Shown here piece after piece: positions 1 through 64,000 of a DNA stretch of 64,000 bases. The notes below the pieces were generated by a model that worked only from the letters and a program-made list of their open reading frames with translations, had not been told where the DNA came from and ran no database searches. The position numbers were made by a program, and so were the translations under genes. Numbering within the stretch: position 1 is the first letter of the stretch; every line of letters begins with the position of its first letter. This stretch comes from a virus. Its lineage: Duplodnaviria; Caudoviricetes. The DNA lies in the IMG/VR virus record IMGVR_UViG_3300020036_002473, positions 15,364-79,363 of that record. One strand, 5' to 3'.

Positions 1-416
1 TTGCGTTGTAAGCGTCTGCGTGGTATGATTTCATGCACTGCAAAGCCATACTCAAGGTAGCTGATTGTTTCGTTGATGAAGCTACTCCAGCTATCATCCA
101 TGTCTGTCATACAGCTTGCGACAAACTTTGCACGTTCTTTCTGTTGCTCTGTAGCGCCAATTGGAGGCTCTACAGACCACTCTACACGTCCTAACATCAT
201 TCGATACACAGCTAGAGCTGCTGCCACTGTAGGGTTGTTACGCATTTCGTCAACAACTTTAAGGAAGGCAGGGAATTGGAATTCCCTGTTAGCTTCCTCA
301 ATAATTTGCTTTCCTGAACGTCTCAGCCCTGTGTAGCCTCTTTCAGCTCCGCTAATGCGGGGCAGAATAGCCCCTTCGTCTGGTGCTAGGGAGGCGCTGT
401 TAAGCTCATTAGCCAT
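1..416 (-). CDS. Portal protein, N-terminal part (runs off window)
   Basis: Hand translation from ATG at 416: MANELNSASLAP...SYLEYGFAVHEIIPRR; YGFAVHE resembles DUF935/Mu gp29-type portals; directly downstream of terL. Confidence 0.75.
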   Translation of the reverse strand, partial: MANELNSASLAPDEGAILPRISGAERGYTGLRRSGKQIIEEANREFQFPAFLKVVDEMRNNPTVAAALAVYRMMLGRVEWSVEPPIGATEQQKERAKFVASCMTDMDDSWSSFINETISYLEYGFAVHEIIPRRRLQR

Positions 417-503
417 CTCATCTCCCTATATATTGTTGCAATATAATACATATTCCTAATTTGTCAATAGGGAATAAGCAAATATATTGAAAATATTTTG
501 GTT

Positions 504-1997
504 TTATGTAAGTTTCTTTGCTATAATGCTTTGTCTGGAGAGATTAGGCATTGTGAAAGAAGGGATTTGTAAACTCTGTGCGATTATGTTAAAAGCATCA
601 GATGTAGCATCTACCATATCGTCATGACCTCTACTGTCGTAGCTGAAGTTTTCAAGCTCTTGGAAGAATTCCTCATTCCAGTCTCCTCGCACCACTCTCA
701 CACTTCCAGACTCTGCTAGTGCTGCAAAAGGTTGGAAGCGAGCTACTTTGCTGGCTCTATTTGTAATTGGTACAGTACGGGCTGCTACACCATTCTCAGC
801 TAATGTCCTTAGAAAGAACACAGCTGAAGCTTTACCACCCCCATTATCTTTTGGGATTGTGATTTGTACATCACTTCCATCTTTTTGCGCTGTGGATATA
901 ATTTCTTTAAGAACACCATCAGCCATCTTACGGAAGCGCACAACATCTTCAATGTAGTAAATACCGTATCTATCCCTAGACATCTTTACACCAGCTGTAA
1001 AGTCAGGGTCACGATAGGTTTCTGAAGGGACACTGTAAGCCAAGTCCCAACTTCGTATCTTACTAACAGCATCGTGTGGTGGCCTGTCAACAAGCTCGAC
1101 ATATCGCCTATCAAAGAATCCATCGCCTTCAGCCTTAGCTGTCCAGCTGCCGTGTAAAAACTTAAGTTGATTAACACGAGGCTGAGCTAAAAGATTAGCT
1201 AGGTAAGATGTGTTTCGTGGTGGAAGCAAGTATGGATTATCGAACACACCTGTAGGAATAAACCTGAAGCTCTTTGGAAAGAACAATTTTGACGGGTGTA
1301 TATTTTTAATCTCTGCTTCTGAGAGTCCTACAGCATATATTAAGTCTCTAGGCTTTCCGTATTTCTCGTAACACTCTTCAGCGCTATCAGCCCATAACAC
1401 TTTGCTGTCTTGTACTGTAAACCATCTAACTCTTTTCTCTGTACCTTCTACTGGCACACCATCCTCATTCAAACTGAAATCAACCCAACTTTTTAAGAAG
1501 CTGTTAATGTCGGGATTGCATGTTAAGATTAGTTGTGGCTTTATTTTCGAATGTGCTGAGCGTAGACGAGATAATAAGAATAACACTTGATGCTCTGTCC
1601 ACTTATCAGCTGCTTCATCTACAAAAATTCTAACAAGCTGAGCACCTTGGAAACCACCTAAGTCTGTATCACTGTCAATTGCATTCAAAGCAATCTCAGC
1701 ACCAGAGGGAAACACCCACGTTCTTGCTTGTGTCTTATAAATTCCACCAAACTCGGGGTAGACACTCTTAGATTCACTAACAATACCACCCTGCCGTGTT
1801 AGCTCTGGTACACTTCTACGGAAGATGGCACATTTAAAGTGGGGGTCATGAATTGCATCTAAGTTCTTCATGATAATGGTTCTCGTTTTCCCTCCTCCGG
1901 CTGAGCCCCCTACACATATGACATCGGTATAATTGTCCTGCAATGCTAATTTTTGTTTTTCAGATACTGGGGCATAGACACTACGTTCTTCTGCCAT
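504..1997 (-). CDS. terL: Terminase large subunit
   Basis: Walker A GGSAGGGKT, Walker B IFVDEA, LTCNP, nuclease motifs RSWDLA and HDDMVDA. Confidence 0.95.
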   Translation of the reverse strand: MAEERSVYAPVSEKQKLALQDNYTDVICVGGSAGGGKTRTIIMKNLDAIHDPHFKCAIFRRSVPELTRQGGIVSESKSVYPEFGGIYKTQARTWVFPSGAEIALNAIDSDTDLGGFQGAQLVRIFVDEAADKWTEHQVLFLLSRLRSAHSKIKPQLILTCNPDINSFLKSWVDFSLNEDGVPVEGTEKRVRWFTVQDSKVLWADSAEECYEKYGKPRDLIYAVGLSEAEIKNIHPSKLFFPKSFRFIPTGVFDNPYLLPPRNTSYLANLLAQPRVNQLKFLHGSWTAKAEGDGFFDRRYVELVDRPPHDAVSKIRSWDLAYSVPSETYRDPDFTAGVKMSRDRYGIYYIEDVVRFRKMADGVLKEIISTAQKDGSDVQITIPKDNGGGKASAVFFLRTLAENGVAARTVPITNRASKVARFQPFAALAESGSVRVVRGDWNEEFFQELENFSYDSRGHDDMVDATSDAFNIIAQSLQIPSFTMPNLSRQSIIAKKLT

Positions 1998-2041
1998 ACC
2001 TACTCACTCCTTTTAAAATTCTTCTCCTTACGTTGTTCTAC

Positions 2042-2085
2042 AAAAACAAAAACCCTGCAAGGAGCCTATTAAGCTTCTTACAGGG
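2042..2085 (-). terminator. Rho-independent terminator between tRNA/RNA unit and terL
   Basis: Minus strand CCCTGTAAGAAGC-TTAATAG-GCTCCTTGCAGGG then TTTTTGTTTTT. Confidence 0.7.
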
Positions 2086-2295
2086 CTATTGATTGGAAGT
2101 TTGCCACTCTACCCGCAAAACATTCCAGTTGGGCATACCCCCAACCTCTCCACAATACACCCATCTACGTGGGCTTCAAAAGAGCTGCTTGAACTGTAAG
2201 CAACACTTAATAATGTGCCCCCACTAAACCTAGAAGGAGAGACTAGGCTAGCAGAGGTCTTAAAAAGCTGACGCTTTTGCGTCTTAAAACTATAA
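2086..2295 (-). ncRNA. Putative structured non-coding RNA of unknown family
   Basis: Non-coding trailer of two tRNAs with many hairpins (GACGC/GCGTC, GCCTAG/CTAGGT, TGCTT/AAGCA, GTTGGG/CCCAAC, TGGAA..TTTGC/GCAAA..TTCCA). Confidence 0.4.
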
Positions 2296-2302
2296 TTATT
2301 CT

Positions 2303-2379
2303 TGGTCAGTGAAGTAAGCCTCGAACTTACGACCTCATGGCCCCAAACCATGCACTCTACCAGACTGAGCTATTCACTG
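2303..2379 (-). tRNA. tRNA-Pro(UGG)
   Basis: Acceptor CAGTGAA/TTCACTG, anticodon arm CATGG-TTTGGGG-CCATG, GTTCGA T-loop, encoded CCA. Confidence 0.95.
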
Positions 2380-2380
2380 A

Positions 2381-2456
2381 TGGTGCTCCTTGAGAGACTT
2401 GAACTCCCAACATCCACATTACAAATGTGGTGCTCTGCCAATTGAGCTAAAAGAGC
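2381..2456 (-). tRNA. tRNA-Thr(UGU)
   Basis: Anticodon arm CCACA-TTTGTAA-TGTGG, GTTCAA T-loop, encoded CCA. Confidence 0.95.
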
Positions 2457-2474
2457 TTGTCCTTCACATAAGCT

Positions 2475-2502
2475 ATTAAAACATGCTTTCCTATTTTGTC
2501 AA
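2475..2502 (-). promoter_or_regulatory. Sigma70-type promoter for tRNA unit
   Basis: TTGACA-N16-TTTAAT with TG extended -10. Confidence 0.65.
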
Positions 2503-2519
2503 GAGGGGAAATGACGAAG

Positions 2520-2909
2520 TTATTTAATCTCTTGTATTTCATTGAAATTAACAAGTGGCTTAATACGCCCATCATCTTCAATCTGCTTAATACCTTGCTG
2601 CTGTTGCGTATGCTTAATTTCTAGCAATGTTCTTTGTAACGCATCCTTATTAATCTCTGTAGCAATCTTAAGATTAAGGTCTACAATTGTTCTTGCAGCA
2701 TCTAGGGCAATACGCTCGTCTTGGCTTCTTGACAAAGCGTTAAGCTTACGAATACTTGCCCGATTAGCTTTTGCTAAGTATTTTAATGTGTTGCTAAGCT
2801 CATGTTTGTCCCGTATAAAGCTAAGCTTACCTGCTGGAGTCATTGTTGCTGGAGACTTGTCATCCTCTTCATCAATGTCCTCATATTCTTCTTCAAATTG
2901 TTCTTGCAT
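2520..2909 (-). CDS. Hypothetical protein, possible terminase small subunit
   Basis: 129 aa, helical-looking, GGAGGG RBS, same strand upstream of terL; function from position only. Confidence 0.4.
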   Translation of the reverse strand: MQEQFEEEYEDIDEEDDKSPATMTPAGKLSFIRDKHELSNTLKYLAKANRASIRKLNALSRSQDERIALDAARTIVDLNLKIATEINKDALQRTLLEIKHTQQQQGIKQIEDDGRIKPLVNFNEIQEIK

Positions 2910-2927
2910 AATCCCTCCTATTGCTAT

Positions 2928-2955
2928 ACTATATAACGAAATGCTTATTTGTCAA
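2928..2955 (-). promoter_or_regulatory. Sigma70-type promoter
   Basis: TTGACA-N16-TATAGT upstream of 2909. Confidence 0.6.
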
Positions 2956-3028
2956 GGGGCTTGCAGCCAGCACCTCGCATTCGTGGTTCTTGAATAAAGA
3001 ATAAAGGGCTAACGAGTGAAACGAGAAC

Positions 3029-3057
3029 TTGACAAGAAGCTAGAATGTGGTTAAATT
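3029..3057 (+). promoter_or_regulatory. Sigma70-type promoter, divergent from previous
   Basis: TTGACA-N17-TAAATT. Confidence 0.55.
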
Positions 3058-3087
3058 GTGTTTACGTTGAACAACAAAGGAGGATGT

Positions 3088-3825
3088 ATGTACGAAATGT
3101 TTAAAGGAGATTGCTTGGAAGTTATGAAGCAGATTCCTGATGGAAGTGTTGATATGATTTTGTGTGACCCGCCTTACCAGAAAACTTGTAATAAATGGGA
3201 TTCTATTATCCCTTTCGACCTGATGTGGAAGCAAATAGAGAGGATTATTAAACTAAACGGTGCGATTGTCTTGTTTGGCCAGAACACATTTACTTTTAAG
3301 CTTGGTCTATCTAATGAAAAATTATTTAGGTACACAATGACATGGGAGAAAACTAAAGCTGGTGGATTTCTTAATGCTAACAGGATGCCGCTTCAAGCGC
3401 ATGAGGATATACTTGTTTTCTATAAGAAGCTTCCTACATACATCCCACAATTTGAAGATGGTAAGCCTTACACAAAGAAAGCTGTTACAAACGGGGATGG
3501 GGGTAACTACGGAAATTTTAACCGTATTGGTGAAATTGCAATTAATGATGGGAAGCGGTTTCCTAGAAGCGTTATTAAATTCTCAAACGACAATCATGGA
3601 AGTCTGCACCCTACGCAGAAGCCGGTAGCTTTGATGGAGTATTTAGCTAAAACATACTCTAACGAAGGTGATGTTGTATTGGACTTTACAATGGGGTCTG
3701 GAACAACAGGAGTAGCTTGTGCTAATATAGGCCGTAAATTTATTGGTATTGAAATGGATGATAAGTATTTTGCAATTGCAAAAGAACGTGTATCATCTGC
3801 CTATGAAAAACAAAAAGGAGCCTAG
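3088..3825 (+). CDS. N4-cytosine/N6-adenine DNA methyltransferase, beta class
   Basis: DPPY, HPTQKP and DFTMGSGTTG motifs; start set at 3088 after AAGGAGG. Confidence 0.93.
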   Translation: MYEMFKGDCLEVMKQIPDGSVDMILCDPPYQKTCNKWDSIIPFDLMWKQIERIIKLNGAIVLFGQNTFTFKLGLSNEKLFRYTMTWEKTKAGGFLNANRMPLQAHEDILVFYKKLPTYIPQFEDGKPYTKKAVTNGDGGNYGNFNRIGEIAINDGKRFPRSVIKFSNDNHGSLHPTQKPVALMEYLAKTYSNEGDVVLDFTMGSGTTGVACANIGRKFIGIEMDDKYFAIAKERVSSAYEKQKGA

Positions 3826-4141
3826 AAACAACAATGAAGCAGCATGACAAAACAAATGTGCCTCGCAAAGAAAGCCTCAACAAAACGCTTGTAAGCTTTG
3901 GGCATAAGGTGCATAATGATAAGCGTAGTAAGAAGCTAGAGAAAGACAAACAGAAGAAACTTGAGGAGGAGATGTTGTGGGACTAACATGTACAGAGGAG
4001 GGCTGGTGTATGGCTGATGAGTTTGATTTAGAGGAATATCTAAATAAAGCTGAGTATTTTGAAGTGGGTAGTGCGTATGCTCAAGAGGAATTTGATGTTC
4101 CTGCGTATGCTTTTAAAGAATTTATGTAAAGGAGAAACAAA

Positions 4142-4360
4142 ATGATTGCTGAAAAAGATATTGAAGCAAAACAATTAGTAGCGAATAGCTTGTACGAATA
4201 TACACAACAACTAGAAGAAGCTCTTAAAGAGAAATGGCGTGTTGACTACGACCAGCCTCTTTACATGCAAGGCTACATGTGTTGTGCAACGCTTGTACGT
4301 GATGTAAAAATTCTTCCACCAATTGTGAATAAGTCACAGCCAACCAAAGGAGCTAAATAA
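4142..4360 (+). CDS. Hypothetical protein
   Basis: AAGGAG RBS, coupled to next ORF. Confidence 0.7.
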   Translation: MIAEKDIEAKQLVANSLYEYTQQLEEALKEKWRVDYDQPLYMQGYMCCATLVRDVKILPPIVNKSQPTKGAK

Positions 4361-4578
4361 TGCAACTACAAGAACCAACATTCTACGATTTCTGCACCAA
4401 GTTTCAAGAAGCAATTAAGAATGATTATTGTATCTCTACGGATACGGATAAACTGCCGTGTACAATTGGTTCACAATTCTTTGCGACATTGGTGAAGATT
4501 AGCCCGCCTAAGCGTGTTGTAGAGGAAGAGGTTAAACCAGAAGCTGCAAAGCCGTCTGCTAAGAAAGTGAAGGTATAG
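4360..4578 (+). CDS. Hypothetical protein
   Basis: TAATG overlap, RBS. Confidence 0.7.
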   Translation: MQLQEPTFYDFCTKFQEAIKNDYCISTDTDKLPCTIGSQFFATLVKISPPKRVVEEEVKPEAAKPSAKKVKV

Positions 4579-4581
4579 CCT

Positions 4582-4764
4582 ATGAGCCGTGGTGAAACTT
4601 TCATAAAAAGAAATGACGTAACAGGAGATTTGCTAATGACAAAACCTGTGTCAGATAGTTATAGGGATAATTATGACAAAATCTTCCGCAAGGACAAACA
4701 GGCAGAGGCAAATTTGGATGTGGCTGCTGAAGAAGCAGAAGAAGGCTTGAATGACACAAATTAA
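4582..4764 (+). CDS. Hypothetical protein
   Basis: Tightly packed ORF in operon. Confidence 0.6.
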   Translation: MSRGETFIKRNDVTGDLLMTKPVSDSYRDNYDKIFRKDKQAEANLDVAAEEAEEGLNDTN

Positions 4765-4972
4765 CGCACGTATCAGTAGTGACAATGAGCGTTATGTCTC
4801 AAATGAAACGGAAATGTTGCTGGTTAGCGAACATCCGCCTCCCTTAAATGTAAATTTGTTAATTGTTACAGAATTTGGAAAGTTGCTAATCGGGAAAATG
4901 GGGCCAGACGTAGTGGAATGGCAAGCCCTCCCCAAGCGCGCATCTAAAAACAAACAGAAGGAGAATGTATGA
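4751..4972 (+). CDS. Hypothetical protein
   Basis: Overlaps neighbours in operon. Confidence 0.6.
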   Translation: MTQINARISSDNERYVSNETEMLLVSEHPPPLNVNLLIVTEFGKLLIGKMGPDVVEWQALPKRASKNKQKENV

Positions 4973-5763
4973 CACGAGTAAATGAAATTTCTGAAGAATT
5001 ACTTCCTTACGTTGGAAAAGAACGTAGAAATTCATCTAAGCGTTCTGTGAAGGAAAAGCCTTCAGCAGCTACAAACGCAAAGTATATGGAAGAGAATGAA
5101 AACCGTATGCAGAAGTTTGTTCCAACAGCACAACAGAAGGTGCTTATCAATAAAGTACGTGAACACACACTTACTTTTGTTGACTCTGTAGCTGCTACAG
5201 GTAAAACTTCTAGTGTGCTTTGGTATTTCTGCCAAGAGTATATTAAAGACCCTTCACGGCAGATTGTAGTCATTCGTACACCAGTGGAAGCAGGGCCAGA
5301 CAAGATTGGATTCTTGCCAAATGATTTGTCTGCTAAGCTTGAACCACATTTTGCATCTACTCGACGTATCCTAGAAGATTTCTTAGGTAAGACTCGTGTA
5401 GCTGCTGATGTTGGTAAACGCATTCATTTTATGATTCCTAACTATGTGCTAGGGTCTACAATTGATAACAGCCTAATTCTTGTGGATGAAGTACAACAAG
5501 TCCAACCACTTATCCTTAAACTACTACTTGAGCGTTTAGGTAAAAACTCTAAGTGTGTTGTCGCAGGTTGTAGTGACCAGCTCTACACAACAGATAAAAA
5601 CCGTAATGCACTGAAGGACGCTATGCAGCGTTTCTTTACTGTTGAAGGTGACGTGTACACTGCTAAATATCCAGACATTGCTACTCACAAGTTTGAGATT
5701 GAAGAAGTAATGCGACATGAGATTGTTAAAAGTGTTATTCGCGCATATGTTGGGGCTAGTTGA
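4969..5763 (+). CDS. phoH: PhoH-like ATPase
   Basis: AATGKT P-loop, KIGFLP, LGSTIDNSLILVDEVQ, VMRHEIV. Confidence 0.9.
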   Translation: MTRVNEISEELLPYVGKERRNSSKRSVKEKPSAATNAKYMEENENRMQKFVPTAQQKVLINKVREHTLTFVDSVAATGKTSSVLWYFCQEYIKDPSRQIVVIRTPVEAGPDKIGFLPNDLSAKLEPHFASTRRILEDFLGKTRVAADVGKRIHFMIPNYVLGSTIDNSLILVDEVQQVQPLILKLLLERLGKNSKCVVAGCSDQLYTTDKNRNALKDAMQRFFTVEGDVYTAKYPDIATHKFEIEEVMRHEIVKSVIRAYVGAS

Positions 5764-6101
5764 TGAGTAAAGTAAAAGATAAACATCTCTACCCCGTAGA
5801 CAAACACGGAAACATGCTAGACGATGCTGGCTATCGTTGCTCACCTCCTGCTAGCTGGCTTCCAATGGAGAAGTTTAAAGCTTCCTTACGCTTTATCGAA
5901 GAAGAGCGTGGACGGAGTAGCTTTCGCTTGATCTGTAAGGATGTTGTGACAGGGAAGCGTTATAGCGTTATGGCTAATTCTTTGGGAGCATTTATTAAGC
6001 GTTGCCGTGAAGGTGTTGTTGAAGGGGAGTGGCAGGTTGTGCAGCGTGGAGCAAGCTTCGGCACAGTATTATTAGAAGAGGAGAGTGTGGATGGTGAATA
6101 A
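5760..6101 (+). CDS. Hypothetical protein
   Basis: Coupled ORF, 113 aa. Confidence 0.65.
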   Translation: MMSKVKDKHLYPVDKHGNMLDDAGYRCSPPASWLPMEKFKASLRFIEEERGRSSFRLICKDVVTGKRYSVMANSLGAFIKRCREGVVEGEWQVVQRGASFGTVLLEEESVDGE

Positions 6102-6819
6102 TAAACAAATTAGAAATGTACGGACATTTGGTGCAGATTTCTCTCAGACAACAACACCATTTAGTGTTTACGCTGCTACACGTCAAAGCGTAGACTATGT
6201 TGTAAACTTGTGGGATTGTTTAGAGACGTTGAGCGACATAGACGAGGCTCTGATGGTATTGCAGTTGGCCTCTGAGGACGACACTGTAACATTACGTTTA
6301 AACATGGATGGTGGAAGTCATTCTGTAGGTGATGCTCTCATTCAAGCTATGCAATCGTGTAAATGTGAAGTACATGTTATAGCAAGTGGGCGCATTGCTT
6401 CTTATGGTACGTTCATTTTATTGTCAGCCGATTCATTCGAGATTAGCGAGTTTGCCACGATAATGTGCCATGCGGCTAGTTTTGGGAGCTTTGGTAAACA
6501 AGGGGCTGTAAAAGAGCATGTAATGTTTGAACATGACCAGTGTGTGAAAATGATTAAGCATTATTACAAATACTTTCTGACAGAAGCAGAGATTACACGC
6601 CTGCTGGAAGAAGGGCATGACCTATGGCTTACAGCAGAACAGTTTATTGAACGCTTCCAGCAAAGAAATAAACTCCTAGCAGCAGAACAAGACACATGCG
6701 ATTGCGAAGAATGTAATGGTTGTGACGATGATGAGCCACTGACAGAGGAAGAAGAGGAGGAATTGCACAAAGCACTAGAAGGTTTAAAACACAAAATTAA
6801 AGATAAAGATGCGATGTAA
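6085..6819 (+). CDS. ClpP-like serine protease
   Basis: LNMDGG, IASYGTFIL (catalytic Ser) and IMCH (His) in ClpP spacing. Confidence 0.8.
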   Translation: MWMVNNKQIRNVRTFGADFSQTTTPFSVYAATRQSVDYVVNLWDCLETLSDIDEALMVLQLASEDDTVTLRLNMDGGSHSVGDALIQAMQSCKCEVHVIASGRIASYGTFILLSADSFEISEFATIMCHAASFGSFGKQGAVKEHVMFEHDQCVKMIKHYYKYFLTEAEITRLLEEGHDLWLTAEQFIERFQQRNKLLAAEQDTCDCEECNGCDDDEPLTEEEEEELHKALEGLKHKIKDKDAM

Positions 6820-6858
6820 GCCATTGCCATAACGCCATGTAGAAATACAAGCAAAAAC

Positions 6859-6939
6859 AGCCCTATAAAATCGTTAAAAGTGCTTGCTTAATACTCCGGT
6901 ATAGGCTAACATGAATTATCGGTTTTATAGGGCTTTTTC
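6859..6939 (+). terminator. Large-loop inverted repeat or terminator
   Basis: AGCCCTATAAAATCG...CGGTTTTATAGGGCT followed by TTTT. Confidence 0.55.
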
Positions 6940-6988
6940 TCGTGCATAAAGAGGGAAACATAGGCATTAATTTTACAAGGAGAAACGT

Positions 6989-8182
6989 GTGAAGCTAACT
7001 ATCAATAGAGACGTGGATGAGGATGGTGAAAATGTTGTTGTGTTTGGAAACTTGCGCATGTCATTTCATTCTGACAGCCACAAGACGTTCTATTCAAAAT
7101 CTAGTAAGGATGGCTTGTTACGTTGGCTTTACACGCAAACAACTGGAAAGCCTGATGACAATCTTCGTAAGCTACCTTCTTGGAAAGAATTCTACACAGC
7201 CATTGGAGATGAGTGGGGCTGTAGTGTTGCTAAAATGATGCCTATTCTACAACATGCTATCTATTACCATTTGGTTGTTCCAAAAATGAATGCTATTAAG
7301 CACGTATGTTTCTGGAAGAAAGCTCATAAAAAACAAAAAATCCATGTTATAGGCAATTATAAAAGCATTGAGCAAGTTGTAAAGGATGGAAACAGCAGGC
7401 TTCTTCCTTTAATGTATAAGAAGAATTGCTATGACACAAAAGTATTAAAAGAAAACTATGGGAGTAGCTTATGGAAGTATCTTTGCTCTTGCAAAAAGCA
7501 TAGAATTTCTGTTATAGCTAAGAACATTAATATGCAGGATGATGCTTGGGAGTATGTACACAAGATACCAACAGGACTACTAGATGATGCCCACCCTATA
7601 ACGTACAATACATATGTTACAGAAAAGGAAGCTGTAAAGATCATAGACTGGGTGGTTGGGAATATTCCGTACACAAAATGTGACGCCTCAAAGCTTATAT
7701 CGCTTCTTAGGGATACTGTTGCTATGGGTAGGTCCCTTGATAAACCATTAAACTTTAACAAGCTAAAAGGTCATGGATATGAGGACATTATTACATTGCA
7801 TGACAAACTAGCTATTGAGCATAGGGCTAAACAGGATGAGATACAAAGCAAGCGTATGGACTTGGTGTTGTGCAAAGGATTACCTGAAATTGTTGAGAAA
7901 GACAATATTACAGCTACACTGCTAGACACAAGACGTAAACTTAGTGAAGAAGGGAATGTTATGCACCACTGTGTTAGCTCATATGCTTCTTATGTTGAAA
8001 GGGGAGAATATCTTGTGTATAGTGTGAGAGGGAATAACGAGAGGTCTACAATTGGGCTACAAAAAGTAGGGGATACTTTTGATATTGAGCAAGTTAGGGG
8101 TGTTTGCAACGCTAATGTCAGCGAATCTCATAAAATGTTTGCTTTACACGTTTTAACAGAATTGAATAAGGAGAGTATCTAA
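6989..8182 (+). CDS. PcfJ-like domain protein
   Basis: C-terminal LSEEGNVMHHCVSSY...STI...EQVRGVCN signature. Confidence 0.75.
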   Translation: MKLTINRDVDEDGENVVVFGNLRMSFHSDSHKTFYSKSSKDGLLRWLYTQTTGKPDDNLRKLPSWKEFYTAIGDEWGCSVAKMMPILQHAIYYHLVVPKMNAIKHVCFWKKAHKKQKIHVIGNYKSIEQVVKDGNSRLLPLMYKKNCYDTKVLKENYGSSLWKYLCSCKKHRISVIAKNINMQDDAWEYVHKIPTGLLDDAHPITYNTYVTEKEAVKIIDWVVGNIPYTKCDASKLISLLRDTVAMGRSLDKPLNFNKLKGHGYEDIITLHDKLAIEHRAKQDEIQSKRMDLVLCKGLPEIVEKDNITATLLDTRRKLSEEGNVMHHCVSSYASYVERGEYLVYSVRGNNERSTIGLQKVGDTFDIEQVRGVCNANVSESHKMFALHVLTELNKESI

Positions 8183-8424
8183 TGGCTACAGAATGGAAAC
8201 AAACAAGCTTCAAGCTAACGCTGACACCACAAATGTCAAGCAAGGTTGAAGATGTTATAAACGAGGCTCACAGGATTGCACAGGAGCTTAATGTTATTGT
8301 ATGCTTCACCTTCAATGGCTGCTACATGGAAATTGGAAGCAACCACAAGAAGGAATGGCTGCTGGAAGTTTGGAAGAATTACCTAGCTAACATGTCACAA
8401 TGTAAAGGAGAAACAAAATGCTAA
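8182..8424 (+). CDS. Hypothetical protein
   Basis: Coupled ORF, RBS. Confidence 0.65.
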   Translation: MATEWKQTSFKLTLTPQMSSKVEDVINEAHRIAQELNVIVCFTFNGCYMEIGSNHKKEWLLEVWKNYLANMSQCKGETKC

Positions 8425-8615
8425 CAAATATTGAGCTACAGAATTGGTTGAAGCAATTTCCAGATGATTTGAAAGTGTCTGTGTTGGAAGAAAGGAAAGA
8501 TGTGACTGGATGTCTTACATGGACGACATTCACAGAAGCTGAGATTGGAAACAATGTTGAATATGTCTTGCAATATATGACAAAGACACCAACAATTTGC
8601 TTTGGAAATAATTAG
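8418..8615 (+). CDS. Hypothetical protein
   Basis: AAGGAG RBS. Confidence 0.65.
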   Translation: MLTNIELQNWLKQFPDDLKVSVLEERKDVTGCLTWTTFTEAEIGNNVEYVLQYMTKTPTICFGNN

Positions 8616-8627
8616 AGGAGAACTATT

Positions 8628-9053
8628 ATGAGAAATTCTTGGAGAACTTCCGTTGGGGGCGTAGCCACATACTCGGTAATTCGCCTATGGAACAAAGGAG
8701 ATAAGACGGGGTCTTTGCTAGGAATGTTCCTAACGCTTCTTGGCCCGCAAGGGTGCTTCTTTCTTCTTTGCTTCCTGATTATTGCTGTTGTTAATTTCTG
8801 GATGTGGCTAATCGGAGCAGCCCTCCTCTTGTGGGCAAGCTTAGCTATTGCTATTAGTTTGTCTATGCCTAAGTATTTCTTCAATGCTGGCTGCTGGTGG
8901 ACAACAGAAGGAGATAATACGCATGTTGTAGACACAGCATGGATGCAGGAGAAATTTACGAAAGAGCAGCGTGTAGATATGCAAAGGAAATTTTTGAAGG
9001 CGCTGGGGAAATACCGTAAGGATTACCCTCATATGTCGTTGGATGTTTTATAG
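8628..9053 (+). CDS. Hypothetical membrane protein
   Basis: Two or three hydrophobic segments, GAGGAG RBS. Confidence 0.65.
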   Translation: MRNSWRTSVGGVATYSVIRLWNKGDKTGSLLGMFLTLLGPQGCFFLLCFLIIAVVNFWMWLIGAALLLWASLAIAISLSMPKYFFNAGCWWTTEGDNTHVVDTAWMQEKFTKEQRVDMQRKFLKALGKYRKDYPHMSLDVL

Positions 9054-9196
9054 GATTTAAGCCATTATTGAAGAGTCAAGTAGAGATTTTCACTTGTATA
9101 ATCATTAGGTTACAATGGTTTTCAACAAATTTACGCCCCATATGAGTAGAGGCATATGGAGGTATTGTTTATTAGCTTTAAGAGAGGAGATATACT

Positions 9197-10465
9197 ATGA
9201 GAATGTTAAACATGAATATCACGTATGGTAGAGTGGTAGATTGTTGGATTAGAGATAGGTATGGAAATGAATGTAGTGATAGTGTTATTAAAGCTATGTG
9301 TATTGTCGTAGCTAATGTTCTCTCGTCTAAGGTAGAACACACGTATGTTAGACGTAAGACTTCAGTGATAGCAAGTAAATATAATAGACTTAAAATCACT
9401 ATGACTCACTACAAGACAGCAGCAGATAGACTACACAAGGATGGATTGGTAGAGAAGTACGATGGTAAGGCTCATTTACATGAAGAGCTACGTGAGAGTG
9501 CATGGGTAAAGGGTAGCGGCATATACAAAGAGTTTGATGTTGCTACACAGAAAGAAATGTCCTCTAGTTACGATGATACATTGCAAACAATTATTCTACG
9601 TGCAAAGAAAACAAAAGGTGTGAGTGGAAGTGATGCTCTTTTAGGATATAAGGACAACACAAATATTTATTCTATGCGTAAAGTTGTTATTGGGCTGAAT
9701 AAATTGAATAAGAAGCACAAGTTTACTTTGCAAGGTGTAGAAATGGATAACTCCAGCATGGTAAGGATATTTAATGGTGCTTGGGACAAAGGTGGAAGGT
9801 TTTATAGATGTGGTGTGCAAGATGTTAAGCAGCGAGATAGTAATAAAATGCCACTTCCTATTGAACAAACCAGATTAGGAATTCTTATTGACAATAGTCC
9901 TGTCATAGAGATTGACTTTAGAAGCCTTCACCCACTAATTGTGTATGCCAAGGATGGAATTGACGTACACAAGTTCAAGGGAGACTTCTACGAATACATT
10001 ATGTCTTGCTCCACATTTGATTTGAAAGAAGCTGATAGGCAGCTAATCAAGCTTGGTGTTGTTATTGCATTCAACTCTCTGGATGAGACAAAGGCAGCTG
10101 CTGCACTACAGAAAGAGATTAACTTTAACAAGGGAGTGTACTCATTCTCTCGTGGCTGGGATGTGTATAGCCTAATTTATAAAAGCTTGGAAGAAATACA
10201 ACATTATTTCTGTTCTGCTGAAGGAACAGGCTTGCATTTGCAATACATTGATAGTATGATTGCTGAAGAAGTGGCTAGAACATTTATTGCAGATGGAAAG
10301 CCACTACTTCCTGTGCATGACTCATTTGTTGTGAAAGCAGAAGATGAGAATAAGCTTCTGGAAGCTATGTGTTGGAGCTTCAGAAAAGTGACAGGGAATG
10401 ATAATATTCCTATTGGACTGAAGATAAAACGATGGGATAGTAGTGAAGAAAATTACATTGACTAG
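9197..10465 (+). CDS. Compact family A / T7-RNAP-like polymerase-palm protein
   Basis: Ordered motifs GGRFY, EIDFRSLHP, RQLIKLGVVIAFN, LQYIDSMIAE, PVHDSF; GAGGAG RBS. Confidence 0.6.
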   Translation: MRMLNMNITYGRVVDCWIRDRYGNECSDSVIKAMCIVVANVLSSKVEHTYVRRKTSVIASKYNRLKITMTHYKTAADRLHKDGLVEKYDGKAHLHEELRESAWVKGSGIYKEFDVATQKEMSSSYDDTLQTIILRAKKTKGVSGSDALLGYKDNTNIYSMRKVVIGLNKLNKKHKFTLQGVEMDNSSMVRIFNGAWDKGGRFYRCGVQDVKQRDSNKMPLPIEQTRLGILIDNSPVIEIDFRSLHPLIVYAKDGIDVHKFKGDFYEYIMSCSTFDLKEADRQLIKLGVVIAFNSLDETKAAAALQKEINFNKGVYSFSRGWDVYSLIYKSLEEIQHYFCSAEGTGLHLQYIDSMIAEEVARTFIADGKPLLPVHDSFVVKAEDENKLLEAMCWSFRKVTGNDNIPIGLKIKRWDSSEENYID

Positions 10466-10746
10466 CGTCTATGGCTCAGAAGAGAATTATATTGATTAGG
10501 CTGTAACCAGCTAATTAATTGTAAACAATTGAGGAGAACTAAATTAAGAAGGTTAATATACACCAAGCGAAGATGTTTTTAGAAGAACTAGACAGGATTA
10601 ATGGCCTTAATCTGGAGGACATTGTGTTCACTAACTTCACTGGAGAGAAGATTGTTATTCCAGATGATGTCTTGTCAGAGTGGAAGATTGGCGGCCTTGA
10701 CAACACGGCATTCATTCGTGATTATTTTATGGGGAGGCTCGGTTAA

Positions 10747-10953
10747 ATGACATACAAAACAATTAGAGAATACGTAGAAGCTGACGTCTGGATTTCACTC
10801 TACTCTGCAATGCTTTCTAGTGGTTGTGCAGGTACACAGAAAGCTGCTGAACGAGCCGATGCTGCCCTGTGCGAGTTTGAAAGCCGCTATGTTGTAACAG
10901 AAAAATGTTTTGACACACAGAAACGATATATTATGGAAGGGGCTAAGCTATGA
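10747..10953 (+). CDS. Hypothetical protein
   Basis: Operon packing. Confidence 0.6.
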   Translation: MTYKTIREYVEADVWISLYSAMLSSGCAGTQKAAERADAALCEFESRYVVTEKCFDTQKRYIMEGAKL

Positions 10954-11225
10954 CATACAAAAACAGCAACATGCTATTGCTAGAGGCTAAAATTGTCCTC
11001 CCACGATTCTTAGAAGAAATTTGGGAAGACATTGACAAGGCTGACGCTATGGGAGAGAATAATATCAGCTTCACGCTTCCTTCTAATGTGTTCCTTGTGG
11101 AAGGGTTGGAGAAGGAACTTACGAAAAGCAATAGCCTTAAGCAAATTAACATTCAGGAAGTGAATGGGGCTTATGTGTTGAATATTAAATGGAGACGTGC
11201 TAACAAGAAGGATGGTGTACAATGA
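10950..11225 (+). CDS. Hypothetical protein
   Basis: ATGA overlap. Confidence 0.6.
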   Translation: MTYKNSNMLLLEAKIVLPRFLEEIWEDIDKADAMGENNISFTLPSNVFLVEGLEKELTKSNSLKQINIQEVNGAYVLNIKWRRANKKDGVQ

Positions 11226-11355
11226 GCGATGAATGGTTTTGGAAGATTATGACTATTACTGTTGTGATGGCTATTCTTTCTGTAAGTGTTCGTGTAAGTC
11301 AAGTGGCCGATGCTATTAAAGCTAACAACACATGCACACAACAAGAGGAGAAGAA

Positions 11356-11703
11356 ATGAACCTATTATCACAATTTGAAAACATTAAAACAAACACTCGT
11401 ATGCCTATAGAGCACACAAATATTGGAGTGTTTTGTAACGAGAATACATTATCAGATGTTGTAGGCTACCAAACAATGTGCTGCTTCCAAGCAACATTTG
11501 GTGTTACGTACACCCTGTCTCCCGCTGATGATAACTATTCAATTAGTAAGAAACAAGACATAGCTCGTAGACGGTTGTTGCAAGGCTTGTATGGGGAGGT
11601 GCAAGACAAGCTTATCACAGCACAACATCTAATTATGTCTGGAAAATATTATGATGCTGTGGATGTGTTAGAAGAAGTGCTTAAGGCTACGAGAGGAGAA
11701 TAA
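11356..11703 (+). CDS. Hypothetical protein
   Basis: GAGGAG RBS before ATG 11356. Confidence 0.65.
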   Translation: MNLLSQFENIKTNTRMPIEHTNIGVFCNENTLSDVVGYQTMCCFQATFGVTYTLSPADDNYSISKKQDIARRRLLQGLYGEVQDKLITAQHLIMSGKYYDAVDVLEEVLKATRGE

Positions 11704-11706
11704 ACA

Positions 11707-11955
11707 ATGACAGAAGAATTAGAGGCATTTGAGCAATGGCGTAAAGGGCCGCACGAGGACGGGTATAGCGCAGCTGACGCTTTTGTAGCCGGAGCTGAGT
11801 GGCATAAGCAGAAGCTAGCACGTAAAGAAGTAGAAATATCTGGTGCATTATTCTTTAGCAGGCTTCACAGCAATAACCTTGAGAAAGAAGTAGAAGAATT
11901 AAATAAGGAAATTGAAGAGCTACGTACTAAAATGTGTTTAAGGAATATGTTATGA
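11707..11955 (+). CDS. Hypothetical coiled-coil protein
   Basis: GGAG RBS. Confidence 0.6.
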   Translation: MTEELEAFEQWRKGPHEDGYSAADAFVAGAEWHKQKLARKEVEISGALFFSRLHSNNLEKEVEELNKEIEELRTKMCLRNML

Positions 11956-12275
11956 ACCTAAACGATGGGCTTATTGGCTTGCAGAAAGACCCTCCCTATA
12001 AACCTCCCTTCAAAATAGGAGATGATGTGTACGTGCTTACATGTGGAATGAGAGAGCCTGCTACAATTGTTGAAGCCACTTACAAAACAATGTTTACAAG
12101 GCGCTTCTTAGTGAAAGTGTTCCTTGCTAAAGCTCGGACACATGTTGTGTACGACATTGCTAACATTGTTCATAGGGAAAGGGAGATAGATAAACTATCA
12201 TCTTGGGATGTCATGTATAATGTGTTAGGTAAAGATATACGTGATGTGCCTCCTGATAAACTACAGAAGCTATAG
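11952..12275 (+). CDS. Hypothetical protein
   Basis: Coupled ORF. Confidence 0.6.
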   Translation: MNLNDGLIGLQKDPPYKPPFKIGDDVYVLTCGMREPATIVEATYKTMFTRRFLVKVFLAKARTHVVYDIANIVHREREIDKLSSWDVMYNVLGKDIRDVPPDKLQKL

Positions 12276-12327
12276 ATTTTAAATAGGCATAAAGGTGGTT
12301 TCTAGGCTGATTAGATACGAGTAAATC

Positions 12328-12387
12328 AATTTAAACAGCTTAGGTGATACCTTCCTATTACCGGATGTAATCCAATCGTTTTATACC
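12328..12387 (+). repeat. Dispersed 60-bp intergenic element, copy 1
   Basis: 36/60 ungapped identity to 19716-19775 by hand; blocks TTTAAA, CCTATTACCG, CGTTTTA.ACC in the same register. Confidence 0.55.
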
Positions 12388-12443
12388 CTATAAACATAAG
12401 GAGATGTGTTACGCACCCTCCGTTCGATGCAAGGAAAACACAA

Positions 12444-12707
12444 ATGAACATACGCAAGAAGAAACAACAACACATTGCAAATATTGAGCTTGCTTACAAG
12501 CCAACATTAAGGCAAACAATTAGGTGTCTCCTTAAGATGTTTTCAAAGCGTAGAATATCTTACAACAAGACAAATAAAGAGCTTACAAAAGTTATGTGCA
12601 AGGCTGCTAGGAAAATTAGATTAGGGCCTCCTATTCCAGAAGGGTATAGCAAGCTTGAAGATGCTATTGCTAGGAGTAAGGCTAAACGTGAGGAGAAGAA
12701 TAAATGA
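12444..12707 (+). CDS. Hypothetical basic protein
   Basis: AAGGA RBS. Confidence 0.6.
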   Translation: MNIRKKKQQHIANIELAYKPTLRQTIRCLLKMFSKRRISYNKTNKELTKVMCKAARKIRLGPPIPEGYSKLEDAIARSKAKREEKNK

Positions 12708-12916
12708 AGGCAAATAAAGATCAGGTGGAGTTTGAGGAGTGGTATAAATTATGGTTTGAGGAAAAACTACTGAAAAAGGATGCTTGTGGAAGATATTTAT
12801 ATTCAAAAACCTATAACGCATTTTTTGCTTGGCAAGGCGGCACCAAGCGTTATCAATCACGCATTACAGAGCTTGAAGTTGAACTACTGCGCCTGAAAGG
12901 AGTGAATGGTGAATAA
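12704..12916 (+). CDS. Hypothetical protein
   Basis: ATGA overlap. Confidence 0.6.
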   Translation: MKANKDQVEFEEWYKLWFEEKLLKKDACGRYLYSKTYNAFFAWQGGTKRYQSRITELEVELLRLKGVNGE

Positions 12917-13322
12917 TTATTTAAGCAACATAACACAAGAACAACGAGCAGCTAATTTAGCAAAAGCACAAGCCTCCCGCCAAGCAGCTAACAAACATGC
13001 ACAAGAAACATATTACACATGGCCTTTGTCTGAAGGGCATTGGCTGGAATTAGCTACAAAATATGGAGTACGCCTTCCTGTGTTCTCTAAGAAAGCCACA
13101 GGGCAGCTTCTTTACAAATACGCTAGGATGCTAAGCCTCCCTGACGGCTCATGGGAGGAAGCTATGTTTGGGGTGGCTTATGCGTCTAATAGTGTTGCTG
13201 GAGCATTGCGTAAAGAAAGTGTTGACAGAGAAGGAAAGCTTAAATATAATGCTAGGTGTTATGTAGGGCATTTGCTTGAGCATAAGGAATTTTTAGAAAA
13301 GGAGAAGAATAATGGGAATTGA
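12906..13322 (+). CDS. Hypothetical protein
   Basis: AAGGAG RBS. Confidence 0.65.
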   Translation: MVNNYLSNITQEQRAANLAKAQASRQAANKHAQETYYTWPLSEGHWLELATKYGVRLPVFSKKATGQLLYKYARMLSLPDGSWEEAMFGVAYASNSVAGALRKESVDREGKLKYNARCYVGHLLEHKEFLEKEKNNGN

Positions 13323-13608
13323 TGTAGCTTGTGCATTAGTGGTGGGGCTTCCTTTCTTGGAGGTTGTAGAGGACGGAGGAGACTGGTGGGATAAGCATGA
13401 AGGAGAGTTGTCACGCTACAGTGTTTGGTATGATTGTCCAGACAAGGCATGTCTACTTGGAATTGGTGTGTTAGAGTCACTAGATTATACATACGAAGAA
13501 ATTACAAATGTTAATTCCTTGTTAGCTCAAATAGAGAAAGCTAAAGAGAAGTTTAAAGGATTGACAGGGCTTGAAGGCAAGGTGTATATTACACCGAATG
13601 TTCCATAG
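13312..13608 (+). CDS. Hypothetical protein
   Basis: AAGGAG RBS. Confidence 0.65.
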   Translation: MGIDVACALVVGLPFLEVVEDGGDWWDKHEGELSRYSVWYDCPDKACLLGIGVLESLDYTYEEITNVNSLLAQIEKAKEKFKGLTGLEGKVYITPNVP

Positions 13609-13609
13609 C

Positions 13610-13789
13610 ATGAACGTCTTTGATGAGAAGCTTATGCGTGATGCTGTTGTAACAAAAGAACATATAGACAACATTATTGCTACAAGGAATTATAAAAAGT
13701 TTTCATATGAAGAATGTGGCGGCTGCTGTAATGGCATTGTTGCAGATGATGTGGTGTATATTATGGAAATTAAACATAAGGAGAAATAA
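13610..13789 (+). CDS. Hypothetical protein
   Basis: ATG two bases after the previous stop. Confidence 0.55.
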   Translation: MNVFDEKLMRDAVVTKEHIDNIIATRNYKKFSYEECGGCCNGIVADDVVYIMEIKHKEK

Positions 13790-14430
13790 TGAACATTAGA
13801 GAATGGTTAGGGCTGGCTAATAAATTAGAACAACCGACAGCACAGGTTAAGCATGAGAATGTCAATGACACTGACATCCGTAGCTCATGGGAATCTTGGA
13901 ACAAATATTGGAATGATACTAAGGCTAGTGAGCCTATGTATAGCTACGTATGGAAGAAGGCAGAGCAAAGGCTAAACATCTCTAAGAATGTTGTATCTAA
14001 ATACTTTGCTAACCCTAACGATGTACCTTCTTCTCTGGCAGATTATACAAATCAGCACATGGAGCGAAATATTATTCTGTGGGCTATTAAGAATAAAGAG
14101 AATGAGGGTGTGGTGGAGAAATGTAAAAGCATTAGATACCCTGTGTTAGATATTGTGAAGAGTGTGCTCCGCTCTCCAGATGATTGGGATATTGCGTATG
14201 AATTCAAAGAGGGTCCATGCAACACAATAGGCTATGGAAGTACATTCACGTATTATACATACAAAGGAAATATTGCTCTTGGAAAGCAGAATATTTATGG
14301 AATTGCTTTCACACAGCTAGAGCGGGAGCTTATAGAGTGGTGCGAAGTACATATTAATAAAATTGTTACAGAGAGAAACATGAGTAAGCATCGTGAAGAA
14401 TTTAATAATACATGGAAGGGCTTCCAATGA
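13789..14430 (+). CDS. Hypothetical protein
   Basis: 213 aa, AAGGAG RBS. Confidence 0.7.
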   Translation: MNIREWLGLANKLEQPTAQVKHENVNDTDIRSSWESWNKYWNDTKASEPMYSYVWKKAEQRLNISKNVVSKYFANPNDVPSSLADYTNQHMERNIILWAIKNKENEGVVEKCKSIRYPVLDIVKSVLRSPDDWDIAYEFKEGPCNTIGYGSTFTYYTYKGNIALGKQNIYGIAFTQLERELIEWCEVHINKIVTERNMSKHREEFNNTWKGFQ

Positions 14431-14511
14431 CAACATTTGAGTTTGTGTGTTTTATTGCTATATTTTATTTTCAGATTAAAACATTTATTATTTTGAAAAG
14501 GATGGGTAAGG

Positions 14512-14748
14512 ATGAATAACAAAGACAGAAATTTAAACATTATTTCTATACGCAGAGATGAATTAATAATTCCATTAGAAAATACATTAGACAATTTAGA
14601 AGCATTAGGAATTGCTATGGAGATTATGGAGCCTTTATATGAATTGTATAAAATTTGTAGGGAGGCTAATAGCAATGTGTATATTGCAATAGATGGGGAT
14701 GTATGGCGGACAATAGCCTATTATAAAAATAGGCAATTATGCCAATAG
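14512..14748 (+). CDS. Hypothetical AT-rich protein
   Basis: Last ORF before non-coding island. Confidence 0.5.
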   Translation: MNNKDRNLNIISIRRDELIIPLENTLDNLEALGIAMEIMEPLYELYKICREANSNVYIAIDGDVWRTIAYYKNRQLCQ

Positions 14749-15914
14749 GCCCGTAGGTCATTATAAGCATCGTGAGGTGCAGGCATGAATGACACTACAT
14801 GCAGCAAATATCTAATTATAGAATATTTTGCTGGTGATGAATATTCAAGCAACACAAGCAAGCATTATGTAATGCGCACAGACAAAGATATTATGACACA
14901 TGCTTCAGCAGTGTAAAGAGTACATATATATATACAAAGTTTGCCATCTATAAAATATACAAGTATCGAGATTGTTTCACAACTATGTTTCACGTTCATG
15001 CAAGCACTCCTTCTCGGGTGCTTTCTCGCTTCGCTCGTTGTTTTCTTTTTGTCTGCCAGACATGCCAACAATCTCTTCTTCTCCTTGCTCTCAGCTCATA
15101 TAAAACTGTTTTCTCATAGCAGCCTATACCTTCCTATCAAACAACAAAATTAACACGTTTTACCCCTCATATTTCCCACGAATTAGCTGGAAACATAGCA
15201 AGAAAATATATGTTTTTCGTGTGCCGTGCCAGAGCTAACAAATTATCGGAAATTTACCTGAATTTTTCTAAAAAATTATTTTTGGATGTCTGTTGGTTAG
15301 GACATTTATGATTTCATTCTTGAAAATATCTTGTAGCCTGCTGTGAGCTAACTCTTTGATTATAAAGGGATAGTAAGCATATTTGACAATAATACAGTGA
15401 GGCGTATGTGTTGTTTAATAGGCCCACCCCACTTATGCCTTTGTCATGTGTCGCCCCTGAAATATCCTCCCAGTCCCCGAAGTATGATACCCCGCCAGGC
15501 TACCGCAATCGATGCACAATGCGACTTCTCGCAAGCGTTGCCATTGCCCTACATAGGCGAAGCCGAATCGCCTTATGAGGCCTTGCAGATAGTCTGCTAG
15601 CGATATAGAAAATCCCTATCAAAGCCCGCCCTTGATATGCTTCCAGCATTTCCGATAATACCGGTTATCAGCAATTATCAGGATATAGGGTAGGGTATGA
15701 GGTGCAAGCGATATACGTAGGCTATTGGAGTTAGTTGCAAGTTGTTACTAAGTAGGCTGGAAGTTCTCGGTTATGTTTGGTGGTGTGCTGCCTTGTGATT
15801 GGTGCGGACAGGCTGCGAGGGTGTGACGTTGGGAGCAAACTGCATTTTCAACTCGCAACATACTACTAGCTTCTCGTACTATAGTGCGAACAGTAGTATA
15901 TAAGCACCTCATTA

Positions 15915-15980
15915 GATACCTAACAGGATACCTAACAGGATACCTAACAGGATACCTAACAGGATACCTAACAGGATACC
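15915..15980. repeat. Tandem repeat, 5.5 x GATACCTAACAG
   Basis: Perfect 12-bp units at 15915, 15927, 15939, 15951, 15963 plus GATACC. Confidence 0.97.
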
Positions 15981-16257
15981 GTATAGCCTCTACCTTTTGC
16001 CGGCAAGGCAAGCTTGCTTGCGCACTTCTGAGGCCCATTACAGCCGCCCTACCTTGTTGCCTATGGGATGGCATTGCCGTGTGGAGATGTGCGGATACGT
16101 GGCTTGTGAAGGGCAATCTAGCTTGCTAGTCCTTTGCCTTTTAGCCTGTGTTTTAATGTTGTTATTGCAATATTATTACATAACAATGATATTATACAAT
16201 AATATAATTATATAAGCATATTCTAATATAATTAAATGCTAGTATAGATAATAAAAG

Positions 16258-16285
16258 AAAAGGCTTATAATTAAATAAGCCTTTT
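16258..16285. terminator. Bidirectional terminator ending leftward early operon
   Basis: AAAAGGCTTAT-AATTAA-ATAAGCCTTTT. Confidence 0.7.
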
Positions 16286-16359
16286 ATATATGTATTTAAT
16301 TGTACTACTTTAAAACCTGCATTTTGCAATTGTATAATTTGTTTTTGTTGTACTCCATT

Positions 16360-16758
16360 CTAGCCAAGATATAACAACCCGTCGTCTCCTTCATATAAAT
16401 AAGACTCGCCTGACATTTTACAAGCCTCGCTTAAACAATCGCCAATATCATACCCGCCAAAGCTCCCAAGTTTTCTACCCCAAAACCCCGCCCCGTGGCC
16501 GTTACGTGTCAACCACAGGTCATGGCCTACGCCTTTCCAAGTGTATTCTGTACTATTCACCATAGCACGAGACAAACAAGGCTTGAACAGGTTGTAAAAC
16601 GCCTCGCAATCGCTTTCGGCCTTCTTGATTAATTCGCCAGAGAATTGAGCGCCTTCTGTAAATTCGCTGTCTGGGCCGTACTCTGTCCACTCAATTGCGT
16701 CGATATAACCTGAGATAATTGCTTTTAGTTCAATTGATTTTAATCTGTTCATAATCAT
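16360..16758 (-). CDS. Early-region protein of unknown function
   Basis: GGAG RBS; distinctive GHDLWLTRNGHGAGFW motif. Confidence 0.75.
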   Translation of the reverse strand: MIMNRLKSIELKAIISGYIDAIEWTEYGPDSEFTEGAQFSGELIKKAESDCEAFYNLFKPCLSRAMVNSTEYTWKGVGHDLWLTRNGHGAGFWGRKLGSFGGYDIGDCLSEACKMSGESYLYEGDDGLLYLG

Positions 16759-16766
16759 TTCTCCGT

Positions 16767-17048
16767 TTATTCAACAACTAAAACATCTTTTAAAACCAGC
16801 TTTACATCAACACCCGGCAAGCTGTCATAATATTTTTGTACACTTTCAATAAAACTTTGTTGATCTTCTTTTGTACAATCCCAAAGAGAGGCCAGATATT
16901 CTACGCTTGTTTCATTGTGCCCATCTTGAAAAGTAAAGCATTCTAAGCAGGGGCGGCCCTTATTATATACCACGTAAAACATAATCGGGTGCCCAATATT
17001 GTCTTCACTATTATATTCTCTTTTAACAATAACGTGTAATTCATTCAT
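16767..17048 (-). CDS. Hypothetical early protein
   Basis: Leftward operon packing. Confidence 0.65.
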   Translation of the reverse strand: MNELHVIVKREYNSEDNIGHPIMFYVVYNKGRPCLECFTFQDGHNETSVEYLASLWDCTKEDQQSFIESVQKYYDSLPGVDVKLVLKDVLVVE

Positions 17049-17071
17049 TTTAATTTTCCCGTTTGTTTATA

Positions 17072-17206
17072 TCAAAAACTAATTTCCTTGCCTTCATGCC
17101 TTGCCACAAAGTCACTACAATTGGCCTTTTGTAGGCTTCGATACAATACCTGCCCAGAGCGATTATACACGGCCCAGAAGGGCTTTAATTTTTTAATTGT
17201 CAACAT
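17072..17206 (-). CDS. Micro-ORF, 44 aa
   Basis: MLTIKKLKPFWAVYNRSGQ...; starts one base after the upstream stop. Confidence 0.55.
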   Translation of the reverse strand: MLTIKKLKPFWAVYNRSGQVLYRSLQKANCSDFVARHEGKEISF

Positions 17207-17207
17207 C

Positions 17208-17333
17208 TTAAACCCCCCATCGTTTAAAAAGGTTTTTATTCCGCTTTTGCTTGTTCGCTTTGTCAGGCTGTTTTGTATATTGTTCTTGTTTCTTGCTCTT
17301 TTTAATCTTTGTTAATGCGCTATTTGTTTGCAT
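17208..17333 (-). CDS. Basic micro-ORF, 41 aa, paralogue A
   Basis: MQTNSALTKIKKSKKQ...; CAGGAAA RBS. Confidence 0.55.
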   Translation of the reverse strand: MQTNSALTKIKKSKKQEQYTKQPDKANKQKRNKNLFKRWGV

Positions 17334-17347
17334 GTTATTATTTCCTG

Positions 17348-17734
17348 CTAGTTTGTACGAAAAATAAAGTAGCCAGCCGCTTTACTCTCTTCGCCGTCAT
17401 AGCTTGCAAACGTATGCCCATACCCATCGGCATAAGCGTTTTGCGCTGTTTGTTCCCAGTCAATTTCAAAAGCGATAAAAGAAGGAATGTCATCTAATTT
17501 TAAATCATAACAATCGTCTATTATTTCTTTTATTGTCTCCACGTATATATCCCAGATGGAATTTTCAGAAATAATCCGATACTCGTTCCCGTCAAGTTCA
17601 AAAGTGAAATCATCTGATAAGGAACAATCTAAATTTTCGAGAGCTTCTTTAACTTCCGAGAACGTTAGACTATGGCCCCCATGCTCACAAATGCCAGATA
17701 AAAGCGTCTTCACTTCTTTTGAATATTTAGTCAT
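17348..17734 (-). CDS. Acidic protein, candidate ArdA-like DNA mimic
   Basis: About 27 D/E vs 9 K/R; C-terminal IDWEQTAQN...YDGEE...GYFIFRTN. Confidence 0.45.
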   Translation of the reverse strand: MTKYSKEVKTLLSGICEHGGHSLTFSEVKEALENLDCSLSDDFTFELDGNEYRIISENSIWDIYVETIKEIIDDCYDLKLDDIPSFIAFEIDWEQTAQNAYADGYGHTFASYDGEESKAAGYFIFRTN

Positions 17735-17767
17735 CTTGTCTTACTCCAAAAAATTTAGGGGTTTGCT

Positions 17768-17845
17768 CTATTGCTTGCCTGTATATTGTTGTTGTTGTTG
17801 ATTCTTGCTCTTTTTAATCTTTGTTAGTGCGCTGTTTGTTCGCAT
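17768..17845 (-). CDS. Basic micro-ORF, 25 aa, paralogue B
   Basis: MRTNSALTKIKKSKNQQQQQYTGKQ; GGGGA RBS. Confidence 0.5.
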   Translation of the reverse strand: MRTNSALTKIKKSKNQQQQQYTGKQ

Positions 17846-17847
17846 AA

Positions 17848-18066
17848 TTAGATCCCCACTAATGCAGCACGAATGCTGGTTTTATTAAAAATGGCACCAT
17901 CTGGCGTTTTTGCTCCGCCCCATAGGTTAGTTAGTATATCAGCAGCCTTTTCTTTGGTATTAGTTTTACAAGCAATAACCGCCGCATTATAAAGCCATTC
18001 GTCATTATTGATCCATAAGCTTACATTCCACTGGTTCCAATTTTTATAGCCGTTATATTGTGCCAT
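17848..18066 (-). CDS. Hypothetical early protein
   Basis: GGAG RBS; YNGYKNWNQWNVSLWINNDE motif; first gene after promoter at 18120. Confidence 0.7.
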   Translation of the reverse strand: MAQYNGYKNWNQWNVSLWINNDEWLYNAAVIACKTNTKEKAADILTNLWGGAKTPDGAIFNKTSIRAALVGI

Positions 18067-18119
18067 TTTGTAATGCTCCTTTTTTGCTTTTAGGCCCTAT
18101 GCCTTGAGCTGATAAATTC

Positions 18120-18147
18120 ATTATACCTGTACAATTTTACATTACAA
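18120..18147 (-). promoter_or_regulatory. Strong sigma70 early promoter
   Basis: TTGTAA-N16-TATAAT with A/T-rich upstream element. Confidence 0.7.
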
Positions 18148-18631
18148 GCGTTTTTTAAAAATAATTTTTGTATAGCATCCTGTCCATTCTTTAAAGCTTG
18201 ATTGATTAAAAAGCTCCAATGATTCTAGCACGCCGTTTGACAATCTATCTATACAAATGCCGCCTTTGATGTAATCCATCTTAAAACCCCCCTTTAATCG
18301 CTGCATTTAATTGCATGGCCGCTCTTGCGTGTGCTTTTGTCAAACCATTGTTCACGGCATACCCCTTAACAAAAAGCAAAACAAAGCGAAGGCACAATGC
18401 CCACAGAATACACCAAGCCAAGAAAAACGGATTTAATCAGGGTTTTTGCATTCATTTTAGAACCTCTTTTTAACGGTAGGATTTGTGCAAAATAACGCGA
18501 CGGCCATCATCAAAAACGCCAACAATGAAGCCAGATTTAAACCACGTTTTTAGCTCAACTTTTGATTTTTTCAACATAATAAAACCTCTTTTGTGTGTGC
18601 CTTGCTAGGCGTTTGCTGATTCGATGTAGTG

Positions 18632-18659
18632 ATTCTACTCTCTTGGCTATCCCTGTCAA
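18632..18659 (-). promoter_or_regulatory. Strong sigma70 early promoter
   Basis: TTGACA-N16-TAGAAT with A/T-rich upstream element. Confidence 0.7.
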
Positions 18660-18713
18660 GCGTTATGCAAAATAATTTCAAATAGTTTTAAGCTTGTTTT
18701 GTTTATATAGAAT

Positions 18714-18729
18714 AGCAAATTCCATGCCA
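18714..18729 (-). promoter_or_regulatory. Sigma54 -24/-12 consensus site
   Basis: TGGCATGGAATTTGCT fits TGGCAC-N5-TTGCW with GG-N10-GC spacing. Confidence 0.55.
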
Positions 18730-19179
18730 GCCATGACAGAAAACAAGTTAAAATTTTTTCACGCATAACGCTTGCAAGCCTTGTTTATATATGGTTTAAT
18801 AGCACTATGCAACGGAATAACCCTTTTGAGGTTACGCCGCGGCGGATTGTGCCTGACGTTTATAGAATGGCATAAAAACAACATGCGCGGCTTTTCTGTC
18901 TCATTTAGACAGCAGGCCCATTGAAGGAGGCTATATTAGAATATGCTAATATGCTTATTTGCTACGCTCGTTTTCTCGACTTTATAGAATTTGAGAGGGT
19001 GGCTGGAAACTGGTATGAGCTAAGTGCTTGATTTAAAAGCTAAAAGTGAACCACATTTTTGTGGGGCCATCTGAAACCATTTTCATTTATAAATGAGATT
19101 ACCACCCGCACCCAAGCAAAATGTTGTCCAACCAAACAGAATAGAAAACTAAGTTTTAATTTTAAGCAAAGGAGAAGTT

Positions 19180-19617
19180 ATGTGCGAAACATTTATACAG
19201 GAAATTGAATGGCCTGATAAGATTGAATACTGGAAGTATGTGGGCTTTAAGACAGCAGAAAGAAACACAATATATGCTTCTACATTGGTGGAATATGCAA
19301 GGCTTATGGTGGAAAGCAGAACACTTGGCCTTCCAAGAGATAAGACAAAGATGATTGACGCTCAAGATGAATATGAAGCTGATTTGTGCGAGTGTTGCTG
19401 CAAGCTTGTTAGAAACATGTTCTACCCAGAATACAATGAATTCCTAGACGACTTAACAAGTGTTATTGTTGACTACGCTATGGAGGACTATTGGAAGAAC
19501 AATGCTGTAATGGATATACATGAATATGAGCACCCTCTTGTGTACTTTGTCATAGAAGCATTCAATAAGTATAAGCACCTGCATGAGAGTGCTAAAGCAA
19601 CATACAAGCAACAATAA
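19180..19617 (+). CDS. Hypothetical acidic protein
   Basis: AAGGAG RBS; lone rightward gene followed by hairpin. Confidence 0.7.
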   Translation: MCETFIQEIEWPDKIEYWKYVGFKTAERNTIYASTLVEYARLMVESRTLGLPRDKTKMIDAQDEYEADLCECCCKLVRNMFYPEYNEFLDDLTSVIVDYAMEDYWKNNAVMDIHEYEHPLVYFVIEAFNKYKHLHESAKATYKQQ

Positions 19618-19622
19618 AACAA

Positions 19623-19672
19623 AAGCCCATAAGCAGCCTATAGAAATTCTCTACAAGCAAGCTTATGGGCTT
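19623..19672. terminator. Large-loop hairpin between convergent genes
   Basis: AGCCCATAAGC...GCTTATGGGCT. Confidence 0.55.
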
Positions 19673-19715
19673 GTCACTTTAATAACCATTGTAAGCAATA
19701 AACACCTATTCCAGT

Positions 19716-19775
19716 CGTTTAAATGGTGTCTCCTAGGCTACCCTATTACCGCATACATTTAAAGCGTTTTACACC
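19716..19775 (+). repeat. Dispersed 60-bp intergenic element, copy 2
   Basis: 48/60 identity to reverse complement of 24162-24221, including 18-bp CTAGGCTACCCTATTACC. Confidence 0.85.
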
Positions 19776-19912
19776 ACTATTTTCCCTACAAGATAGCCAC
19801 TTTGTATGCCTCCCTGAGAGCAAAGAAGAAGCCTCCTACAGCTGGAGGCTCTACATCCCTGAACTTGATTTCCTTTTTGTATGTTTTAAAATGAAATAAA
19901 ATATCAGCGGCT

Positions 19913-20134
19913 TCAAATGTGCCAATCTAAATCTGATAATTTATCAACTGCCCAATATAATTTAGTGACCTTGTTATACAGCTCCTCCAAATCTGCTTCA
20001 AGCTTAGCTACACGCTTCTTAAGCTCAGTATTCTCTTTAACCAAAACTCCTGTTGGTGTTTCTTGGTCAGACACATCAAACCCTTTTCTTGGTAGCCCAC
20101 AATAGTAATCCCTGTAGTCATAATGTGACATCAA
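19913..20134 (-). CDS. Hypothetical coiled-coil protein
   Basis: GAGGAG RBS. Confidence 0.65.
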   Translation of the reverse strand: MMSHYDYRDYYCGLPRKGFDVSDQETPTGVLVKENTELKKRVAKLEADLEELYNKVTKLYWAVDKLSDLDWHI

Positions 20135-20400
20135 TGTTTCTCCTCTTCAAGAAACGCCAACATTTCGTTAATAGCATCCCTATACCCATCATTCCATTGT
20201 TGTGTGGAGACAGCTTTAATAAAAGCTAATAGCTCTTCAGCCTTCCCAACATTCTCAATTTCAAGTTCTATAACCTCAGTTGCTACAGGGGAAGTTACCA
20301 AATTCTCGCCATAATAAAACTTGACCACCCCTACTTCATCATTGTCTCCAAATCCTTTTACATCGTTATAACGCCATGTCATGTGCAGCTTTTTAGTCAT
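20131..20400 (-). CDS. Hypothetical protein
   Basis: GGAG RBS. Confidence 0.65.
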   Translation of the reverse strand: MTKKLHMTWRYNDVKGFGDNDEVGVVKFYYGENLVTSPVATEVIELEIENVGKAEELLAFIKAVSTQQWNDGYRDAINEMLAFLEEEKH

Positions 20401-20698
20401 TTAGTTCTCCATCCCAACGAATTGTCTTGCTAATGACATTTTTATGCTTGCTCTTAAAACCCTCAAGCACCTCTCCAAAATCTGGAACATCACCACCGAC
20501 ATCTAGCAGCACTCTCCAAACATCTTGAGAATGAATGTTATTACACAGCCTAACAATATCCCAATGAATGTTCTTTGTAAAAACCATCTTGTCTCGTGTC
20601 CTGTCTTTCATAGCTAAAGAATAAAGGCTGTTACGGAGAATAGAGAGATTTCCATCAGAGTGTTTTAATAATAAATCTTTTGCAATAGTGGTTTTCAT
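20393..20698 (-). CDS. Hypothetical protein
   Basis: GGAAGGA RBS before MKTTIAK. Confidence 0.6.
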   Translation of the reverse strand: MKTTIAKDLLLKHSDGNLSILRNSLYSLAMKDRTRDKMVFTKNIHWDIVRLCNNIHSQDVWRVLLDVGGDVPDFGEVLEGFKSKHKNVISKTIRWDGELND

Positions 20699-21033
20699 AG
20701 ATGTCCTTCCTTCCAAGATGTGTTCATTTCTAAAATGCAAGCACGACAAACAAGAATATTGTCATCATACTCGTTTGTGTGCTCTGTATCAATAATTGTA
20801 TAAACACTACCCCCGCAAAGATTGCATTCATATGTAGCCCATCCTGAAGGGAGTATTCTGCTTTCTATAATCTGTGCTGTATCTCTACATCCTAGAATTT
20901 GATTATAGATTTGCTCTCCTGTAAGCTTATTATTGGAAAAGCTTGGAGTGTCCCACCATAGAGAGTTGCTTCCATATTGCCGTTTAAAATCTTCAGCAAC
21001 ATCCTCAACAGATTTCTTCTTTAATAGCTTCAT
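20695..21033 (-). CDS. Hypothetical protein with two CxxC pairs
   Basis: CNLC...CRAC; GGAG RBS. Confidence 0.65.
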   Translation of the reverse strand: MKLLKKKSVEDVAEDFKRQYGSNSLWWDTPSFSNNKLTGEQIYNQILGCRDTAQIIESRILPSGWATYECNLCGGSVYTIIDTEHTNEYDDNILVCRACILEMNTSWKEGHL

Positions 21034-21060
21034 GTGCTCTCCTTTTCTATTTATGCAATC

Positions 21061-21450
21061 CTACCAATCAATATCTATAGCATAGTCACCAGCTGCCAGA
21101 ACACCTTTATTATATAAATCATTAGCTACAACTTCCAAGCTAGGGTAGAAATTACGATGCCATAAAAGTTCAATACCACGTTCTGATCTATCCCATTCGT
21201 CTGTACCTTCAAACTCCTGCTCTACAGGACGTTCAAGCCAACCCTTAAAGCTAACCCCCATATCGTCATCTGCAATACAAATAGTATCATTTTCATAGTC
21301 ATACCCTTTTGCATTCTCTAAAGGAATTGTGAAATATTCAATACCTCGTGATTTACAACCATCTTGTTGCTGAAACTTGTAAGGCTTTCCATATTCTTTC
21401 TCAACAATTTCATCCCATTCTTGGACATCAATAATATTCACTACTTTCAT
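21061..21450 (-). CDS. Hypothetical protein
   Basis: AGGAG RBS. Confidence 0.7.
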   Translation of the reverse strand: MKVVNIIDVQEWDEIVEKEYGKPYKFQQQDGCKSRGIEYFTIPLENAKGYDYENDTICIADDDMGVSFKGWLERPVEQEFEGTDEWDRSERGIELLWHRNFYPSLEVVANDLYNKGVLAAGDYAIDIDW

Positions 21451-21500
21451 TTGTGTTCTCCTTAATATTTAAAATTTCTCTCCACAAGAGAGATGTGCTT

Positions 21501-22202
21501 TCAGAATGAAAGGATTTCTCTCCATTGCTCTAAAATAGCTTCTTCCCGTGTGCTATACGTATTAAGAATAACATGCTGGAAGGCTTCTTGTCCGAGATGC
21601 TCGCTGTTGTGTTGCTCTCCTAAGATAATGTTTTCAGGGTTGTGTACATAAACAAAATAAGGAAATGTCTTTTCATCTACATAACAACCATCCAGCACCA
21701 TCTTTGTTTCCGCAATAGCTTTAAGTTCGTTGTAATAGCGACAGTCTGTAACAATTACAAAATCTGGAGGATTCGAATTAGAATTCTTACATTGTGTAAA
21801 AATAACATCCTGTGTGTAGTCGATGTAATAATCACTATGGTGACGCTCCTTCTTATAATCCGAATAATGTTGCATCCACCAGCGCATAGAACGAGGAACA
21901 TCTACAGAATGCTTATTGTCTACGCACCAGCTAATGAAGAACTTGTCTTGGCAATTCACAACACGCAAAGCTGAATTATCCTTCTGCTTAATATGGGAAG
22001 GCATGTGCCACATGTGCAAAGGAATCCCTGTAACATTGCAGCATTGTTGCTTTAAGTGGTCTGCAAAGGCTGTTTGGAAAATTGTTTTTCCTTGTTTTTC
22101 TAAAGCATTTGTTAAAATGCTTACACAGTGGTCTTTGCCAGAGCCTGCTTTTCCTCCTACACATATAAAGCGGGTATCACCCAATTTTGTGTTACACGAC
22201 AT
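21501..22202 (-). CDS. Deoxynucleoside monophosphate kinase
   Basis: GGKAGSGKD P-loop, AFADHLK, VTDCRYYNE. Confidence 0.8.
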   Translation of the reverse strand: MSCNTKLGDTRFICVGGKAGSGKDHCVSILTNALEKQGKTIFQTAFADHLKQQCCNVTGIPLHMWHMPSHIKQKDNSALRVVNCQDKFFISWCVDNKHSVDVPRSMRWWMQHYSDYKKERHHSDYYIDYTQDVIFTQCKNSNSNPPDFVIVTDCRYYNELKAIAETKMVLDGCYVDEKTFPYFVYVHNPENIILGEQHNSEHLGQEAFQHVILNTYSTREEAILEQWREILSF

Positions 22203-22402
22203 TATTGTTTCTCCTTCACAATTAAATATACAACAGACATAGCCCATAAAGCCCAGCCAAACAACAAGCAAGCTAAAACCACAGAGAGGCTATGAGATTT
22301 CTCCTTAACAACACAAATGTGCCAAAACAGATATGGAATGCCAGCCCACAGGAGGATGAAAAGGGATTGTAGGAGGATGGCTGTTAGCTGTGTTTGTGTC
22401 AT
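22202..22402 (-). CDS. Small membrane protein
   Basis: Two hydrophobic segments. Confidence 0.6.
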   Translation of the reverse strand: MTQTQLTAILLQSLFILLWAGIPYLFWHICVVKEKSHSLSVVLACLLFGWALWAMSVVYLIVKEKQ

Positions 22403-22668
22403 TATAGTGTCTCCCAAACAATTTCATCACAACAGGATTTGACATTGTAGTCTTTGTTAGCTTTAACAACAATCTCATTTTTCTCTAGGCTAACAATGTG
22501 AAGCCAATCTTTATCAAATACCTCTTCCTCAGAAATAGCCATCACTTTCTTAGCAGCCATCACTTTCTTAGCAGCTTCTTCTGCTTCCAATAATGTAAAG
22601 TAGCTTCCTACAAAATCTTCCCAACCACCTTTAGGGTAGTAATCGTATCCAGCAAATACTAAGAACAT
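22402..22668 (-). CDS. Hypothetical protein
   Basis: AGGAG RBS; carries an 18-bp tandem duplication. Confidence 0.65.
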   Translation of the reverse strand: MFLVFAGYDYYPKGGWEDFVGSYFTLLEAEEAAKKVMAAKKVMAISEEEVFDKDWLHIVSLEKNEIVVKANKDYNVKSCCDEIVWETL

Positions 22669-22681
22669 AGTTTTCTCCTTA

Positions 22682-22861
22682 TTAAATATATTCTTTACGC
22701 TTTAACACTGTCTGAACACTCAGCAGAGTGATAAATAGAAATTTATACTTCTCCACTTTAACAATCTCAGTGACAACTCCTCTATTGTAGTTCAGCTTCT
22801 TTTGTATCTTAGTGCGGTAGTCTGTCTTACGTGTGAATGTGTACACTTGCTTTGAAAACAT
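22682..22861 (-). CDS. Hypothetical basic protein
   Basis: AAGGAG RBS. Confidence 0.6.
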   Translation of the reverse strand: MFSKQVYTFTRKTDYRTKIQKKLNYNRGVVTEIVKVEKYKFLFITLLSVQTVLKRKEYI

Positions 22862-22908
22862 ATTTATCTCCTTGTTTGTTTCCTTCGACAAGACAGAGAA
22901 TACATTAG

Positions 22909-23136
22909 CTACAAGAGCATGTCAACATGTTTGTTACGTTTATTTACAATTTTATAGAAAGTGAAATTCTTTACTTCAAGTATTCCCCTACTAACTAACC
23001 TGTCCAGAGCCTGCTCAACTTGCTCATAATCAAGTCCTTGAAGCACTCCCTTAGTAAGAGCACCAATATGCACCCATTCGCTGTCTGTGTATTTGATATA
23101 GTGTATGAGTTCTTTCTGAATGTACCACAGTCTCAT
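22909..23136 (-). CDS. Small winged-helix-like protein
   Basis: EQVEQALDRLVSRGILE pattern. Confidence 0.45.
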   Translation of the reverse strand: MRLWYIQKELIHYIKYTDSEWVHIGALTKGVLQGLDYEQVEQALDRLVSRGILEVKNFTFYKIVNKRNKHVDMLL

Positions 23137-23309
23137 TTTACACTCCTCTTAGTTACATTAAATAGCCCACGTACCCTGTCCAGTTGGGCATACATCTCCT
23201 TAATAACATCTTCGCTTACTAAGTATCTTTCTTCGGCAATGGTGATACCAACTTTGATAGAATGAAGAATCTCATCTTGTGCCTTTTCCTTACATTCATT
23301 TCTTGTCAT
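23133..23309 (-). CDS. Hypothetical protein, 58 aa
   Basis: Hand-translated MTRNECKEKAQ...; GGAG RBS. Confidence 0.55.
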   Translation of the reverse strand: MTRNECKEKAQDEILHSIKVGITIAEERYLVSEDVIKEMYAQLDRVRGLFNVTKRSVK

Positions 23310-23999
23310 AACGCTCTCCTAGTGTTGTCTGTCAGCAGGATAACATTTGTTTATATCTTTGTAAATATTTATTTGATTGTATTACATTGTGCAGAAGGCA
23401 CGAGAGGTGGTGCTAGAGGAGATGGCTCTTTATGATGAAACTTAAAATCAAGCTTGGTAAGAAGTTAGATAAGAATATGTATTAATATATTGACACTACA
23501 ATGGATGCTGAAAGCAGAACACTAGAAGATAGCTTATAGAGTATTACTTAGTAGTATATCTTATATATATATATATATATATTATATCTTACAGAATGGT
23601 GAAATAGAACAAAATTTCCCCATAGGCCACACGGAATAATTTAATATTCAAGTGTAGACCTCGGGGATTTTGTTCTTTCGGCTTACAGAACGGAGCCACA
23701 TGAGAACTCAAAAGATGGGTGACAATCCCTCTAATGATTTGGAGATATATAACAAGAGAAACATAATAGTTTCTTGCCTCTTGTCTGTGAAGCGTTCTCC
23801 GCATGATGCTTATCTCTTAGGAGATGTTCCCAGAGTCCTCTTTCGAGGCTGTATTCCACTTTCTGCACCAAATTTCCACGCTTGTAGCTTGCACATCCCT
23901 TGGTAGCTACATTATGCTTCTTACGAAACATTAAACAACACATGCCAACGTATCTAGCCGCCCATATGTTGAGAGAGCTTTCTCAAGCCCACGAGAAAC

Positions 24000-24027
24000 A
24001 GTATGACACATTTCTGGAAAATGTCAA
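24000..24027 (-). promoter_or_regulatory. Sigma70-type promoter of leftward block
   Basis: TTGACA-N16-CATACT with TG extension. Confidence 0.55.
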
Positions 24028-24161
24028 TAGCTGAGATAGAAATAATTTGTAGATACAAAGAAGATGTACATTGTACACGTAGAACACATGTAAAGTAGCT
24101 TGTAGGAATTGTAAACAAGTTTACTGATGCGTCAAAACACCTCATTTAGCGTATCTGGTAT

Positions 24162-24221
24162 GGTGTAAATCGTTTTAAATACACTAGGTAATAGGGTAGC
24201 CTAGAACAACACATTTAAACG
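24162..24221 (-). repeat. Dispersed 60-bp intergenic element, copy 3 (inverted)
   Basis: 48/60 identity to 19716-19775. Confidence 0.85.
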
Positions 24222-24395
24222 CCTCAGAGTGGCTATAAATGCTTGAGAATGAAAATGTACAATTTTGCTATCTAAATATTGAGAAGCCTCCTTGACAAAA
24301 CAGGAATGTATGATATATGTAATGTTCACATGTGAAGGGGCGGAGCAAGATTTTTCTTGCCCTTATGTTATAACAACAATAAGAAAGAAAATAAT

Positions 24396-25745
24396 ATGGC
24401 AGTAGATATTCAAGAAGGCACAAGCTGGCCTGTAAATGAGCTTGGAGAGATTGTAGCACAAGCTGGACTAGGGACAAACAATGTTGTGGCTTATGTTCCA
24501 AGCGCCCTTGTCCCCGTAGATGGAACAACAAACAAGCTTAACATTGTAGGAATGCCAGAGAACAGCCTTACAGGTATGCTCTATCCAGCAACAACTTTGG
24601 TGAAGCCCCATGCTAACTTTGAAACAGCAGCTGGTACACTAGGCTTTACACTATCAACAACTATCCTGTGTCCTGTTCCATTCTATGCTGTACGTTTACG
24701 TATGTTCAACCCTAATGCTTCTGCCACTGTTGGTGTGTTAGCAGCTGTAGCAGCTTCGGCAAACATGACTGGCGGCGTACAAGCTCCTACAGGAACTCCT
24801 GTAAACATCGCCGTAAATGGCTCAACATCCATTACAAAACCTGCTGCTTTGTCTGCTGGGTCTACAGTGGATGCTATTTTCTCTGAAGTGGTGACAGACT
24901 GGGCTATGTGTACGTCCATCCCTAGAAGCGATGGTGGCAATGGCTATTTATTAATGGTGAGAGAATACCAACCATCTGCTGGCAATACAGAAGCTTCTCG
25001 CTCAACAGGGTTGGGAAGCACAACAGCAGATGTTAATCTCTATGGCTGCTCTTGTGTAGCACATAATGGCGATAAAGTTACTTCTTGGTCTGGCTGGTCA
25101 ACAGCCGTAGCAGCTATTGGCTCAGCTTTCGGTGTAGAACTACTCACTTCAACAGGTGTTGTTAGTGTTGCAGCTTTTGGTGACTCAACAGTGGTAGGTG
25201 TAGGTGGTGCTAAAGGTAATGCTGGTGGCATGGCTCTAACAGGTGTTGCTCGTATCAACTCAGGCTCTCCTATTGGCTATTGGAATAATGGTGAAGGGGC
25301 TTCTGTTACACAAACATACTTCAAACTGTTCCAAAATGTTATTGCTTCCTCTTTGCTCCCACGTATTGCTGTGTATTGTCCATTCAGTCCGAATGACACA
25401 GACAAATATACACGAGCAGGGACAGATAGACAAATTGCTACAATGCTAATGTTTATTAAGGAATGCCGCAACAAGAACATCACCCCATTCTTACTCACAC
25501 CATGCCCTGAGAATGGCATAACAGCACCACAAGAAACATTTAGACGTGAAGTTGTGAATACAACAAAATCTATTGCAGCTTCTTTGAATGTTACTGTGAT
25601 TGATCGTGACAGTGTTTATACAAACTACACAGTGGACACAGGAGGGTTTATTGCTGGTACAAATGCTGACACTAAACATCCAAACCCTGCTGGCTATGCT
25701 TTAGAGACAGCTTTGTGGTTGGAAGCTTTGAAGTACTACAAATAA
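24396..25745 (+). CDS. SGNH/GDSL hydrolase-domain protein
   Basis: FGDS block I, GEG block II, DTKHPNPAGY block V. Confidence 0.8.
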   Translation: MAVDIQEGTSWPVNELGEIVAQAGLGTNNVVAYVPSALVPVDGTTNKLNIVGMPENSLTGMLYPATTLVKPHANFETAAGTLGFTLSTTILCPVPFYAVRLRMFNPNASATVGVLAAVAASANMTGGVQAPTGTPVNIAVNGSTSITKPAALSAGSTVDAIFSEVVTDWAMCTSIPRSDGGNGYLLMVREYQPSAGNTEASRSTGLGSTTADVNLYGCSCVAHNGDKVTSWSGWSTAVAAIGSAFGVELLTSTGVVSVAAFGDSTVVGVGGAKGNAGGMALTGVARINSGSPIGYWNNGEGASVTQTYFKLFQNVIASSLLPRIAVYCPFSPNDTDKYTRAGTDRQIATMLMFIKECRNKNITPFLLTPCPENGITAPQETFRREVVNTTKSIAASLNVTVIDRDSVYTNYTVDTGGFIAGTNADTKHPNPAGYALETALWLEALKYYK

Positions 25746-25807
25746 TTAAGCTTCAAATGCAGTGAGAGAAACACAAGTGTAGCGAGAGCCACATGAACGA
25801 AGTGAAT

Positions 25808-25840
25808 GCCCCTTAGCGAAAGCTTTGGGGCTTTTTCTTT
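25808..25840 (+). terminator. Rho-independent terminator
   Basis: GCCCC-TTAGC-GAAA-GCTTT-GGGGC then TTTTT. Confidence 0.7.
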
Positions 25841-25876
25841 TGTCTAAAATAAATGTAAATTTTCTTTACAAAACCC

Positions 25877-25905
25877 TTGACACACTCTTCCACATGCTTT
25901 ACATT
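25877..25905 (+). promoter_or_regulatory. Sigma70-type promoter
   Basis: TTGACA-N17-TACATT directly before the PagP-like gene. Confidence 0.7.
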
Positions 25906-25936
25906 ACGCCTATACAAACAAATTTAGGAGAAACAC

Positions 25937-26452
25937 ATGAAATTAGCAATGAAAGAACTTACAAAGATTGTCTTGTTAGCAGCAGCTACAGCAGGAGCAT
26001 TAAGCTGTACGGAAGTGGCTAAAGCTAGTCCTGCTAAGGCTGAAGGAAATGATATTTCCTATTCAATTGTTGTACACGGAGCCTCTAAACATTTTGGCTA
26101 CGACAAGACAGGTACACTTCCTTTCAACGAAGCCAACTACGGCTTAGGCTTTGAAGCAGAACGTAATAATGTTGTATTTCGTGCAGGGACATACAAAGAT
26201 AGCTATTACAAACAAGCTAAGTATGCTACTATTGGCTATCGCTACGCTCTGCTAGGCCAGCAAGATAGCTTCCACGCAGGAGCCTCTGTGAATGCTGGCT
26301 GGCTTGACGGAAGCGGTTTTAAGAATGACATGGCTGTTGTTCCGCAATTGGAAATTGGCTACAAGAAAACAACATTGGAAATTGTATATGTTCCAAAATT
26401 CACAAAAGAACAAGTGCAAGCTGTTGCTGTAAGCTTGAAATATTCGTTTTAA
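25937..26452 (+). CDS. PagP-like outer-membrane beta-barrel, candidate lipid A acyltransferase
   Basis: Signal peptide ending AKA; KHFGYDK, NEANYGLGF, YKDSY, FHAG, IGY, YVP; terminal Phe. Confidence 0.7.
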   Translation: MKLAMKELTKIVLLAAATAGALSCTEVAKASPAKAEGNDISYSIVVHGASKHFGYDKTGTLPFNEANYGLGFEAERNNVVFRAGTYKDSYYKQAKYATIGYRYALLGQQDSFHAGASVNAGWLDGSGFKNDMAVVPQLEIGYKKTTLEIVYVPKFTKEQVQAVAVSLKYSF

Positions 26453-26461
26453 GGAGAAATA

Positions 26462-26707
26462 ATGCCAACAAATACAAAAGATTTTCTAAACTGGAATGCT
26501 GATAGGCTTCAATTTGTTCATGAAGAATACTCTGGAGTTGATTATATGCAAAGGCTTCGTGAAGTGGCTTCTCAGCAGCGTGAGCCTTTGACGAAAGATG
26601 AGCTTTATTTCCTCAATCATCTGCGAAATGAGGCTAAATTTGATCAACACTATTATCACGAGAATATGCTTAATAGTATTCTACAAAAATTAGGAGAACT
26701 AAATTGA
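26462..26707 (+). CDS. Hypothetical protein
   Basis: AAGGAG RBS. Confidence 0.65.
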   Translation: MPTNTKDFLNWNADRLQFVHEEYSGVDYMQRLREVASQQREPLTKDELYFLNHLRNEAKFDQHYYHENMLNSILQKLGELN

Positions 26708-26967
26708 CCTACCAAATGACAGACAAAGAATTTTTACAAAGCGCATACAATTTTATTTGCAATGAATGTGATTGGCATGAAACACATTTGCTACGTTTTA
26801 AGAACATTATAGACAACATGCCTGACAAGGAGAAGCTGTTGGAGAGTACACTAAAACATATTGACAAGCTGTGTGAAGGGCGTAATGTGAAGGCTTTTAC
26901 TGAAGGGACAACATATAAAACAGACGAGCTGCTATTCTCTCCAAGTTTGAAAGCTAGTAATGTGTAA
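26704..26967 (+). CDS. Hypothetical protein
   Basis: AGGAG RBS, TTG start. Confidence 0.6.
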   Translation: MTYQMTDKEFLQSAYNFICNECDWHETHLLRFKNIIDNMPDKEKLLESTLKHIDKLCEGRNVKAFTEGTTYKTDELLFSPSLKASNV

Positions 26968-27127
26968 TAAGCTTACAGAAGCCTTACAAATTCTAGGAGC
27001 AATGCTCATTATCCTGTGCATGGTATTAGCAGCAATGTTCTTCCTGTTTATTTCAGCTTTATGCTTTACATGGCTTTGCTTTTCGTATATTATTCGTTAC
27101 GTTATGTTCAACAAGGAGAAGAAATAA

Positions 27128-27309
27128 TGTGGAGAGACATCAAATACGCGCCAGAAGGCGTTGCTGTTATGACATGTATAGATGGGGGTACAAAAGACGA
27201 GAGAAATGCAGCATGGCTGGTAAAGAAAGGCCGTCTTTGGTGGTTGAAAAATGAAAATATGTATGTATACTACACACCAACACATTTCAAATTTTCAGGA
27301 GAATTTTAA
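27128..27309 (+). CDS. Hypothetical protein
   Basis: AAGGAG RBS before MWRDIKYAP. Confidence 0.6.
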
Positions 27310-27518
27310 TGACAACAGCGACAGATACAAAGAAGCAGCAACATGCTTGCAAGCAAGCCATTTACAACGAAGGCCATTCAGCAGCCCTGCAAGGCATGGC
27401 TCGAAACACATTGTACAAGGAGCTTTTTAAGCTCTATTGGAACATGGGCTACGATGATGGACTGTTAAAGCTTTATAACCTTACACGCAAGCGTGAGCAA
27501 GCAACAGGAGGAAAATAA
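27309..27518 (+). CDS. Hypothetical protein
   Basis: TAATG coupling. Confidence 0.6.
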   Translation: MTTATDTKKQQHACKQAIYNEGHSAALQGMARNTLYKELFKLYWNMGYDDGLLKLYNLTRKREQATGGK

Positions 27519-27715
27519 TGACATTACAAGAAAATAAGATTGATTTGCAATCTATGTATCAACAGAAGCTTGAAGCAGCTAAGGCTTATCTTGGTACACG
27601 CTATCAACTACATCCTGAATTTATTCCTTCTAGGAATATTCCCCGCATTAGTGATGCACATTTGCAGCATAAGTGGGCTGTGAAGAGGACATACCAAGGC
27701 CATCAACATGAATAA
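27518..27715 (+). CDS. Hypothetical protein
   Basis: TAATG coupling, GGAGG RBS. Confidence 0.6.
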   Translation: MTLQENKIDLQSMYQQKLEAAKAYLGTRYQLHPEFIPSRNIPRISDAHLQHKWAVKRTYQGHQHE

Positions 27716-27896
27716 AGATGATAAATTTGCAGCAAACATTTTCTTATTATGTGTATTTGTCTTGCTTGGAGGTTTTGCTATTGGCATGTCCTTTGGAGAA
27801 AGTGCTGGCAAGGCTCAATTTGCAAAAGAATGCACAGGTAAACTTTTCGTCTACGAAAATCATATTTATACGTGTGAGAATGTGGGGATTAAATGA
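27708..27896 (+). CDS. Small membrane protein
   Basis: One transmembrane segment. Confidence 0.6.
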   Translation: MNKDDKFAANIFLLCVFVLLGGFAIGMSFGESAGKAQFAKECTGKLFVYENHIYTCENVGIK

Positions 27897-28126
27897 TGGG
27901 AGTTGATAAACTATTCCACTTCACCCTGTCACTGCTTGTATGCCTCATCAGCACAGCCTTGTCAAGCCTCACTATTGGCATTGCCTTCACATTGGCTGGA
28001 GGGATTGGTAAGGAAGCTTACTATGCTCTTGCGAAGAATGGCACAGGATGGAGCTGGCTAGATTTGCTAGCAGATGTGCTAGGGATTGCAGCTGGAGCTG
28101 CTTTGATGTATTATCTGCATAGTTAA
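27893..28126 (+). CDS. VanZ-like small membrane protein
   Basis: DKLFHF...GKE...SWLDLLAD across three hydrophobic segments. Confidence 0.5.
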   Translation: MMGVDKLFHFTLSLLVCLISTALSSLTIGIAFTLAGGIGKEAYYALAKNGTGWSWLDLLADVLGIAAGAALMYYLHS

Positions 28127-28146
28127 GAATAAACAAAGGAGAGAAC

Positions 28147-29166
28147 ATGTCAGAACGTAAATTAGCATCAATTCAAACTATTGCGGAGATCAAGCCCATT
28201 GGAGGGGCTGATCGGATTGTAGCCTATCGTATCAACGGGTGGTGGGTTGTTGATACCAAGGATAAATATCAAGTAGGTGATCTGGGAGTATATTGTGAAG
28301 TTGATAGCTTCATTCCAACAGAGATAGCACCCTTCCTAACAAAGCCTGAGCATTTTCCTAAAGAATTTCTAGGAATTAAGGGAGAGCGTTTGCGCACAAT
28401 TAAGCTTAAAGGGCAATTATCACAAGGGCTATTGCTTCCTATGTCTGTGCTCCCAAACACTGAATCTGTTGGAATCGGCTTCTATATTGAAGGAGAAGAT
28501 GTGACTTCATCTTTAGGTATCCTCAAATATGAAAAGCCCTTGCCAGCCTGCTTAGCAGGAACAGCTAAAGGAAATTTCCCAAGCTTCATCCCTAAGACTG
28601 ACCAAGAGCGTGTGCAGAATCTTTCCAAAGAAATCCAAGAAATGCAAGGAGAGCTATTTGAAGTGACAATCAAGCTTGATGGAAGCTCTTGCACAATCTT
28701 TGTAAACGGAGAAGATAATGGTGTGTGCTCTCGTAACCTTGAGCTGAAGCAAACAGACACGAATGCTTTCTGGCAGATTGCTGTAGAAGAGGATGTTCAT
28801 GCAAAACTGCGCTCCACAGGACGTAATCTTGCTCTGCAAGGAGAACTAATTGGGCCAAGCATTCAAGGTAATTATGAGAAAGTTGCCAAGAATGAATTCT
28901 ATGTGTATGATGTGTTTGACATTGACAAGCAAGCTTATTTGCTTCCAGCAGAGCGTTGGGATGTTGTGCAACAGCTGGGCTTGAAGCATATCCCTATTCT
29001 CACAGGAAGTCGTAGACTAGATCACAATGTCCAGCAACTCCTTGACATGGCTGAAGGAGAAGGAATGAACAAGGGCGTTAAACGTGAAGGGCTTGTGTTC
29101 AAGCATTTACACTCTGATTTTAGTTTCAAGGCTATTAGCAATAGTTATTTATTAAAGGAGAAATAA
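28147..29166 (+). CDS. RNA ligase, DRB0094-type
   Basis: N-terminal RKLASIQTI...ADRI, KLDGS, GELIG, EGLVFK, FKAIS. Confidence 0.9.
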   Translation: MSERKLASIQTIAEIKPIGGADRIVAYRINGWWVVDTKDKYQVGDLGVYCEVDSFIPTEIAPFLTKPEHFPKEFLGIKGERLRTIKLKGQLSQGLLLPMSVLPNTESVGIGFYIEGEDVTSSLGILKYEKPLPACLAGTAKGNFPSFIPKTDQERVQNLSKEIQEMQGELFEVTIKLDGSSCTIFVNGEDNGVCSRNLELKQTDTNAFWQIAVEEDVHAKLRSTGRNLALQGELIGPSIQGNYEKVAKNEFYVYDVFDIDKQAYLLPAERWDVVQQLGLKHIPILTGSRRLDHNVQQLLDMAEGEGMNKGVKREGLVFKHLHSDFSFKAISNSYLLKEK

Positions 29167-29531
29167 TGTCAGCAGATGCTATTATTGTATTTGGCATAAG
29201 TGGAAAATTTAGCATGGAGCTTCCACTATACTTCTCAATTCACGAAATAACAGACTACGAGAAGAGTTGTGGCTATGCTCCACCAAACACAACCTATTAC
29301 ATCCACACAGGGTTGCATTACTTCGATAAGCATTGGGGATGCTTTAGTAAAGAATTTAGAGATGTTATTCTTACACTCCTGAATCTGCTAGACGATGTCA
29401 ATGTAAGTTGTGTTTACTATGGGTATGACTGCCTAGATCAAGCAAAGTTGTTTACAATGCAAGATTGGCATGATATTGTAGAGGCTTACGAAATTGCTGA
29501 AAGGAAATACAATGACTACGCCTCTTTATGA
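29166..29531 (+). CDS. Hypothetical protein
   Basis: TAATG coupling. Confidence 0.65.
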   Translation: MSADAIIVFGISGKFSMELPLYFSIHEITDYEKSCGYAPPNTTYYIHTGLHYFDKHWGCFSKEFRDVILTLLNLLDDVNVSCVYYGYDCLDQAKLFTMQDWHDIVEAYEIAERKYNDYASL

Positions 29532-30834
29532 AATAATAACAGCCCTACAACAAGAGCCTAGCAGCAATGCTAAGCTAGAAATCCTCCAAGCCAACAAAGA
29601 AAACGCTCTGTTGAAGGAATATTTGCGTGTAACGCATTCTCCACAGATAAATTTCTATGTTTCTGAAAAGACGTTTCCTATTGCAGACGCTGGGACAATC
29701 CCATGCTTGGCATTAGGCACAGCTACAATTGGATACGCTATACATAACTACGCCTTGCGTAACAGTACAGGACACGACGCATTACGAGACATTACAAAGA
29801 AGCTTCGTTGGCTGTCTAAAGAAGATGGAGAGCTATTCAAAATGATGCTCCTGAAAGACATTAAAGCAGGAATTGGAGCTAAGCAAATTAACAAAATTTG
29901 GGATGGGATCATCCCTGTACAGCCTTACATGCGTTGCTCATTACCCTCAGATGTAGACACAAGCAAATGGGATTGGGAAGCTGGCGTGTATTCACAAGTG
30001 AAGGCTGATGGGATGTATTGTGCTATTAGCAATAACAAGGCTGTAACACGCAATGGGAATTGTTTTGATATTAAGAGCTTTCCTGTTGATCTGAGAGAAG
30101 CTATCCGTAGTATTCCAAAAGGTGTTGAACTTAATGGTGAGCTACTTGTTCTAGCAAAAGATAACTCTATTATGGACAGAAAGACAAGTAATGGGCTTCT
30201 TAACAGCTTGCTTAAGTCAGGTGATAAGATTGCAAAAAACTACACCATTGTGTATTTCATCTGGGATTATCAGTTTGCAAAAGATGCACAACCATACGAA
30301 TGTAGATACAAGGAATTAGGAGCAGCTTATGCAAAAGATGGCCCTATACGTCTAATTGAAACGCATACCTGTCACACACCAGAACAAGCACAAGAACATT
30401 TGAAAGCCTGCCTAGCCCTTGGCTTAGAAGGCACTGTCCTCAAAAACCCTAAAGGGCTATGGAAAGATGGCACAAGCAAAGACATTGTTAAGAATAAAAT
30501 TGTTGCAGACATTGAGCTTCTCTGTTATGATGTTTATGAAGGCTCTGGAAAGGCTAAAGGGAAGTTAGGAGGCTTGTCGCTGCGCTCCTCAGATGGCATT
30601 GTCCAAGTAAATTGTGGCACAGGGTTTACAGATAAGCAGCGGGAGGAATATTGGAAGCATCCTCCTATTGGGTGCATTATTCATATTACAGCTAATGATC
30701 TTGTGCAAGAGAAAAAGAAAAACTCTTTTTCTTTATTCCTGCCAAGCTTTCAGGAAATTCGTACAGACAAGAATGAAGCTGATGACTTCCAAAAGATTAA
30801 AGATATCTTTAATAATGCGAAGGGAATTGCATAA
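29512..30834 (+). CDS. lig: ATP-dependent DNA ligase
   Basis: KADG, LNGEL, EGTVLK, GTGF, LFLPSF..IRTDK. Confidence 0.92.
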   Translation: MTTPLYEIITALQQEPSSNAKLEILQANKENALLKEYLRVTHSPQINFYVSEKTFPIADAGTIPCLALGTATIGYAIHNYALRNSTGHDALRDITKKLRWLSKEDGELFKMMLLKDIKAGIGAKQINKIWDGIIPVQPYMRCSLPSDVDTSKWDWEAGVYSQVKADGMYCAISNNKAVTRNGNCFDIKSFPVDLREAIRSIPKGVELNGELLVLAKDNSIMDRKTSNGLLNSLLKSGDKIAKNYTIVYFIWDYQFAKDAQPYECRYKELGAAYAKDGPIRLIETHTCHTPEQAQEHLKACLALGLEGTVLKNPKGLWKDGTSKDIVKNKIVADIELLCYDVYEGSGKAKGKLGGLSLRSSDGIVQVNCGTGFTDKQREEYWKHPPIGCIIHITANDLVQEKKKNSFSLFLPSFQEIRTDKNEADDFQKIKDIFNNAKGIA

Positions 30835-31172
30835 ATGCAAGAAGAAATGCGTAAGATTGTACAGATTGTCTCAAGTGCTCCAGATGATTTGTCAGCACTT
30901 TGCAATGATGGCACTGTTTGGTATTTGACAAGCAAAGGATGGGTGAAGACTATTCATAACATTCCACAACCTTGGGAGGAGCCTAGTAATGACAGCTAAC
31001 ACATATTCCAAAGCATCCCTTCCAAACAAGGAAGGCTACAAATTTATTGCTGTGCTAAATGATGGTTCTGAGCATGTTGTAAGCATTGCCAAGAACACAC
31101 ATGGCTGTCATTACATTGTTTCAGAGATTAGCTACGCTAACATTAAACATTGGAGACGTATTGAATAGTACA

Positions 31173-31571
31173 TTGCGTAAATTATTGTTATTAACATTCC
31201 TTTTCATTTCACAGCAAGCCTTCTCTGCAACAACAGAAGACATGTGCAAGGCTCTCACAATTTACAAAGAAGCTAACACAGAGAGCCTTGCTGGAAAGCG
31301 AGCTGTGCTTGATGTTATCCAGACTAGGATGAGAAAGCAGAACAAAACAGCGTGTCAAATTATTAAGCAACCTAAGCAATTCTCTTGGCACAAGCGTGGA
31401 ATGAAGCTACATGCTACGAAAGATATGTTGACAACATTTTACAGGATTGATAAGATGGCTCCTGTTTACAAGAATGCTGAATTCTTTCACAATACGTCTG
31501 TCAAGCCTAATTGGAAGGGCTTAAAGAGAATTGGGAAGATTGGTGGGCATATTTTCTATGAGAGGAAATGA
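31173..31571 (+). CDS. SleB-like cell wall hydrolase
   Basis: Signal peptide, YKEA, AVLDVI..R, QPKQFSW, IGGHIFY; start uncertain. Confidence 0.8.
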   Translation: MRKLLLLTFLFISQQAFSATTEDMCKALTIYKEANTESLAGKRAVLDVIQTRMRKQNKTACQIIKQPKQFSWHKRGMKLHATKDMLTTFYRIDKMAPVYKNAEFFHNTSVKPNWKGLKRIGKIGGHIFYERK

Positions 31572-31918
31572 GAATGATTAATACAAATTTAGCAACACAG
31601 CGTAACATCAGCAACGAGGACATTTTAAAGCTAGAGCGTTTACATGTAGCACGAGACAGCTTACATTATGCTATCCAGCAGGCTTATGGGGCAGGCTCTC
31701 GGAAGCTGGTGAAAGCCATTGCAGATGTGCTTCCAATGGTTGAGGAGGAGCTACAGAAGCTGTGGGGGTTTCCTGTGAACAGCAATTACTATAAATTCTG
31801 GAGTGCTCCAATGTGCTCCTGTGCTGTAATGGATAATGAGGACAACTACCCTCACGGCTATTACACGATTAATAATAGCTGCTGGCTACATGGAGAGGAA
31901 AAGGATGAACAAATTTAA
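31568..31918 (+). CDS. Conserved phage protein
   Basis: LQKLWGFP...KFWSAPMCSC...CWLH. Confidence 0.7.
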   Translation: MRMINTNLATQRNISNEDILKLERLHVARDSLHYAIQQAYGAGSRKLVKAIADVLPMVEEELQKLWGFPVNSNYYKFWSAPMCSCAVMDNEDNYPHGYYTINNSCWLHGEEKDEQI

Positions 31919-32075
31919 GCAGGAGTTTGAAGGCAAGTTTAGTGAGTTTGCATATTCACGTTTAGCGGGTAATCACTTCACTTTTAGTTGTGACGCTATT
32001 TGCTCAGAAGAATACCAGTGGATGCTTGCTAGTATGCAAGAATTTATTGATGAGAATTATAAGGAGATGGAATGA
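31905..32075 (+). CDS. Hypothetical protein
   Basis: GAGG RBS. Confidence 0.55.
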   Translation: MNKFKQEFEGKFSEFAYSRLAGNHFTFSCDAICSEEYQWMLASMQEFIDENYKEME

Positions 32076-32248
32076 ATGAGGGTGATGAGGACAACACACA
32101 ATATCATTTAGACTATGACGGAAACATCTTGCTAGATGAATTTGGAGAGCCTATCCCAATGTCTATTTGCATCTGTGCTGCTTATTGTAGCTGTGAATGT
32201 TGTTGTGGAAGCTGGGATGGCGTTGAATGTACATGTTGGGATAATTAA
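32072..32248 (+). CDS. Cys-rich micro-protein, 58 aa
   Basis: ATGA overlap, AAGGAG RBS, 9 Cys in C-terminal half; below ORF-track cutoff. Confidence 0.6.
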   Translation: MNEGDEDNTQYHLDYDGNILLDEFGEPIPMSICICAAYCSCECCCGSWDGVECTCWDN

Positions 32249-32259
32249 AAGGATAATGT

Positions 32260-33297
32260 ATGACAATTAAAAAACTAGGCAAGAGCAACATTTCAGCAGA
32301 GATTGTGGCAGACTCTCGTAGCAGTGTTGATGGCACACGTATTACGACATTCGTAATTGAATACCCTCGCTTCATTCTAAGTGAATTGAACACGCATCGA
32401 ATGTTCTCACGTAACTCTGCAAGTTCACGAGCTATTCCTATTGCAAAGGTGATTGAGAATGTGCAAGCAAATTGTGCTATGCCTGTTGCTTGGGGAGCTA
32501 ATCAAGCTGGAATGCAGGCTGAGAAGGAATGTGCGAACCTTGTTATGCTATATAACAACGGAGATGACGCAGAATACCAACTTGGAGTGGCACCAGAAGA
32601 AGCTTGGAAGCAAGCCTCAGAGGAAGCTGTTACAATTGCTGAAGCATTCTCTAGAGCAGGCTACCACAAACAAATTGCCAATCGTTTGTTAGAGCCATTT
32701 CAGATGATGCGAACAATTGTTACGTCAACAGATTATGAGAACTTCTTTCACCTACGTTGTCACAAGGATGCAGACCCGACAATTCAGGAGCTTGCTCGCT
32801 GCATGAAGGAGGCTTACGAGGAGAGTGAAGAGAAAGGCTTAGTGGAGTTGCTAGATGTTGGTGAATGGCATACACCTTTTGTTCACCACTATCGTGGTGT
32901 TGACGATCTATGGGAAGTTGGCTTATCCTATGGCCTGTCTGTTTGGGATGAAGGGATTAAAGGCTGGAGATTAGATCAGGAGCTAACACTAGAAGAAGCC
33001 TTAAAAGTATCTTCTAGTTGCTGTGCTCAAGTGAGCTTTCGCAAGCTAGACACAAGCTTAGAGAAGGCTATCAGCATTTATGATAAGCTTGTTAATAGCA
33101 AGCCTGTACATGCCAGTGCTTTGGAGCATTGTGCTACGCCTATTATCAAGAAAGAAGATTGGGTAAGCCCTTTTGACATGCTAGGTACTGATGGTGTAAC
33201 ACATATGGATAAAGATGGCAATTATTATTCAGGTAATTTCAAATCGTTTATTCAGTATCGGCAGATTATTAAGGATAATGTTTATAAGGGAGGATAG
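32260..33297 (+). CDS. thyX: Flavin-dependent thymidylate synthase
   Basis: ELNTHRMFSRNSASSRAIP, NFFHLR, HASALEH. Confidence 0.9.
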   Translation: MTIKKLGKSNISAEIVADSRSSVDGTRITTFVIEYPRFILSELNTHRMFSRNSASSRAIPIAKVIENVQANCAMPVAWGANQAGMQAEKECANLVMLYNNGDDAEYQLGVAPEEAWKQASEEAVTIAEAFSRAGYHKQIANRLLEPFQMMRTIVTSTDYENFFHLRCHKDADPTIQELARCMKEAYEESEEKGLVELLDVGEWHTPFVHHYRGVDDLWEVGLSYGLSVWDEGIKGWRLDQELTLEEALKVSSSCCAQVSFRKLDTSLEKAISIYDKLVNSKPVHASALEHCATPIIKKEDWVSPFDMLGTDGVTHMDKDGNYYSGNFKSFIQYRQIIKDNVYKGG

Positions 33298-33702
33298 ATG
33301 CAAAACACTGAATCATGGCTTCCAGACAATTACAATCAAATGCAAACAATCTCCGAAGAAGATGCTTGTGCTTTAAAATGGTATTTGAAGAGCTGCGGGG
33401 TTGACACAAACTACTACTGCCTGTCCAATCATAAGAAATGCGATTGGTATTCTAAGGCACTACACTATGTTGCTTTAGGGAAAGGGTTAGATGTAGAGAG
33501 TATGCTTCGTCTTGTATTCTCCGAGCAGGACGGAAGAGGCGTTGACGGGTTTATTACAGCTAACACAATCCCATTAAAAGGTATGTTCTTTGCTGAAGTG
33601 GATTATAAGAAATATGTGGAAGTGCAATGGGATAAATTTGTGAAGCAGGTGAAGTATGTTATTCAGTTAAGGAAATTGCTAATGGATACGAGGATTAAAT
33701 GA
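33298..33702 (+). CDS. Hypothetical protein
   Basis: GGAGG RBS. Confidence 0.65.
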   Translation: MQNTESWLPDNYNQMQTISEEDACALKWYLKSCGVDTNYYCLSNHKKCDWYSKALHYVALGKGLDVESMLRLVFSEQDGRGVDGFITANTIPLKGMFFAEVDYKKYVEVQWDKFVKQVKYVIQLRKLLMDTRIK

Positions 33703-33851
33703 CAAATAAAGAGCTTATTGAAATTCTTTCACAATATCCAGATGATGCACAAGTAGAGGCACATTGCCCTAGTGATGGCTACTACTATTTGGTGGAGAAT
33801 ATTAAATTTAATATTGATGGGCGCATTATGTTGGCAGAATAGGGAGGGAAT

Positions 33852-35606
33852 GTGGCTTATGTAGAGAGCAAGCAGCCTTGTCCCCGTTGTGTACGTAATG
33901 GACGGGACAAGGCAGGGGATAATTTTCATTTCTATGGAGATGGACGTGGAGGCCACTGTTTCAGCTGTGGATATACGATGCTGTCAGATGCTGAAAAAGA
34001 AGCTCGTGGAATAGATAAATTTGAATGGGATGAAGAACAGGAGAAAATTGTGAGCACGAAGGAGGTTATTACGCCAGAGGAATCTGAGCAAATTAAGAGC
34101 TACACAGGGACAAAGGGGCATGAAAGCCGTGGTATTACGGATGAGACGTATAAGGCTTATGCTGTGCGTTTTGAATACAGCGAGGAAACTGGAGAGCCTA
34201 CAAAGCACTATTATCCATACACTGAGAACTATAAAGCTGCCGGATATAAAATCCGCATTCTGCCCAAGGATTTTACAACAGTGGGGAAAATTGGGAAGCA
34301 GAGTGAGTTGTTTGGGCAATGGAAGTTTAAGAATAGTAATTCTAAGAATGTTGTGATTTGCTCTGGTGAAGTGGATTGTTTGTCAGCTTTTCAGATGCTT
34401 GAAAACTATCGTAAATCTCGTAATGGAGATTTTGAGCCTACTCCAGTGGTTAGCTCTGGAATTGGAGAGACAGGGAGCTACAAACAAATTCAGCTTCAGT
34501 ATGAATGGCTTAATCGTTTTGATAAGATTATCATCTGCTACGACATGGACACAGCTGGAAAAGATGCTATTAAAACTCTAGTGAAAGTGCTACCTAAAGG
34601 TAAGATGTTTGTCATGGAGCTTCCAGCTAAAGACACAAACGAGATGCTTTCAAAGGGTAAGGAGAAGGCTTGGATTGACGCTTATTATAAGGCTAAACCT
34701 TATAGCCCTGACGGGATTGTTGGGAGCAGTGGATTGCTTGATAAAATTAAAGAAGCAGCATTAATTCCTAAAGTTCCCCTCCCAGCTTTCATGCACGAGG
34801 TAGAAAAACAGATGGCTGGGGGCATTCCTTTAGGTGTTATTGTGAATTTAGCTTCCTCTTCCGGCAGTGGAAAGAGTACGATTGTTGATGAATGCACATA
34901 TTTCTGGGCTTTTAACAGCCCACACAAGCTTGGAGTAGTTACTTTAGAGAGCGATTGTGCACAATACGGAACAAAAATACTGTCTCGCCACATCTCTCAG
35001 AAGATTGACCTCATTGAGAACAATGAAGATAAGTTGAAGTTGTTAAACAGCGATTACATAGAGGAAAAATCTAACGAGCTATTCCTAAACCCTGATGGTA
35101 GTGACAGGTGGATGCTTATTGAAGAGCGCGATGGTGGGCTAGAGAGTATGAAGGCTTTAATTATGGAACTTATTATCTCTTGCGAGTGTAAGTTGATAAT
35201 TTTAGACCCTGTGAGTGACCTTCTTGAATCGCTGGACAATGAAACTCAAGCTGGCTTTTGTAAATGGATGAAGGGGATTGTGAAGTCTCATGGGATAACA
35301 TTTATTAATGTAGCTCATGTGAGAAAGTCTGCCAGCAACCAAAAGGCAAATTCGACAGGTGCAGTTATGCACGAAGAAGATATTTTTGGAAGTGGTAGCT
35401 TGATTAAATCTGCTGCATGTAACCTTCTATTCACCCGAAACAAAGAGGCAGAGGATGCAATTGAACGAAATACAATTTCTATGCTTATGTCTAAATGCCG
35501 ATGGACTGGTAGAACAGGTATTGCAGGACAATATTACTATGATAACGAGTCACACACTTTATTTGACAAAGCTGATTGGCTCAGAACACAAGGAAACAAC
35601 TTCTAA
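33852..35606 (+). CDS. DNA primase-helicase, T7 gp4-like
   Basis: Zn finger CPRC...CFSC, TOPRIM GEVD and YDMD, SSGSGKS, ILDPV, HVRK, GSGSL, KCRWTG. Confidence 0.95.
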   Translation: MAYVESKQPCPRCVRNGRDKAGDNFHFYGDGRGGHCFSCGYTMLSDAEKEARGIDKFEWDEEQEKIVSTKEVITPEESEQIKSYTGTKGHESRGITDETYKAYAVRFEYSEETGEPTKHYYPYTENYKAAGYKIRILPKDFTTVGKIGKQSELFGQWKFKNSNSKNVVICSGEVDCLSAFQMLENYRKSRNGDFEPTPVVSSGIGETGSYKQIQLQYEWLNRFDKIIICYDMDTAGKDAIKTLVKVLPKGKMFVMELPAKDTNEMLSKGKEKAWIDAYYKAKPYSPDGIVGSSGLLDKIKEAALIPKVPLPAFMHEVEKQMAGGIPLGVIVNLASSSGSGKSTIVDECTYFWAFNSPHKLGVVTLESDCAQYGTKILSRHISQKIDLIENNEDKLKLLNSDYIEEKSNELFLNPDGSDRWMLIEERDGGLESMKALIMELIISCECKLIILDPVSDLLESLDNETQAGFCKWMKGIVKSHGITFINVAHVRKSASNQKANSTGAVMHEEDIFGSGSLIKSAACNLLFTRNKEAEDAIERNTISMLMSKCRWTGRTGIAGQYYYDNESHTLFDKADWLRTQGNNF

Positions 35607-35815
35607 TGGCAGTAGCTAGAAAGAATATTGTAAATGTGGGTGACGTAAGCCCTCACCACGACTTATTCTTGGACGTAAGGGACTTCGTCGAAGATTATAT
35701 TGAGAATGTTGCAAAATAACAGGAAGTTTGTTGAGCGCAGCGAGAAACCCCTTGCCATCCCAACAAACATGCTGTAAGCTATCTACACAAATTCATAAAC
35801 AAGGAGAAAGATAAT

Positions 35816-36196
35816 ATGGAAATTACACAAGACATCTATTTCGACGTAGCCAAACATGCAAACGCTTGGGGTGTTGCTCATGAGGAGGCTAGTAAACGTA
35901 TTCAAGAGTTTTTGTTTGAGAGTAGCATTTATTGGGCTGGCGCAAGTCGTGGAGATATTTTTGCTGCGGAAGCTCTCTATTTGTTTGTGCGAGAAAAAGA
36001 TATTACATATTCGTACTTTGCCGGAACGTCAGCAATAGAAGCCACCCTGCAAGCCTCTACAACATATACGCTTCATATTGAACAACTAAAGGCTAAAGAG
36101 GAAGATAATGAAATTATCCAGCTTCTTGGCAAGAAATATTCTAAAGCTGATATTGAGAAAGCTCTTCAGCTTCTTACACCGAAGGAGGAAGTATAA
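35816..36196 (+). CDS. Hypothetical protein
   Basis: AAGGAG RBS; promoter TTGCCA-N17-TAAGCT at 35752. Confidence 0.65.
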   Translation: MEITQDIYFDVAKHANAWGVAHEEASKRIQEFLFESSIYWAGASRGDIFAAEALYLFVREKDITYSYFAGTSAIEATLQASTTYTLHIEQLKAKEEDNEIIQLLGKKYSKADIEKALQLLTPKEEV

Positions 36197-36873
36197 TGTC
36201 ACACCCTATTAAGTTTAAAGATTTACTGGGAAAACGTATCATGCGAGTGGAAGTTACAGACTCTGAGGTGTTCTTACACACTTCTAGTGGATTCTACAAC
36301 CTCTACCACGAACAAGATTGTTGTGAAGATGTTTACGTAGAAGATGTCTGCGGGGACATTGACGATATTGTAGGGATTATCACAGAAGCTGAAGAAGTGG
36401 TTAGCGAAGACAATATCAAAGATGGAGATGAAAGCGGTACATGGACATTCTACAAGCTAGGCACACAGAAAGGCTCTGTTACAATCCGTTTCTACGGCAC
36501 AAGCAATGGGTATTATTCTGAGAGAGTAAACTGTGTCTATGTGGATAACGGGTATTCTACAGCTCGTGGAAAGATGCTTAGCTATCTCTCAAAGAACGCT
36601 AGCAAGGGCGGTGTGAGCATGGAGCATTCAAAGATGTTAGACCATGAGCTACTGGAATGTTATACCAAAGCTGTTGACAATGCTTCTCGTGAAAGCCAGA
36701 AGCATATTGACCTATCTCGTATTCAGAAGCTCGACAAGGGGATACTACTTCCCTATCTTATTAAGACTGTTGCGGAAGAGAAAGTAGATATTTTTCTCCT
36801 GAAAGAAACAGATAATGGTGATGGAACAAACACGCATATTCTTGAAATTGTCAGTAAGAAGGAGGAAGCATGA
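36196..36873 (+). CDS. Hypothetical, probably two-domain protein
   Basis: HEQDCCEDVY...WTFYK...SNGYYSE N-terminal domain. Confidence 0.7.
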   Translation: MSHPIKFKDLLGKRIMRVEVTDSEVFLHTSSGFYNLYHEQDCCEDVYVEDVCGDIDDIVGIITEAEEVVSEDNIKDGDESGTWTFYKLGTQKGSVTIRFYGTSNGYYSERVNCVYVDNGYSTARGKMLSYLSKNASKGGVSMEHSKMLDHELLECYTKAVDNASRESQKHIDLSRIQKLDKGILLPYLIKTVAEEKVDIFLLKETDNGDGTNTHILEIVSKKEEA

Positions 36874-37154
36874 ACATACAAGCCCTAGCAACAATTGTAG
36901 AGGACATGAATAAGGCCCTCTACAAAGCCCTTCCAGATGTTGAAGGCATTCATCTGCGTTATTATGATAGTAGCTTCTGGCTATTACAATGGGAAGAAGA
37001 GATTCTTATCAACTCTGTAGCAGATAGTTTAGAGGATGATTTAGGAGCCTACACGTTAGCTCAAATGCAAGAAATGCTTGCAAAACGCTTTGCAAAGGCG
37101 TATGCTGAGAAGCTTGTTGATAAATTAGAGGAGAAGTGTAATGAGCCTTTCTGA
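36870..37154 (+). CDS. Hypothetical protein
   Basis: GGAGG RBS. Confidence 0.65.
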   Translation: MNIQALATIVEDMNKALYKALPDVEGIHLRYYDSSFWLLQWEEEILINSVADSLEDDLGAYTLAQMQEMLAKRFAKAYAEKLVDKLEEKCNEPF

Positions 37155-37428
37155 GAGTGTTTTACAGAGCCAGATTGCTTTGAACCAGAACCAAATTAGG
37201 ATGCTACATTTCTGGGTAGATGATGCTTTTAGTGAGATGTATCAACATATTCATCATTATAAATACTATGCCGGATTGAAAGTTGAGAAAGAGCACATTA
37301 AAAAGATTAAGCAAGGGCATTACAAAGTTATTGATGCGCGTAAGCGAGAGATTGCTAAATACGTCAAATTGCAGAAGGCTTGGAAGGATGAGCTTAAGGC
37401 TGTTCGACAGCGGAAAGTTCTGTGGTGA
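37141..37428 (+). CDS. Hypothetical protein
   Basis: GAGGAG RBS. Confidence 0.65.
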   Translation: MSLSESVLQSQIALNQNQIRMLHFWVDDAFSEMYQHIHHYKYYAGLKVEKEHIKKIKQGHYKVIDARKREIAKYVKLQKAWKDELKAVRQRKVLW

Positions 37429-37437
37429 CATTGTATA

Positions 37438-37623
37438 ATGCCAATATTCAAGTGTAGAAGTTGTAAGAAAGAGTACACAGTTTTTCAGGAAGCTGCGAGG
37501 TGTTGTTATGGAGCCTTTACAGGGCACTGTGATAAGAACATGACAAAGGAGCAATGGCAGGAGGCTTGGGAGAGGCTTTGCAGGGATAATGGGGTTGTGT
37601 GTTTGGGTGGGAAGAAAGAATAA
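37438..37623 (+). CDS. Small Cys-containing protein
   Basis: CRSC...CC. Confidence 0.55.
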   Translation: MPIFKCRSCKKEYTVFQEAARCCYGAFTGHCDKNMTKEQWQEAWERLCRDNGVVCLGGKKE

Positions 37624-37635
37624 GGAGAAGAATGT

Positions 37636-39561
37636 ATGGCAGTGTATGCAGCAGACATTGAGACAACAGGGCTATTGGATGATATGTACAAGCAAGAACA
37701 TCCAAAGCTTCATAATATTTGTGGTATTAACATTGAGACAGATGAGATTGTGTTGTTTGAAGGCTCTGATAAATCCAAGATTCAAGCTTGGCTTGATGAA
37801 GGGCATACATTCGTCACACACAATTGCTATACATATGATATGCCAGCCTTAGAGTTTCTGGGGTTTGGTGTGTCTAATGTTAAGTGGATTGATAGCTTGG
37901 CTATTTCTTGGTATCTGGAACCAGAAAGAATGAAGCATGGCCTTGCAGAGTATGGAGAAGATTTTGGTGTCAAGAAGCCTATTATTGAGAATTGGGAAAA
38001 CCAAACACAAGAAGAATACAACCATCGTGTTATAGAGGATTGTAAGATTCAGAAGCTCTTATGGCAGAAGCAGACAAAGATGCTCAACACATTGTATGGT
38101 GATTCAGGGTATGAGCGTGTCCTTAATTATCTAATGTGGAAAATGCAATGCTTACGTATGCAGCAAGACAACAAATGGAAGCTTGATGTTGATGGTGCTA
38201 ATAAGCTCAGAGTGTTGCTAGAAGCTGAGATTGAACGCAAGGTGGATGCTCTTAAAGAGGTTATGCCTAAAGTGCCTGAGTATGTTGTTCGTAAGCGTCC
38301 AGCAAAGCCCTTCAAGATGGATGGCTCTCTATCAGCATCTGGAGAGAATTGGAAAGCTTTGACAGAAGAGCATAAACTCCCATTTGAGCACACAGGAGAT
38401 ATTAAGGTTGTTAAAGGTTGGAATATTGGTAATCCTTCTTCTCACGTACAGATGAAAGCATGGCTTGATGGGCTTGGATGGGAACCAGAGACATTTAAAT
38501 TCATTCGTGAGGATGATGGCTCAACACGTAAGATTCCCCAGATCAATCTTAAAGGTGGTGAGATTTGCCAGTCCGTAAAAGATTTAATTCCTAAGTGTGC
38601 TGGAATTGAACACATTGCAGGGCTTGGAATTCTTAACCATAGGCTTAGTGTTGTTAATGGGTGGCTTCGTGATAGCGTAGATGGCTGCATTACAGCACGA
38701 GCACAAGGCTTTACCAATACGCTGCGTATGCAGCACAAAGAATATTGCAACACACCTTCCACTCGTGTTCCTTATGGAAGTGAACTGCGAAGCCTTCTTG
38801 TAGCTAGAGAAGGACATACTCTTTGTGGTAGTGACTTAAGTGGCGTAGAGAACTATATTAAGAACCATTTCCAATGGCACATTGATAGAGAATATGTAAA
38901 GACACAATTATCTGATGGATATTGCCCACACTTAAGTATTTGCGTATCAGCAGGGATGATGAGCGAAGAGGATGCTGAGTGGTATAAATGGTATAAGAAG
39001 CAAAGTGAGCACACACCAGAGTTTGATAAGAAGTTTGCTGCTCTTGACGCTATCCGTTCTGTAGGAAAATCCACCAACTACGCATGCCAATACGGATCGG
39101 GGGTCGAGACTTTGGCGAGAACAGCGAAGGTTAGTAAGAAAGCTGCAAAGATGTTACATGAGGGATACAACAAGCTTAACTGGTCCGTCCCTAAGATTGC
39201 TTCAATGATGGTGGTGAAGAGCACAGCATTTGGAAATTGGCAGCTTAATCCTGTTAATAAGTTTTGGTATTCTTTGCGAACAGATAAAGATAGGTTTAGT
39301 ACATTGGTGCAAGGTACAGCTGCATATGTATTTGATATTTGGCTTTACCAATGCTACATCCTTGCTAAGAAGCGTAGAATGGAATATAAGATTCTTGCCC
39401 AATCCCATGATGACCAAGTCCTTGAATTTAAAGGAGAAATTCGTGACGACATTGAGAATCTTATACGAGATGCCTTAGTAAATGTTAATAAAACATTAAA
39501 ACTTAATGTAGCTATCAAGTGTGATGTTATGTTTGGAAAGAATGGTAAGGAGATTCACTAA
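37636..39561 (+). CDS. DNA polymerase, family A, with 3'-5' exonuclease
   Basis: DIETTGL, YDMPAL, DLSGVE, GKSTNYACQYG, VQGTAA, SHDD. Confidence 0.95.
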   Translation: MAVYAADIETTGLLDDMYKQEHPKLHNICGINIETDEIVLFEGSDKSKIQAWLDEGHTFVTHNCYTYDMPALEFLGFGVSNVKWIDSLAISWYLEPERMKHGLAEYGEDFGVKKPIIENWENQTQEEYNHRVIEDCKIQKLLWQKQTKMLNTLYGDSGYERVLNYLMWKMQCLRMQQDNKWKLDVDGANKLRVLLEAEIERKVDALKEVMPKVPEYVVRKRPAKPFKMDGSLSASGENWKALTEEHKLPFEHTGDIKVVKGWNIGNPSSHVQMKAWLDGLGWEPETFKFIREDDGSTRKIPQINLKGGEICQSVKDLIPKCAGIEHIAGLGILNHRLSVVNGWLRDSVDGCITARAQGFTNTLRMQHKEYCNTPSTRVPYGSELRSLLVAREGHTLCGSDLSGVENYIKNHFQWHIDREYVKTQLSDGYCPHLSICVSAGMMSEEDAEWYKWYKKQSEHTPEFDKKFAALDAIRSVGKSTNYACQYGSGVETLARTAKVSKKAAKMLHEGYNKLNWSVPKIASMMVVKSTAFGNWQLNPVNKFWYSLRTDKDRFSTLVQGTAAYVFDIWLYQCYILAKKRRMEYKILAQSHDDQVLEFKGEIRDDIENLIRDALVNVNKTLKLNVAIKCDVMFGKNGKEIH

Positions 39562-39562
39562 C

Positions 39563-39590
39563 TTGACAGAATAGGATTTCATGGTACTTT
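39563..39590 (+). promoter_or_regulatory. Sigma70-type promoter for endonuclease gene
   Basis: TTGACA-N16-TACTTT. Confidence 0.55.
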
Positions 39591-39621
39591 AACCTTACGT
39601 TTTAATTACATAGGTGGTATT

Positions 39622-40875
39622 GTGAATATAATTTATCTTTTAACAAATAAGACAAAGAGTAGTGGCAGAAGATTTTACATAGGCTCTAAATCAGAATGCA
39701 CAGTTGTCCCAGTAGACGGTGTAATGACTATGATAGATAGAAAAGGACTTCCTTACTACTCTTCGTCTTGCAGTATAGAGTTTTGGGAAGATTTTAAGCG
39801 TGGTGACGTATTTGAGGCTTCAATTCTTGAGGAGGTTTACGACAGATACGACCTGATAGCTACAGAGGATGCTCACATAGTAAAGAATGATGCAGTAATC
39901 TCGGATGAATATTACAACATATCGAATGCGTTTTTAAACACTAGAAATGTTAATGCTATTGTAAACCTATACGGTGAGGACTTAGTAAGCTACGCTAAAT
40001 CTAGATCAAATACTAGCAAGAAAGATAATACCGCAAAGGACTTAGGTTTCAAGAATTTTGGGGAGCTTGTTTTTGATATACATAAGAATTACAAAATTCT
40101 TCAGAATTGGGCTAGGGTGTCAGAGTTGTATGGGAAGGAGAGGCACTGGAGTAATGTGTATGCTTCCTCTTACAACATTGACAAAGCTCATACAGACATT
40201 GAGAAATGTTCTGAGAATGATGTCAGGTCTTTATATGCAAAGAAGTGCTCTCTTAGTAAAATCTGTGAAATTCTTTGTATAGAGCCACCAGCTGCTAGGG
40301 TGTTGCTGGGGGATTTTGCAGACAAGAAAACAAAACAATTCAATGTAGCATACTTACTAGGTATGTCACAAGGAGAACTTGAGGCTAAGATAACCATAGA
40401 TGTACTAAATGATGTCCCTATTAAAGATATTTGTACTAGATATGGTGTTAATGAAACATCTATGAAGCGGTATTTTATGAGATGTATAAGAAGGCACTTG
40501 TCTCCAGAAGATATATCACCTATAATACATGAGACGGAAGAGGAAATAGCAGAAGCAAGAAAAGCACGAAAGATAAAGCAAGCTAGGTTGTCAATGACAA
40601 CATTAAAGAGTATGGTTGCTCACTTAAACACACCAGAACCAGTGCAATCAAATAATAAATCTGGATACAGGTGCATAGCAATTAGGGTGTTATCTGGTGG
40701 TGGTATATCGTACTCTGTTGGTATTAGAGATGGGAACAGTAAAACAACCCTAACATTTAATAGTGACAAATACGGAAGTCAGGAACTAGCATTAGAAGCA
40801 GCAATAAAATATAGAGATGAGCAGTTTGCTATTTTGGATGCAAGGAGAGCCAATGTCAACCCGCCTAACACCTGA
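39622..40875 (+). CDS. GIY-YIG (Seg-like) homing endonuclease with C-terminal AP2-like domain
   Basis: IIYLLTN...FYIGSK; C-terminal SGYRCI...KYGSQELALEAAIKYRD; AGA/ATA-rich. Confidence 0.65.
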   Translation: MNIIYLLTNKTKSSGRRFYIGSKSECTVVPVDGVMTMIDRKGLPYYSSSCSIEFWEDFKRGDVFEASILEEVYDRYDLIATEDAHIVKNDAVISDEYYNISNAFLNTRNVNAIVNLYGEDLVSYAKSRSNTSKKDNTAKDLGFKNFGELVFDIHKNYKILQNWARVSELYGKERHWSNVYASSYNIDKAHTDIEKCSENDVRSLYAKKCSLSKICEILCIEPPAARVLLGDFADKKTKQFNVAYLLGMSQGELEAKITIDVLNDVPIKDICTRYGVNETSMKRYFMRCIRRHLSPEDISPIIHETEEEIAEARKARKIKQARLSMTTLKSMVAHLNTPEPVQSNNKSGYRCIAIRVLSGGGISYSVGIRDGNSKTTLTFNSDKYGSQELALEAAIKYRDEQFAILDARRANVNPPNT

Positions 40876-41356
40876 GCAAAAAGAGGACATCTTACGAATG
40901 GCTAAAGAGGGCTATACAGATAAAGATATTATGGCCCTCTACCCTGTTCATAGGAGTTATATTTGGAGAATTAAGTCTGGCAAGAACACCAAAAGCAAGC
41001 GCACTGTTAAACCCCTTCCCATAACAGAAGGCTTGCTGTTCTCCCTCTTTGAGCGTATGATGATGGACGCTGCTCTGGGAAACGAGAAAGTGGAAGTGGT
41101 AGTGCCAGCAACATACACACCTCCCAAGGAGCTATTTTCTGTAGAAATACTCCCTGTTGAAATTAGAAACACCTTGACAGGAGAAATGGAACATTATATA
41201 ATTAGGCAAGTTGATTATAAGAATGTTTACAAGCTTCTTGACAAGCATGTAGAGATGCCTTTAACATTAGATCAAATATTGATGTTGAAGGCTGAAAGTA
41301 GGAAGCTGGATAAGGAGATGAACAGAATAGAAATAAATGTTGACAAGATGTTTTAA
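40853..41356 (+). CDS. HTH DNA-binding protein
   Basis: RLTPEQKEDILRM...VHRSYIWRIKSG; AAGGAG RBS. Confidence 0.6.
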   Translation: MSTRLTPEQKEDILRMAKEGYTDKDIMALYPVHRSYIWRIKSGKNTKSKRTVKPLPITEGLLFSLFERMMMDAALGNEKVEVVVPATYTPPKELFSVEILPVEIRNTLTGEMEHYIIRQVDYKNVYKLLDKHVEMPLTLDQILMLKAESRKLDKEMNRIEINVDKMF

Positions 41357-41368
41357 GTGTGTCATAAT
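41340..41368 (+). promoter_or_regulatory. Sigma70 promoter of tRNA unit
   Basis: TTGACA-N17-CATAAT. Confidence 0.75.
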
Positions 41369-41380
41369 GTTGTTTTCAAT

Positions 41381-41454
41381 GCTCCATTAGCTCAGAGGAA
41401 AGAAGCAGAAATTTTCTAAATTTCAGGTCGTTTGTTCGAATCAAACATGGAGCA
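41381..41454 (+). tRNA. tRNA-Arg(UCU)
   Basis: Acceptor GCTCCAT/ATGGAGC, GAAAT-TTTCTAA-ATTTC, GTTCGAA; no encoded CCA. Confidence 0.9.
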
Positions 41455-41477
41455 CGCTTACATTATAGAGGTAGTTT

Positions 41478-41969
41478 GTGTGGACAGTAGAGAAAATAAT
41501 ATCAAAGGGTGATTATAATTACTGTATAGTCAGAGATCATCCAAGCAGGACAAAGAATGACTACGTCCTGCACCACAGAGTAGTCATGGAAAACATGTTA
41601 GGCAGGTTATTAACAAAAGATGAGGTTGTGCACCATATTAATGGGGACAAGAAGGATAATAGGGAGTGCAACCTTGAGATAATGAGCAATAGTGAACATG
41701 CCTCGCATCATGGAGAGTACGTCACAAAGTCTATGTCTGAATGGGTTTGCCCTTGGTGCTCAAAAGTTTTTACTAGAGAAATATATGAGTGTAGGTATTT
41801 GACAGGGAAGGCTGGCTGGTGCACGTGCTCTAAATCTTGTAGGTCAAGCTTAAGTAATTTTGTAACAAGGTACGGAATGAATGATCTTTTAAAAGAAAAG
41901 ATAGAAAGAAGTTTTATTAGAGAGTTCAAATGGGTAACATACTCGTGGGACACTAGCTCAATTGGTTAG
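41478..41969 (+). CDS. HNH homing endonuclease
   Basis: YVLHHRVVME...VHHINGDKKDNRECNL...EHASHH. Confidence 0.9.
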   Translation: MWTVEKIISKGDYNYCIVRDHPSRTKNDYVLHHRVVMENMLGRLLTKDEVVHHINGDKKDNRECNLEIMSNSEHASHHGEYVTKSMSEWVCPWCSKVFTREIYECRYLTGKAGWCTCSKSCRSSLSNFVTRYGMNDLLKEKIERSFIREFKWVTYSWDTSSIG

Positions 41970-42021
41970 AGCAATCCACTCATAATGGATAGGTTCTGAG
42001 TTCAAGTCTCAGGTAGTCCCA
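41947..42021 (+). tRNA. tRNA with CAU anticodon (Met, or Ile2 if lysidine-modified)
   Basis: ATCCA-CTCATAA-TGGAT, GTTCAAGT; acceptor stem needs a 1-nt bulge. Confidence 0.8.
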
Positions 42022-42245
42022 CTAAATTAGGCATTATGTATTCTGCCAGCGTAGCAAAAGAAATACACGTAATGCTGAGAGGCATTCCTATTAATTGACA
42101 AAGGAGAAAACATGTCAGAAAAGAAAGCATTAGTGCCAGCACGAACAGAGAAAGAGCCTTACAAGATTACGGATGCGCAGAAACAAGCAGCTGCTGAAAG
42201 ACGCAAGGTTGGGAAGCCTAAGAATAAGCCAAAGAAGGAGAAACA

Positions 42246-42599
42246 ATGAAGTTTTCAGACAACAACCGGCAAGAAGTGTTAGTATATTTAACAATGTTCG
42301 TAAGGGCTTTGTCAAAACGATGTGGCGTAGAAGATAGCAGTATGTCTCTTAGTGTCACGTCAGATGATAAGAAAGCTCTGACTATCACAGCAAAGGTCGT
42401 AGACGAAGAGAAATATAAAAACACTAGAGGCGACATTAGCAAGGACTTGTCTGATGATATTATCAAAGGGTTGATGTTAGTTTGTTGTGGGAACAAAGAC
42501 GTAAAAATTTCTTGGGAGGATGATAAAGAAGGTGTTGCGTATATTCTTGTGTACACAGACGAAGGCCTTGATGAAGTAGTGGGAAAGGAGAAACAATGA
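42246..42599 (+). CDS. Hypothetical protein
   Basis: AAGGAG RBS. Confidence 0.65.
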   Translation: MKFSDNNRQEVLVYLTMFVRALSKRCGVEDSSMSLSVTSDDKKALTITAKVVDEEKYKNTRGDISKDLSDDIIKGLMLVCCGNKDVKISWEDDKEGVAYILVYTDEGLDEVVGKEKQ

Positions 42600-42820
42600 G
42601 TAACCACTTCGCTCACAATCACTCCGTCCACAACAATTCAGTATCTTCTGGAGGTATTAGTTTTCTAGGCTTGCTTACAATTGTTTTTATTGTATTGAAG
42701 CTTACGAATTACATTAGCTGGAGTTGGTGGTGGGTGTTATCCCCAATTTGGGCAGGCCCATTAGTGGTGTTCTCTATTGTGTTCGTATTTGCATTCATCT
42801 TAGCCTTGATGAAGAAATAA
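42596..42820 (+). CDS. Small membrane protein
   Basis: GGISFLGLLTIVFIVLKL...WSWWWVLSPIW. Confidence 0.7.
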   Translation: MSNHFAHNHSVHNNSVSSGGISFLGLLTIVFIVLKLTNYISWSWWWVLSPIWAGPLVVFSIVFVFAFILALMKK

Positions 42821-43115
42821 TGTTTCCAGAGCCTAATATAAGTGAGTGGCCTGTCATTACAGGCGATTTCTCAGACAACTATCGTATCACAGAATTTGCT
42901 ACGGCATATTTTGCAGAGCAATATGTAAATGGAAATTGGGAAGCATTAAGCAAGCCTTGCAGAACGTATCAAGAAGCTTTGAAAGTGATTCGTCAAGCAG
43001 AAGAAAATTAGCTGGCACAACAGCTATGTCGTAAAGACAGAAACAAGGGTATTGTGCAATTAATAGCGAGTAGCATAGCTACGAACATTTCCAAGTGGAA
43101 AAGGAGAAATAAATT

Positions 43116-43748
43116 ATGGCAGAACAACAATATGGTGTTTTAGAAGGTACATTTGCTTTTATGAAATTGGCAGAGCCTTCAACAAAGTACCAATCAAAAG
43201 ATTTAGAGTATGCTGTTGATGTTGTCGTTAGCAAGGCTACTGCTAAAGCATGGAATAAGCAATTCCCTAAGCAGAAAGCTAAGGAGTTTGAAGCCGCAGA
43301 GTTTGAGCAGAAATTCAAAATGCCGATTCCAGCAGAGCTAGAAGGTGAAGATGAAATTTACATCATTAAGCTGAAGAAGGCTGCTACAAAAGATGGTGTA
43401 GCATTTGATGATAAATTCCGCCCTAAGCTGTTGTTAGATACATCTGAAGGCCGTATTGATATTACGCTAAGCCGCTTAGCTGCTAATGGCACGAAAGGCA
43501 AAGCGAGTTATCGCATTACATCTAATGACTTTGGAACATTCGCACAGCTAAATAACATCCTCGTAGCTGAAGAAGATTTCAAAGAGTATGTACGCTCTTC
43601 TGGAGTTGCTGGTGCAGAGTTTGGAGAAGCTAAGCCAATTGCTAAAGTGGAACCTGAAAGCAAGGCTGCTACAGCCTCACGGCCTAAAGCTGCCGAGGCA
43701 AAGCCGAAGGCCCCTGAAGATGATGACGATAATCAAAGCCCTTTCTAA
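43116..43748 (+). CDS. ssb: Single-stranded DNA-binding protein
   Basis: Acidic tail ending DDDDNQSPF; position before exonuclease. Confidence 0.7.
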   Translation: MAEQQYGVLEGTFAFMKLAEPSTKYQSKDLEYAVDVVVSKATAKAWNKQFPKQKAKEFEAAEFEQKFKMPIPAELEGEDEIYIIKLKKAATKDGVAFDDKFRPKLLLDTSEGRIDITLSRLAANGTKGKASYRITSNDFGTFAQLNNILVAEEDFKEYVRSSGVAGAEFGEAKPIAKVEPESKAATASRPKAAEAKPKAPEDDDDNQSPF

Positions 43749-43776
43749 AATGTAACACAACGGAAAGTTGCAAACA

Positions 43777-43804
43777 GCCCTGTCCTTAATTGGGCAGGGC
43801 TTTT
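43777..43804 (+). terminator. Rho-independent terminator
   Basis: GCCCTGTCC-TTAATT-GGGCAGGGC-TTTT. Confidence 0.8.
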
Positions 43805-43829
43805 ATTACAACCACACATAGGAATACAC

Positions 43830-44765
43830 ATGAAAAAATATGATGTGCTTGTAGACTTCGATACGCCATTGATTGCTATGGCTGCTATGCAGCAGAAGAA
43901 TTCTGTTATCGCCACATTCAACAAGAATAAGCGTCAAAAAGAATTTGACAATAAGACAGCTTTTAACAAGTGGCTTAAAGAGAATGACAAGTGGGATATT
44001 GAAGATTTTACAATTGAAACAAAGAGTGTAATTGTAGGAAGTTTGGACAAAGCCTTATCGTCTCTCGTCCAAAAGGCTAATTACATTAAAGCTAGTAAGC
44101 ATATGGCAAGCTGTAAGTTTGTCGTAGGAGGGCCACATGGAAACTTCCGCGACAGCGTAGCAACTATCCTTCCTTACAAGGGCCAGAGAGGTGAAAAGCC
44201 ATTATTATCACGTAAGCTTAAGGAAGCCCTTCTCAACTCATTTGACGTGGAAATACTCCAGCCAGATGGGGATTATGAGAGTGATGACCTCATTTCTATG
44301 TACTTGCATCAGGATGTTGATAACAAGGACAGTAAGCGAGCTATCATGTCTCCTGATAAGGACTTGAAGCAATGTCAAGGCTGGCACTTTGATAATGACA
44401 ATCCGCACAATCCTCCTTTCTTTATTAACGAGTTTGAAGGCTTCTACAATCTCTGCTTTCAAGGAGTTACAGGGGATGCTACAGATAACATTCAAGGGCT
44501 AGGATTTCAGCACCCAGAAATTGTAAAGAAATATGGATTGAGGAAGTCTAATGGGATTGGTCCTGCTAGTGCTAAGCTTATTCTACAAGGATGTAAAGAG
44601 CCTTGCCAGCTTGCAGAGAGGCTTGTAGGCATCTACAAGCTTACATTCCAAGAAACACACGGAGAAGGCTGGAAAGCTATTTTAAACGAAAACATGCGCT
44701 TGCTGAAGATGCTAGATTATAAAGGCCAAGTGTATGTGTTTACAGAGGAGTGGGGAATTGAATAA
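43830..44765 (+). CDS. 5'-3' exonuclease, T7 gp6-like
   Basis: VDFD, NFR, YKGQR, ESDD, SPDKDL, GDATDNIQG. Confidence 0.9.
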   Translation: MKKYDVLVDFDTPLIAMAAMQQKNSVIATFNKNKRQKEFDNKTAFNKWLKENDKWDIEDFTIETKSVIVGSLDKALSSLVQKANYIKASKHMASCKFVVGGPHGNFRDSVATILPYKGQRGEKPLLSRKLKEALLNSFDVEILQPDGDYESDDLISMYLHQDVDNKDSKRAIMSPDKDLKQCQGWHFDNDNPHNPPFFINEFEGFYNLCFQGVTGDATDNIQGLGFQHPEIVKKYGLRKSNGIGPASAKLILQGCKEPCQLAERLVGIYKLTFQETHGEGWKAILNENMRLLKMLDYKGQVYVFTEEWGIE

Positions 44766-44933
44766 TACTACACTAAGACACCTCCCTTCAGATCACTACT
44801 TTCAGGAAATACTGGAACCAGAACATTTTGCTAGAGTGCTAGGCACAGGTATGTTGTTTGAGCTAGAGCCATATGCTCCAAGCTATTGGAAGGAGCATTT
44901 AAAGCTTAAAGCAGAATGGGAGAGACGAAAACA

Positions 44934-45518
44934 ATGCGAAGCATGATGGAAGGGATTCGTAGTATCCAACCATGGGAACAACTCCCACATGTATGGAAAA
45001 CTGAGGCAAGCTTCTGGGCTTGGGTGAAGGGAGTGCTTCGGAGAGGCTGGTCTAAACATCCTGTTAAGATTGAGTTCATTAAGAAGAATAGAATTCGCAT
45101 TCCCAACCCTAATCCAAGAGGCAAGGTAGCATCTGTATGGGGTGGTAAGTGTATGCGCTGTGGGGAGCTATTTGTTGAGAAGGATATGGAAGTTGACCAC
45201 CTCGGAGGAACTGCTAACCTCACAGAAGAAGGTCATCTCCAATCTTGCCTTAAGAAGCTGTTGCTTGTGTGCTTTGATGACCTTGAATGGCTATGCAAAA
45301 GCTGCCACAGCATCCGCTCTTATGCTCAGCGTTACGGAGGCACAGAACAAGAAGCTATTATAGCCAAGAAGGGAATTGCTTTTAGCAAGCTTACAGCAGC
45401 ACAACAAAATAAAGCCTTGCAAGAGATTGTTGGAAGTGCTAACATGGACATTAGTAGAACAAAGACAGTAGCTAAGCGTAAGGAATATTATTTGGAAATG
45501 TTGAAAGGAGAATGTTGA
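44934..45518 (+). CDS. HNH-type endonuclease, possible resolvase
   Basis: CMRC...EVDH...CKSCH. Confidence 0.7.
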   Translation: MRSMMEGIRSIQPWEQLPHVWKTEASFWAWVKGVLRRGWSKHPVKIEFIKKNRIRIPNPNPRGKVASVWGGKCMRCGELFVEKDMEVDHLGGTANLTEEGHLQSCLKKLLLVCFDDLEWLCKSCHSIRSYAQRYGGTEQEAIIAKKGIAFSKLTAAQQNKALQEIVGSANMDISRTKTVAKRKEYYLEMLKGEC

Positions 45519-46123
45519 TGAGTAAATTTAAAGTTGGTGATAAAGTTGTGTGTATTGATGCTGCTGCAAGTGGCAAAAGTCTTAAATACAAGCGTCTATA
45601 CACAGTGTCAGGATTTAATACTTTGGATAACGGAGAGAACCTCATTTTCCTAGCTGAATTTCCGTATGAACGGGTAGGCTTCTTCACATATCGTTTTGAT
45701 CTTGTAGAAGAAGCAAAGCAAGAACCTCCCAAACCTCCTTCCTTCAAAAACTACCTCTCCCCTATGTGTCGTGTGGAGATGCGGAATGGTGATGTAGCTA
45801 TCTTTATCGAGGATAGTTTTATTGGTGATGGAAGCGTTGTTGGGTGTGTTAGCCAGTACCTAGATGATGGTAAAGTAGCTCCTCCAAATAATGTAGGGCT
45901 TAACAAGGAGTTAGAAATTGTACGTGTACTTGAAAAGCCACCTTATCTCGCTAGTATCTTTTTTGAAGATCATTTTGGAAATGTGCTATGGGAAAGCCAT
46001 GAGCTTGCTACTAAGCGTAAAGAAAAAGACGAGAAGATTAATTTCAAGCAAATTGAAATTAAGATGGCACAACGTAAGCTGGATGAATTAGTTAAACAAT
46101 TAAAGGAGATGGGTGATGCCTAA
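45512..46123 (+). CDS. Hypothetical protein
   Basis: AAGGAG RBS; KFKVGDKVVC start. Confidence 0.65.
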   Translation: MLMSKFKVGDKVVCIDAAASGKSLKYKRLYTVSGFNTLDNGENLIFLAEFPYERVGFFTYRFDLVEEAKQEPPKPPSFKNYLSPMCRVEMRNGDVAIFIEDSFIGDGSVVGCVSQYLDDGKVAPPNNVGLNKELEIVRVLEKPPYLASIFFEDHFGNVLWESHELATKRKEKDEKINFKQIEIKMAQRKLDELVKQLKEMGDA

Positions 46124-46370
46124 TAATGTAGAAATTGATGTTAGCAATTTAAACCTCTTAGCCCGCCTAACACTAGCTGTAGGCTATTGTGGAAGCTTAG
46201 AGGAAGGCAAGACAGCAATGCAAGAGATTATTTCCAACATTGGAGAGCAATGCTTTAAGCAATTCTGCGCTGAGCTTGTCCTTGTAGACCAAGAGAAGCT
46301 TGGGAAGGAAATGTTTAGTATTATTTCGCAAGCTTTTAACGAGTATGCTGATATTAAGAAAGGGAATTAA
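46113..46370 (+). CDS. Hypothetical protein
   Basis: AAGGAG RBS. Confidence 0.6.
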   Translation: MMPNNVEIDVSNLNLLARLTLAVGYCGSLEEGKTAMQEIISNIGEQCFKQFCAELVLVDQEKLGKEMFSIISQAFNEYADIKKGN

Positions 46371-47233
46371 TGAGCAACGCTACACAACAATGGCACGAAC
46401 AAGCCTTAGAGCTATTACAAACAGGGCTAAGCTGGCGTAAGATTGCCAAGGAGCTTAACATTCCTAAAAGCACATGCTCTGACTGGCTTCGTAAACAAAT
46501 TGCAACAGAGAAGAAACAAGAGCGTGTATTTCATAAGCCCTTTAAGAAAGAACGTACAAGCCAGAACAATGAATGTATCCTGTTCATCTCTGACTTACAT
46601 GCTCCTTACAACCACAAGGATGCTGTAGGCTTTCTTGAAGGCTTACGGGATAAACATAAGCCAACACGTATTATATCTCTTGGGGATGAGCTTGACCATT
46701 CAGCCTTGTCCTACCACGAGAGCGACCCTAACCTAATGTCTGCTGGAGATGAGCTAGAGGCTGCACGTAAGACAATCGCAGACCTTCACAAGCTATTCCC
46801 TAATATGGACATTATGGAAAGCAATCATGGAAGTATGGTGTTTCGTAAGGCTAAGACACACGGTATTCCACGACAATATATTAAGAGCTATCGTGAGGTG
46901 TTAGGTGTAGGAGAAGGCTGGAAGTGGCATTATGACCTGACAACAATACTTCCAGATGGAAGTGACTTGTATGTGCATCATGGGCGAGCTGCTGATGCTT
47001 TAAAGCTCTCTCAACAAATGGGGATGAGTGTTGTACAAGGGCATTATCACACAAAGTTTAAAGCAGATTATTGGAGCAATCCACGAGCCTTAATGTTTGC
47101 CCTGCAATGTGGCTGTTTGATTGACGATGAGAGCTTGGCTTATTCTTACAACAATGTTAATATTCAGCGCCCTATTATTGGAACAGCATTGATTGTTGAT
47201 AGCAAGCCTGTGCTGGAACCCATGAAATTGTGA
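46370..47233 (+). CDS. Calcineurin-like metallophosphoesterase with N-terminal HTH
   Basis: SDLH, GDELD, SNH, HHG, GHYH; SWRKIAKELNIPKST. Confidence 0.85.
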   Translation: MSNATQQWHEQALELLQTGLSWRKIAKELNIPKSTCSDWLRKQIATEKKQERVFHKPFKKERTSQNNECILFISDLHAPYNHKDAVGFLEGLRDKHKPTRIISLGDELDHSALSYHESDPNLMSAGDELEAARKTIADLHKLFPNMDIMESNHGSMVFRKAKTHGIPRQYIKSYREVLGVGEGWKWHYDLTTILPDGSDLYVHHGRAADALKLSQQMGMSVVQGHYHTKFKADYWSNPRALMFALQCGCLIDDESLAYSYNNVNIQRPIIGTALIVDSKPVLEPMKL

Positions 47234-47310
47234 AAACAATTTTATAAGCCAATGAAGCTGTAGGCTGAATAAGCCAATGAAACTTTGAAGCAACATTAAA
47301 GGAGGAACAA

Positions 47311-47538
47311 ATGGAAATTGATATTCGCGGATGCGCTCCAACAGTAATTAACAAGATTCGTATTCGTGATGAGAACGAGGACGACTACTGTATAGAATAT
47401 ATCTACAAAGAAGATTTAGGGGCTGTTCGTATTGGAGATTATGCCTCATGCTGTAATAAACGTATCTACAACAAAGATCATGCTTTAGACATCATCAAAG
47501 GCATTAATAAAGCCATCGAATTAGGCTGGTTTAAATAA
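47311..47538 (+). CDS. Hypothetical protein
   Basis: GGAGG RBS. Confidence 0.65.
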   Translation: MEIDIRGCAPTVINKIRIRDENEDDYCIEYIYKEDLGAVRIGDYASCCNKRIYNKDHALDIIKGINKAIELGWFK

Positions 47539-47828
47539 TGGGACAACGTATGGACATCAGCCTACGCTCTGGCAATCTCAACATAGCCTTGCTTTCTTCT
47601 GGAGATGTTGCTATAATGCCAACACGCAATATAAAAAATTATATTGAATATGTAAACAATTTAACATGTGTGTTTGACAACAAGGGTGTTACGTTTATTT
47701 TAGAGCTTGACAATATCCCTGTTGCCGAAATGCCTAAAGAGGAATACGTTTATAACGAACGTATTAAAGGATATAAACAGAAGCCATTGTTGTTGATGTG
47801 GCTTAAAAGTTTAAGCCTAACAGCTTAA
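47538..47828 (+). CDS. Hypothetical protein
   Basis: TAATG coupling. Confidence 0.6.
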   Translation: MGQRMDISLRSGNLNIALLSSGDVAIMPTRNIKNYIEYVNNLTCVFDNKGVTFILELDNIPVAEMPKEEYVYNERIKGYKQKPLLLMWLKSLSLTA

Positions 47829-47852
47829 TGTCCTTACACTTAGGAGAGTAAT

Positions 47853-48353
47853 ATGAGCACTAAAAGTATGATTGAAATGATTCCATATTTCTACGAAGAT
47901 GTTTATACATTCAATGAAATTGCAGGAGTGTTTGAAAGCTCAGACAGCCCTCGTAAGCAAATTGAACGTGCTGTGAAGATTTTCAAAGAGGAATGTAACG
48001 AGACAATTGATGCTGCAAAAGACCTTGATAGTGTAGAATTATTGGATGGTGTTTGTGATGTGTTTGTGACACTATCCGGCTTGATGCAGACAATGAATCG
48101 TTTAGGTTTTAACATCGAGGAAGCTTTACGGCGTGGTTGTGAGAACAACTTGGAGAAGTTCCCAAGTGATGAGATTCTTTTTTCTTCTCGTGTACCTTGG
48201 GAAGCAATGCAACCTAATGGAACAACACACACGCATAACAAATATTACGATGTGCATGTATTCAAAGATAAGAACAGTAAAGTGAAGAAGCCTGTTGGCT
48301 TTAAGCCTGTAGACTTGCATGATTTAGTACCAGACAATATTTGGGAAGATTAA
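47853..48353 (+). CDS. MazG-like NTP pyrophosphohydrolase
   Basis: EECNE...ELLDGVCDVFV...KVKKP. Confidence 0.75.
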   Translation: MSTKSMIEMIPYFYEDVYTFNEIAGVFESSDSPRKQIERAVKIFKEECNETIDAAKDLDSVELLDGVCDVFVTLSGLMQTMNRLGFNIEEALRRGCENNLEKFPSDEILFSSRVPWEAMQPNGTTHTHNKYYDVHVFKDKNSKVKKPVGFKPVDLHDLVPDNIWED

Positions 48354-48373
48354 TAAGAAACAAAGGAGATGTT

Positions 48374-48886
48374 ATGGCAAAGGCAGTAGGAGCACGAGAT
48401 GTATTACACGGCCTTATGGGGATGGGGCAATGGCCTCAGAAGGCTAAGACAATTGGTGATGAGCTTATGCTTATTGACAAAAATAAAGAAGAATTGATTA
48501 AGCCTTATTTGTTTGCTTTAGGGATTGATGTACGATTTCCTGTTAAAGTGGATGTTGTCAAGTATCGTGACCTAAACAATCACGTAGATATTGGGTACAG
48601 GTTTATTGGAGACATACGCAAAGACAAGGCTTATATCACAAGCCCTTTGTGTGACATTATGGAGCGTATCTCTATTGCAAGCTGGAAGGATGTCTCTCTA
48701 GGTAAAGAGATGGCTACAATTCAAGGAATGCGTGTTAATTTTGATGAAGGCTCTGATTGGGTGGCTACAGGAGAGAAAGAGGATGATGTTGTGCCAACAT
48801 ATCAAGCAGACTTAGCTGTTATTCGTAGCTTGCAAGAAGCTGCTCGTAGCATTCGTGGTGGGGAGGAGGGGCAGAGTGAATACTGA
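48374..48886 (+). CDS. Hypothetical protein
   Basis: AAGGAG RBS. Confidence 0.65.
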   Translation: MAKAVGARDVLHGLMGMGQWPQKAKTIGDELMLIDKNKEELIKPYLFALGIDVRFPVKVDVVKYRDLNNHVDIGYRFIGDIRKDKAYITSPLCDIMERISIASWKDVSLGKEMATIQGMRVNFDEGSDWVATGEKEDDVVPTYQADLAVIRSLQEAARSIRGGEEGQSEY

Positions 48887-49901
48887 TAAATCAATCCTTG
48901 TGAATTCTGATAAACAAGTTGTCAGCCAAGCCAACATTAAAACTTGGAAGGATGGTTATGTAGATGAATATCCTGAGTTTAGCAAGATTGCAGATGAACA
49001 GATTAAAATCTTCTGGCCTTGGAATGAAATCAATGTTGCTAAGGATAAGCAAGACCTGCTTGTTGGAGTTAATGAAGCTGAGCGACACGGTATTATCACT
49101 ACACTGAAGTTGTTCACAAAATATGAATTGTTTGTTGGGAATGAGCATTGGGGTAATAAGATTAGCAAGGCTTACCCTCATGTTGGTGTACAGCGTATGG
49201 CTGCTGCTTTTGCTCACGTAGAGCTTAATAGCCATGCACCATTTTACGATCAAATTAACAAAGAGCTTGGCTTGTCAAACTACAAGTTTTACACAGAGTA
49301 TTTGGAGGATAGTGTGTTATCTTCTCGTATGAGCTTTATCTCCTCACTACTCTCCCATGAGGATGATGAGATTTCTACAGCTGTGTTCTCTCTTGTAGAA
49401 GGCGCTGTCCTGTATTCTGCCTTTGCCTACTTGAAGCACTTCCAGAGTCAAGGTAAGAATAGTATGGCTACAATTTGTCGTGGCATTAATATGTCAGCTC
49501 GTGATGAACACTTGCACTCAATTGGTGGGGCTGGCCTTGTTAATATTGCTCTCAAAGAACAGGGACGAACAGAGGCTGAGTTGAAGTATTTCCGAGAGGT
49601 TGTGCTTGCAGCTGCTGAATTGATTTTTGAACATGAGTGTGCAATTATTGATAAGACATTTGAGAAAGGTAAACACGAAGGTGTTACTCCAGTAACAATG
49701 AAACACTTTGTAGAGAGCCGCATTAATACATGCTTGGAACAATTACACATTCCTAAAATGTATCAGGTTAAGTATAATCCAATTGCTGACTGGTTCTATC
49801 GGGGAATAAATAACTATCAGATGAACGATTTCTTTCAGGGTATTGGGCGGGAATATACAAGGGATTGGAAACCTGAAGGGTTTATATGGAAGAGACAATA
49901 G
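48876..49901 (+). CDS. nrdB: Ribonucleotide reductase class Ia beta subunit
   Basis: FWPWNEI, ELNSHAPFY, VEGAVLYSAF, RDEHLH, DFF. Confidence 0.92.
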   Translation: MNTDKSILVNSDKQVVSQANIKTWKDGYVDEYPEFSKIADEQIKIFWPWNEINVAKDKQDLLVGVNEAERHGIITTLKLFTKYELFVGNEHWGNKISKAYPHVGVQRMAAAFAHVELNSHAPFYDQINKELGLSNYKFYTEYLEDSVLSSRMSFISSLLSHEDDEISTAVFSLVEGAVLYSAFAYLKHFQSQGKNSMATICRGINMSARDEHLHSIGGAGLVNIALKEQGRTEAELKYFREVVLAAAELIFEHECAIIDKTFEKGKHEGVTPVTMKHFVESRINTCLEQLHIPKMYQVKYNPIADWFYRGINNYQMNDFFQGIGREYTRDWKPEGFIWKRQ

Positions 49902-50470
49902 TTCAAGACTTCAAAAATGTGGATGGCTCTTGGTCTAAAGGTTTTAGTGAGAACAATATCTTGTACAGAACTGTTGGATATAGGATTTGGAAGGGCATAA
50001 AAGCTAGGTGTAATAAACCTTGGAAAACAAAATTTAAAACATATATAGAGGCTGAGAATAAGTTTGAAAGTTTTAATAGGTTTATGGATTGGGTCACAAC
50101 ACAAAGTGGATATAATAAAGGGTGGCATCTTGATAAGGACTTACTGTTGAAAGGTAATAAGGCGTACAGCGAGACAACTTGTGTATTCCTACCACAACAA
50201 ATAAATAAGTTTTTGAGTGTTAAACCAAAACTTAAAAGCATTCTTCCAAATGGTGTCAGGGAGTTTAAAGGTAAGTTTAATGCCAGATGCTGTAACGCAG
50301 ATAGTGTTAGGATATTCCTAGGCGTATTTACAACACCAGAGGAAGCCTTTGGTGCATACAAGGGTTTTAAGGAGAGTGTGGCAAAGGCATTAGCCCTCAA
50401 GTGGAAGGATGAACTTGACGCCCGAGCTTACAATGCTTTAATTAATTACGAAGTATCTGAGGAGAATTAA
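49886..50470 (+). CDS. Free-standing HNH homing endonuclease with AP2-like tail
   Basis: WKGIKARC...WHLDKDLL...TCVFLP..IN...LGVFTTPEEAF. Confidence 0.8.
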   Translation: MEETIVQDFKNVDGSWSKGFSENNILYRTVGYRIWKGIKARCNKPWKTKFKTYIEAENKFESFNRFMDWVTTQSGYNKGWHLDKDLLLKGNKAYSETTCVFLPQQINKFLSVKPKLKSILPNGVREFKGKFNARCCNADSVRIFLGVFTTPEEAFGAYKGFKESVAKALALKWKDELDARAYNALINYEVSEEN

Positions 50471-51300
50471 TGGAGAATATCTACGAAAAGCTCAGCAAAG
50501 AGCGAAAAGAGTTACAAGAAAAAGGGCTTATGCAGCCTTGGTGGAGTACAGGGGCTTGGCAATTATTTAAATCTAAATATATGTACCAAGCATCTAATCC
50601 CAAAGAGCAATATACACGTATTGCTAAAACGCTTGCGCAGTACATTGAAGGCTACTACCCAGATTGGTGGGTGGATGAAATGGGCCAGATTAGTTGGGAG
50701 CAAGCCTTCTTCAATGAAATGTGGGAAGGACGTTTATCAGGGAGCAGCCCTGTAATTAGCAACACAGGGACAGACCGAGGACTGTCTGTAAGCTGCTCTG
50801 GTAATGTTATCCCAAATGATATTTATAGCATCTACGAAGCTAAGCAAGAAGTGGCTGTGTTGACAAAAAATGGATTTGGTACAGCTTCCTATCTTGGAGA
50901 TATTCAACCACGAGGGAGTGTTACAGCACATGGAGTTGTGTGCTCTGGTGTTGTTCCAATTATTCAGGGCTTTGTTAAGGACATGGAATATGTGGCTCAA
51001 GGAAGTAACCGTCGAGGTGCTTGGGCTGCATACCTTCCAATTGACCACGGAGACTTTGAAGAGCTTTCAGCGTATTTGAAAGAAGCCCCAGATGGCCTTA
51101 ATATTGGTTGGAACATACATGATAGTTTTGTGGAGAAGATGGATAGTGGCGACAGCCGCTATGGAAACATTTGGCAGACAGCTCTCACTACTAAAATGAC
51201 AACAGGGAAAGGGTATTTCTGCTTTCCTGATAAGATTAACCGGCATCGTCCACAAATGTATAAAGACTTAGGGCTGTTCTTTGTTTCAGCCCAATTGTGT
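50470..51300 (+). CDS. nrdA: Ribonucleotide reductase alpha subunit, exon 1
   Basis: SPVISN, VSCS, QGSNRRGA; ends at AQLC. Confidence 0.9.
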
Positions 51301-51546
51301 TAATTGATAGCACCCTTGCGTAGTAATACGCATTGCAAACTCTTTGAATTCAGGGAAACTCTCTAGTAGACAATCCTGAGCGAAGCCTAGTAGTAGGAAC
51401 GTGCAAAGACTATCCTGAAGAGGAGTAGCCTCAAGTGAGGCGAAGCGGAGAGCACCCTAATGGGGTGATGATATAGTCTGGTCTATGTGGCGACATATAG
51501 CAGCCGAAAGGCGGGGTAGAATTAACGACTCTACTTGAACACAACG
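51301..51546 (+). ncRNA. Group I intron in nrdA, no ORF, 246 nt
   Basis: P1 GUGU/GCAC with U-G at splice site, P7 GACUA/UAGUC, terminal G; splicing restores AQLCNEI. Confidence 0.92.
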
Positions 51547-52437
51547 AATGAGATACATTTACATTCCAGTGACGATTTGACATACACTTGTGTTTTGTCA
51601 AGTACAAACTTAGTTCATTGGGATAAGATTAAAGACGATAAGAGTGTGTTCATTCACACTGTATTCCTAGATTGTGTGGCTGAAGATTTTATTCGCAAAG
51701 CAAAAGGAAAGCGTGGCTTAGAGAAGGCTGTTAAGTTTACAGAACTAGGTAGACCACTTGGCTTAGGTGTTTTGGCCTTCCACACATATTTGCAAATGAA
51801 GCGGATTCCTTTTGAGAGCTTTGAAGCACATATGTGGAATAATGCCGTGTTCTCGCATTTACAGCAACAAAGCTTAGAGGCTTCTCAATGGCTTGCTGGT
51901 GTACTTGGAGAGCCTGAGTGGTGTAAAGGGTATGGTGTTCGTAACACACATCGTACAGCCATTGCTCCAACCAAATCTAGTGCATTGCTTATGGCGGGTG
52001 TTTCAGAGGGTATTAACCCTGACACAGCTATGACTTTCTTACAGCTAACTCCAGCTGGTGAAATGGACAGAGCTAATCCTATCCTGCTAGAGTTAATGAA
52101 AGAGAAAGGAGTGTACGACAAGAAACACATGCAAGAGCTTACAGACGCTCAAGGAAGTGTGCAAGGAGTTGATTGGCTAACACCAGAAGAGAAGGAAGTG
52201 TTTAAGACAGCTTTTGAGATTAACCAAGAAGCAATTCTTCGTATGGCTGCTGCTAGACAGAAGAAGCTGTGTCAAGGACAATCCCTTAACTTATTCTTCT
52301 CTGCTGACGAGGATGAAGCATATATTGCTGATATTCATGAGAAGGCTGTACGAGATGAACACATCTTTGGATTGTACTATTGCTATAGCAAAGCTGGTGT
52401 AATGGCAAGTAAAGGGGAGTGTGTAGCTTGTCAATAG
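51547..52437 (+). CDS. nrdA: Ribonucleotide reductase alpha subunit, exon 2
   Basis: CVLSSTNL, RPLGLG, AIAPTKSS, QGQSLNLF, LYY, ECVACQ; spliced product 573 aa. Confidence 0.9.
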   Translation, partial: NEIHLHSSDDLTYTCVLSSTNLVHWDKIKDDKSVFIHTVFLDCVAEDFIRKAKGKRGLEKAVKFTELGRPLGLGVLAFHTYLQMKRIPFESFEAHMWNNAVFSHLQQQSLEASQWLAGVLGEPEWCKGYGVRNTHRTAIAPTKSSALLMAGVSEGINPDTAMTFLQLTPAGEMDRANPILLELMKEKGVYDKKHMQELTDAQGSVQGVDWLTPEEKEVFKTAFEINQEAILRMAAARQKKLCQGQSLNLFFSADEDEAYIADIHEKAVRDEHIFGLYYCYSKAGVMASKGECVACQ

Positions 52438-52550
52438 GGGTGTAGAATCCTCATCCTCGTAAGGAAAAGCCTCTGTAAGCAACATTTACAAGCTTTTTCC
52501 TTACGCTTGTGAGGAATAGGCTAAGCCAATTGCCTTACGGCTACAACATG

Positions 52551-52609
52551 TGTAACATATGTCTTGCTCTGTAACACCATCCCTGTTACAATGCACTTAT
52601 CGTGTTACA
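52551..52609. promoter_or_regulatory. Symmetric array of four TGTAACA/TGTTACA boxes
   Basis: Boxes at 52551, 52570 (direct) and 52584, 52603 (inverted); spacing 19-14-19. Confidence 0.55.
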
Positions 52610-52624
52610 AACAAGGAGAAAACA

Positions 52625-52894
52625 ATGTTTAAATGGCTTCATAATTTATTTTGCTGTGAATGCAAAGGCAAGCAATACAGTTATGCTTCAGCTCCAGCCC
52701 CTTCGCCATCTGGCCTTAAGATAGGCAGTGTGTGGTGCCCTAAGATTTATTATCAAAATCCTTTTCAGAGGGCTAAATTCTATGTCAAGGTGAAAGAGGT
52801 TAGAGAGGGGTGGGTGCTAATTAGTATGCAGAATGGCGTCATGGATAGTTTTAAGGTTGAAGATTTTGAGTATAGTTTTGTTAAAGTGGAATAA
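52625..52894 (+). CDS. Hypothetical protein
   Basis: AAGGAG RBS. Confidence 0.6.
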   Translation: MFKWLHNLFCCECKGKQYSYASAPAPSPSGLKIGSVWCPKIYYQNPFQRAKFYVKVKEVREGWVLISMQNGVMDSFKVEDFEYSFVKVE

Positions 52895-52905
52895 GGGGAA
52901 CAAAA

Positions 52906-53091
52906 ATGCTAGGATGGCTCTATCGCGCATTAGTAGGAAGTTTCAGCAGCTGCAATCATAAGTGGAAGGTTATTCGTACAATCCAAGTAGCCAGAGCAAG
53001 CGATGATGATGAGCTACTAGGCTATCAATACACACAAGAATGTGAGCACTGTGGTAAACTTAAAAAGACCACTATTAGTTCATTAGGATGA
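52906..53091 (+). CDS. Small Cys/His protein
   Basis: CNHKW...CEHCG. Confidence 0.6.
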   Translation: MLGWLYRALVGSFSSCNHKWKVIRTIQVARASDDDELLGYQYTQECEHCGKLKKTTISSLG

Positions 53092-53100
53092 GGAGAACAA

Positions 53101-53436
53101 ATGAACATAGCAATTGACTATGATGATACATATACAAAAGACTGGATGCTGTGGGATGTACTTATTGAGAAGGCTTTTGTGCGAGGCCATGATGTTCACC
53201 TTGTAACATGGCGTGACGGGAATAATGAAGGTATGGTGTGCGAGGTTATCACCTCTTTAGGAAGAGATTTTCCACAAGAAAACATTCATTTCACCAACCT
53301 GAAAGCCAAGCGTAAATATATGGAAGATAAAGGCATTTACATTGACGTATGGATAGACGATAATCCTTATGCTATTCTTCACGATGGTGATGTATGTTAT
53401 ATGCAAAATAGGAAAATTGAAAAGGAGAAAGAATGA
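53101..53436 (+). CDS. HAD-superfamily phosphatase-like protein
   Basis: IDYDDT, VTWR, WIDDNP. Confidence 0.75.
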   Translation: MNIAIDYDDTYTKDWMLWDVLIEKAFVRGHDVHLVTWRDGNNEGMVCEVITSLGRDFPQENIHFTNLKAKRKYMEDKGIYIDVWIDDNPYAILHDGDVCYMQNRKIEKEKE

Positions 53437-54338
53437 ATGTATTGTCGTTATTTGATGGAATGTCTTGTGGCAGAATCGCATTAGATAAATGTGGGATTAC
53501 ACCGACACATTATTTTGCCAGTGAGATTGATAAACACGCAATCAAAGTATCAAAAGATAACTGGAGCGATATTACACATATTGGAGATGTTACTAAAATT
53601 AGCTTCTCAAATGGTGTGCTGACAACAGAGAATGGTGTGTTTAATATTGGTAAAATTGATTTAGTATTGGCTGGAAGCCCTTGCCAAGGATTTTCAATGG
53701 CTGGAAAGCAATTAGCTTTTGAAGATGAACGTAGTAAACTGTATTTTGTGTTTGAAAAGCTTCTAAACGATATTAAGCAAGAAAATCCAGATGTAAAGTT
53801 TTTGCTAGAGAATGTTAAGATGAAGAAAGAGCACAAAGACTTCATTAGCAGTCGTTTAGGCGTTGAACCTGTTGCAATCAATTCTAATCTAGTCTCTGCA
53901 CAAAACCGTTACCGATTGTACTGGACTAATATTGGAGATATTACACAACCTGAAGATAAGGGTATCTTACTTAAAGACATTTTGACAACTCAAGGCGAGT
54001 TCACCTATAAAAATCATCCAGCTATTAAAAATGGAGTTAGGTGTAAGAACTATGTTCAATGGGACATTCAAAATAAAAATAGAAAGTGCCAAAGCCAGCG
54101 CGCGTATTATGTAGATGGCAAAGCAGGTACACAAGACACAGTAGGTCAGTCTAAAGTATTACTCGCAGATGGTCAAATTAGGTTGCTAACAGCACTAGAG
54201 TGTGAACGACTGCAAACAGTTCCAGATTTATACACACTACTTGCGGGTGAATCACAAGCGAAACGTATGCTAGGAAACGGCTGGACAGTGGACGTTATTG
54301 CACACATCTTACAATCTTTGAAAGGAGAAAAATGTTAG
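53433..54338 (+). CDS. C5-cytosine DNA methyltransferase
   Basis: SLFDG, GSPCQGFS, LLENV, AQNRYRLYW, LGNGW. Confidence 0.92.
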   Translation: MNVLSLFDGMSCGRIALDKCGITPTHYFASEIDKHAIKVSKDNWSDITHIGDVTKISFSNGVLTTENGVFNIGKIDLVLAGSPCQGFSMAGKQLAFEDERSKLYFVFEKLLNDIKQENPDVKFLLENVKMKKEHKDFISSRLGVEPVAINSNLVSAQNRYRLYWTNIGDITQPEDKGILLKDILTTQGEFTYKNHPAIKNGVRCKNYVQWDIQNKNRKCQSQRAYYVDGKAGTQDTVGQSKVLLADGQIRLLTALECERLQTVPDLYTLLAGESQAKRMLGNGWTVDVIAHILQSLKGEKC

Positions 54339-56866
54339 TAATTAAACGAGATGGACGAAAAGTGGGCTTCGCCACAAAATACATTACAGACGCTATTCTA
54401 ATGGCTGCTGCTCGAACAGGGAACCCTATTCCCGACCTAGGGCATGTAATAGCAAACATTGAGAAGAAGCTAGAGGGCAAACAAGAAATTCACGTAGAAG
54501 CTATTCAAGACATTGTTGAGAAAGCTTTGATGAATAGCAAATATAAGGATGTAGCTAAGGAATATATCTCATACCGGAAAGAGCGTGACATTGCTCGTGA
54601 AGGAGGAAGTAAGCTGCTGAAGGATATTGAGGAGTTTATCAACCAAAGCTCGGATGAATTTCTAAAAGAGAATGCTAACAAGGAGGCTGGAGTTGTAAGC
54701 ACACATCGGGATTTGCTGGCAGGTATTCTTTCTAAGCATATTGCTATTACGCAATTGCTCCCGAAGGATGTTGCAGATGCACATTTACGAGGTGTTATAC
54801 ATTTTCACGATGCTGATTATTTTTTAAGCCCCCTCGGGAATTGTATTGACCAGTCAGGTTGGATTACAATTAAGGATAATAAAGGTAAAATTTCTACTGT
54901 CCAGATGAAAGACTTGGTAGAGATGTTTAATCTTGGTGAAGGAACTACTAAGATGCCTTTCGGTATTCGTGTGCTTAGCCGTAATGGTTGGTCTGCTGTT
55001 GAGGCTGTATCTATGCGCAAGCTTGGTACAGAAGAGCCAATCTATAAGATTAAAACTCGTACAGGTTTGTCTATTGATGTAACAGGAGAGCATAGAATTC
55101 CTGTAATGACAATGGGTGTTGAGGGTTTGAAGGAGGCTAAGGAAATCACCACAGAAGATTGCCTGCTTGGCATGGCAAGCTCGTTTGAGCAAGAAGGTGA
55201 TGGAATTATTAGTTTGCTGGACTATCTTGACGACCCAACACTGCATGTGACATCTTTAGTCAAACTTAAAAGGTTTGTGGAGTACAAATATGGGGAGTCC
55301 TTGCAAGGGTTGTTTAAGAAGTTCAATATCGAAGTAACAACAAATGCAAGTATGCTTAGGGTTAAAGTACATGAGCTTAAAGCCCTTTTAAAGCATATTG
55401 ATATTCCGTATGATGTTTACTCTTCTTTTGAGTTGACTAGACTTGGGGGTAATTACAGAACTCCAGCAATACTTCAGGTTAGTAATGAGTTGGCACGTAT
55501 GATTGGGTATGTTCTTGCGGACGGGTCTGTTAGTAAATCTAAAGTGTCTGGGTCATATCAGGTCACATTTAGCAACACCAATCAAGATTTAATTAAAGAC
55601 TATATTCACTGCGTCAATAAGGTATTCCCTTCTGTCAATGTCTATATTCAACCTCCGTCTGAAAAGAATACGACACCATGCACCAGTGTAAAGTTGTCAA
55701 GTGCAACTATTACGGACTTATTCAGCAAATTTAAGAGGGGGTCTGGGGATATTTGCTTACCGGATTTTATATTAAATGGTGATGAGGAGGTTAAGTATAA
55801 CTTCTTAGCGGCTGCGTGGGATTGCGATGGCTGCTGGTCTTCTACAGGTCAGATGAGCTACACAACAGTGTGTAAAAAGTACGCTGAGCAAGTTACCTTA
55901 ATGCTAGAATCTTTAGGCTTCTCTCCGTCACTAAGAGAAAGCGCATCCAAGGGTACTAAATATAGTGCTAAAGGTGTTGAGGGATTTAGAAACTATGACA
56001 CATATAGTGTGTGCATGAGCAGTGTTAAAGACCTTGTTAAATTTAAAGACTCTGTTAGTTCTTGGAAAGGGGACAGATATACAAATATTGACCGTAAAGG
56101 TGCTGTTCATAATCCAGACCGTGTAGTGAAGATCACTAAGGAATACCACAACTACCGGCTTGTATTTGACTTGCAAACATCAGACCACTGGTTTATTGTT
56201 AATAACTTTGTTGTTCACAATTGTAGTTTGGTGCGATATGAGGATATGCTTGAGCATGGCTTCAAGATTGGAGATGCTCAGATTAGCAAGCCTAAGAGTA
56301 TTGGTGTTGCTACAACAATTCTCACACAGATTGCACAAGCTGTAAGCTCTAGTCAATATGGTGGTCAATCACATGCTCACATTGATAAAGGGCTTGCTCA
56401 GTATGTTAAGGCTAGCGAGGATAAGTTGAAAGTGGAAGCTTTCAAGTGGGTTGATGAGAACATGCTTAGCGAGTATGTGAAAGAGAAGCTTGAAAAAGAA
56501 GTATATGATGCTATGCAATCCCTGCTTTATCAGATTAACACCCTGACAACAAGTAATGGACAAAGCCCTTTCATTACAATCTCTCTCGGCCTTGATACAT
56601 CTTATTATGGACGTATGATAACGGAGCAATACTTAAAGGTACATCTGGAAGGTATTGGAGAGAATAAGGCTACTCCAGTGTTTCCGAAGGTGGTGTTCTT
56701 CTTGGAAGACGGAGTCAATCTAAAAGAGGGTGATGCTAATTATGATTTGAAGAAGCTTGCTATTCAATGCTCTACAAAGCGTATTTACCCTGACTATATC
56801 TCTGTGCCTAAGAACAGGGAGATTACAGGGGTATCAGAGCAAGCTCTTCCGGTAACACCGATGGGT
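54332..56866 (+). CDS. nrdD: Anaerobic ribonucleotide reductase, exon 1 (contains intein)
   Basis: ATP cone VIKRDG, HFHD, QYGGQS, NGQSPF, FPKVVF, YPDY; ends PMG. Confidence 0.92.
54842..56221 (+). mobile_element. Intein with LAGLIDADG endonuclease, 460 aa
   Basis: Starts CIDQ, ends VVHN before Cys; IGYVLADG and FLAAAWDCDG motifs. Confidence 0.93.
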
Positions 56867-57160
56867 GGACGTATTACAGCCTAACGTCTGTATTCTCTAC
56901 ATGCCCATTTAAAACTCATTGAACTCAGGGGAAGTCTAGAACAGATAATCCTGATCTAAGCCTAGTAATAGGAAAGAGCAACGACCACTTCTGTATGAAG
57001 GTAGGCTGTAAGCACAGCCGAAGCGGTGAGCACCATCCCCTCTTAGGCGTATGTACTAGGAGACATGTTTGGTGATGATATGGTCTGGTCTGCATAGGGA
57101 TATGCAGCTGCTAAGAAGTTGTTAGCGGGGAATGTCTAGCGAACATTCTTGAACAATACG
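56867..57160 (+). ncRNA. Group I intron in nrdD, no ORF, 294 nt
   Basis: P1 AUGGGU/GCCCAU, P10 UCUACA/UGUAGA, P7 GACCA/UGGUC, terminal G; splicing restores PMGCRSFL. Confidence 0.92.
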
Positions 57161-58117
57161 TGTAGAAGTTTTTTATCACAACACATCAACACGCAAGGAG
57201 AAGAGCAAACAAATGGACGCTTCAACTTAGGTGTTGTTAGCCTTAACTTGCCCTACATTGCATATGAAGCTGGTAATGACTTTGTAGCCTTTACGTGCTT
57301 GCTAGACAAATATGCAGAGCTATGTTATACAGCTCATATGGCTCGTGTAGAACGGCTTAAAGGGACGAAGGCTAAGCAAAACCCTATCATGTGGATGCAG
57401 GGGGCTTGTGCTCGCTTAGAGGCTGAAGAAACAATTGACAAGCTGTTCTATAATGGCTATGCTTCAATTTCTCTTGGGTATGTAGGCTTGCATGAGTGTG
57501 TTGAAGCCCTAGAATTTACAGGAGACAAGAAGAAAACAGCAGAGTGGGTGCTAAAGAGACTCCAGCTTAATTGTGATAAGTTCTCTAAACGCTCTGGCTT
57601 AAGCTTCTCTGTGTATGGCACTCCATCTGAGAGCTTATGCTACAAAGCTGCTAAAGCAATTAAACGGGATTTTCCTGAAGCTGGTTTCGAGCGTGAATAT
57701 GTTACAAATTCGTTTCATGTACCTGTGTGGGAACAATGCCACCCAATGTATAAATGGGAATATGAGAAGGGCTTTGCTGAAATCTCTACAGGAGGGAACA
57801 TCTCTTATATTGAGACACCAAATCTTGCTAAGAATTTAGTTGCATATGAAGGGCTTTTAGATTATGCTTACTCTATTGGCCTCCATTACTTCGCTATTAA
57901 CACACCTGTTGATAGATGTTTTAAGTGTGGCTATGAAGGGGAGTTTACAGCAAGCTTAGATGGTTATGTATGCCCTAGCTGTGGAAACAAAGATGGGGAT
58001 AGTATTAGCGTGCTTCGACGGGTTAGTGGCTATATTAGTGCTCCTAATAGTAGACCATTTAATAAAGGGAAGCAATCTGAGGTGATAGAACGTGTTAAAC
58101 ATAGAGGAGAGAATTGA
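57161..58117 (+). CDS. nrdD: Anaerobic ribonucleotide reductase, exon 2
   Basis: GRFNLGVVSLNL, TPSESLC, TNSFH, GGNISY, CFKC..CPSC, RRVSGY; about 703 aa after both splicing steps. Confidence 0.92.
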   Translation, partial: CRSFLSQHINTQGEEQTNGRFNLGVVSLNLPYIAYEAGNDFVAFTCLLDKYAELCYTAHMARVERLKGTKAKQNPIMWMQGACARLEAEETIDKLFYNGYASISLGYVGLHECVEALEFTGDKKKTAEWVLKRLQLNCDKFSKRSGLSFSVYGTPSESLCYKAAKAIKRDFPEAGFEREYVTNSFHVPVWEQCHPMYKWEYEKGFAEISTGGNISYIETPNLAKNLVAYEGLLDYAYSIGLHYFAINTPVDRCFKCGYEGEFTASLDGYVCPSCGNKDGDSISVLRRVSGYISAPNSRPFNKGKQSEVIERVKHRGEN

Positions 58118-58302
58118 TGCTTAAAAACATTTACATTCGCTTCCTATTATTTTGGGAAGACGCAATGTTTAGTTTGACAGAAAGTTGGAAAGACGTTAGT
58201 CTGGCTGACGTATATTTAGACGCTGCTGAAGAGCTTCATGCTAACAGGAATGATGTGCCTAACGGCGACATACAACATGTGGATATAAAAGGAGAAAACT
58301 AA
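58114..58302 (+). CDS. Hypothetical protein
   Basis: GAGGAG RBS. Confidence 0.6.
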   Translation: MMLKNIYIRFLLFWEDAMFSLTESWKDVSLADVYLDAAEELHANRNDVPNGDIQHVDIKGEN

Positions 58303-58482
58303 ATGGCTTTAGTGACTTTGACAGAGCAAGAGATTAAACTTATTTTTGATAGCTGGGCAAAAGACTTCAATTCAAATCCAGATACCTTCAATGCACTTGG
58401 GGTGTATGAAGCAGATTATGGGGATAGTTGTACGGAGTATTTTCTGACAACTTATAACAAAATTAAACAAGGAGAAAACTAA

Positions 58483-58740
58483 ATGGAATTAAACGGAAAG
58501 CAACAAGAAGTATTAAAACAATTTCGCTCTGAATGGGGTAGTCTGCAAGAAGCAGTAGACTCTGCTAAATCACAACAGAAAGAATTGTTTGAAAGCTTGT
58601 GGGAAGCATTAGCTTGGGAGAAGAAAGAACGAGGGGATGATATTAAGGCTGTGAAGGCTGGCTTTATGTTGTATTATAAAGACAATGCTAAAGAGGCTGA
58701 GCAGCATGTAGGAGATGCTGTGGAAATTGCCGCATTGTAG
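58483..58740 (+). CDS. Possible T4 DsbA-like dsDNA-binding protein
   Basis: Helical, LYYKDN resembles DsbA LYHKDN (recalled comparison). Confidence 0.4.
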   Translation: MELNGKQQEVLKQFRSEWGSLQEAVDSAKSQQKELFESLWEALAWEKKERGDDIKAVKAGFMLYYKDNAKEAEQHVGDAVEIAAL

Positions 58741-58781
58741 CCAATGCGTCTTGCGCAGGATTGTGATAAATTGTAGATAGC

Positions 58782-58811
58782 AAAAAGCCAGCCCTTATAG
58801 CGAGGGCTGGC
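58782..58811 (-). terminator. Terminator between convergent operons
   Basis: GCCAGCCCT/AGGGCTGGC stem with minus-strand U-tract. Confidence 0.75.
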
Positions 58812-58908
58812 AAAGCTATGTGAGGGAGGCATAGCTGAATTATATTATTTTAATTGTTATTCTTTATCAGAATATTTTTAACTGGCGTTAAAATGTCCAT
58901 AACATTCG

Positions 58909-59547
58909 TCAGAATGTAAAGCCAACACGAGCTGTATACACTTCACCAACAACAGGGAGGCTTACTACTTCAGCCCCTAACCTAATTCTTCCTACATCCC
59001 TCTCTACCCACAAGCCCTTAACTTCTAGCGTATTATAACTCATCCCAACAGCCCACTTCTTAGCCTCTTTAGGAATTGTAATGTCGCGCACAGGAATATC
59101 AATTCCTCCCACAATGTCTCCATTAGGACTGTATGCTTCCACCCTCTGTTGCTTGTCTTTATCAAGGATTAAAGCGAGAGAAATGTCAATTGGAGGGCAT
59201 AGCTCATCCAAGGAAGTTTCGCCAGAAACACCCCCTACTTTCCCTTCTACATTAGTAGTTTGTATGCCTTCTTGTGTGGGCTGTGCTGGAAGCTTCTTCT
59301 GTTTTACAGAGAACTTAACAAGTCTCTCTAGCGTAGCCCCTTTAGGCAAAGGCATGTCAGCTTTAGCCTCTTTATCAGGTTGTTTGGCTAGTATCTTTGT
59401 ATTGGGGTTTACGACCACTTCGCCAGCAGAATGTTGCACAACAACTTCAGGTTTGTTGTCAAACATCTTATAACCAATATAAATTCCAGATAGACATGAC
59501 AGGCACAATAAGATTGATGCAAGGATAAGTTTAATTTGCATTGTCAT
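58909..59547 (-). CDS. Candidate spanin
   Basis: N-terminal TM segment, last gene of lysis cassette, beta-strand C-terminus ending in F. Confidence 0.45.
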   Translation of the reverse strand: MTMQIKLILASILLCLSCLSGIYIGYKMFDNKPEVVVQHSAGEVVVNPNTKILAKQPDKEAKADMPLPKGATLERLVKFSVKQKKLPAQPTQEGIQTTNVEGKVGGVSGETSLDELCPPIDISLALILDKDKQQRVEAYSPNGDIVGGIDIPVRDITIPKEAKKWAVGMSYNTLEVKGLWVERDVGRIRLGAEVVSLPVVGEVYTARVGFTF

Positions 59548-59752
59548 TCTTATTATTCCCTTCCCTATATTGGGGATAGACATAAAGGATTAGCCCAATC
59601 ACTCCTGTAATCCCACCAACAATAACACTAAGCTGCTCTGTTGTGATATGCACACCAAAGGCTGCTAGAATAATTGCGCAGCCAGCCCACGATGTTGGCT
59701 CTTTCAGCCTATTTAGCAAATAGCTAATTATTCTTCTTGTCTTAGCTTTCAT
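59531..59752 (-). CDS. Holin-like protein
   Basis: RLKEPTSWAG, two TM segments, charged C-tail. Confidence 0.6.
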   Translation of the reverse strand: MKAKTRRIISYLLNRLKEPTSWAGCAIILAAFGVHITTEQLSVIVGGITGVIGLILYVYPQYREGNNKNDNAN

Positions 59753-59864
59753 TCTTCCTCCCAAGGCTTTTTAGCCTCGTCCCTCTTTGCTTGTCCGTCT
59801 AAATATGTAATTAGGTAAGCAGCCCCTACAACATAGACACACATTAGTACAAATATGAGAAACA

Positions 59865-60455
59865 TTATTTCTCTCCAAGGATTGTCTTGACAAATGCTTC
59901 TGCTACAAGATATTTCTTTGCTTGATAGTTGGCAAGCTCCTTGTCATTGCTAATAAAGCACACTTCAACAATTGTCCCTCCAGCCATTACATAGCCTAAG
60001 CGAGAATGCTGTGAATGTGTTTGTGTAATAAACCCTTTATCACCCCTCACCTTTGTTCCAAGTACCCCAGCAATGGCTTGGCTAATCTTCTGGGACATTG
60101 TTACGTCACGAGGCTGGGAGATTGTCTCTACACCACATGCTCCTTTGTTCTCAGCAGCGTTGAAATGGAATTCATAAGCAATTCGGTTAGGAATAAGCTT
60201 AATAGCTTTAGCTAAAGGTTGATTCTCTGAGCCTTCCCCATCTGTGATTACATTCTTAACACCACGCTCTTTTAGCTTCTTAACAACAATGTTTCTCAGC
60301 TCTGTCACTAATTGAGCTTCTGTAACCTTCCCATTAACAGCACCACAATCTGTATTACTGTGTCCTGCTGAAATCAAATAGGCTTTCTTGTAGCTTTCTG
60401 GCAACTCGGCTTCAGCCAATTCAATTTCTTCTTGTTTTAATTCTGTATTAGACAT
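59865..60455 (-). CDS. Endolysin, N-acetylmuramoyl-L-alanine amidase (Amidase_3)
   Basis: SAGH...EAQL, EFHFNA, VEVCFISN. Confidence 0.9.
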   Translation of the reverse strand: MSNTELKQEEIELAEAELPESYKKAYLISAGHSNTDCGAVNGKVTEAQLVTELRNIVVKKLKERGVKNVITDGEGSENQPLAKAIKLIPNRIAYEFHFNAAENKGACGVETISQPRDVTMSQKISQAIAGVLGTKVRGDKGFITQTHSQHSRLGYVMAGGTIVEVCFISNDKELANYQAKKYLVAEAFVKTILGEK

Positions 60456-60493
60456 ACTTTCCCTCATATGTTGTTTATTTTAATTTGTTTATG

Positions 60494-60787
60494 TCAGTCG
60501 TGAACAATTGTATGGCCTAAGCCTTCACTTCTCATCCACTTATAATGGTCTTGTACTTTTCTACTACTTAATATCACCATCCCTAAAGGAAGCAATAAGC
60601 TCATTCCAATAGCAAACGGGTCAAATGTCAATATTGCAATTACAGCTGCAACAGCTCCTACACGTTTAAATGTGTAGGCTGCTCTAATTCCATTACAATG
60701 CCTGTTTGTAAGCTTGTTAATCTGTTCCGTATATCTGTAAGCTAGGTAAGCAAAGTATGTGGCTATGAGAATATAAACGATTAACAT
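60494..60787 (-). CDS. Membrane protein in lysis cassette
   Basis: Three hydrophobic segments. Confidence 0.6.
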   Translation of the reverse strand: MLIVYILIATYFAYLAYRYTEQINKLTNRHCNGIRAAYTFKRVGAVAAVIAILTFDPFAIGMSLLLPLGMVILSSRKVQDHYKWMRSEGLGHTIVHD

Positions 60788-60789
60788 GA

Positions 60790-61149
60790 TTATTTGTCCG
60801 TATTGTTTTTATTAACGCTGCTGTCAATTTTCTTGACGAATATGTTTGCTACACCTGAGAACATATCTCCAGAATTCAATGTAAGCCATTTAGCAAATGG
60901 GATACAAACAACAGAGATTATGAAGGCTGTAAACATATACATTCCACTAGGGAAGCTAAATCCCCACATTACTGCTAAGGCTGAAATTGTTACAAAGCCC
61001 ATATACACACACGACATTGTGAAGATGAACATTACTATCCTCATCCATAAAGGCATATGCTCATAACGGCTCTGCACCCATCCAGAGCCTAACAATGCAC
61101 CTAAAAGTGGTGGAGTTATTTGTGAGATAATTGTGGCACTTGTTGGCAT
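60790..61149 (-). CDS. Holin-like membrane protein
   Basis: Three TM segments upstream of endolysin. Confidence 0.55.
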   Translation of the reverse strand: MPTSATIISQITPPLLGALLGSGWVQSRYEHMPLWMRIVMFIFTMSCVYMGFVTISALAVMWGFSFPSGMYMFTAFIISVVCIPFAKWLTLNSGDMFSGVANIFVKKIDSSVNKNNTDK

Positions 61150-61219
61150 TGCTAGGCTTTCCTAATTGGTTATGTGGCTGCTGCTTCATCTCGTAGGATA
61201 TGCGCTACAGAGTCACACA

Positions 61220-61411
61220 TTAGCAGGCCCCGCGCTTAAGTATCCGTTTAGTCATTTTGCTTTTTCTCCGCTTCTATATCGCCGTTTTTGTACAGATAAC
61301 TTTTTGCAACACCCTCAAACACCGTTTTGACAAACGTGGATAACAGAGCAGCAATGCCAATCACCAGCAAAACAAAAATTTATTCAAAAACGCTAAGACG
61401 CGATCAGTCAT
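61220..61411 (-). pseudogene. Frameshifted holin-like remnant plus truncated start of next donor gene
   Basis: MTDRVLAFLNK then, in a shifted frame, FVLLVIGIAALLSTFVKTVFEG...KKQND*, overlapped by MTKRILKRGAC*. Confidence 0.5.
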
Positions 61412-61434
61412 TTAAAATCCAGTTCAATGAGCGT

Positions 61435-61455
61435 AAAAACCCGCCGAAGCGGGTT
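61435..61455 (-). terminator. Terminator after tailspike
   Basis: AACCCGC-TTCG-GCGGGTT then TTT. Confidence 0.8.
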
Positions 61456-61467
61456 ATTAGTTTTTCA

Positions 61468-63606
61468 CTACAGCGTTAGCCCATTGCAGCCAGTCATTAC
61501 AAACGAACCACCGGTTAAGTCGGTTGGGATAGTGTTGCCGTTTCCGTTTAACCCAATGCCAGTGCAGCGGGTAAATGTTGCCGTTCCTTTGGCAAACCCT
61601 TTAGAAAAACCCTCCACCCTTCCTGGACCAAAATACCCGTCCACATTTGCCCCGTTAAACTGCACCCCGATTTCAATAGAGTCAGGTCCAACTAATTGGA
61701 AAGCATGAATGCCGAAACGAGCGCTGGAATCGATGTAAACTGTTCCTGCTGGATTTCTATATCCTGATGTCGCGATTTTCAGCACATCCCATCCTCCACA
61801 GTCAGATTGGAAAACACGCGTTGACACGGGAGAAGGTGACTCGCAATGTAGCGAACCGATAACAGAGCCAAGAATGGACGGGTTGCTGAGATGAACAACA
61901 GGATTAGTGCTAGATGAACCAGAGTTGATTGCATGTAAGTCAGTGATATTTACCCGTCCACGAGCCTGCAAGACTCGGTTTGTGTGGTTTATAACCTCAT
62001 ATCGGCGAATGCTTACGTCTGCCGTCGTTTCAGTCCATAGAGCCGCATTTGCTCCAATGTCCAACATGCGGAGAGTGTCAATTGAAATACGGCTTCCGGT
62101 TGATGCGCCTACAGCTCGAAGGGCGAACTCATCAGAACTCACCCCAGCAGGATCGAGCCTGATCTCCATTAACCCAATAGTTACATTGCAGCGGACAGAA
62201 TCAGCCACACGGTCGCCAAAGTTAATACCAGAACGCCTGACGTTGTTGGCAAACCATGCGCCAATATGGATGCCATGCCTATCTTTACCAAAATAGTCAG
62301 AGCCAGTTTCGTCAACAACAGCCTGAACCAATTCATACCCACGAGACCCCGCTGGATTTTGGCTGGTGCGTAAAACACCAATTTCCATATCCCAAGCGCG
62401 GTTAGGCCAAAACGCTTTTACCTGTTGCGATTGTGTCACCCCGTCCGAGTCTTGCAACGTACCGGTATAAACCCCACGCGCGAAACCATCAATCCGCAAC
62501 TCTCCAAAACGATGTCCGCCCCCAGTGATATACGCGCCGTGGCAGTCACTATCTTTGATCCAGCAATAATCGATTTTGATGTTTGACGGGTTCCATGCGT
62601 TCCCATCGATGGCGAGAGCTGCGTCGGTATTTGAGCCGCCTGCGTCATCAATAATCAGTTCTTTAATGTACAGATTATCGGTTCCAACATACAGGTGTGC
62701 GCCGCGACAGGTAGTGCTAGGGTATGCACTGTGTTGAGTGGGGTCTGACTTAACCCATACCCGCTCCACGTAGCAGTCTTTTGCATTGATTGTCCCAAAG
62801 CGGTCGGTGGTCGTTAATCGCCCGGTGATAGTCACGTTTTTAATCGGGCGTTGATTTACTCCGGCACCATAACTAACAGTGCCAGATTCATTGGCCCCAG
62901 TTTGCGGATAGGTGAATGAGCTTGCGCCTGTAACCGTAATAGTGAAGTCGTCACCGTTGAAGCCGGTAGAGCCTGGTCCAGTGTTGTACACGTTGCGAAT
63001 CTGTACGCGCTGCCCAGTTAAATACCCGTGAGGGGTTGACGTTGTGACGCTAACAACATTAGAAGCCCGTGATATGGTGCTAATTGCTGCCGTGGTTGGA
63101 TACGGGTCAGAGATAAGATGGAAAACACCCCCAATAATTGCGCCATCTTCAAAGTGAAAACTAAGCCCAGAATAGTTGCTATCAATGTTAATGCTGGTGG
63201 CGTAGTAACCGCGTGGCCAAACCACGGTTTTAGTTAGTGAGGCGTCTAGCATTCCAGTCCATGCGGCACCGCCCACACCCTCCCAATTGGTTACACCATC
63301 AGGAACAATCCCGAAATCAGTCACACTTACGCGCTGTCTGGCCTTTTCCTTGTTGATAAACCCCTGAACAGTTGTGAAGATCGAGCCACCCGCCCCATCG
63401 TCTGCGCTAATAGAAGAGTTAGTTATTGTCACACCATTCAATGTTCCACCAGTAATAGCTACAGCATTAGCGTTTTGAGTTGATATAGTGCCTTTAGCAT
63501 TAGCGTCCGTTGCTAAAGAGCCAATATCGTTTCTTACAAGATTTAAATTATTTATATAATCTATATCACCTGCTGCGAATGTGTGACTTGTTGGAGTTAT
63601 CGCCAT
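61468..63606 (-). CDS. Tailspike or tail fibre with beta-helix (pectate-lyase-like) body
   Basis: VSVTDFGIVPDG start of beta-helix region, small beta-sandwich insert (TTSTPHGY), Gly/Ser/Thr rich. Confidence 0.8.
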   Translation of the reverse strand: MAITPTSHTFAAGDIDYINNLNLVRNDIGSLATDANAKGTISTQNANAVAITGGTLNGVTITNSSISADDGAGGSIFTTVQGFINKEKARQRVSVTDFGIVPDGVTNWEGVGGAAWTGMLDASLTKTVVWPRGYYATSINIDSNYSGLSFHFEDGAIIGGVFHLISDPYPTTAAISTISRASNVVSVTTSTPHGYLTGQRVQIRNVYNTGPGSTGFNGDDFTITVTGASSFTYPQTGANESGTVSYGAGVNQRPIKNVTITGRLTTTDRFGTINAKDCYVERVWVKSDPTQHSAYPSTTCRGAHLYVGTDNLYIKELIIDDAGGSNTDAALAIDGNAWNPSNIKIDYCWIKDSDCHGAYITGGGHRFGELRIDGFARGVYTGTLQDSDGVTQSQQVKAFWPNRAWDMEIGVLRTSQNPAGSRGYELVQAVVDETGSDYFGKDRHGIHIGAWFANNVRRSGINFGDRVADSVRCNVTIGLMEIRLDPAGVSSDEFALRAVGASTGSRISIDTLRMLDIGANAALWTETTADVSIRRYEVINHTNRVLQARGRVNITDLHAINSGSSSTNPVVHLSNPSILGSVIGSLHCESPSPVSTRVFQSDCGGWDVLKIATSGYRNPAGTVYIDSSARFGIHAFQLVGPDSIEIGVQFNGANVDGYFGPGRVEGFSKGFAKGTATFTRCTGIGLNGNGNTIPTDLTGGSFVMTGCNGLTL

Positions 63607-64000
63607 TATGTTTCCTCAATTGTAAATGTTGTTGCACCAGCATTAGTGTAGTCTGTCCACACCATATCATTTATTGCTGTATTTTTTGCCACCATAGAAA
63701 AATCTCTCTCATTCGTTCCGCCAACACTCGGAAGAACACTTACGAAAAAGTCTTTTCTCTTTCCGATAGTTCTCTGAAACTCAAAGAATGCAGTCCGGTC
63801 TTGCTCTGTTGATCTGTCAAGAGAGAATTTAGCTACCCTGAAACTTCCCTCTGGGGATATGTCTGTTCGCAGACTCCCTCCACCAGTGCGGTATTGGGAA
63901 GAATTATCCTCCCACTTCCAAGCGAAGCCATACTCAATATTATTCAGTGGCGAGAGTATTGGGCCGACAGCCAATCTGGAGGCATCCCAGTAACCGTTTG
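63606..64000 (-). CDS. Tail protein, C-terminal part (runs off window)
   Basis: Frame open to window edge (GYWDASRLAVG); coupled to tailspike. Confidence 0.65.
   Translation of the reverse strand, partial: NGYWDASRLAVGPILSPLNNIEYGFAWKWEDNSSQYRTGGGSLRTDISPEGSFRVAKFSLDRSTEQDRTAFFEFQRTIGKRKDFFVSVLPSVGGTNERDFSMVAKNTAINDMVWTDYTNAGATTFTIEET

What the first reader, a model, noticed from the sequence alone, without database searches (positions are those of the whole stretch)
9053..10465. Second, compact polymerase-like protein with hybrid palm motifs
Seen: 422 aa with ordered motifs WDKGGRFY, EIDFRSLHPLI, RQLIKLGVVIAFN, LQYIDSMIAE and PVHDSF; no exonuclease domain; a possible winged-helix N-terminus; a CCATATG-N8-CATATGG hairpin at 9138-9159 in its leader. 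Known: T7 RNAP has DWRGRVY and HDSF; family A DNA polymerases have RxxxK and HDE; family B motif A is DxxSLYPS. The replicative PolA is already encoded at 37636. Inference: an accessory template-dependent nucleotidyltransferase (primer maker, mini RNA polymerase or counter-defence enzyme), perhaps acting on hairpins or the dispersed repeats.
Basis: partly seen in the sequence, partly recalled or inferred. Interest (0 to 1): 0.75.

Follow-up and report, generated by a model that had tools for sequence, protein, structure and literature searches.

The report
Minimal Pol I/T7-type polymerase, phage
An uncultured 79-kb wastewater phage that already has its own DNA polymerase and primase also encodes a 422-residue stripped-down relative of DNA polymerase I and T7 RNA polymerase with a DNA-binding-type head; the family has been described twice by computation (TV-Pol, divPolA2) but never assayed, and it probably starts nucleic-acid chains at chosen DNA sites.

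Summary

This is not a new kind. It belongs to divPolA2 (Yutin 2024): a profile match to the published representative AUR84708 gives probability 99.7%, E 8e-26. It also fits the TV-Pol description (Iyer 2008). Full-length bacterial relatives lie beside integrases (53 of 80 loci) and resolvases (24 of 80). This scan has met the family before in other phage genomes.

The "hybrid" signature is real within this sub-family: His at the steric-gate position, Asn where the O-helix Tyr sits, and HDSF as in T7 RNA polymerase. Sugar preference therefore cannot be read from sequence.

The leader hairpin is not conserved and is near chance. No conserved partner gene or adjacent origin-like element was found. 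Alleles are mosaic: the N-terminal domain is swapped, and a relic of an earlier 3' end remains.

Most likely function is a site-directed primer-making polymerase (about 0.45). No member except the distant CCPol has been assayed.

The parts
9197..10465 (+). CDS, 422 aa: winged-helix-like head plus minimal PolA/T7-RNAP-type polymerase (divPolA2 / TV-Pol family)
9197..9532 (+). aa 1-112: N-terminal winged-helix-like domain (H28-43, H69-81, wing strands 85-88 and 102-106). It is the most divergent part between alleles.
9533..9754 (+). aa 113-186: two helices (115-128, 155-172) and the conserved TIILR strand; possible minimal thumb
   Evidence: Secondary structure of the model. N168 is nearly invariant. 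Assignment as a thumb is inferred, not shown.
9782..9805 (+). WDKGGRFY: beta-hairpin carrying the invariant Arg201 (counterpart of DWRGRVY in T7 RNAP and of the template/primer-contacting Arg of Pol I)
   Evidence: G200 and R201 are 92/92. Strands 189-193 and 199-203.
9908..9940 (+). Motif A, EIDFRSLHPLI: catalytic Asp240. His245 sits at Asp+5, where family A DNA polymerases have the steric-gate Glu and T7 RNAP has Gly.
   Evidence: E238 and D240 are 92/92; H245 is 89/92. Strand 234-241 is followed by helix 244-253.
9983..10225 (+). aa 263-343: short fingers. Contains D263-x-Y265 and motif B R281-x3-K285-x7-N293, with Asn where Pol I and T7 RNAP have Tyr.
   Evidence: D263 87/92, Y265 92/92, R281 89/92, K285 92/92, N293 90/92
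10310..10327 (+). Motif C, PVHDSF: catalytic Asp375. HDSF as in T7 RNAP (HDSF), not HDE as in Pol I.
   Evidence: H374 and D375 are 92/92; S376 is 87/92. It is the only stretch that hhalign pairs with T7 RNAP.
9054..9196 (+). 143-nt leader. Perfect -10-like TATAAT at 9097-9102 with a poor -35; hairpin at 9138-9159 followed by a T-rich run (terminator-like or 5'-UTR stem); GAGGAG at 9184-9189.
   Evidence: The hairpin is not conserved in L128 or L129.
10473..10499 (+). Relic of an earlier 3' end of the gene (GGC TCA GAA GAG AAT TAT ATT GAT TAG = GSEENYID*), 8 nt after the present stop
   Evidence: Contigs of two wastewater/aquatic runs join 10436 directly to 10471, so there the gene ends ...RWDGSEENYID* on this copy (table 5).

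Best explanation
The gene encodes an active, proofreading-free, single-subunit polymerase of the PolA/T7-RNAP superfamily, reduced to about 300 residues: a minimal thumb, a beta-hairpin with Arg201, a palm with Asp240 and Asp375, and short fingers with R281xxxK285. It is fused to an N-terminal winged-helix-like DNA-binding head. It belongs to the computationally defined divPolA2 group of phages and fits the TV-Pol description.

Most likely mechanism (inferred): the head positions the enzyme on a specific DNA site. The core then starts a chain de novo and extends it for a short distance, making a primer that the phage's own gp4-like primase-helicase (33852-35606) and PolA (37636-39561) take over. 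That would make it an accessory, site-directed initiator of replication or replication restart, analogous to T7 RNAP priming at the T7 origin and to CCPol-MP priming at the SCCmec origin.

Whether the product is RNA or DNA cannot be told from sequence. The steric-gate position is His and the O-helix Tyr position is Asn.

What is shown: fold, family membership, conservation of catalytic residues, genomic context. What is inferred: DNA binding by the head, de novo initiation, role in replication.
For: - The catalytic and substrate-contact residues are invariant in 92 diverse relatives. The family is very large: 3,320 clusters at E<=1e-3. This argues for an active enzyme under selection.
- divPolA2 membership: hhalign of the family profile against AUR84708 gives prob 99.7, E 8.4e-26, 322 columns. 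BLASTP to the window protein gives E 3e-8.
- TV-Pol features (PMC2579912) are all present. Full-length bacterial relatives (profile positions 14-412, E about 1e-97) lie beside tyrosine integrases in 53/80 loci and resolvases in 24/80, with type I R-M nearby. This is the context Iyer et al. describe for TV-Pols with an N-terminal domain.
- Priming precedent: CCPol-MP, a TV-Pol, makes DNA primers de novo when given a ssDNA-binding partner (PMC7581432).
- The head is winged-helix-like. It is the part exchanged between alleles while the catalytic part stays 97-100% identical, as expected for a specificity module.
- The phage has its own replicative PolA, Toprim-helicase and ligase, so this enzyme is accessory.
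- In many related phage contigs the gene opens a block of small early-type genes after a strand switch.
Against: - No activity has been measured for any close member of this sub-family.
- In this phage the gene is not next to an origin-like element. The nearest candidate is the perfect 12-mer array at 15915-15980, at a strand and GC-skew switch, 5.4 kb away. There are no iterons around the gene.
- No helicase or ssDNA-binding partner is conserved beside it, unlike CCPol-MP-Cch2.
- The phage already has a Toprim primase, so a second primer maker is not obviously needed.
- The patchy distribution, the paralogues in other phages and the allele swapping would also fit an arms-race or selfish gene.
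- HDSF and the loss of the steric-gate Glu lean toward RNA synthesis. That is compatible with RNA priming but equally with transcription.
Confidence: 0.45

Rival explanations
1. A miniature DNA-dependent RNA polymerase used for transcription. The winged-helix head recognises a phage promoter and the core transcribes a subset of phage genes. Paralogues in other phages would serve different promoter classes.
For: - Motif C is HDSF as in T7 RNAP, and the steric-gate Glu of DNA polymerases is absent.
- One of 92 relatives touches Pfam RNA_pol PF00940 at E 2.3e-4.
- Some related phage contigs carry two copies.
- Yutin et al. raise this possibility.
Against: - The core is about 300 aa, with fingers of about 80 aa. 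By size alone there is no room for a specificity loop, an intercalating hairpin or a T7-type N-terminal domain.
- The Tyr that T7 RNAP uses to select rNTPs is Asn here.
- No dispersed conserved promoter-like motif stands out: direct repeats in the window are mostly ribosome-binding regions.
- Sigma-70-like sites are present, including one before this gene.
- Bacterial relatives sit in integrase/resolvase islands, where a private RNA polymerase has no obvious role.
Confidence: 0.2
2. A primer-dependent DNA polymerase for repair, gap filling or recombination-dependent synthesis, with the N-terminal domain acting as a thumb substitute or protein-interaction module.
For: - The best structural matches include Pol theta, Pol nu and apPol.
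- Yutin et al. suggest repair as one option, and suggest that the N-terminal domain may act as a thumb.
- The distant representative AUR84708 keeps Glu at Asp+5 and FDE in motif C, like DNA polymerases.
Against: - This sub-family has replaced exactly the residues that make family A enzymes DNA-specific (E to H, Y to N, HDE to HDS).
- There are no repair or recombination genes as conserved neighbours.
- A swapped, fast-evolving head is not expected for a generic repair enzyme.
Confidence: 0.15
3. A selfish or arms-race gene. Either it is the replicase of a small mobile cassette (TV-Pol element) that has settled in phage genomes, or it is a counter-defence enzyme whose product (for example a decoy nucleic acid) neutralises a host system.
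For: - Distribution is patchy: 22 of 301 genomes in one bacterial order.
- Neighbourhoods in phages are variable, and other phages carry paralogues.
- Alleles are replaced at a fixed locus, leaving a relic 3' end, and natural variants lack the 34-nt junction.
- Bacterial copies sit in integration hot spots with R-M systems.
Against: - There is no recombinase, transposase or terminal repeats around the phage copy.
- The gene sits at the same place in three related phages.
- PADLOC has no match, and no known anti-defence family matches.
- This reading does not exclude a priming activity.
Confidence: 0.15

Closest known systems
divPolA2 (Yutin et al. 2024, Virol J 21:200, PMC11348598); representative AUR84708 of Vibrio phage 1.063.O
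   Same: - Homologous over 322 columns (hhalign prob 99.7, E 8e-26).
- About 420-430 aa: an N-terminal globular domain plus a palm with the catalytic Asp residues, and no exonuclease.
- Encoded in addition to a regular DNA polymerase.
- Variable neighbourhood; two or three paralogues in some phages.
- Top structural hits are both PolA and mtRNAP.
   Different: - Only 21% identical.
- AUR84708 has DFKAFE (Glu at Asp+5) and PVFDE. The window protein and 89-92 of its 92 nearest relatives have H at Asp+5 and HDS.
- The paper found no similarity for the N-terminal domain. Here it looks winged-helix-like, at weak scores.
- The paper's founding barbaviruses carry PolB; this phage carries PolA.
TV-Pol family (Iyer, Abhiman, Aravind 2008, Biol Direct 3:39, PMC2579912), the subset with an N-terminal domain in integrase/resolvase elements
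   Same: - A minimal PolA/T7-RNAP-like core: beta-hairpin Arg, two palm Asp, fingers Asp plus RxxxK.
- No nuclease, and 400-600 aa.
- Bacterial relatives of the window protein occur in Loktanella, Rhodobacteraceae, Rhizobium and others, beside integrase or resolvase genes and R-M operons.
   Different: - I could not compare directly with a sequence named in that paper.
- The family profile finds nothing in Microcystis phage Ma-LMM01, which carries a TV-Pol of another branch.
- There is no D5-like helicase beside the phage gene.
CCPol-MP primase-polymerase of SCCmec (Bebel et al. 2020, PMC7581432)
   Same: An exonuclease-less A-family core on a mobile element. It is the only TV-Pol with biochemistry: primer extension alone, and de novo DNA priming with a DNA-binding partner.
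   Different: - CCPol keeps the DNA-polymerase residues E174 and F225 (steric gate) and needs a separate OB-fold protein (MP) and the helicase Cch2 in one operon.
- Here the putative DNA-binding module is fused, the gate is His, and no partner is conserved.
T7 RNA polymerase / mitochondrial RNA polymerase (Pfam PF00940)
   Same: - The xxxGRxY hairpin motif, RxxxK and HDSF.
   Different: - Half the size.
- No Pfam match for this protein.
- Asn instead of the rNTP-selecting Tyr.
- An unrelated N-terminal domain.
Family A DNA polymerases (Pfam PF00476: Pol I, T7 DNAP, Pol theta, apPol)
   Different: - No Pfam or profile match.
- No 3'-5' exonuclease domain.
- His for the steric-gate Glu, Asn for the O-helix Tyr, HDS for HDE.
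- Fingers and thumb are much reduced.

Membership tests
divPolA2 (Yutin 2024) | Sequence homology to the published representative AUR84708 (MG592441.1) | tested here: met
   hhalign of A2 against L126:25472-26761(-) gives prob 99.7, E 8.4e-26, 322 columns. BLASTP gives E 3e-8. The profile hit in that genome is E 2.7e-43.
divPolA2 (Yutin 2024) | Encoded in addition to a regular replicative DNA polymerase | tested here: met
   PolA at 37636-39561 (PF00476). There is a single divPolA2 copy in the 79,363-bp genome.
divPolA2 (Yutin 2024) | N-terminal globular domain plus palm with catalytic residues, no exonuclease; variable neighbourhood, sometimes paralogues | tested here: met
   Model. There is no conserved neighbour in 44 phage loci. 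Three viral contigs carry two copies each.
TV-Pol (Iyer 2008) | [quoted passage not shown] | tested here: met
   Strands 189-193 and 199-203; R201 is 92/92.
TV-Pol (Iyer 2008) | RRM-like palm with two conserved metal-binding Asp | tested here: met
TV-Pol (Iyer 2008) | Fingers inserted after the first palm strand, with a conserved Asp and RxxxK | tested here: met
   D263 87/92, R281 89/92, K285 92/92
TV-Pol (Iyer 2008) | Thumb of two antiparallel helices before the hairpin | tested here: inconclusive
   Helices 115-128 and 155-172 are in the right place, but I could not inspect coordinates. Yutin et al. state that divPolA2 lacks a homologous thumb.
TV-Pol (Iyer 2008) | Mobile-element context (integrase, resolvase or D5-like helicase neighbours) | tested here: met
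   Met for the bacterial relatives: integrase in 53/80 loci, resolvase in 24/80, plus type I R-M. The phage copy has no such neighbour.
TV-Pol (Iyer 2008) | Detectable sequence relation to a protein named in the 2008 paper | tested here: inconclusive
   There is no profile match in Ma-LMM01. Sputnik V13, CCPol and the Brucella copies were not available to compare. Relatives occur in Loktanella and other Rhodobacterales, the taxa the paper started from.
CCPol-MP type PolA-SSB primase | Operon with a small OB-fold partner and a D5/Primase_Cterm helicase | tested here: not met
   No conserved adjacent gene family in 44 phage loci or in the window.
Family A DNA polymerase (PF00476) | Match to the family model; steric-gate Glu, O-helix Tyr, HDE | tested here: not met
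   No Pfam hit even at E 10. The residues are H245, N293 and HDS. Only the fold is shared.
T7-like single-subunit RNA polymerase (PF00940) | Match to the family model; rNTP-selecting Tyr in motif B; promoter-binding N-terminal domain and specificity loop | tested here: not met
   No Pfam hit for this protein. One of 92 relatives hits at E 2.3e-4. The Tyr position is Asn. The absence of a specificity loop is inferred from size, not tested.

The most novel reading that the evidence does not exclude
This would be the smallest self-sufficient, sequence-directed, single-subunit polymerase known. A fused winged-helix head would bind a specific double-stranded site, and a 300-residue PolA/T7-type core would then open it and start a chain de novo. 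A His/Asn pair would replace the Glu/Tyr pair that sets sugar choice in all studied relatives. The head would be exchanged between phages like a specificity cassette. That would make it a natural, half-size analogue of T7 RNA polymerase and a new route to origin or promoter recognition.
Probability: 0.2. Interest if true: 0.8.

Novelty: new member of a known kind. Interest (0 to 1): 0.45.

Why it matters
The family is very large: more than 3,300 clusters at 50% identity in phages and bacterial islands. It has no Pfam or NCBIfam model and is annotated 'hypothetical' in the phage records and source names seen here (one bacterial relative, P0023, is named a family A DNA polymerase in UniRef). No close member has been assayed. 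It marks the minimal catalytic core of the Pol I/T7 RNAP superfamily.

In this sub-family the residues that decide between RNA and DNA synthesis have been replaced by a conserved His/Asn pair. A simple NTP-versus-dNTP assay would therefore be informative about how sugar selection evolved.

If the enzyme primes at specific sites, it adds a third kind of primase (after DnaG and AEP) to ordinary tailed phages. It could also give a very small programmable polymerase for biotechnology.

A homologue in the lab phage ICP1 (gp100) makes the biology testable.

Tried and rejected
- Sequence searches against solved structures, with the single protein and with the profile, gave no polymerase. They gave only weak winged-helix-type hits in the head.
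- hhalign of the family profile against single sequences of T7 RNAP, T7 DNAP and the phage's own PolA gave nothing significant. Only HDSF paired with T7 RNAP, at E 0.03.
- PADLOC and NCBIfam gave no match.
- Megablast against isolated phages gave no match.
- The search for related loci failed with the single protein and with the wide alignments. It worked with a 15-sequence alignment.
- I looked for a conserved partner gene (MP-like, helicase) and found none. The PcfJ-like gene upstream is absent at that place in the closest relatives, so I rejected it as a partner.
- I considered the leader hairpin as a functional site and rejected it as unsupported.
- I looked for iterons around the gene and found none.
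- I considered origin adjacency. The gene lies inside a plus-strand block, 5-6 kb from the nearest skew switch.
- The 12-mer array at 15915-15980 is absent from the relative that carries a different head allele. That is one pair only, so it is not evidence.
- Profile search of Ma-LMM01 found nothing.
- Sequencing runs: no RNA holder is listed on record. The 'RNA-Seq' wastewater runs may be DNA, so nothing can be said about expression.
- ICP1 papers give the early origin only as 'near 60 kb' and do not mention gp100, so the ICP1 link remains a lead.
- I could not obtain model coordinates, so Asp-Asp distances and thumb geometry were not measured.

Full report
**1. What is there**

The window is bases 15364-79363 of a 79,363-bp virus record with direct terminal repeats, rated complete. 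ORF 9197-10465 (+) starts with ATG seven bases after GAGGAG and encodes 422 aa.

The 143-nt leader holds a perfect TATAAT (9097-9102) with a poor -35. It also holds the palindrome CCATATG-N8-CATATGG at 9138-9159, followed by a T-rich run. That hairpin is weak evidence:
- 14 of 100 shuffles contain such a match at up to 2 mismatches.
- The leader folds no better than shuffles (z -0.58).
- It is missing from the leaders of the two closest relatives.

**2. Family size and conservation**

Pfam, NCBIfam and PADLOC have no model for the protein. PHROG 4756, of unknown function, matches at 5e-45.

An exhaustive phmmer search finds 3,320 clusters (50% identity) at E<=1e-3 and 813 at E<=1e-10. tblastn finds it in 50 isolated phages of Vibrio, Aeromonas, Pseudoalteromonas, Shewanella and Klebsiella. 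All rows shown are annotated hypothetical, and some records have two places.

In 92 diverse relatives:
- G200, R201, E238, D240, Y265, K285, H374 and D375 never vary.
- H245, N293, R281, D263 and S376 are 87-90 of 92.

**3. Fold**

AlphaFold2 with that alignment gives pLDDT 95.8 and pTM 0.93.
- Foldseek's best PDB matches are family A DNA polymerases: apicoplast Pol, Aquifex Pol I, Pol theta, Klenow, Taq, Bst and T7 DNAP, with E down to 1.6e-6.

Model residues from about 125 to 417 are therefore a right-hand polymerase core. No family B polymerase appears in the top 50 matches listed, so the resemblance of DFRSLHP to DxxSLYPS is superficial.

**4. Which family**

Earlier notes of this scan pointed to Yutin et al. 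2024, which I checked. That paper defines divPolA2 as:
- a diverged PolA of about 430 aa with an unassigned N-terminal domain and no exonuclease;
- encoded besides a regular polymerase, in variable neighbourhoods, with up to three paralogues;

Its representative AUR84708 lies at MG592441.1 25469-26761. The family profile aligns to it over 322 columns with probability 99.7% and E 8.4e-26. Pairwise BLASTP gives E 3e-8 at 21% identity.

The 2008 TV-Pol paper lists four features: a thumb of two helices, a hairpin with an invariant Arg, two palm Asp, and fingers with an Asp and RxxxK. It also describes a subset with an N-terminal helical domain that lies beside resolvase, integrase or transposase genes in hot spots with restriction-modification operons.

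A scan of one genome per species found 182 bacterial relatives, mostly Alphaproteobacteria including Loktanella and other Rhodobacterales. In the best 80 loci:
- a tyrosine integrase family is present in 53;
- a serine resolvase family is present in 24;
- type I R-M genes recur.

These bacterial proteins match the whole profile, head included (positions 14-412, E about 1e-97). The gene is patchy: 22 of 301 genomes of one order carry it.

I could not compare directly with a protein named in the 2008 paper, and the profile finds nothing in Ma-LMM01. TV-Pol membership therefore rests on features and context, not on a direct alignment.

**5. The 'hybrid' signature**

Using the standard register of motifs A-C (established knowledge of Pol I and T7 RNAP):
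- The residue five after the motif A Asp is the steric-gate Glu in DNA polymerases and Gly in T7 RNAP. Here it is His245 (89/92).
- The residue eight after the motif B Lys is Tyr in both Pol I and T7 RNAP. Here it is Asn293 (90/92).
- Motif C is HDS-F as in T7 RNAP, not HDE.

The distant AUR84708 instead has Glu at the gate and FDE. So there are at least two sub-types, and sugar preference in this one cannot be read from sequence.

**6. Context in phages**

In 44 phage loci no neighbour family is conserved beyond lineage synteny (PhoH, ClpP). In many loci the gene opens a plus-strand run of small genes after a minus-strand block. Three viral contigs carry two copies; this genome has one.

The phage has its own PolA, Toprim-helicase and ligase.

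The gene lies inside a plus-strand block. The nearest skew and strand switch is at about 15-16 kb, where a perfect 12-mer array (15915-15980) sits in an ORF-less stretch. There are no iterons near the gene.

**7. Mosaic alleles**

The two closest relatives keep the gene at the same place (PhoH, ClpP, two small genes, polymerase).
- Against P0002, identity is 49% in the head, 55% in the linker, and 84-100% from the hairpin onwards.
- Against P0005, only the last 42 residues are 98% identical, and the rest is 24-76%.
- The last 165 nt or so are 90-95% identical in DNA among all three.

Eight bases after the stop lies a second copy of the last eight codons with synonymous changes (10473-10499). 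Contigs from two other runs join 10436 to 10471, so there the gene ends on that copy. The head, and sometimes most of the gene, is thus replaced by recombination at a fixed locus.

**8. Reading**

Identity as an active minimal polymerase of the divPolA2/TV-Pol kind is well supported. Function is inferred.

I favour site-directed primer synthesis for replication initiation or restart (0.45). The grounds are:
- the only assayed TV-Pol, CCPol, primes when joined to a DNA-binding partner;
- a DNA-binding-type head is fused here and behaves as an exchangeable specificity module;
- the bacterial copies sit in integrative elements that need a replicase;
- the phage already has a replicative polymerase.

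Rivals are a miniature transcriptase (0.2), a repair polymerase (0.15) and a selfish or counter-defence gene (0.15).

ICP1 gp100 is a homologue (E 2.4e-48). It lies about 5 kb from the early origin peak reported 'near 60 kb'. That makes a practical test system, not evidence.

The phage occurs in wastewater metagenomes of several studies.

Noticed in passing
window 10437-10499: The polymerase gene ends ...RWDSSEENYID*. Eight bases later comes GGC TCA GAA GAG AAT TAT ATT GAT TAG (GSEENYID*), which is the ending used by the relatives. Contigs from two other runs skip 10437-10470 and end the gene on the second copy. This looks like a footprint of allele replacement by recombination.
   Followed up: partly
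window 9197-10465 versus P0002 (L128) and P0005 (L129): The alleles are mosaic. Against P0002 the head is 49% identical and the fingers and palm 97-100%. Against P0005 only the last 42 residues are 98% identical. The locus (PhoH, ClpP, two small genes, polymerase) is fixed.
   Followed up: yes
window 15915-15980: A perfect tandem array of GATACCTAACAG (5.5 copies) lies in an ORF-less, G+C-rich stretch where gene orientation and GC skew switch, making it a candidate origin or iteron site. It is absent from the related contig L137, which has AT-rich repeats there instead.
   Followed up: partly
window 6989-8182: A PcfJ-like protein (PF14284, E 2e-17) lies between ClpP and the small genes upstream of the polymerase. 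The two closest relatives lack it at this place, so it is probably an insertion.
   Followed up: partly
window 54332-56884: The anaerobic ribonucleotide reductase NrdD is interrupted by an intein with a LAGLIDADG homing endonuclease domain.
   Followed up: no
window 28147-29166: An ATP-dependent RNA ligase of the DRB0094 type (TIGR02306, E 2e-50) lies upstream of an ATP-dependent DNA ligase (29494-30834).
   Followed up: no
L135 (ICP1 NC_015157 53113-54780) and L126 (MG592441.1 25469-27200): ICP1 gp100 (555 aa, hypothetical) is a homologue of the family (profile E 2.4e-48). In both ICP1 and Vibrio phage 1.063.O an acyl-carrier-protein-like gene lies a short way upstream (adjacent in 1.063.O, two small ORFs away in ICP1).
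   Followed up: partly
L047 and L048 (CAZTDV010000007.1, 83.9 kb, 'Sediminibacterium' MAG): A contig binned into a bacterial MAG carries two copies of the polymerase gene 30 kb apart and has the size of the related phages. It is probably a phage contig.
   Followed up: no
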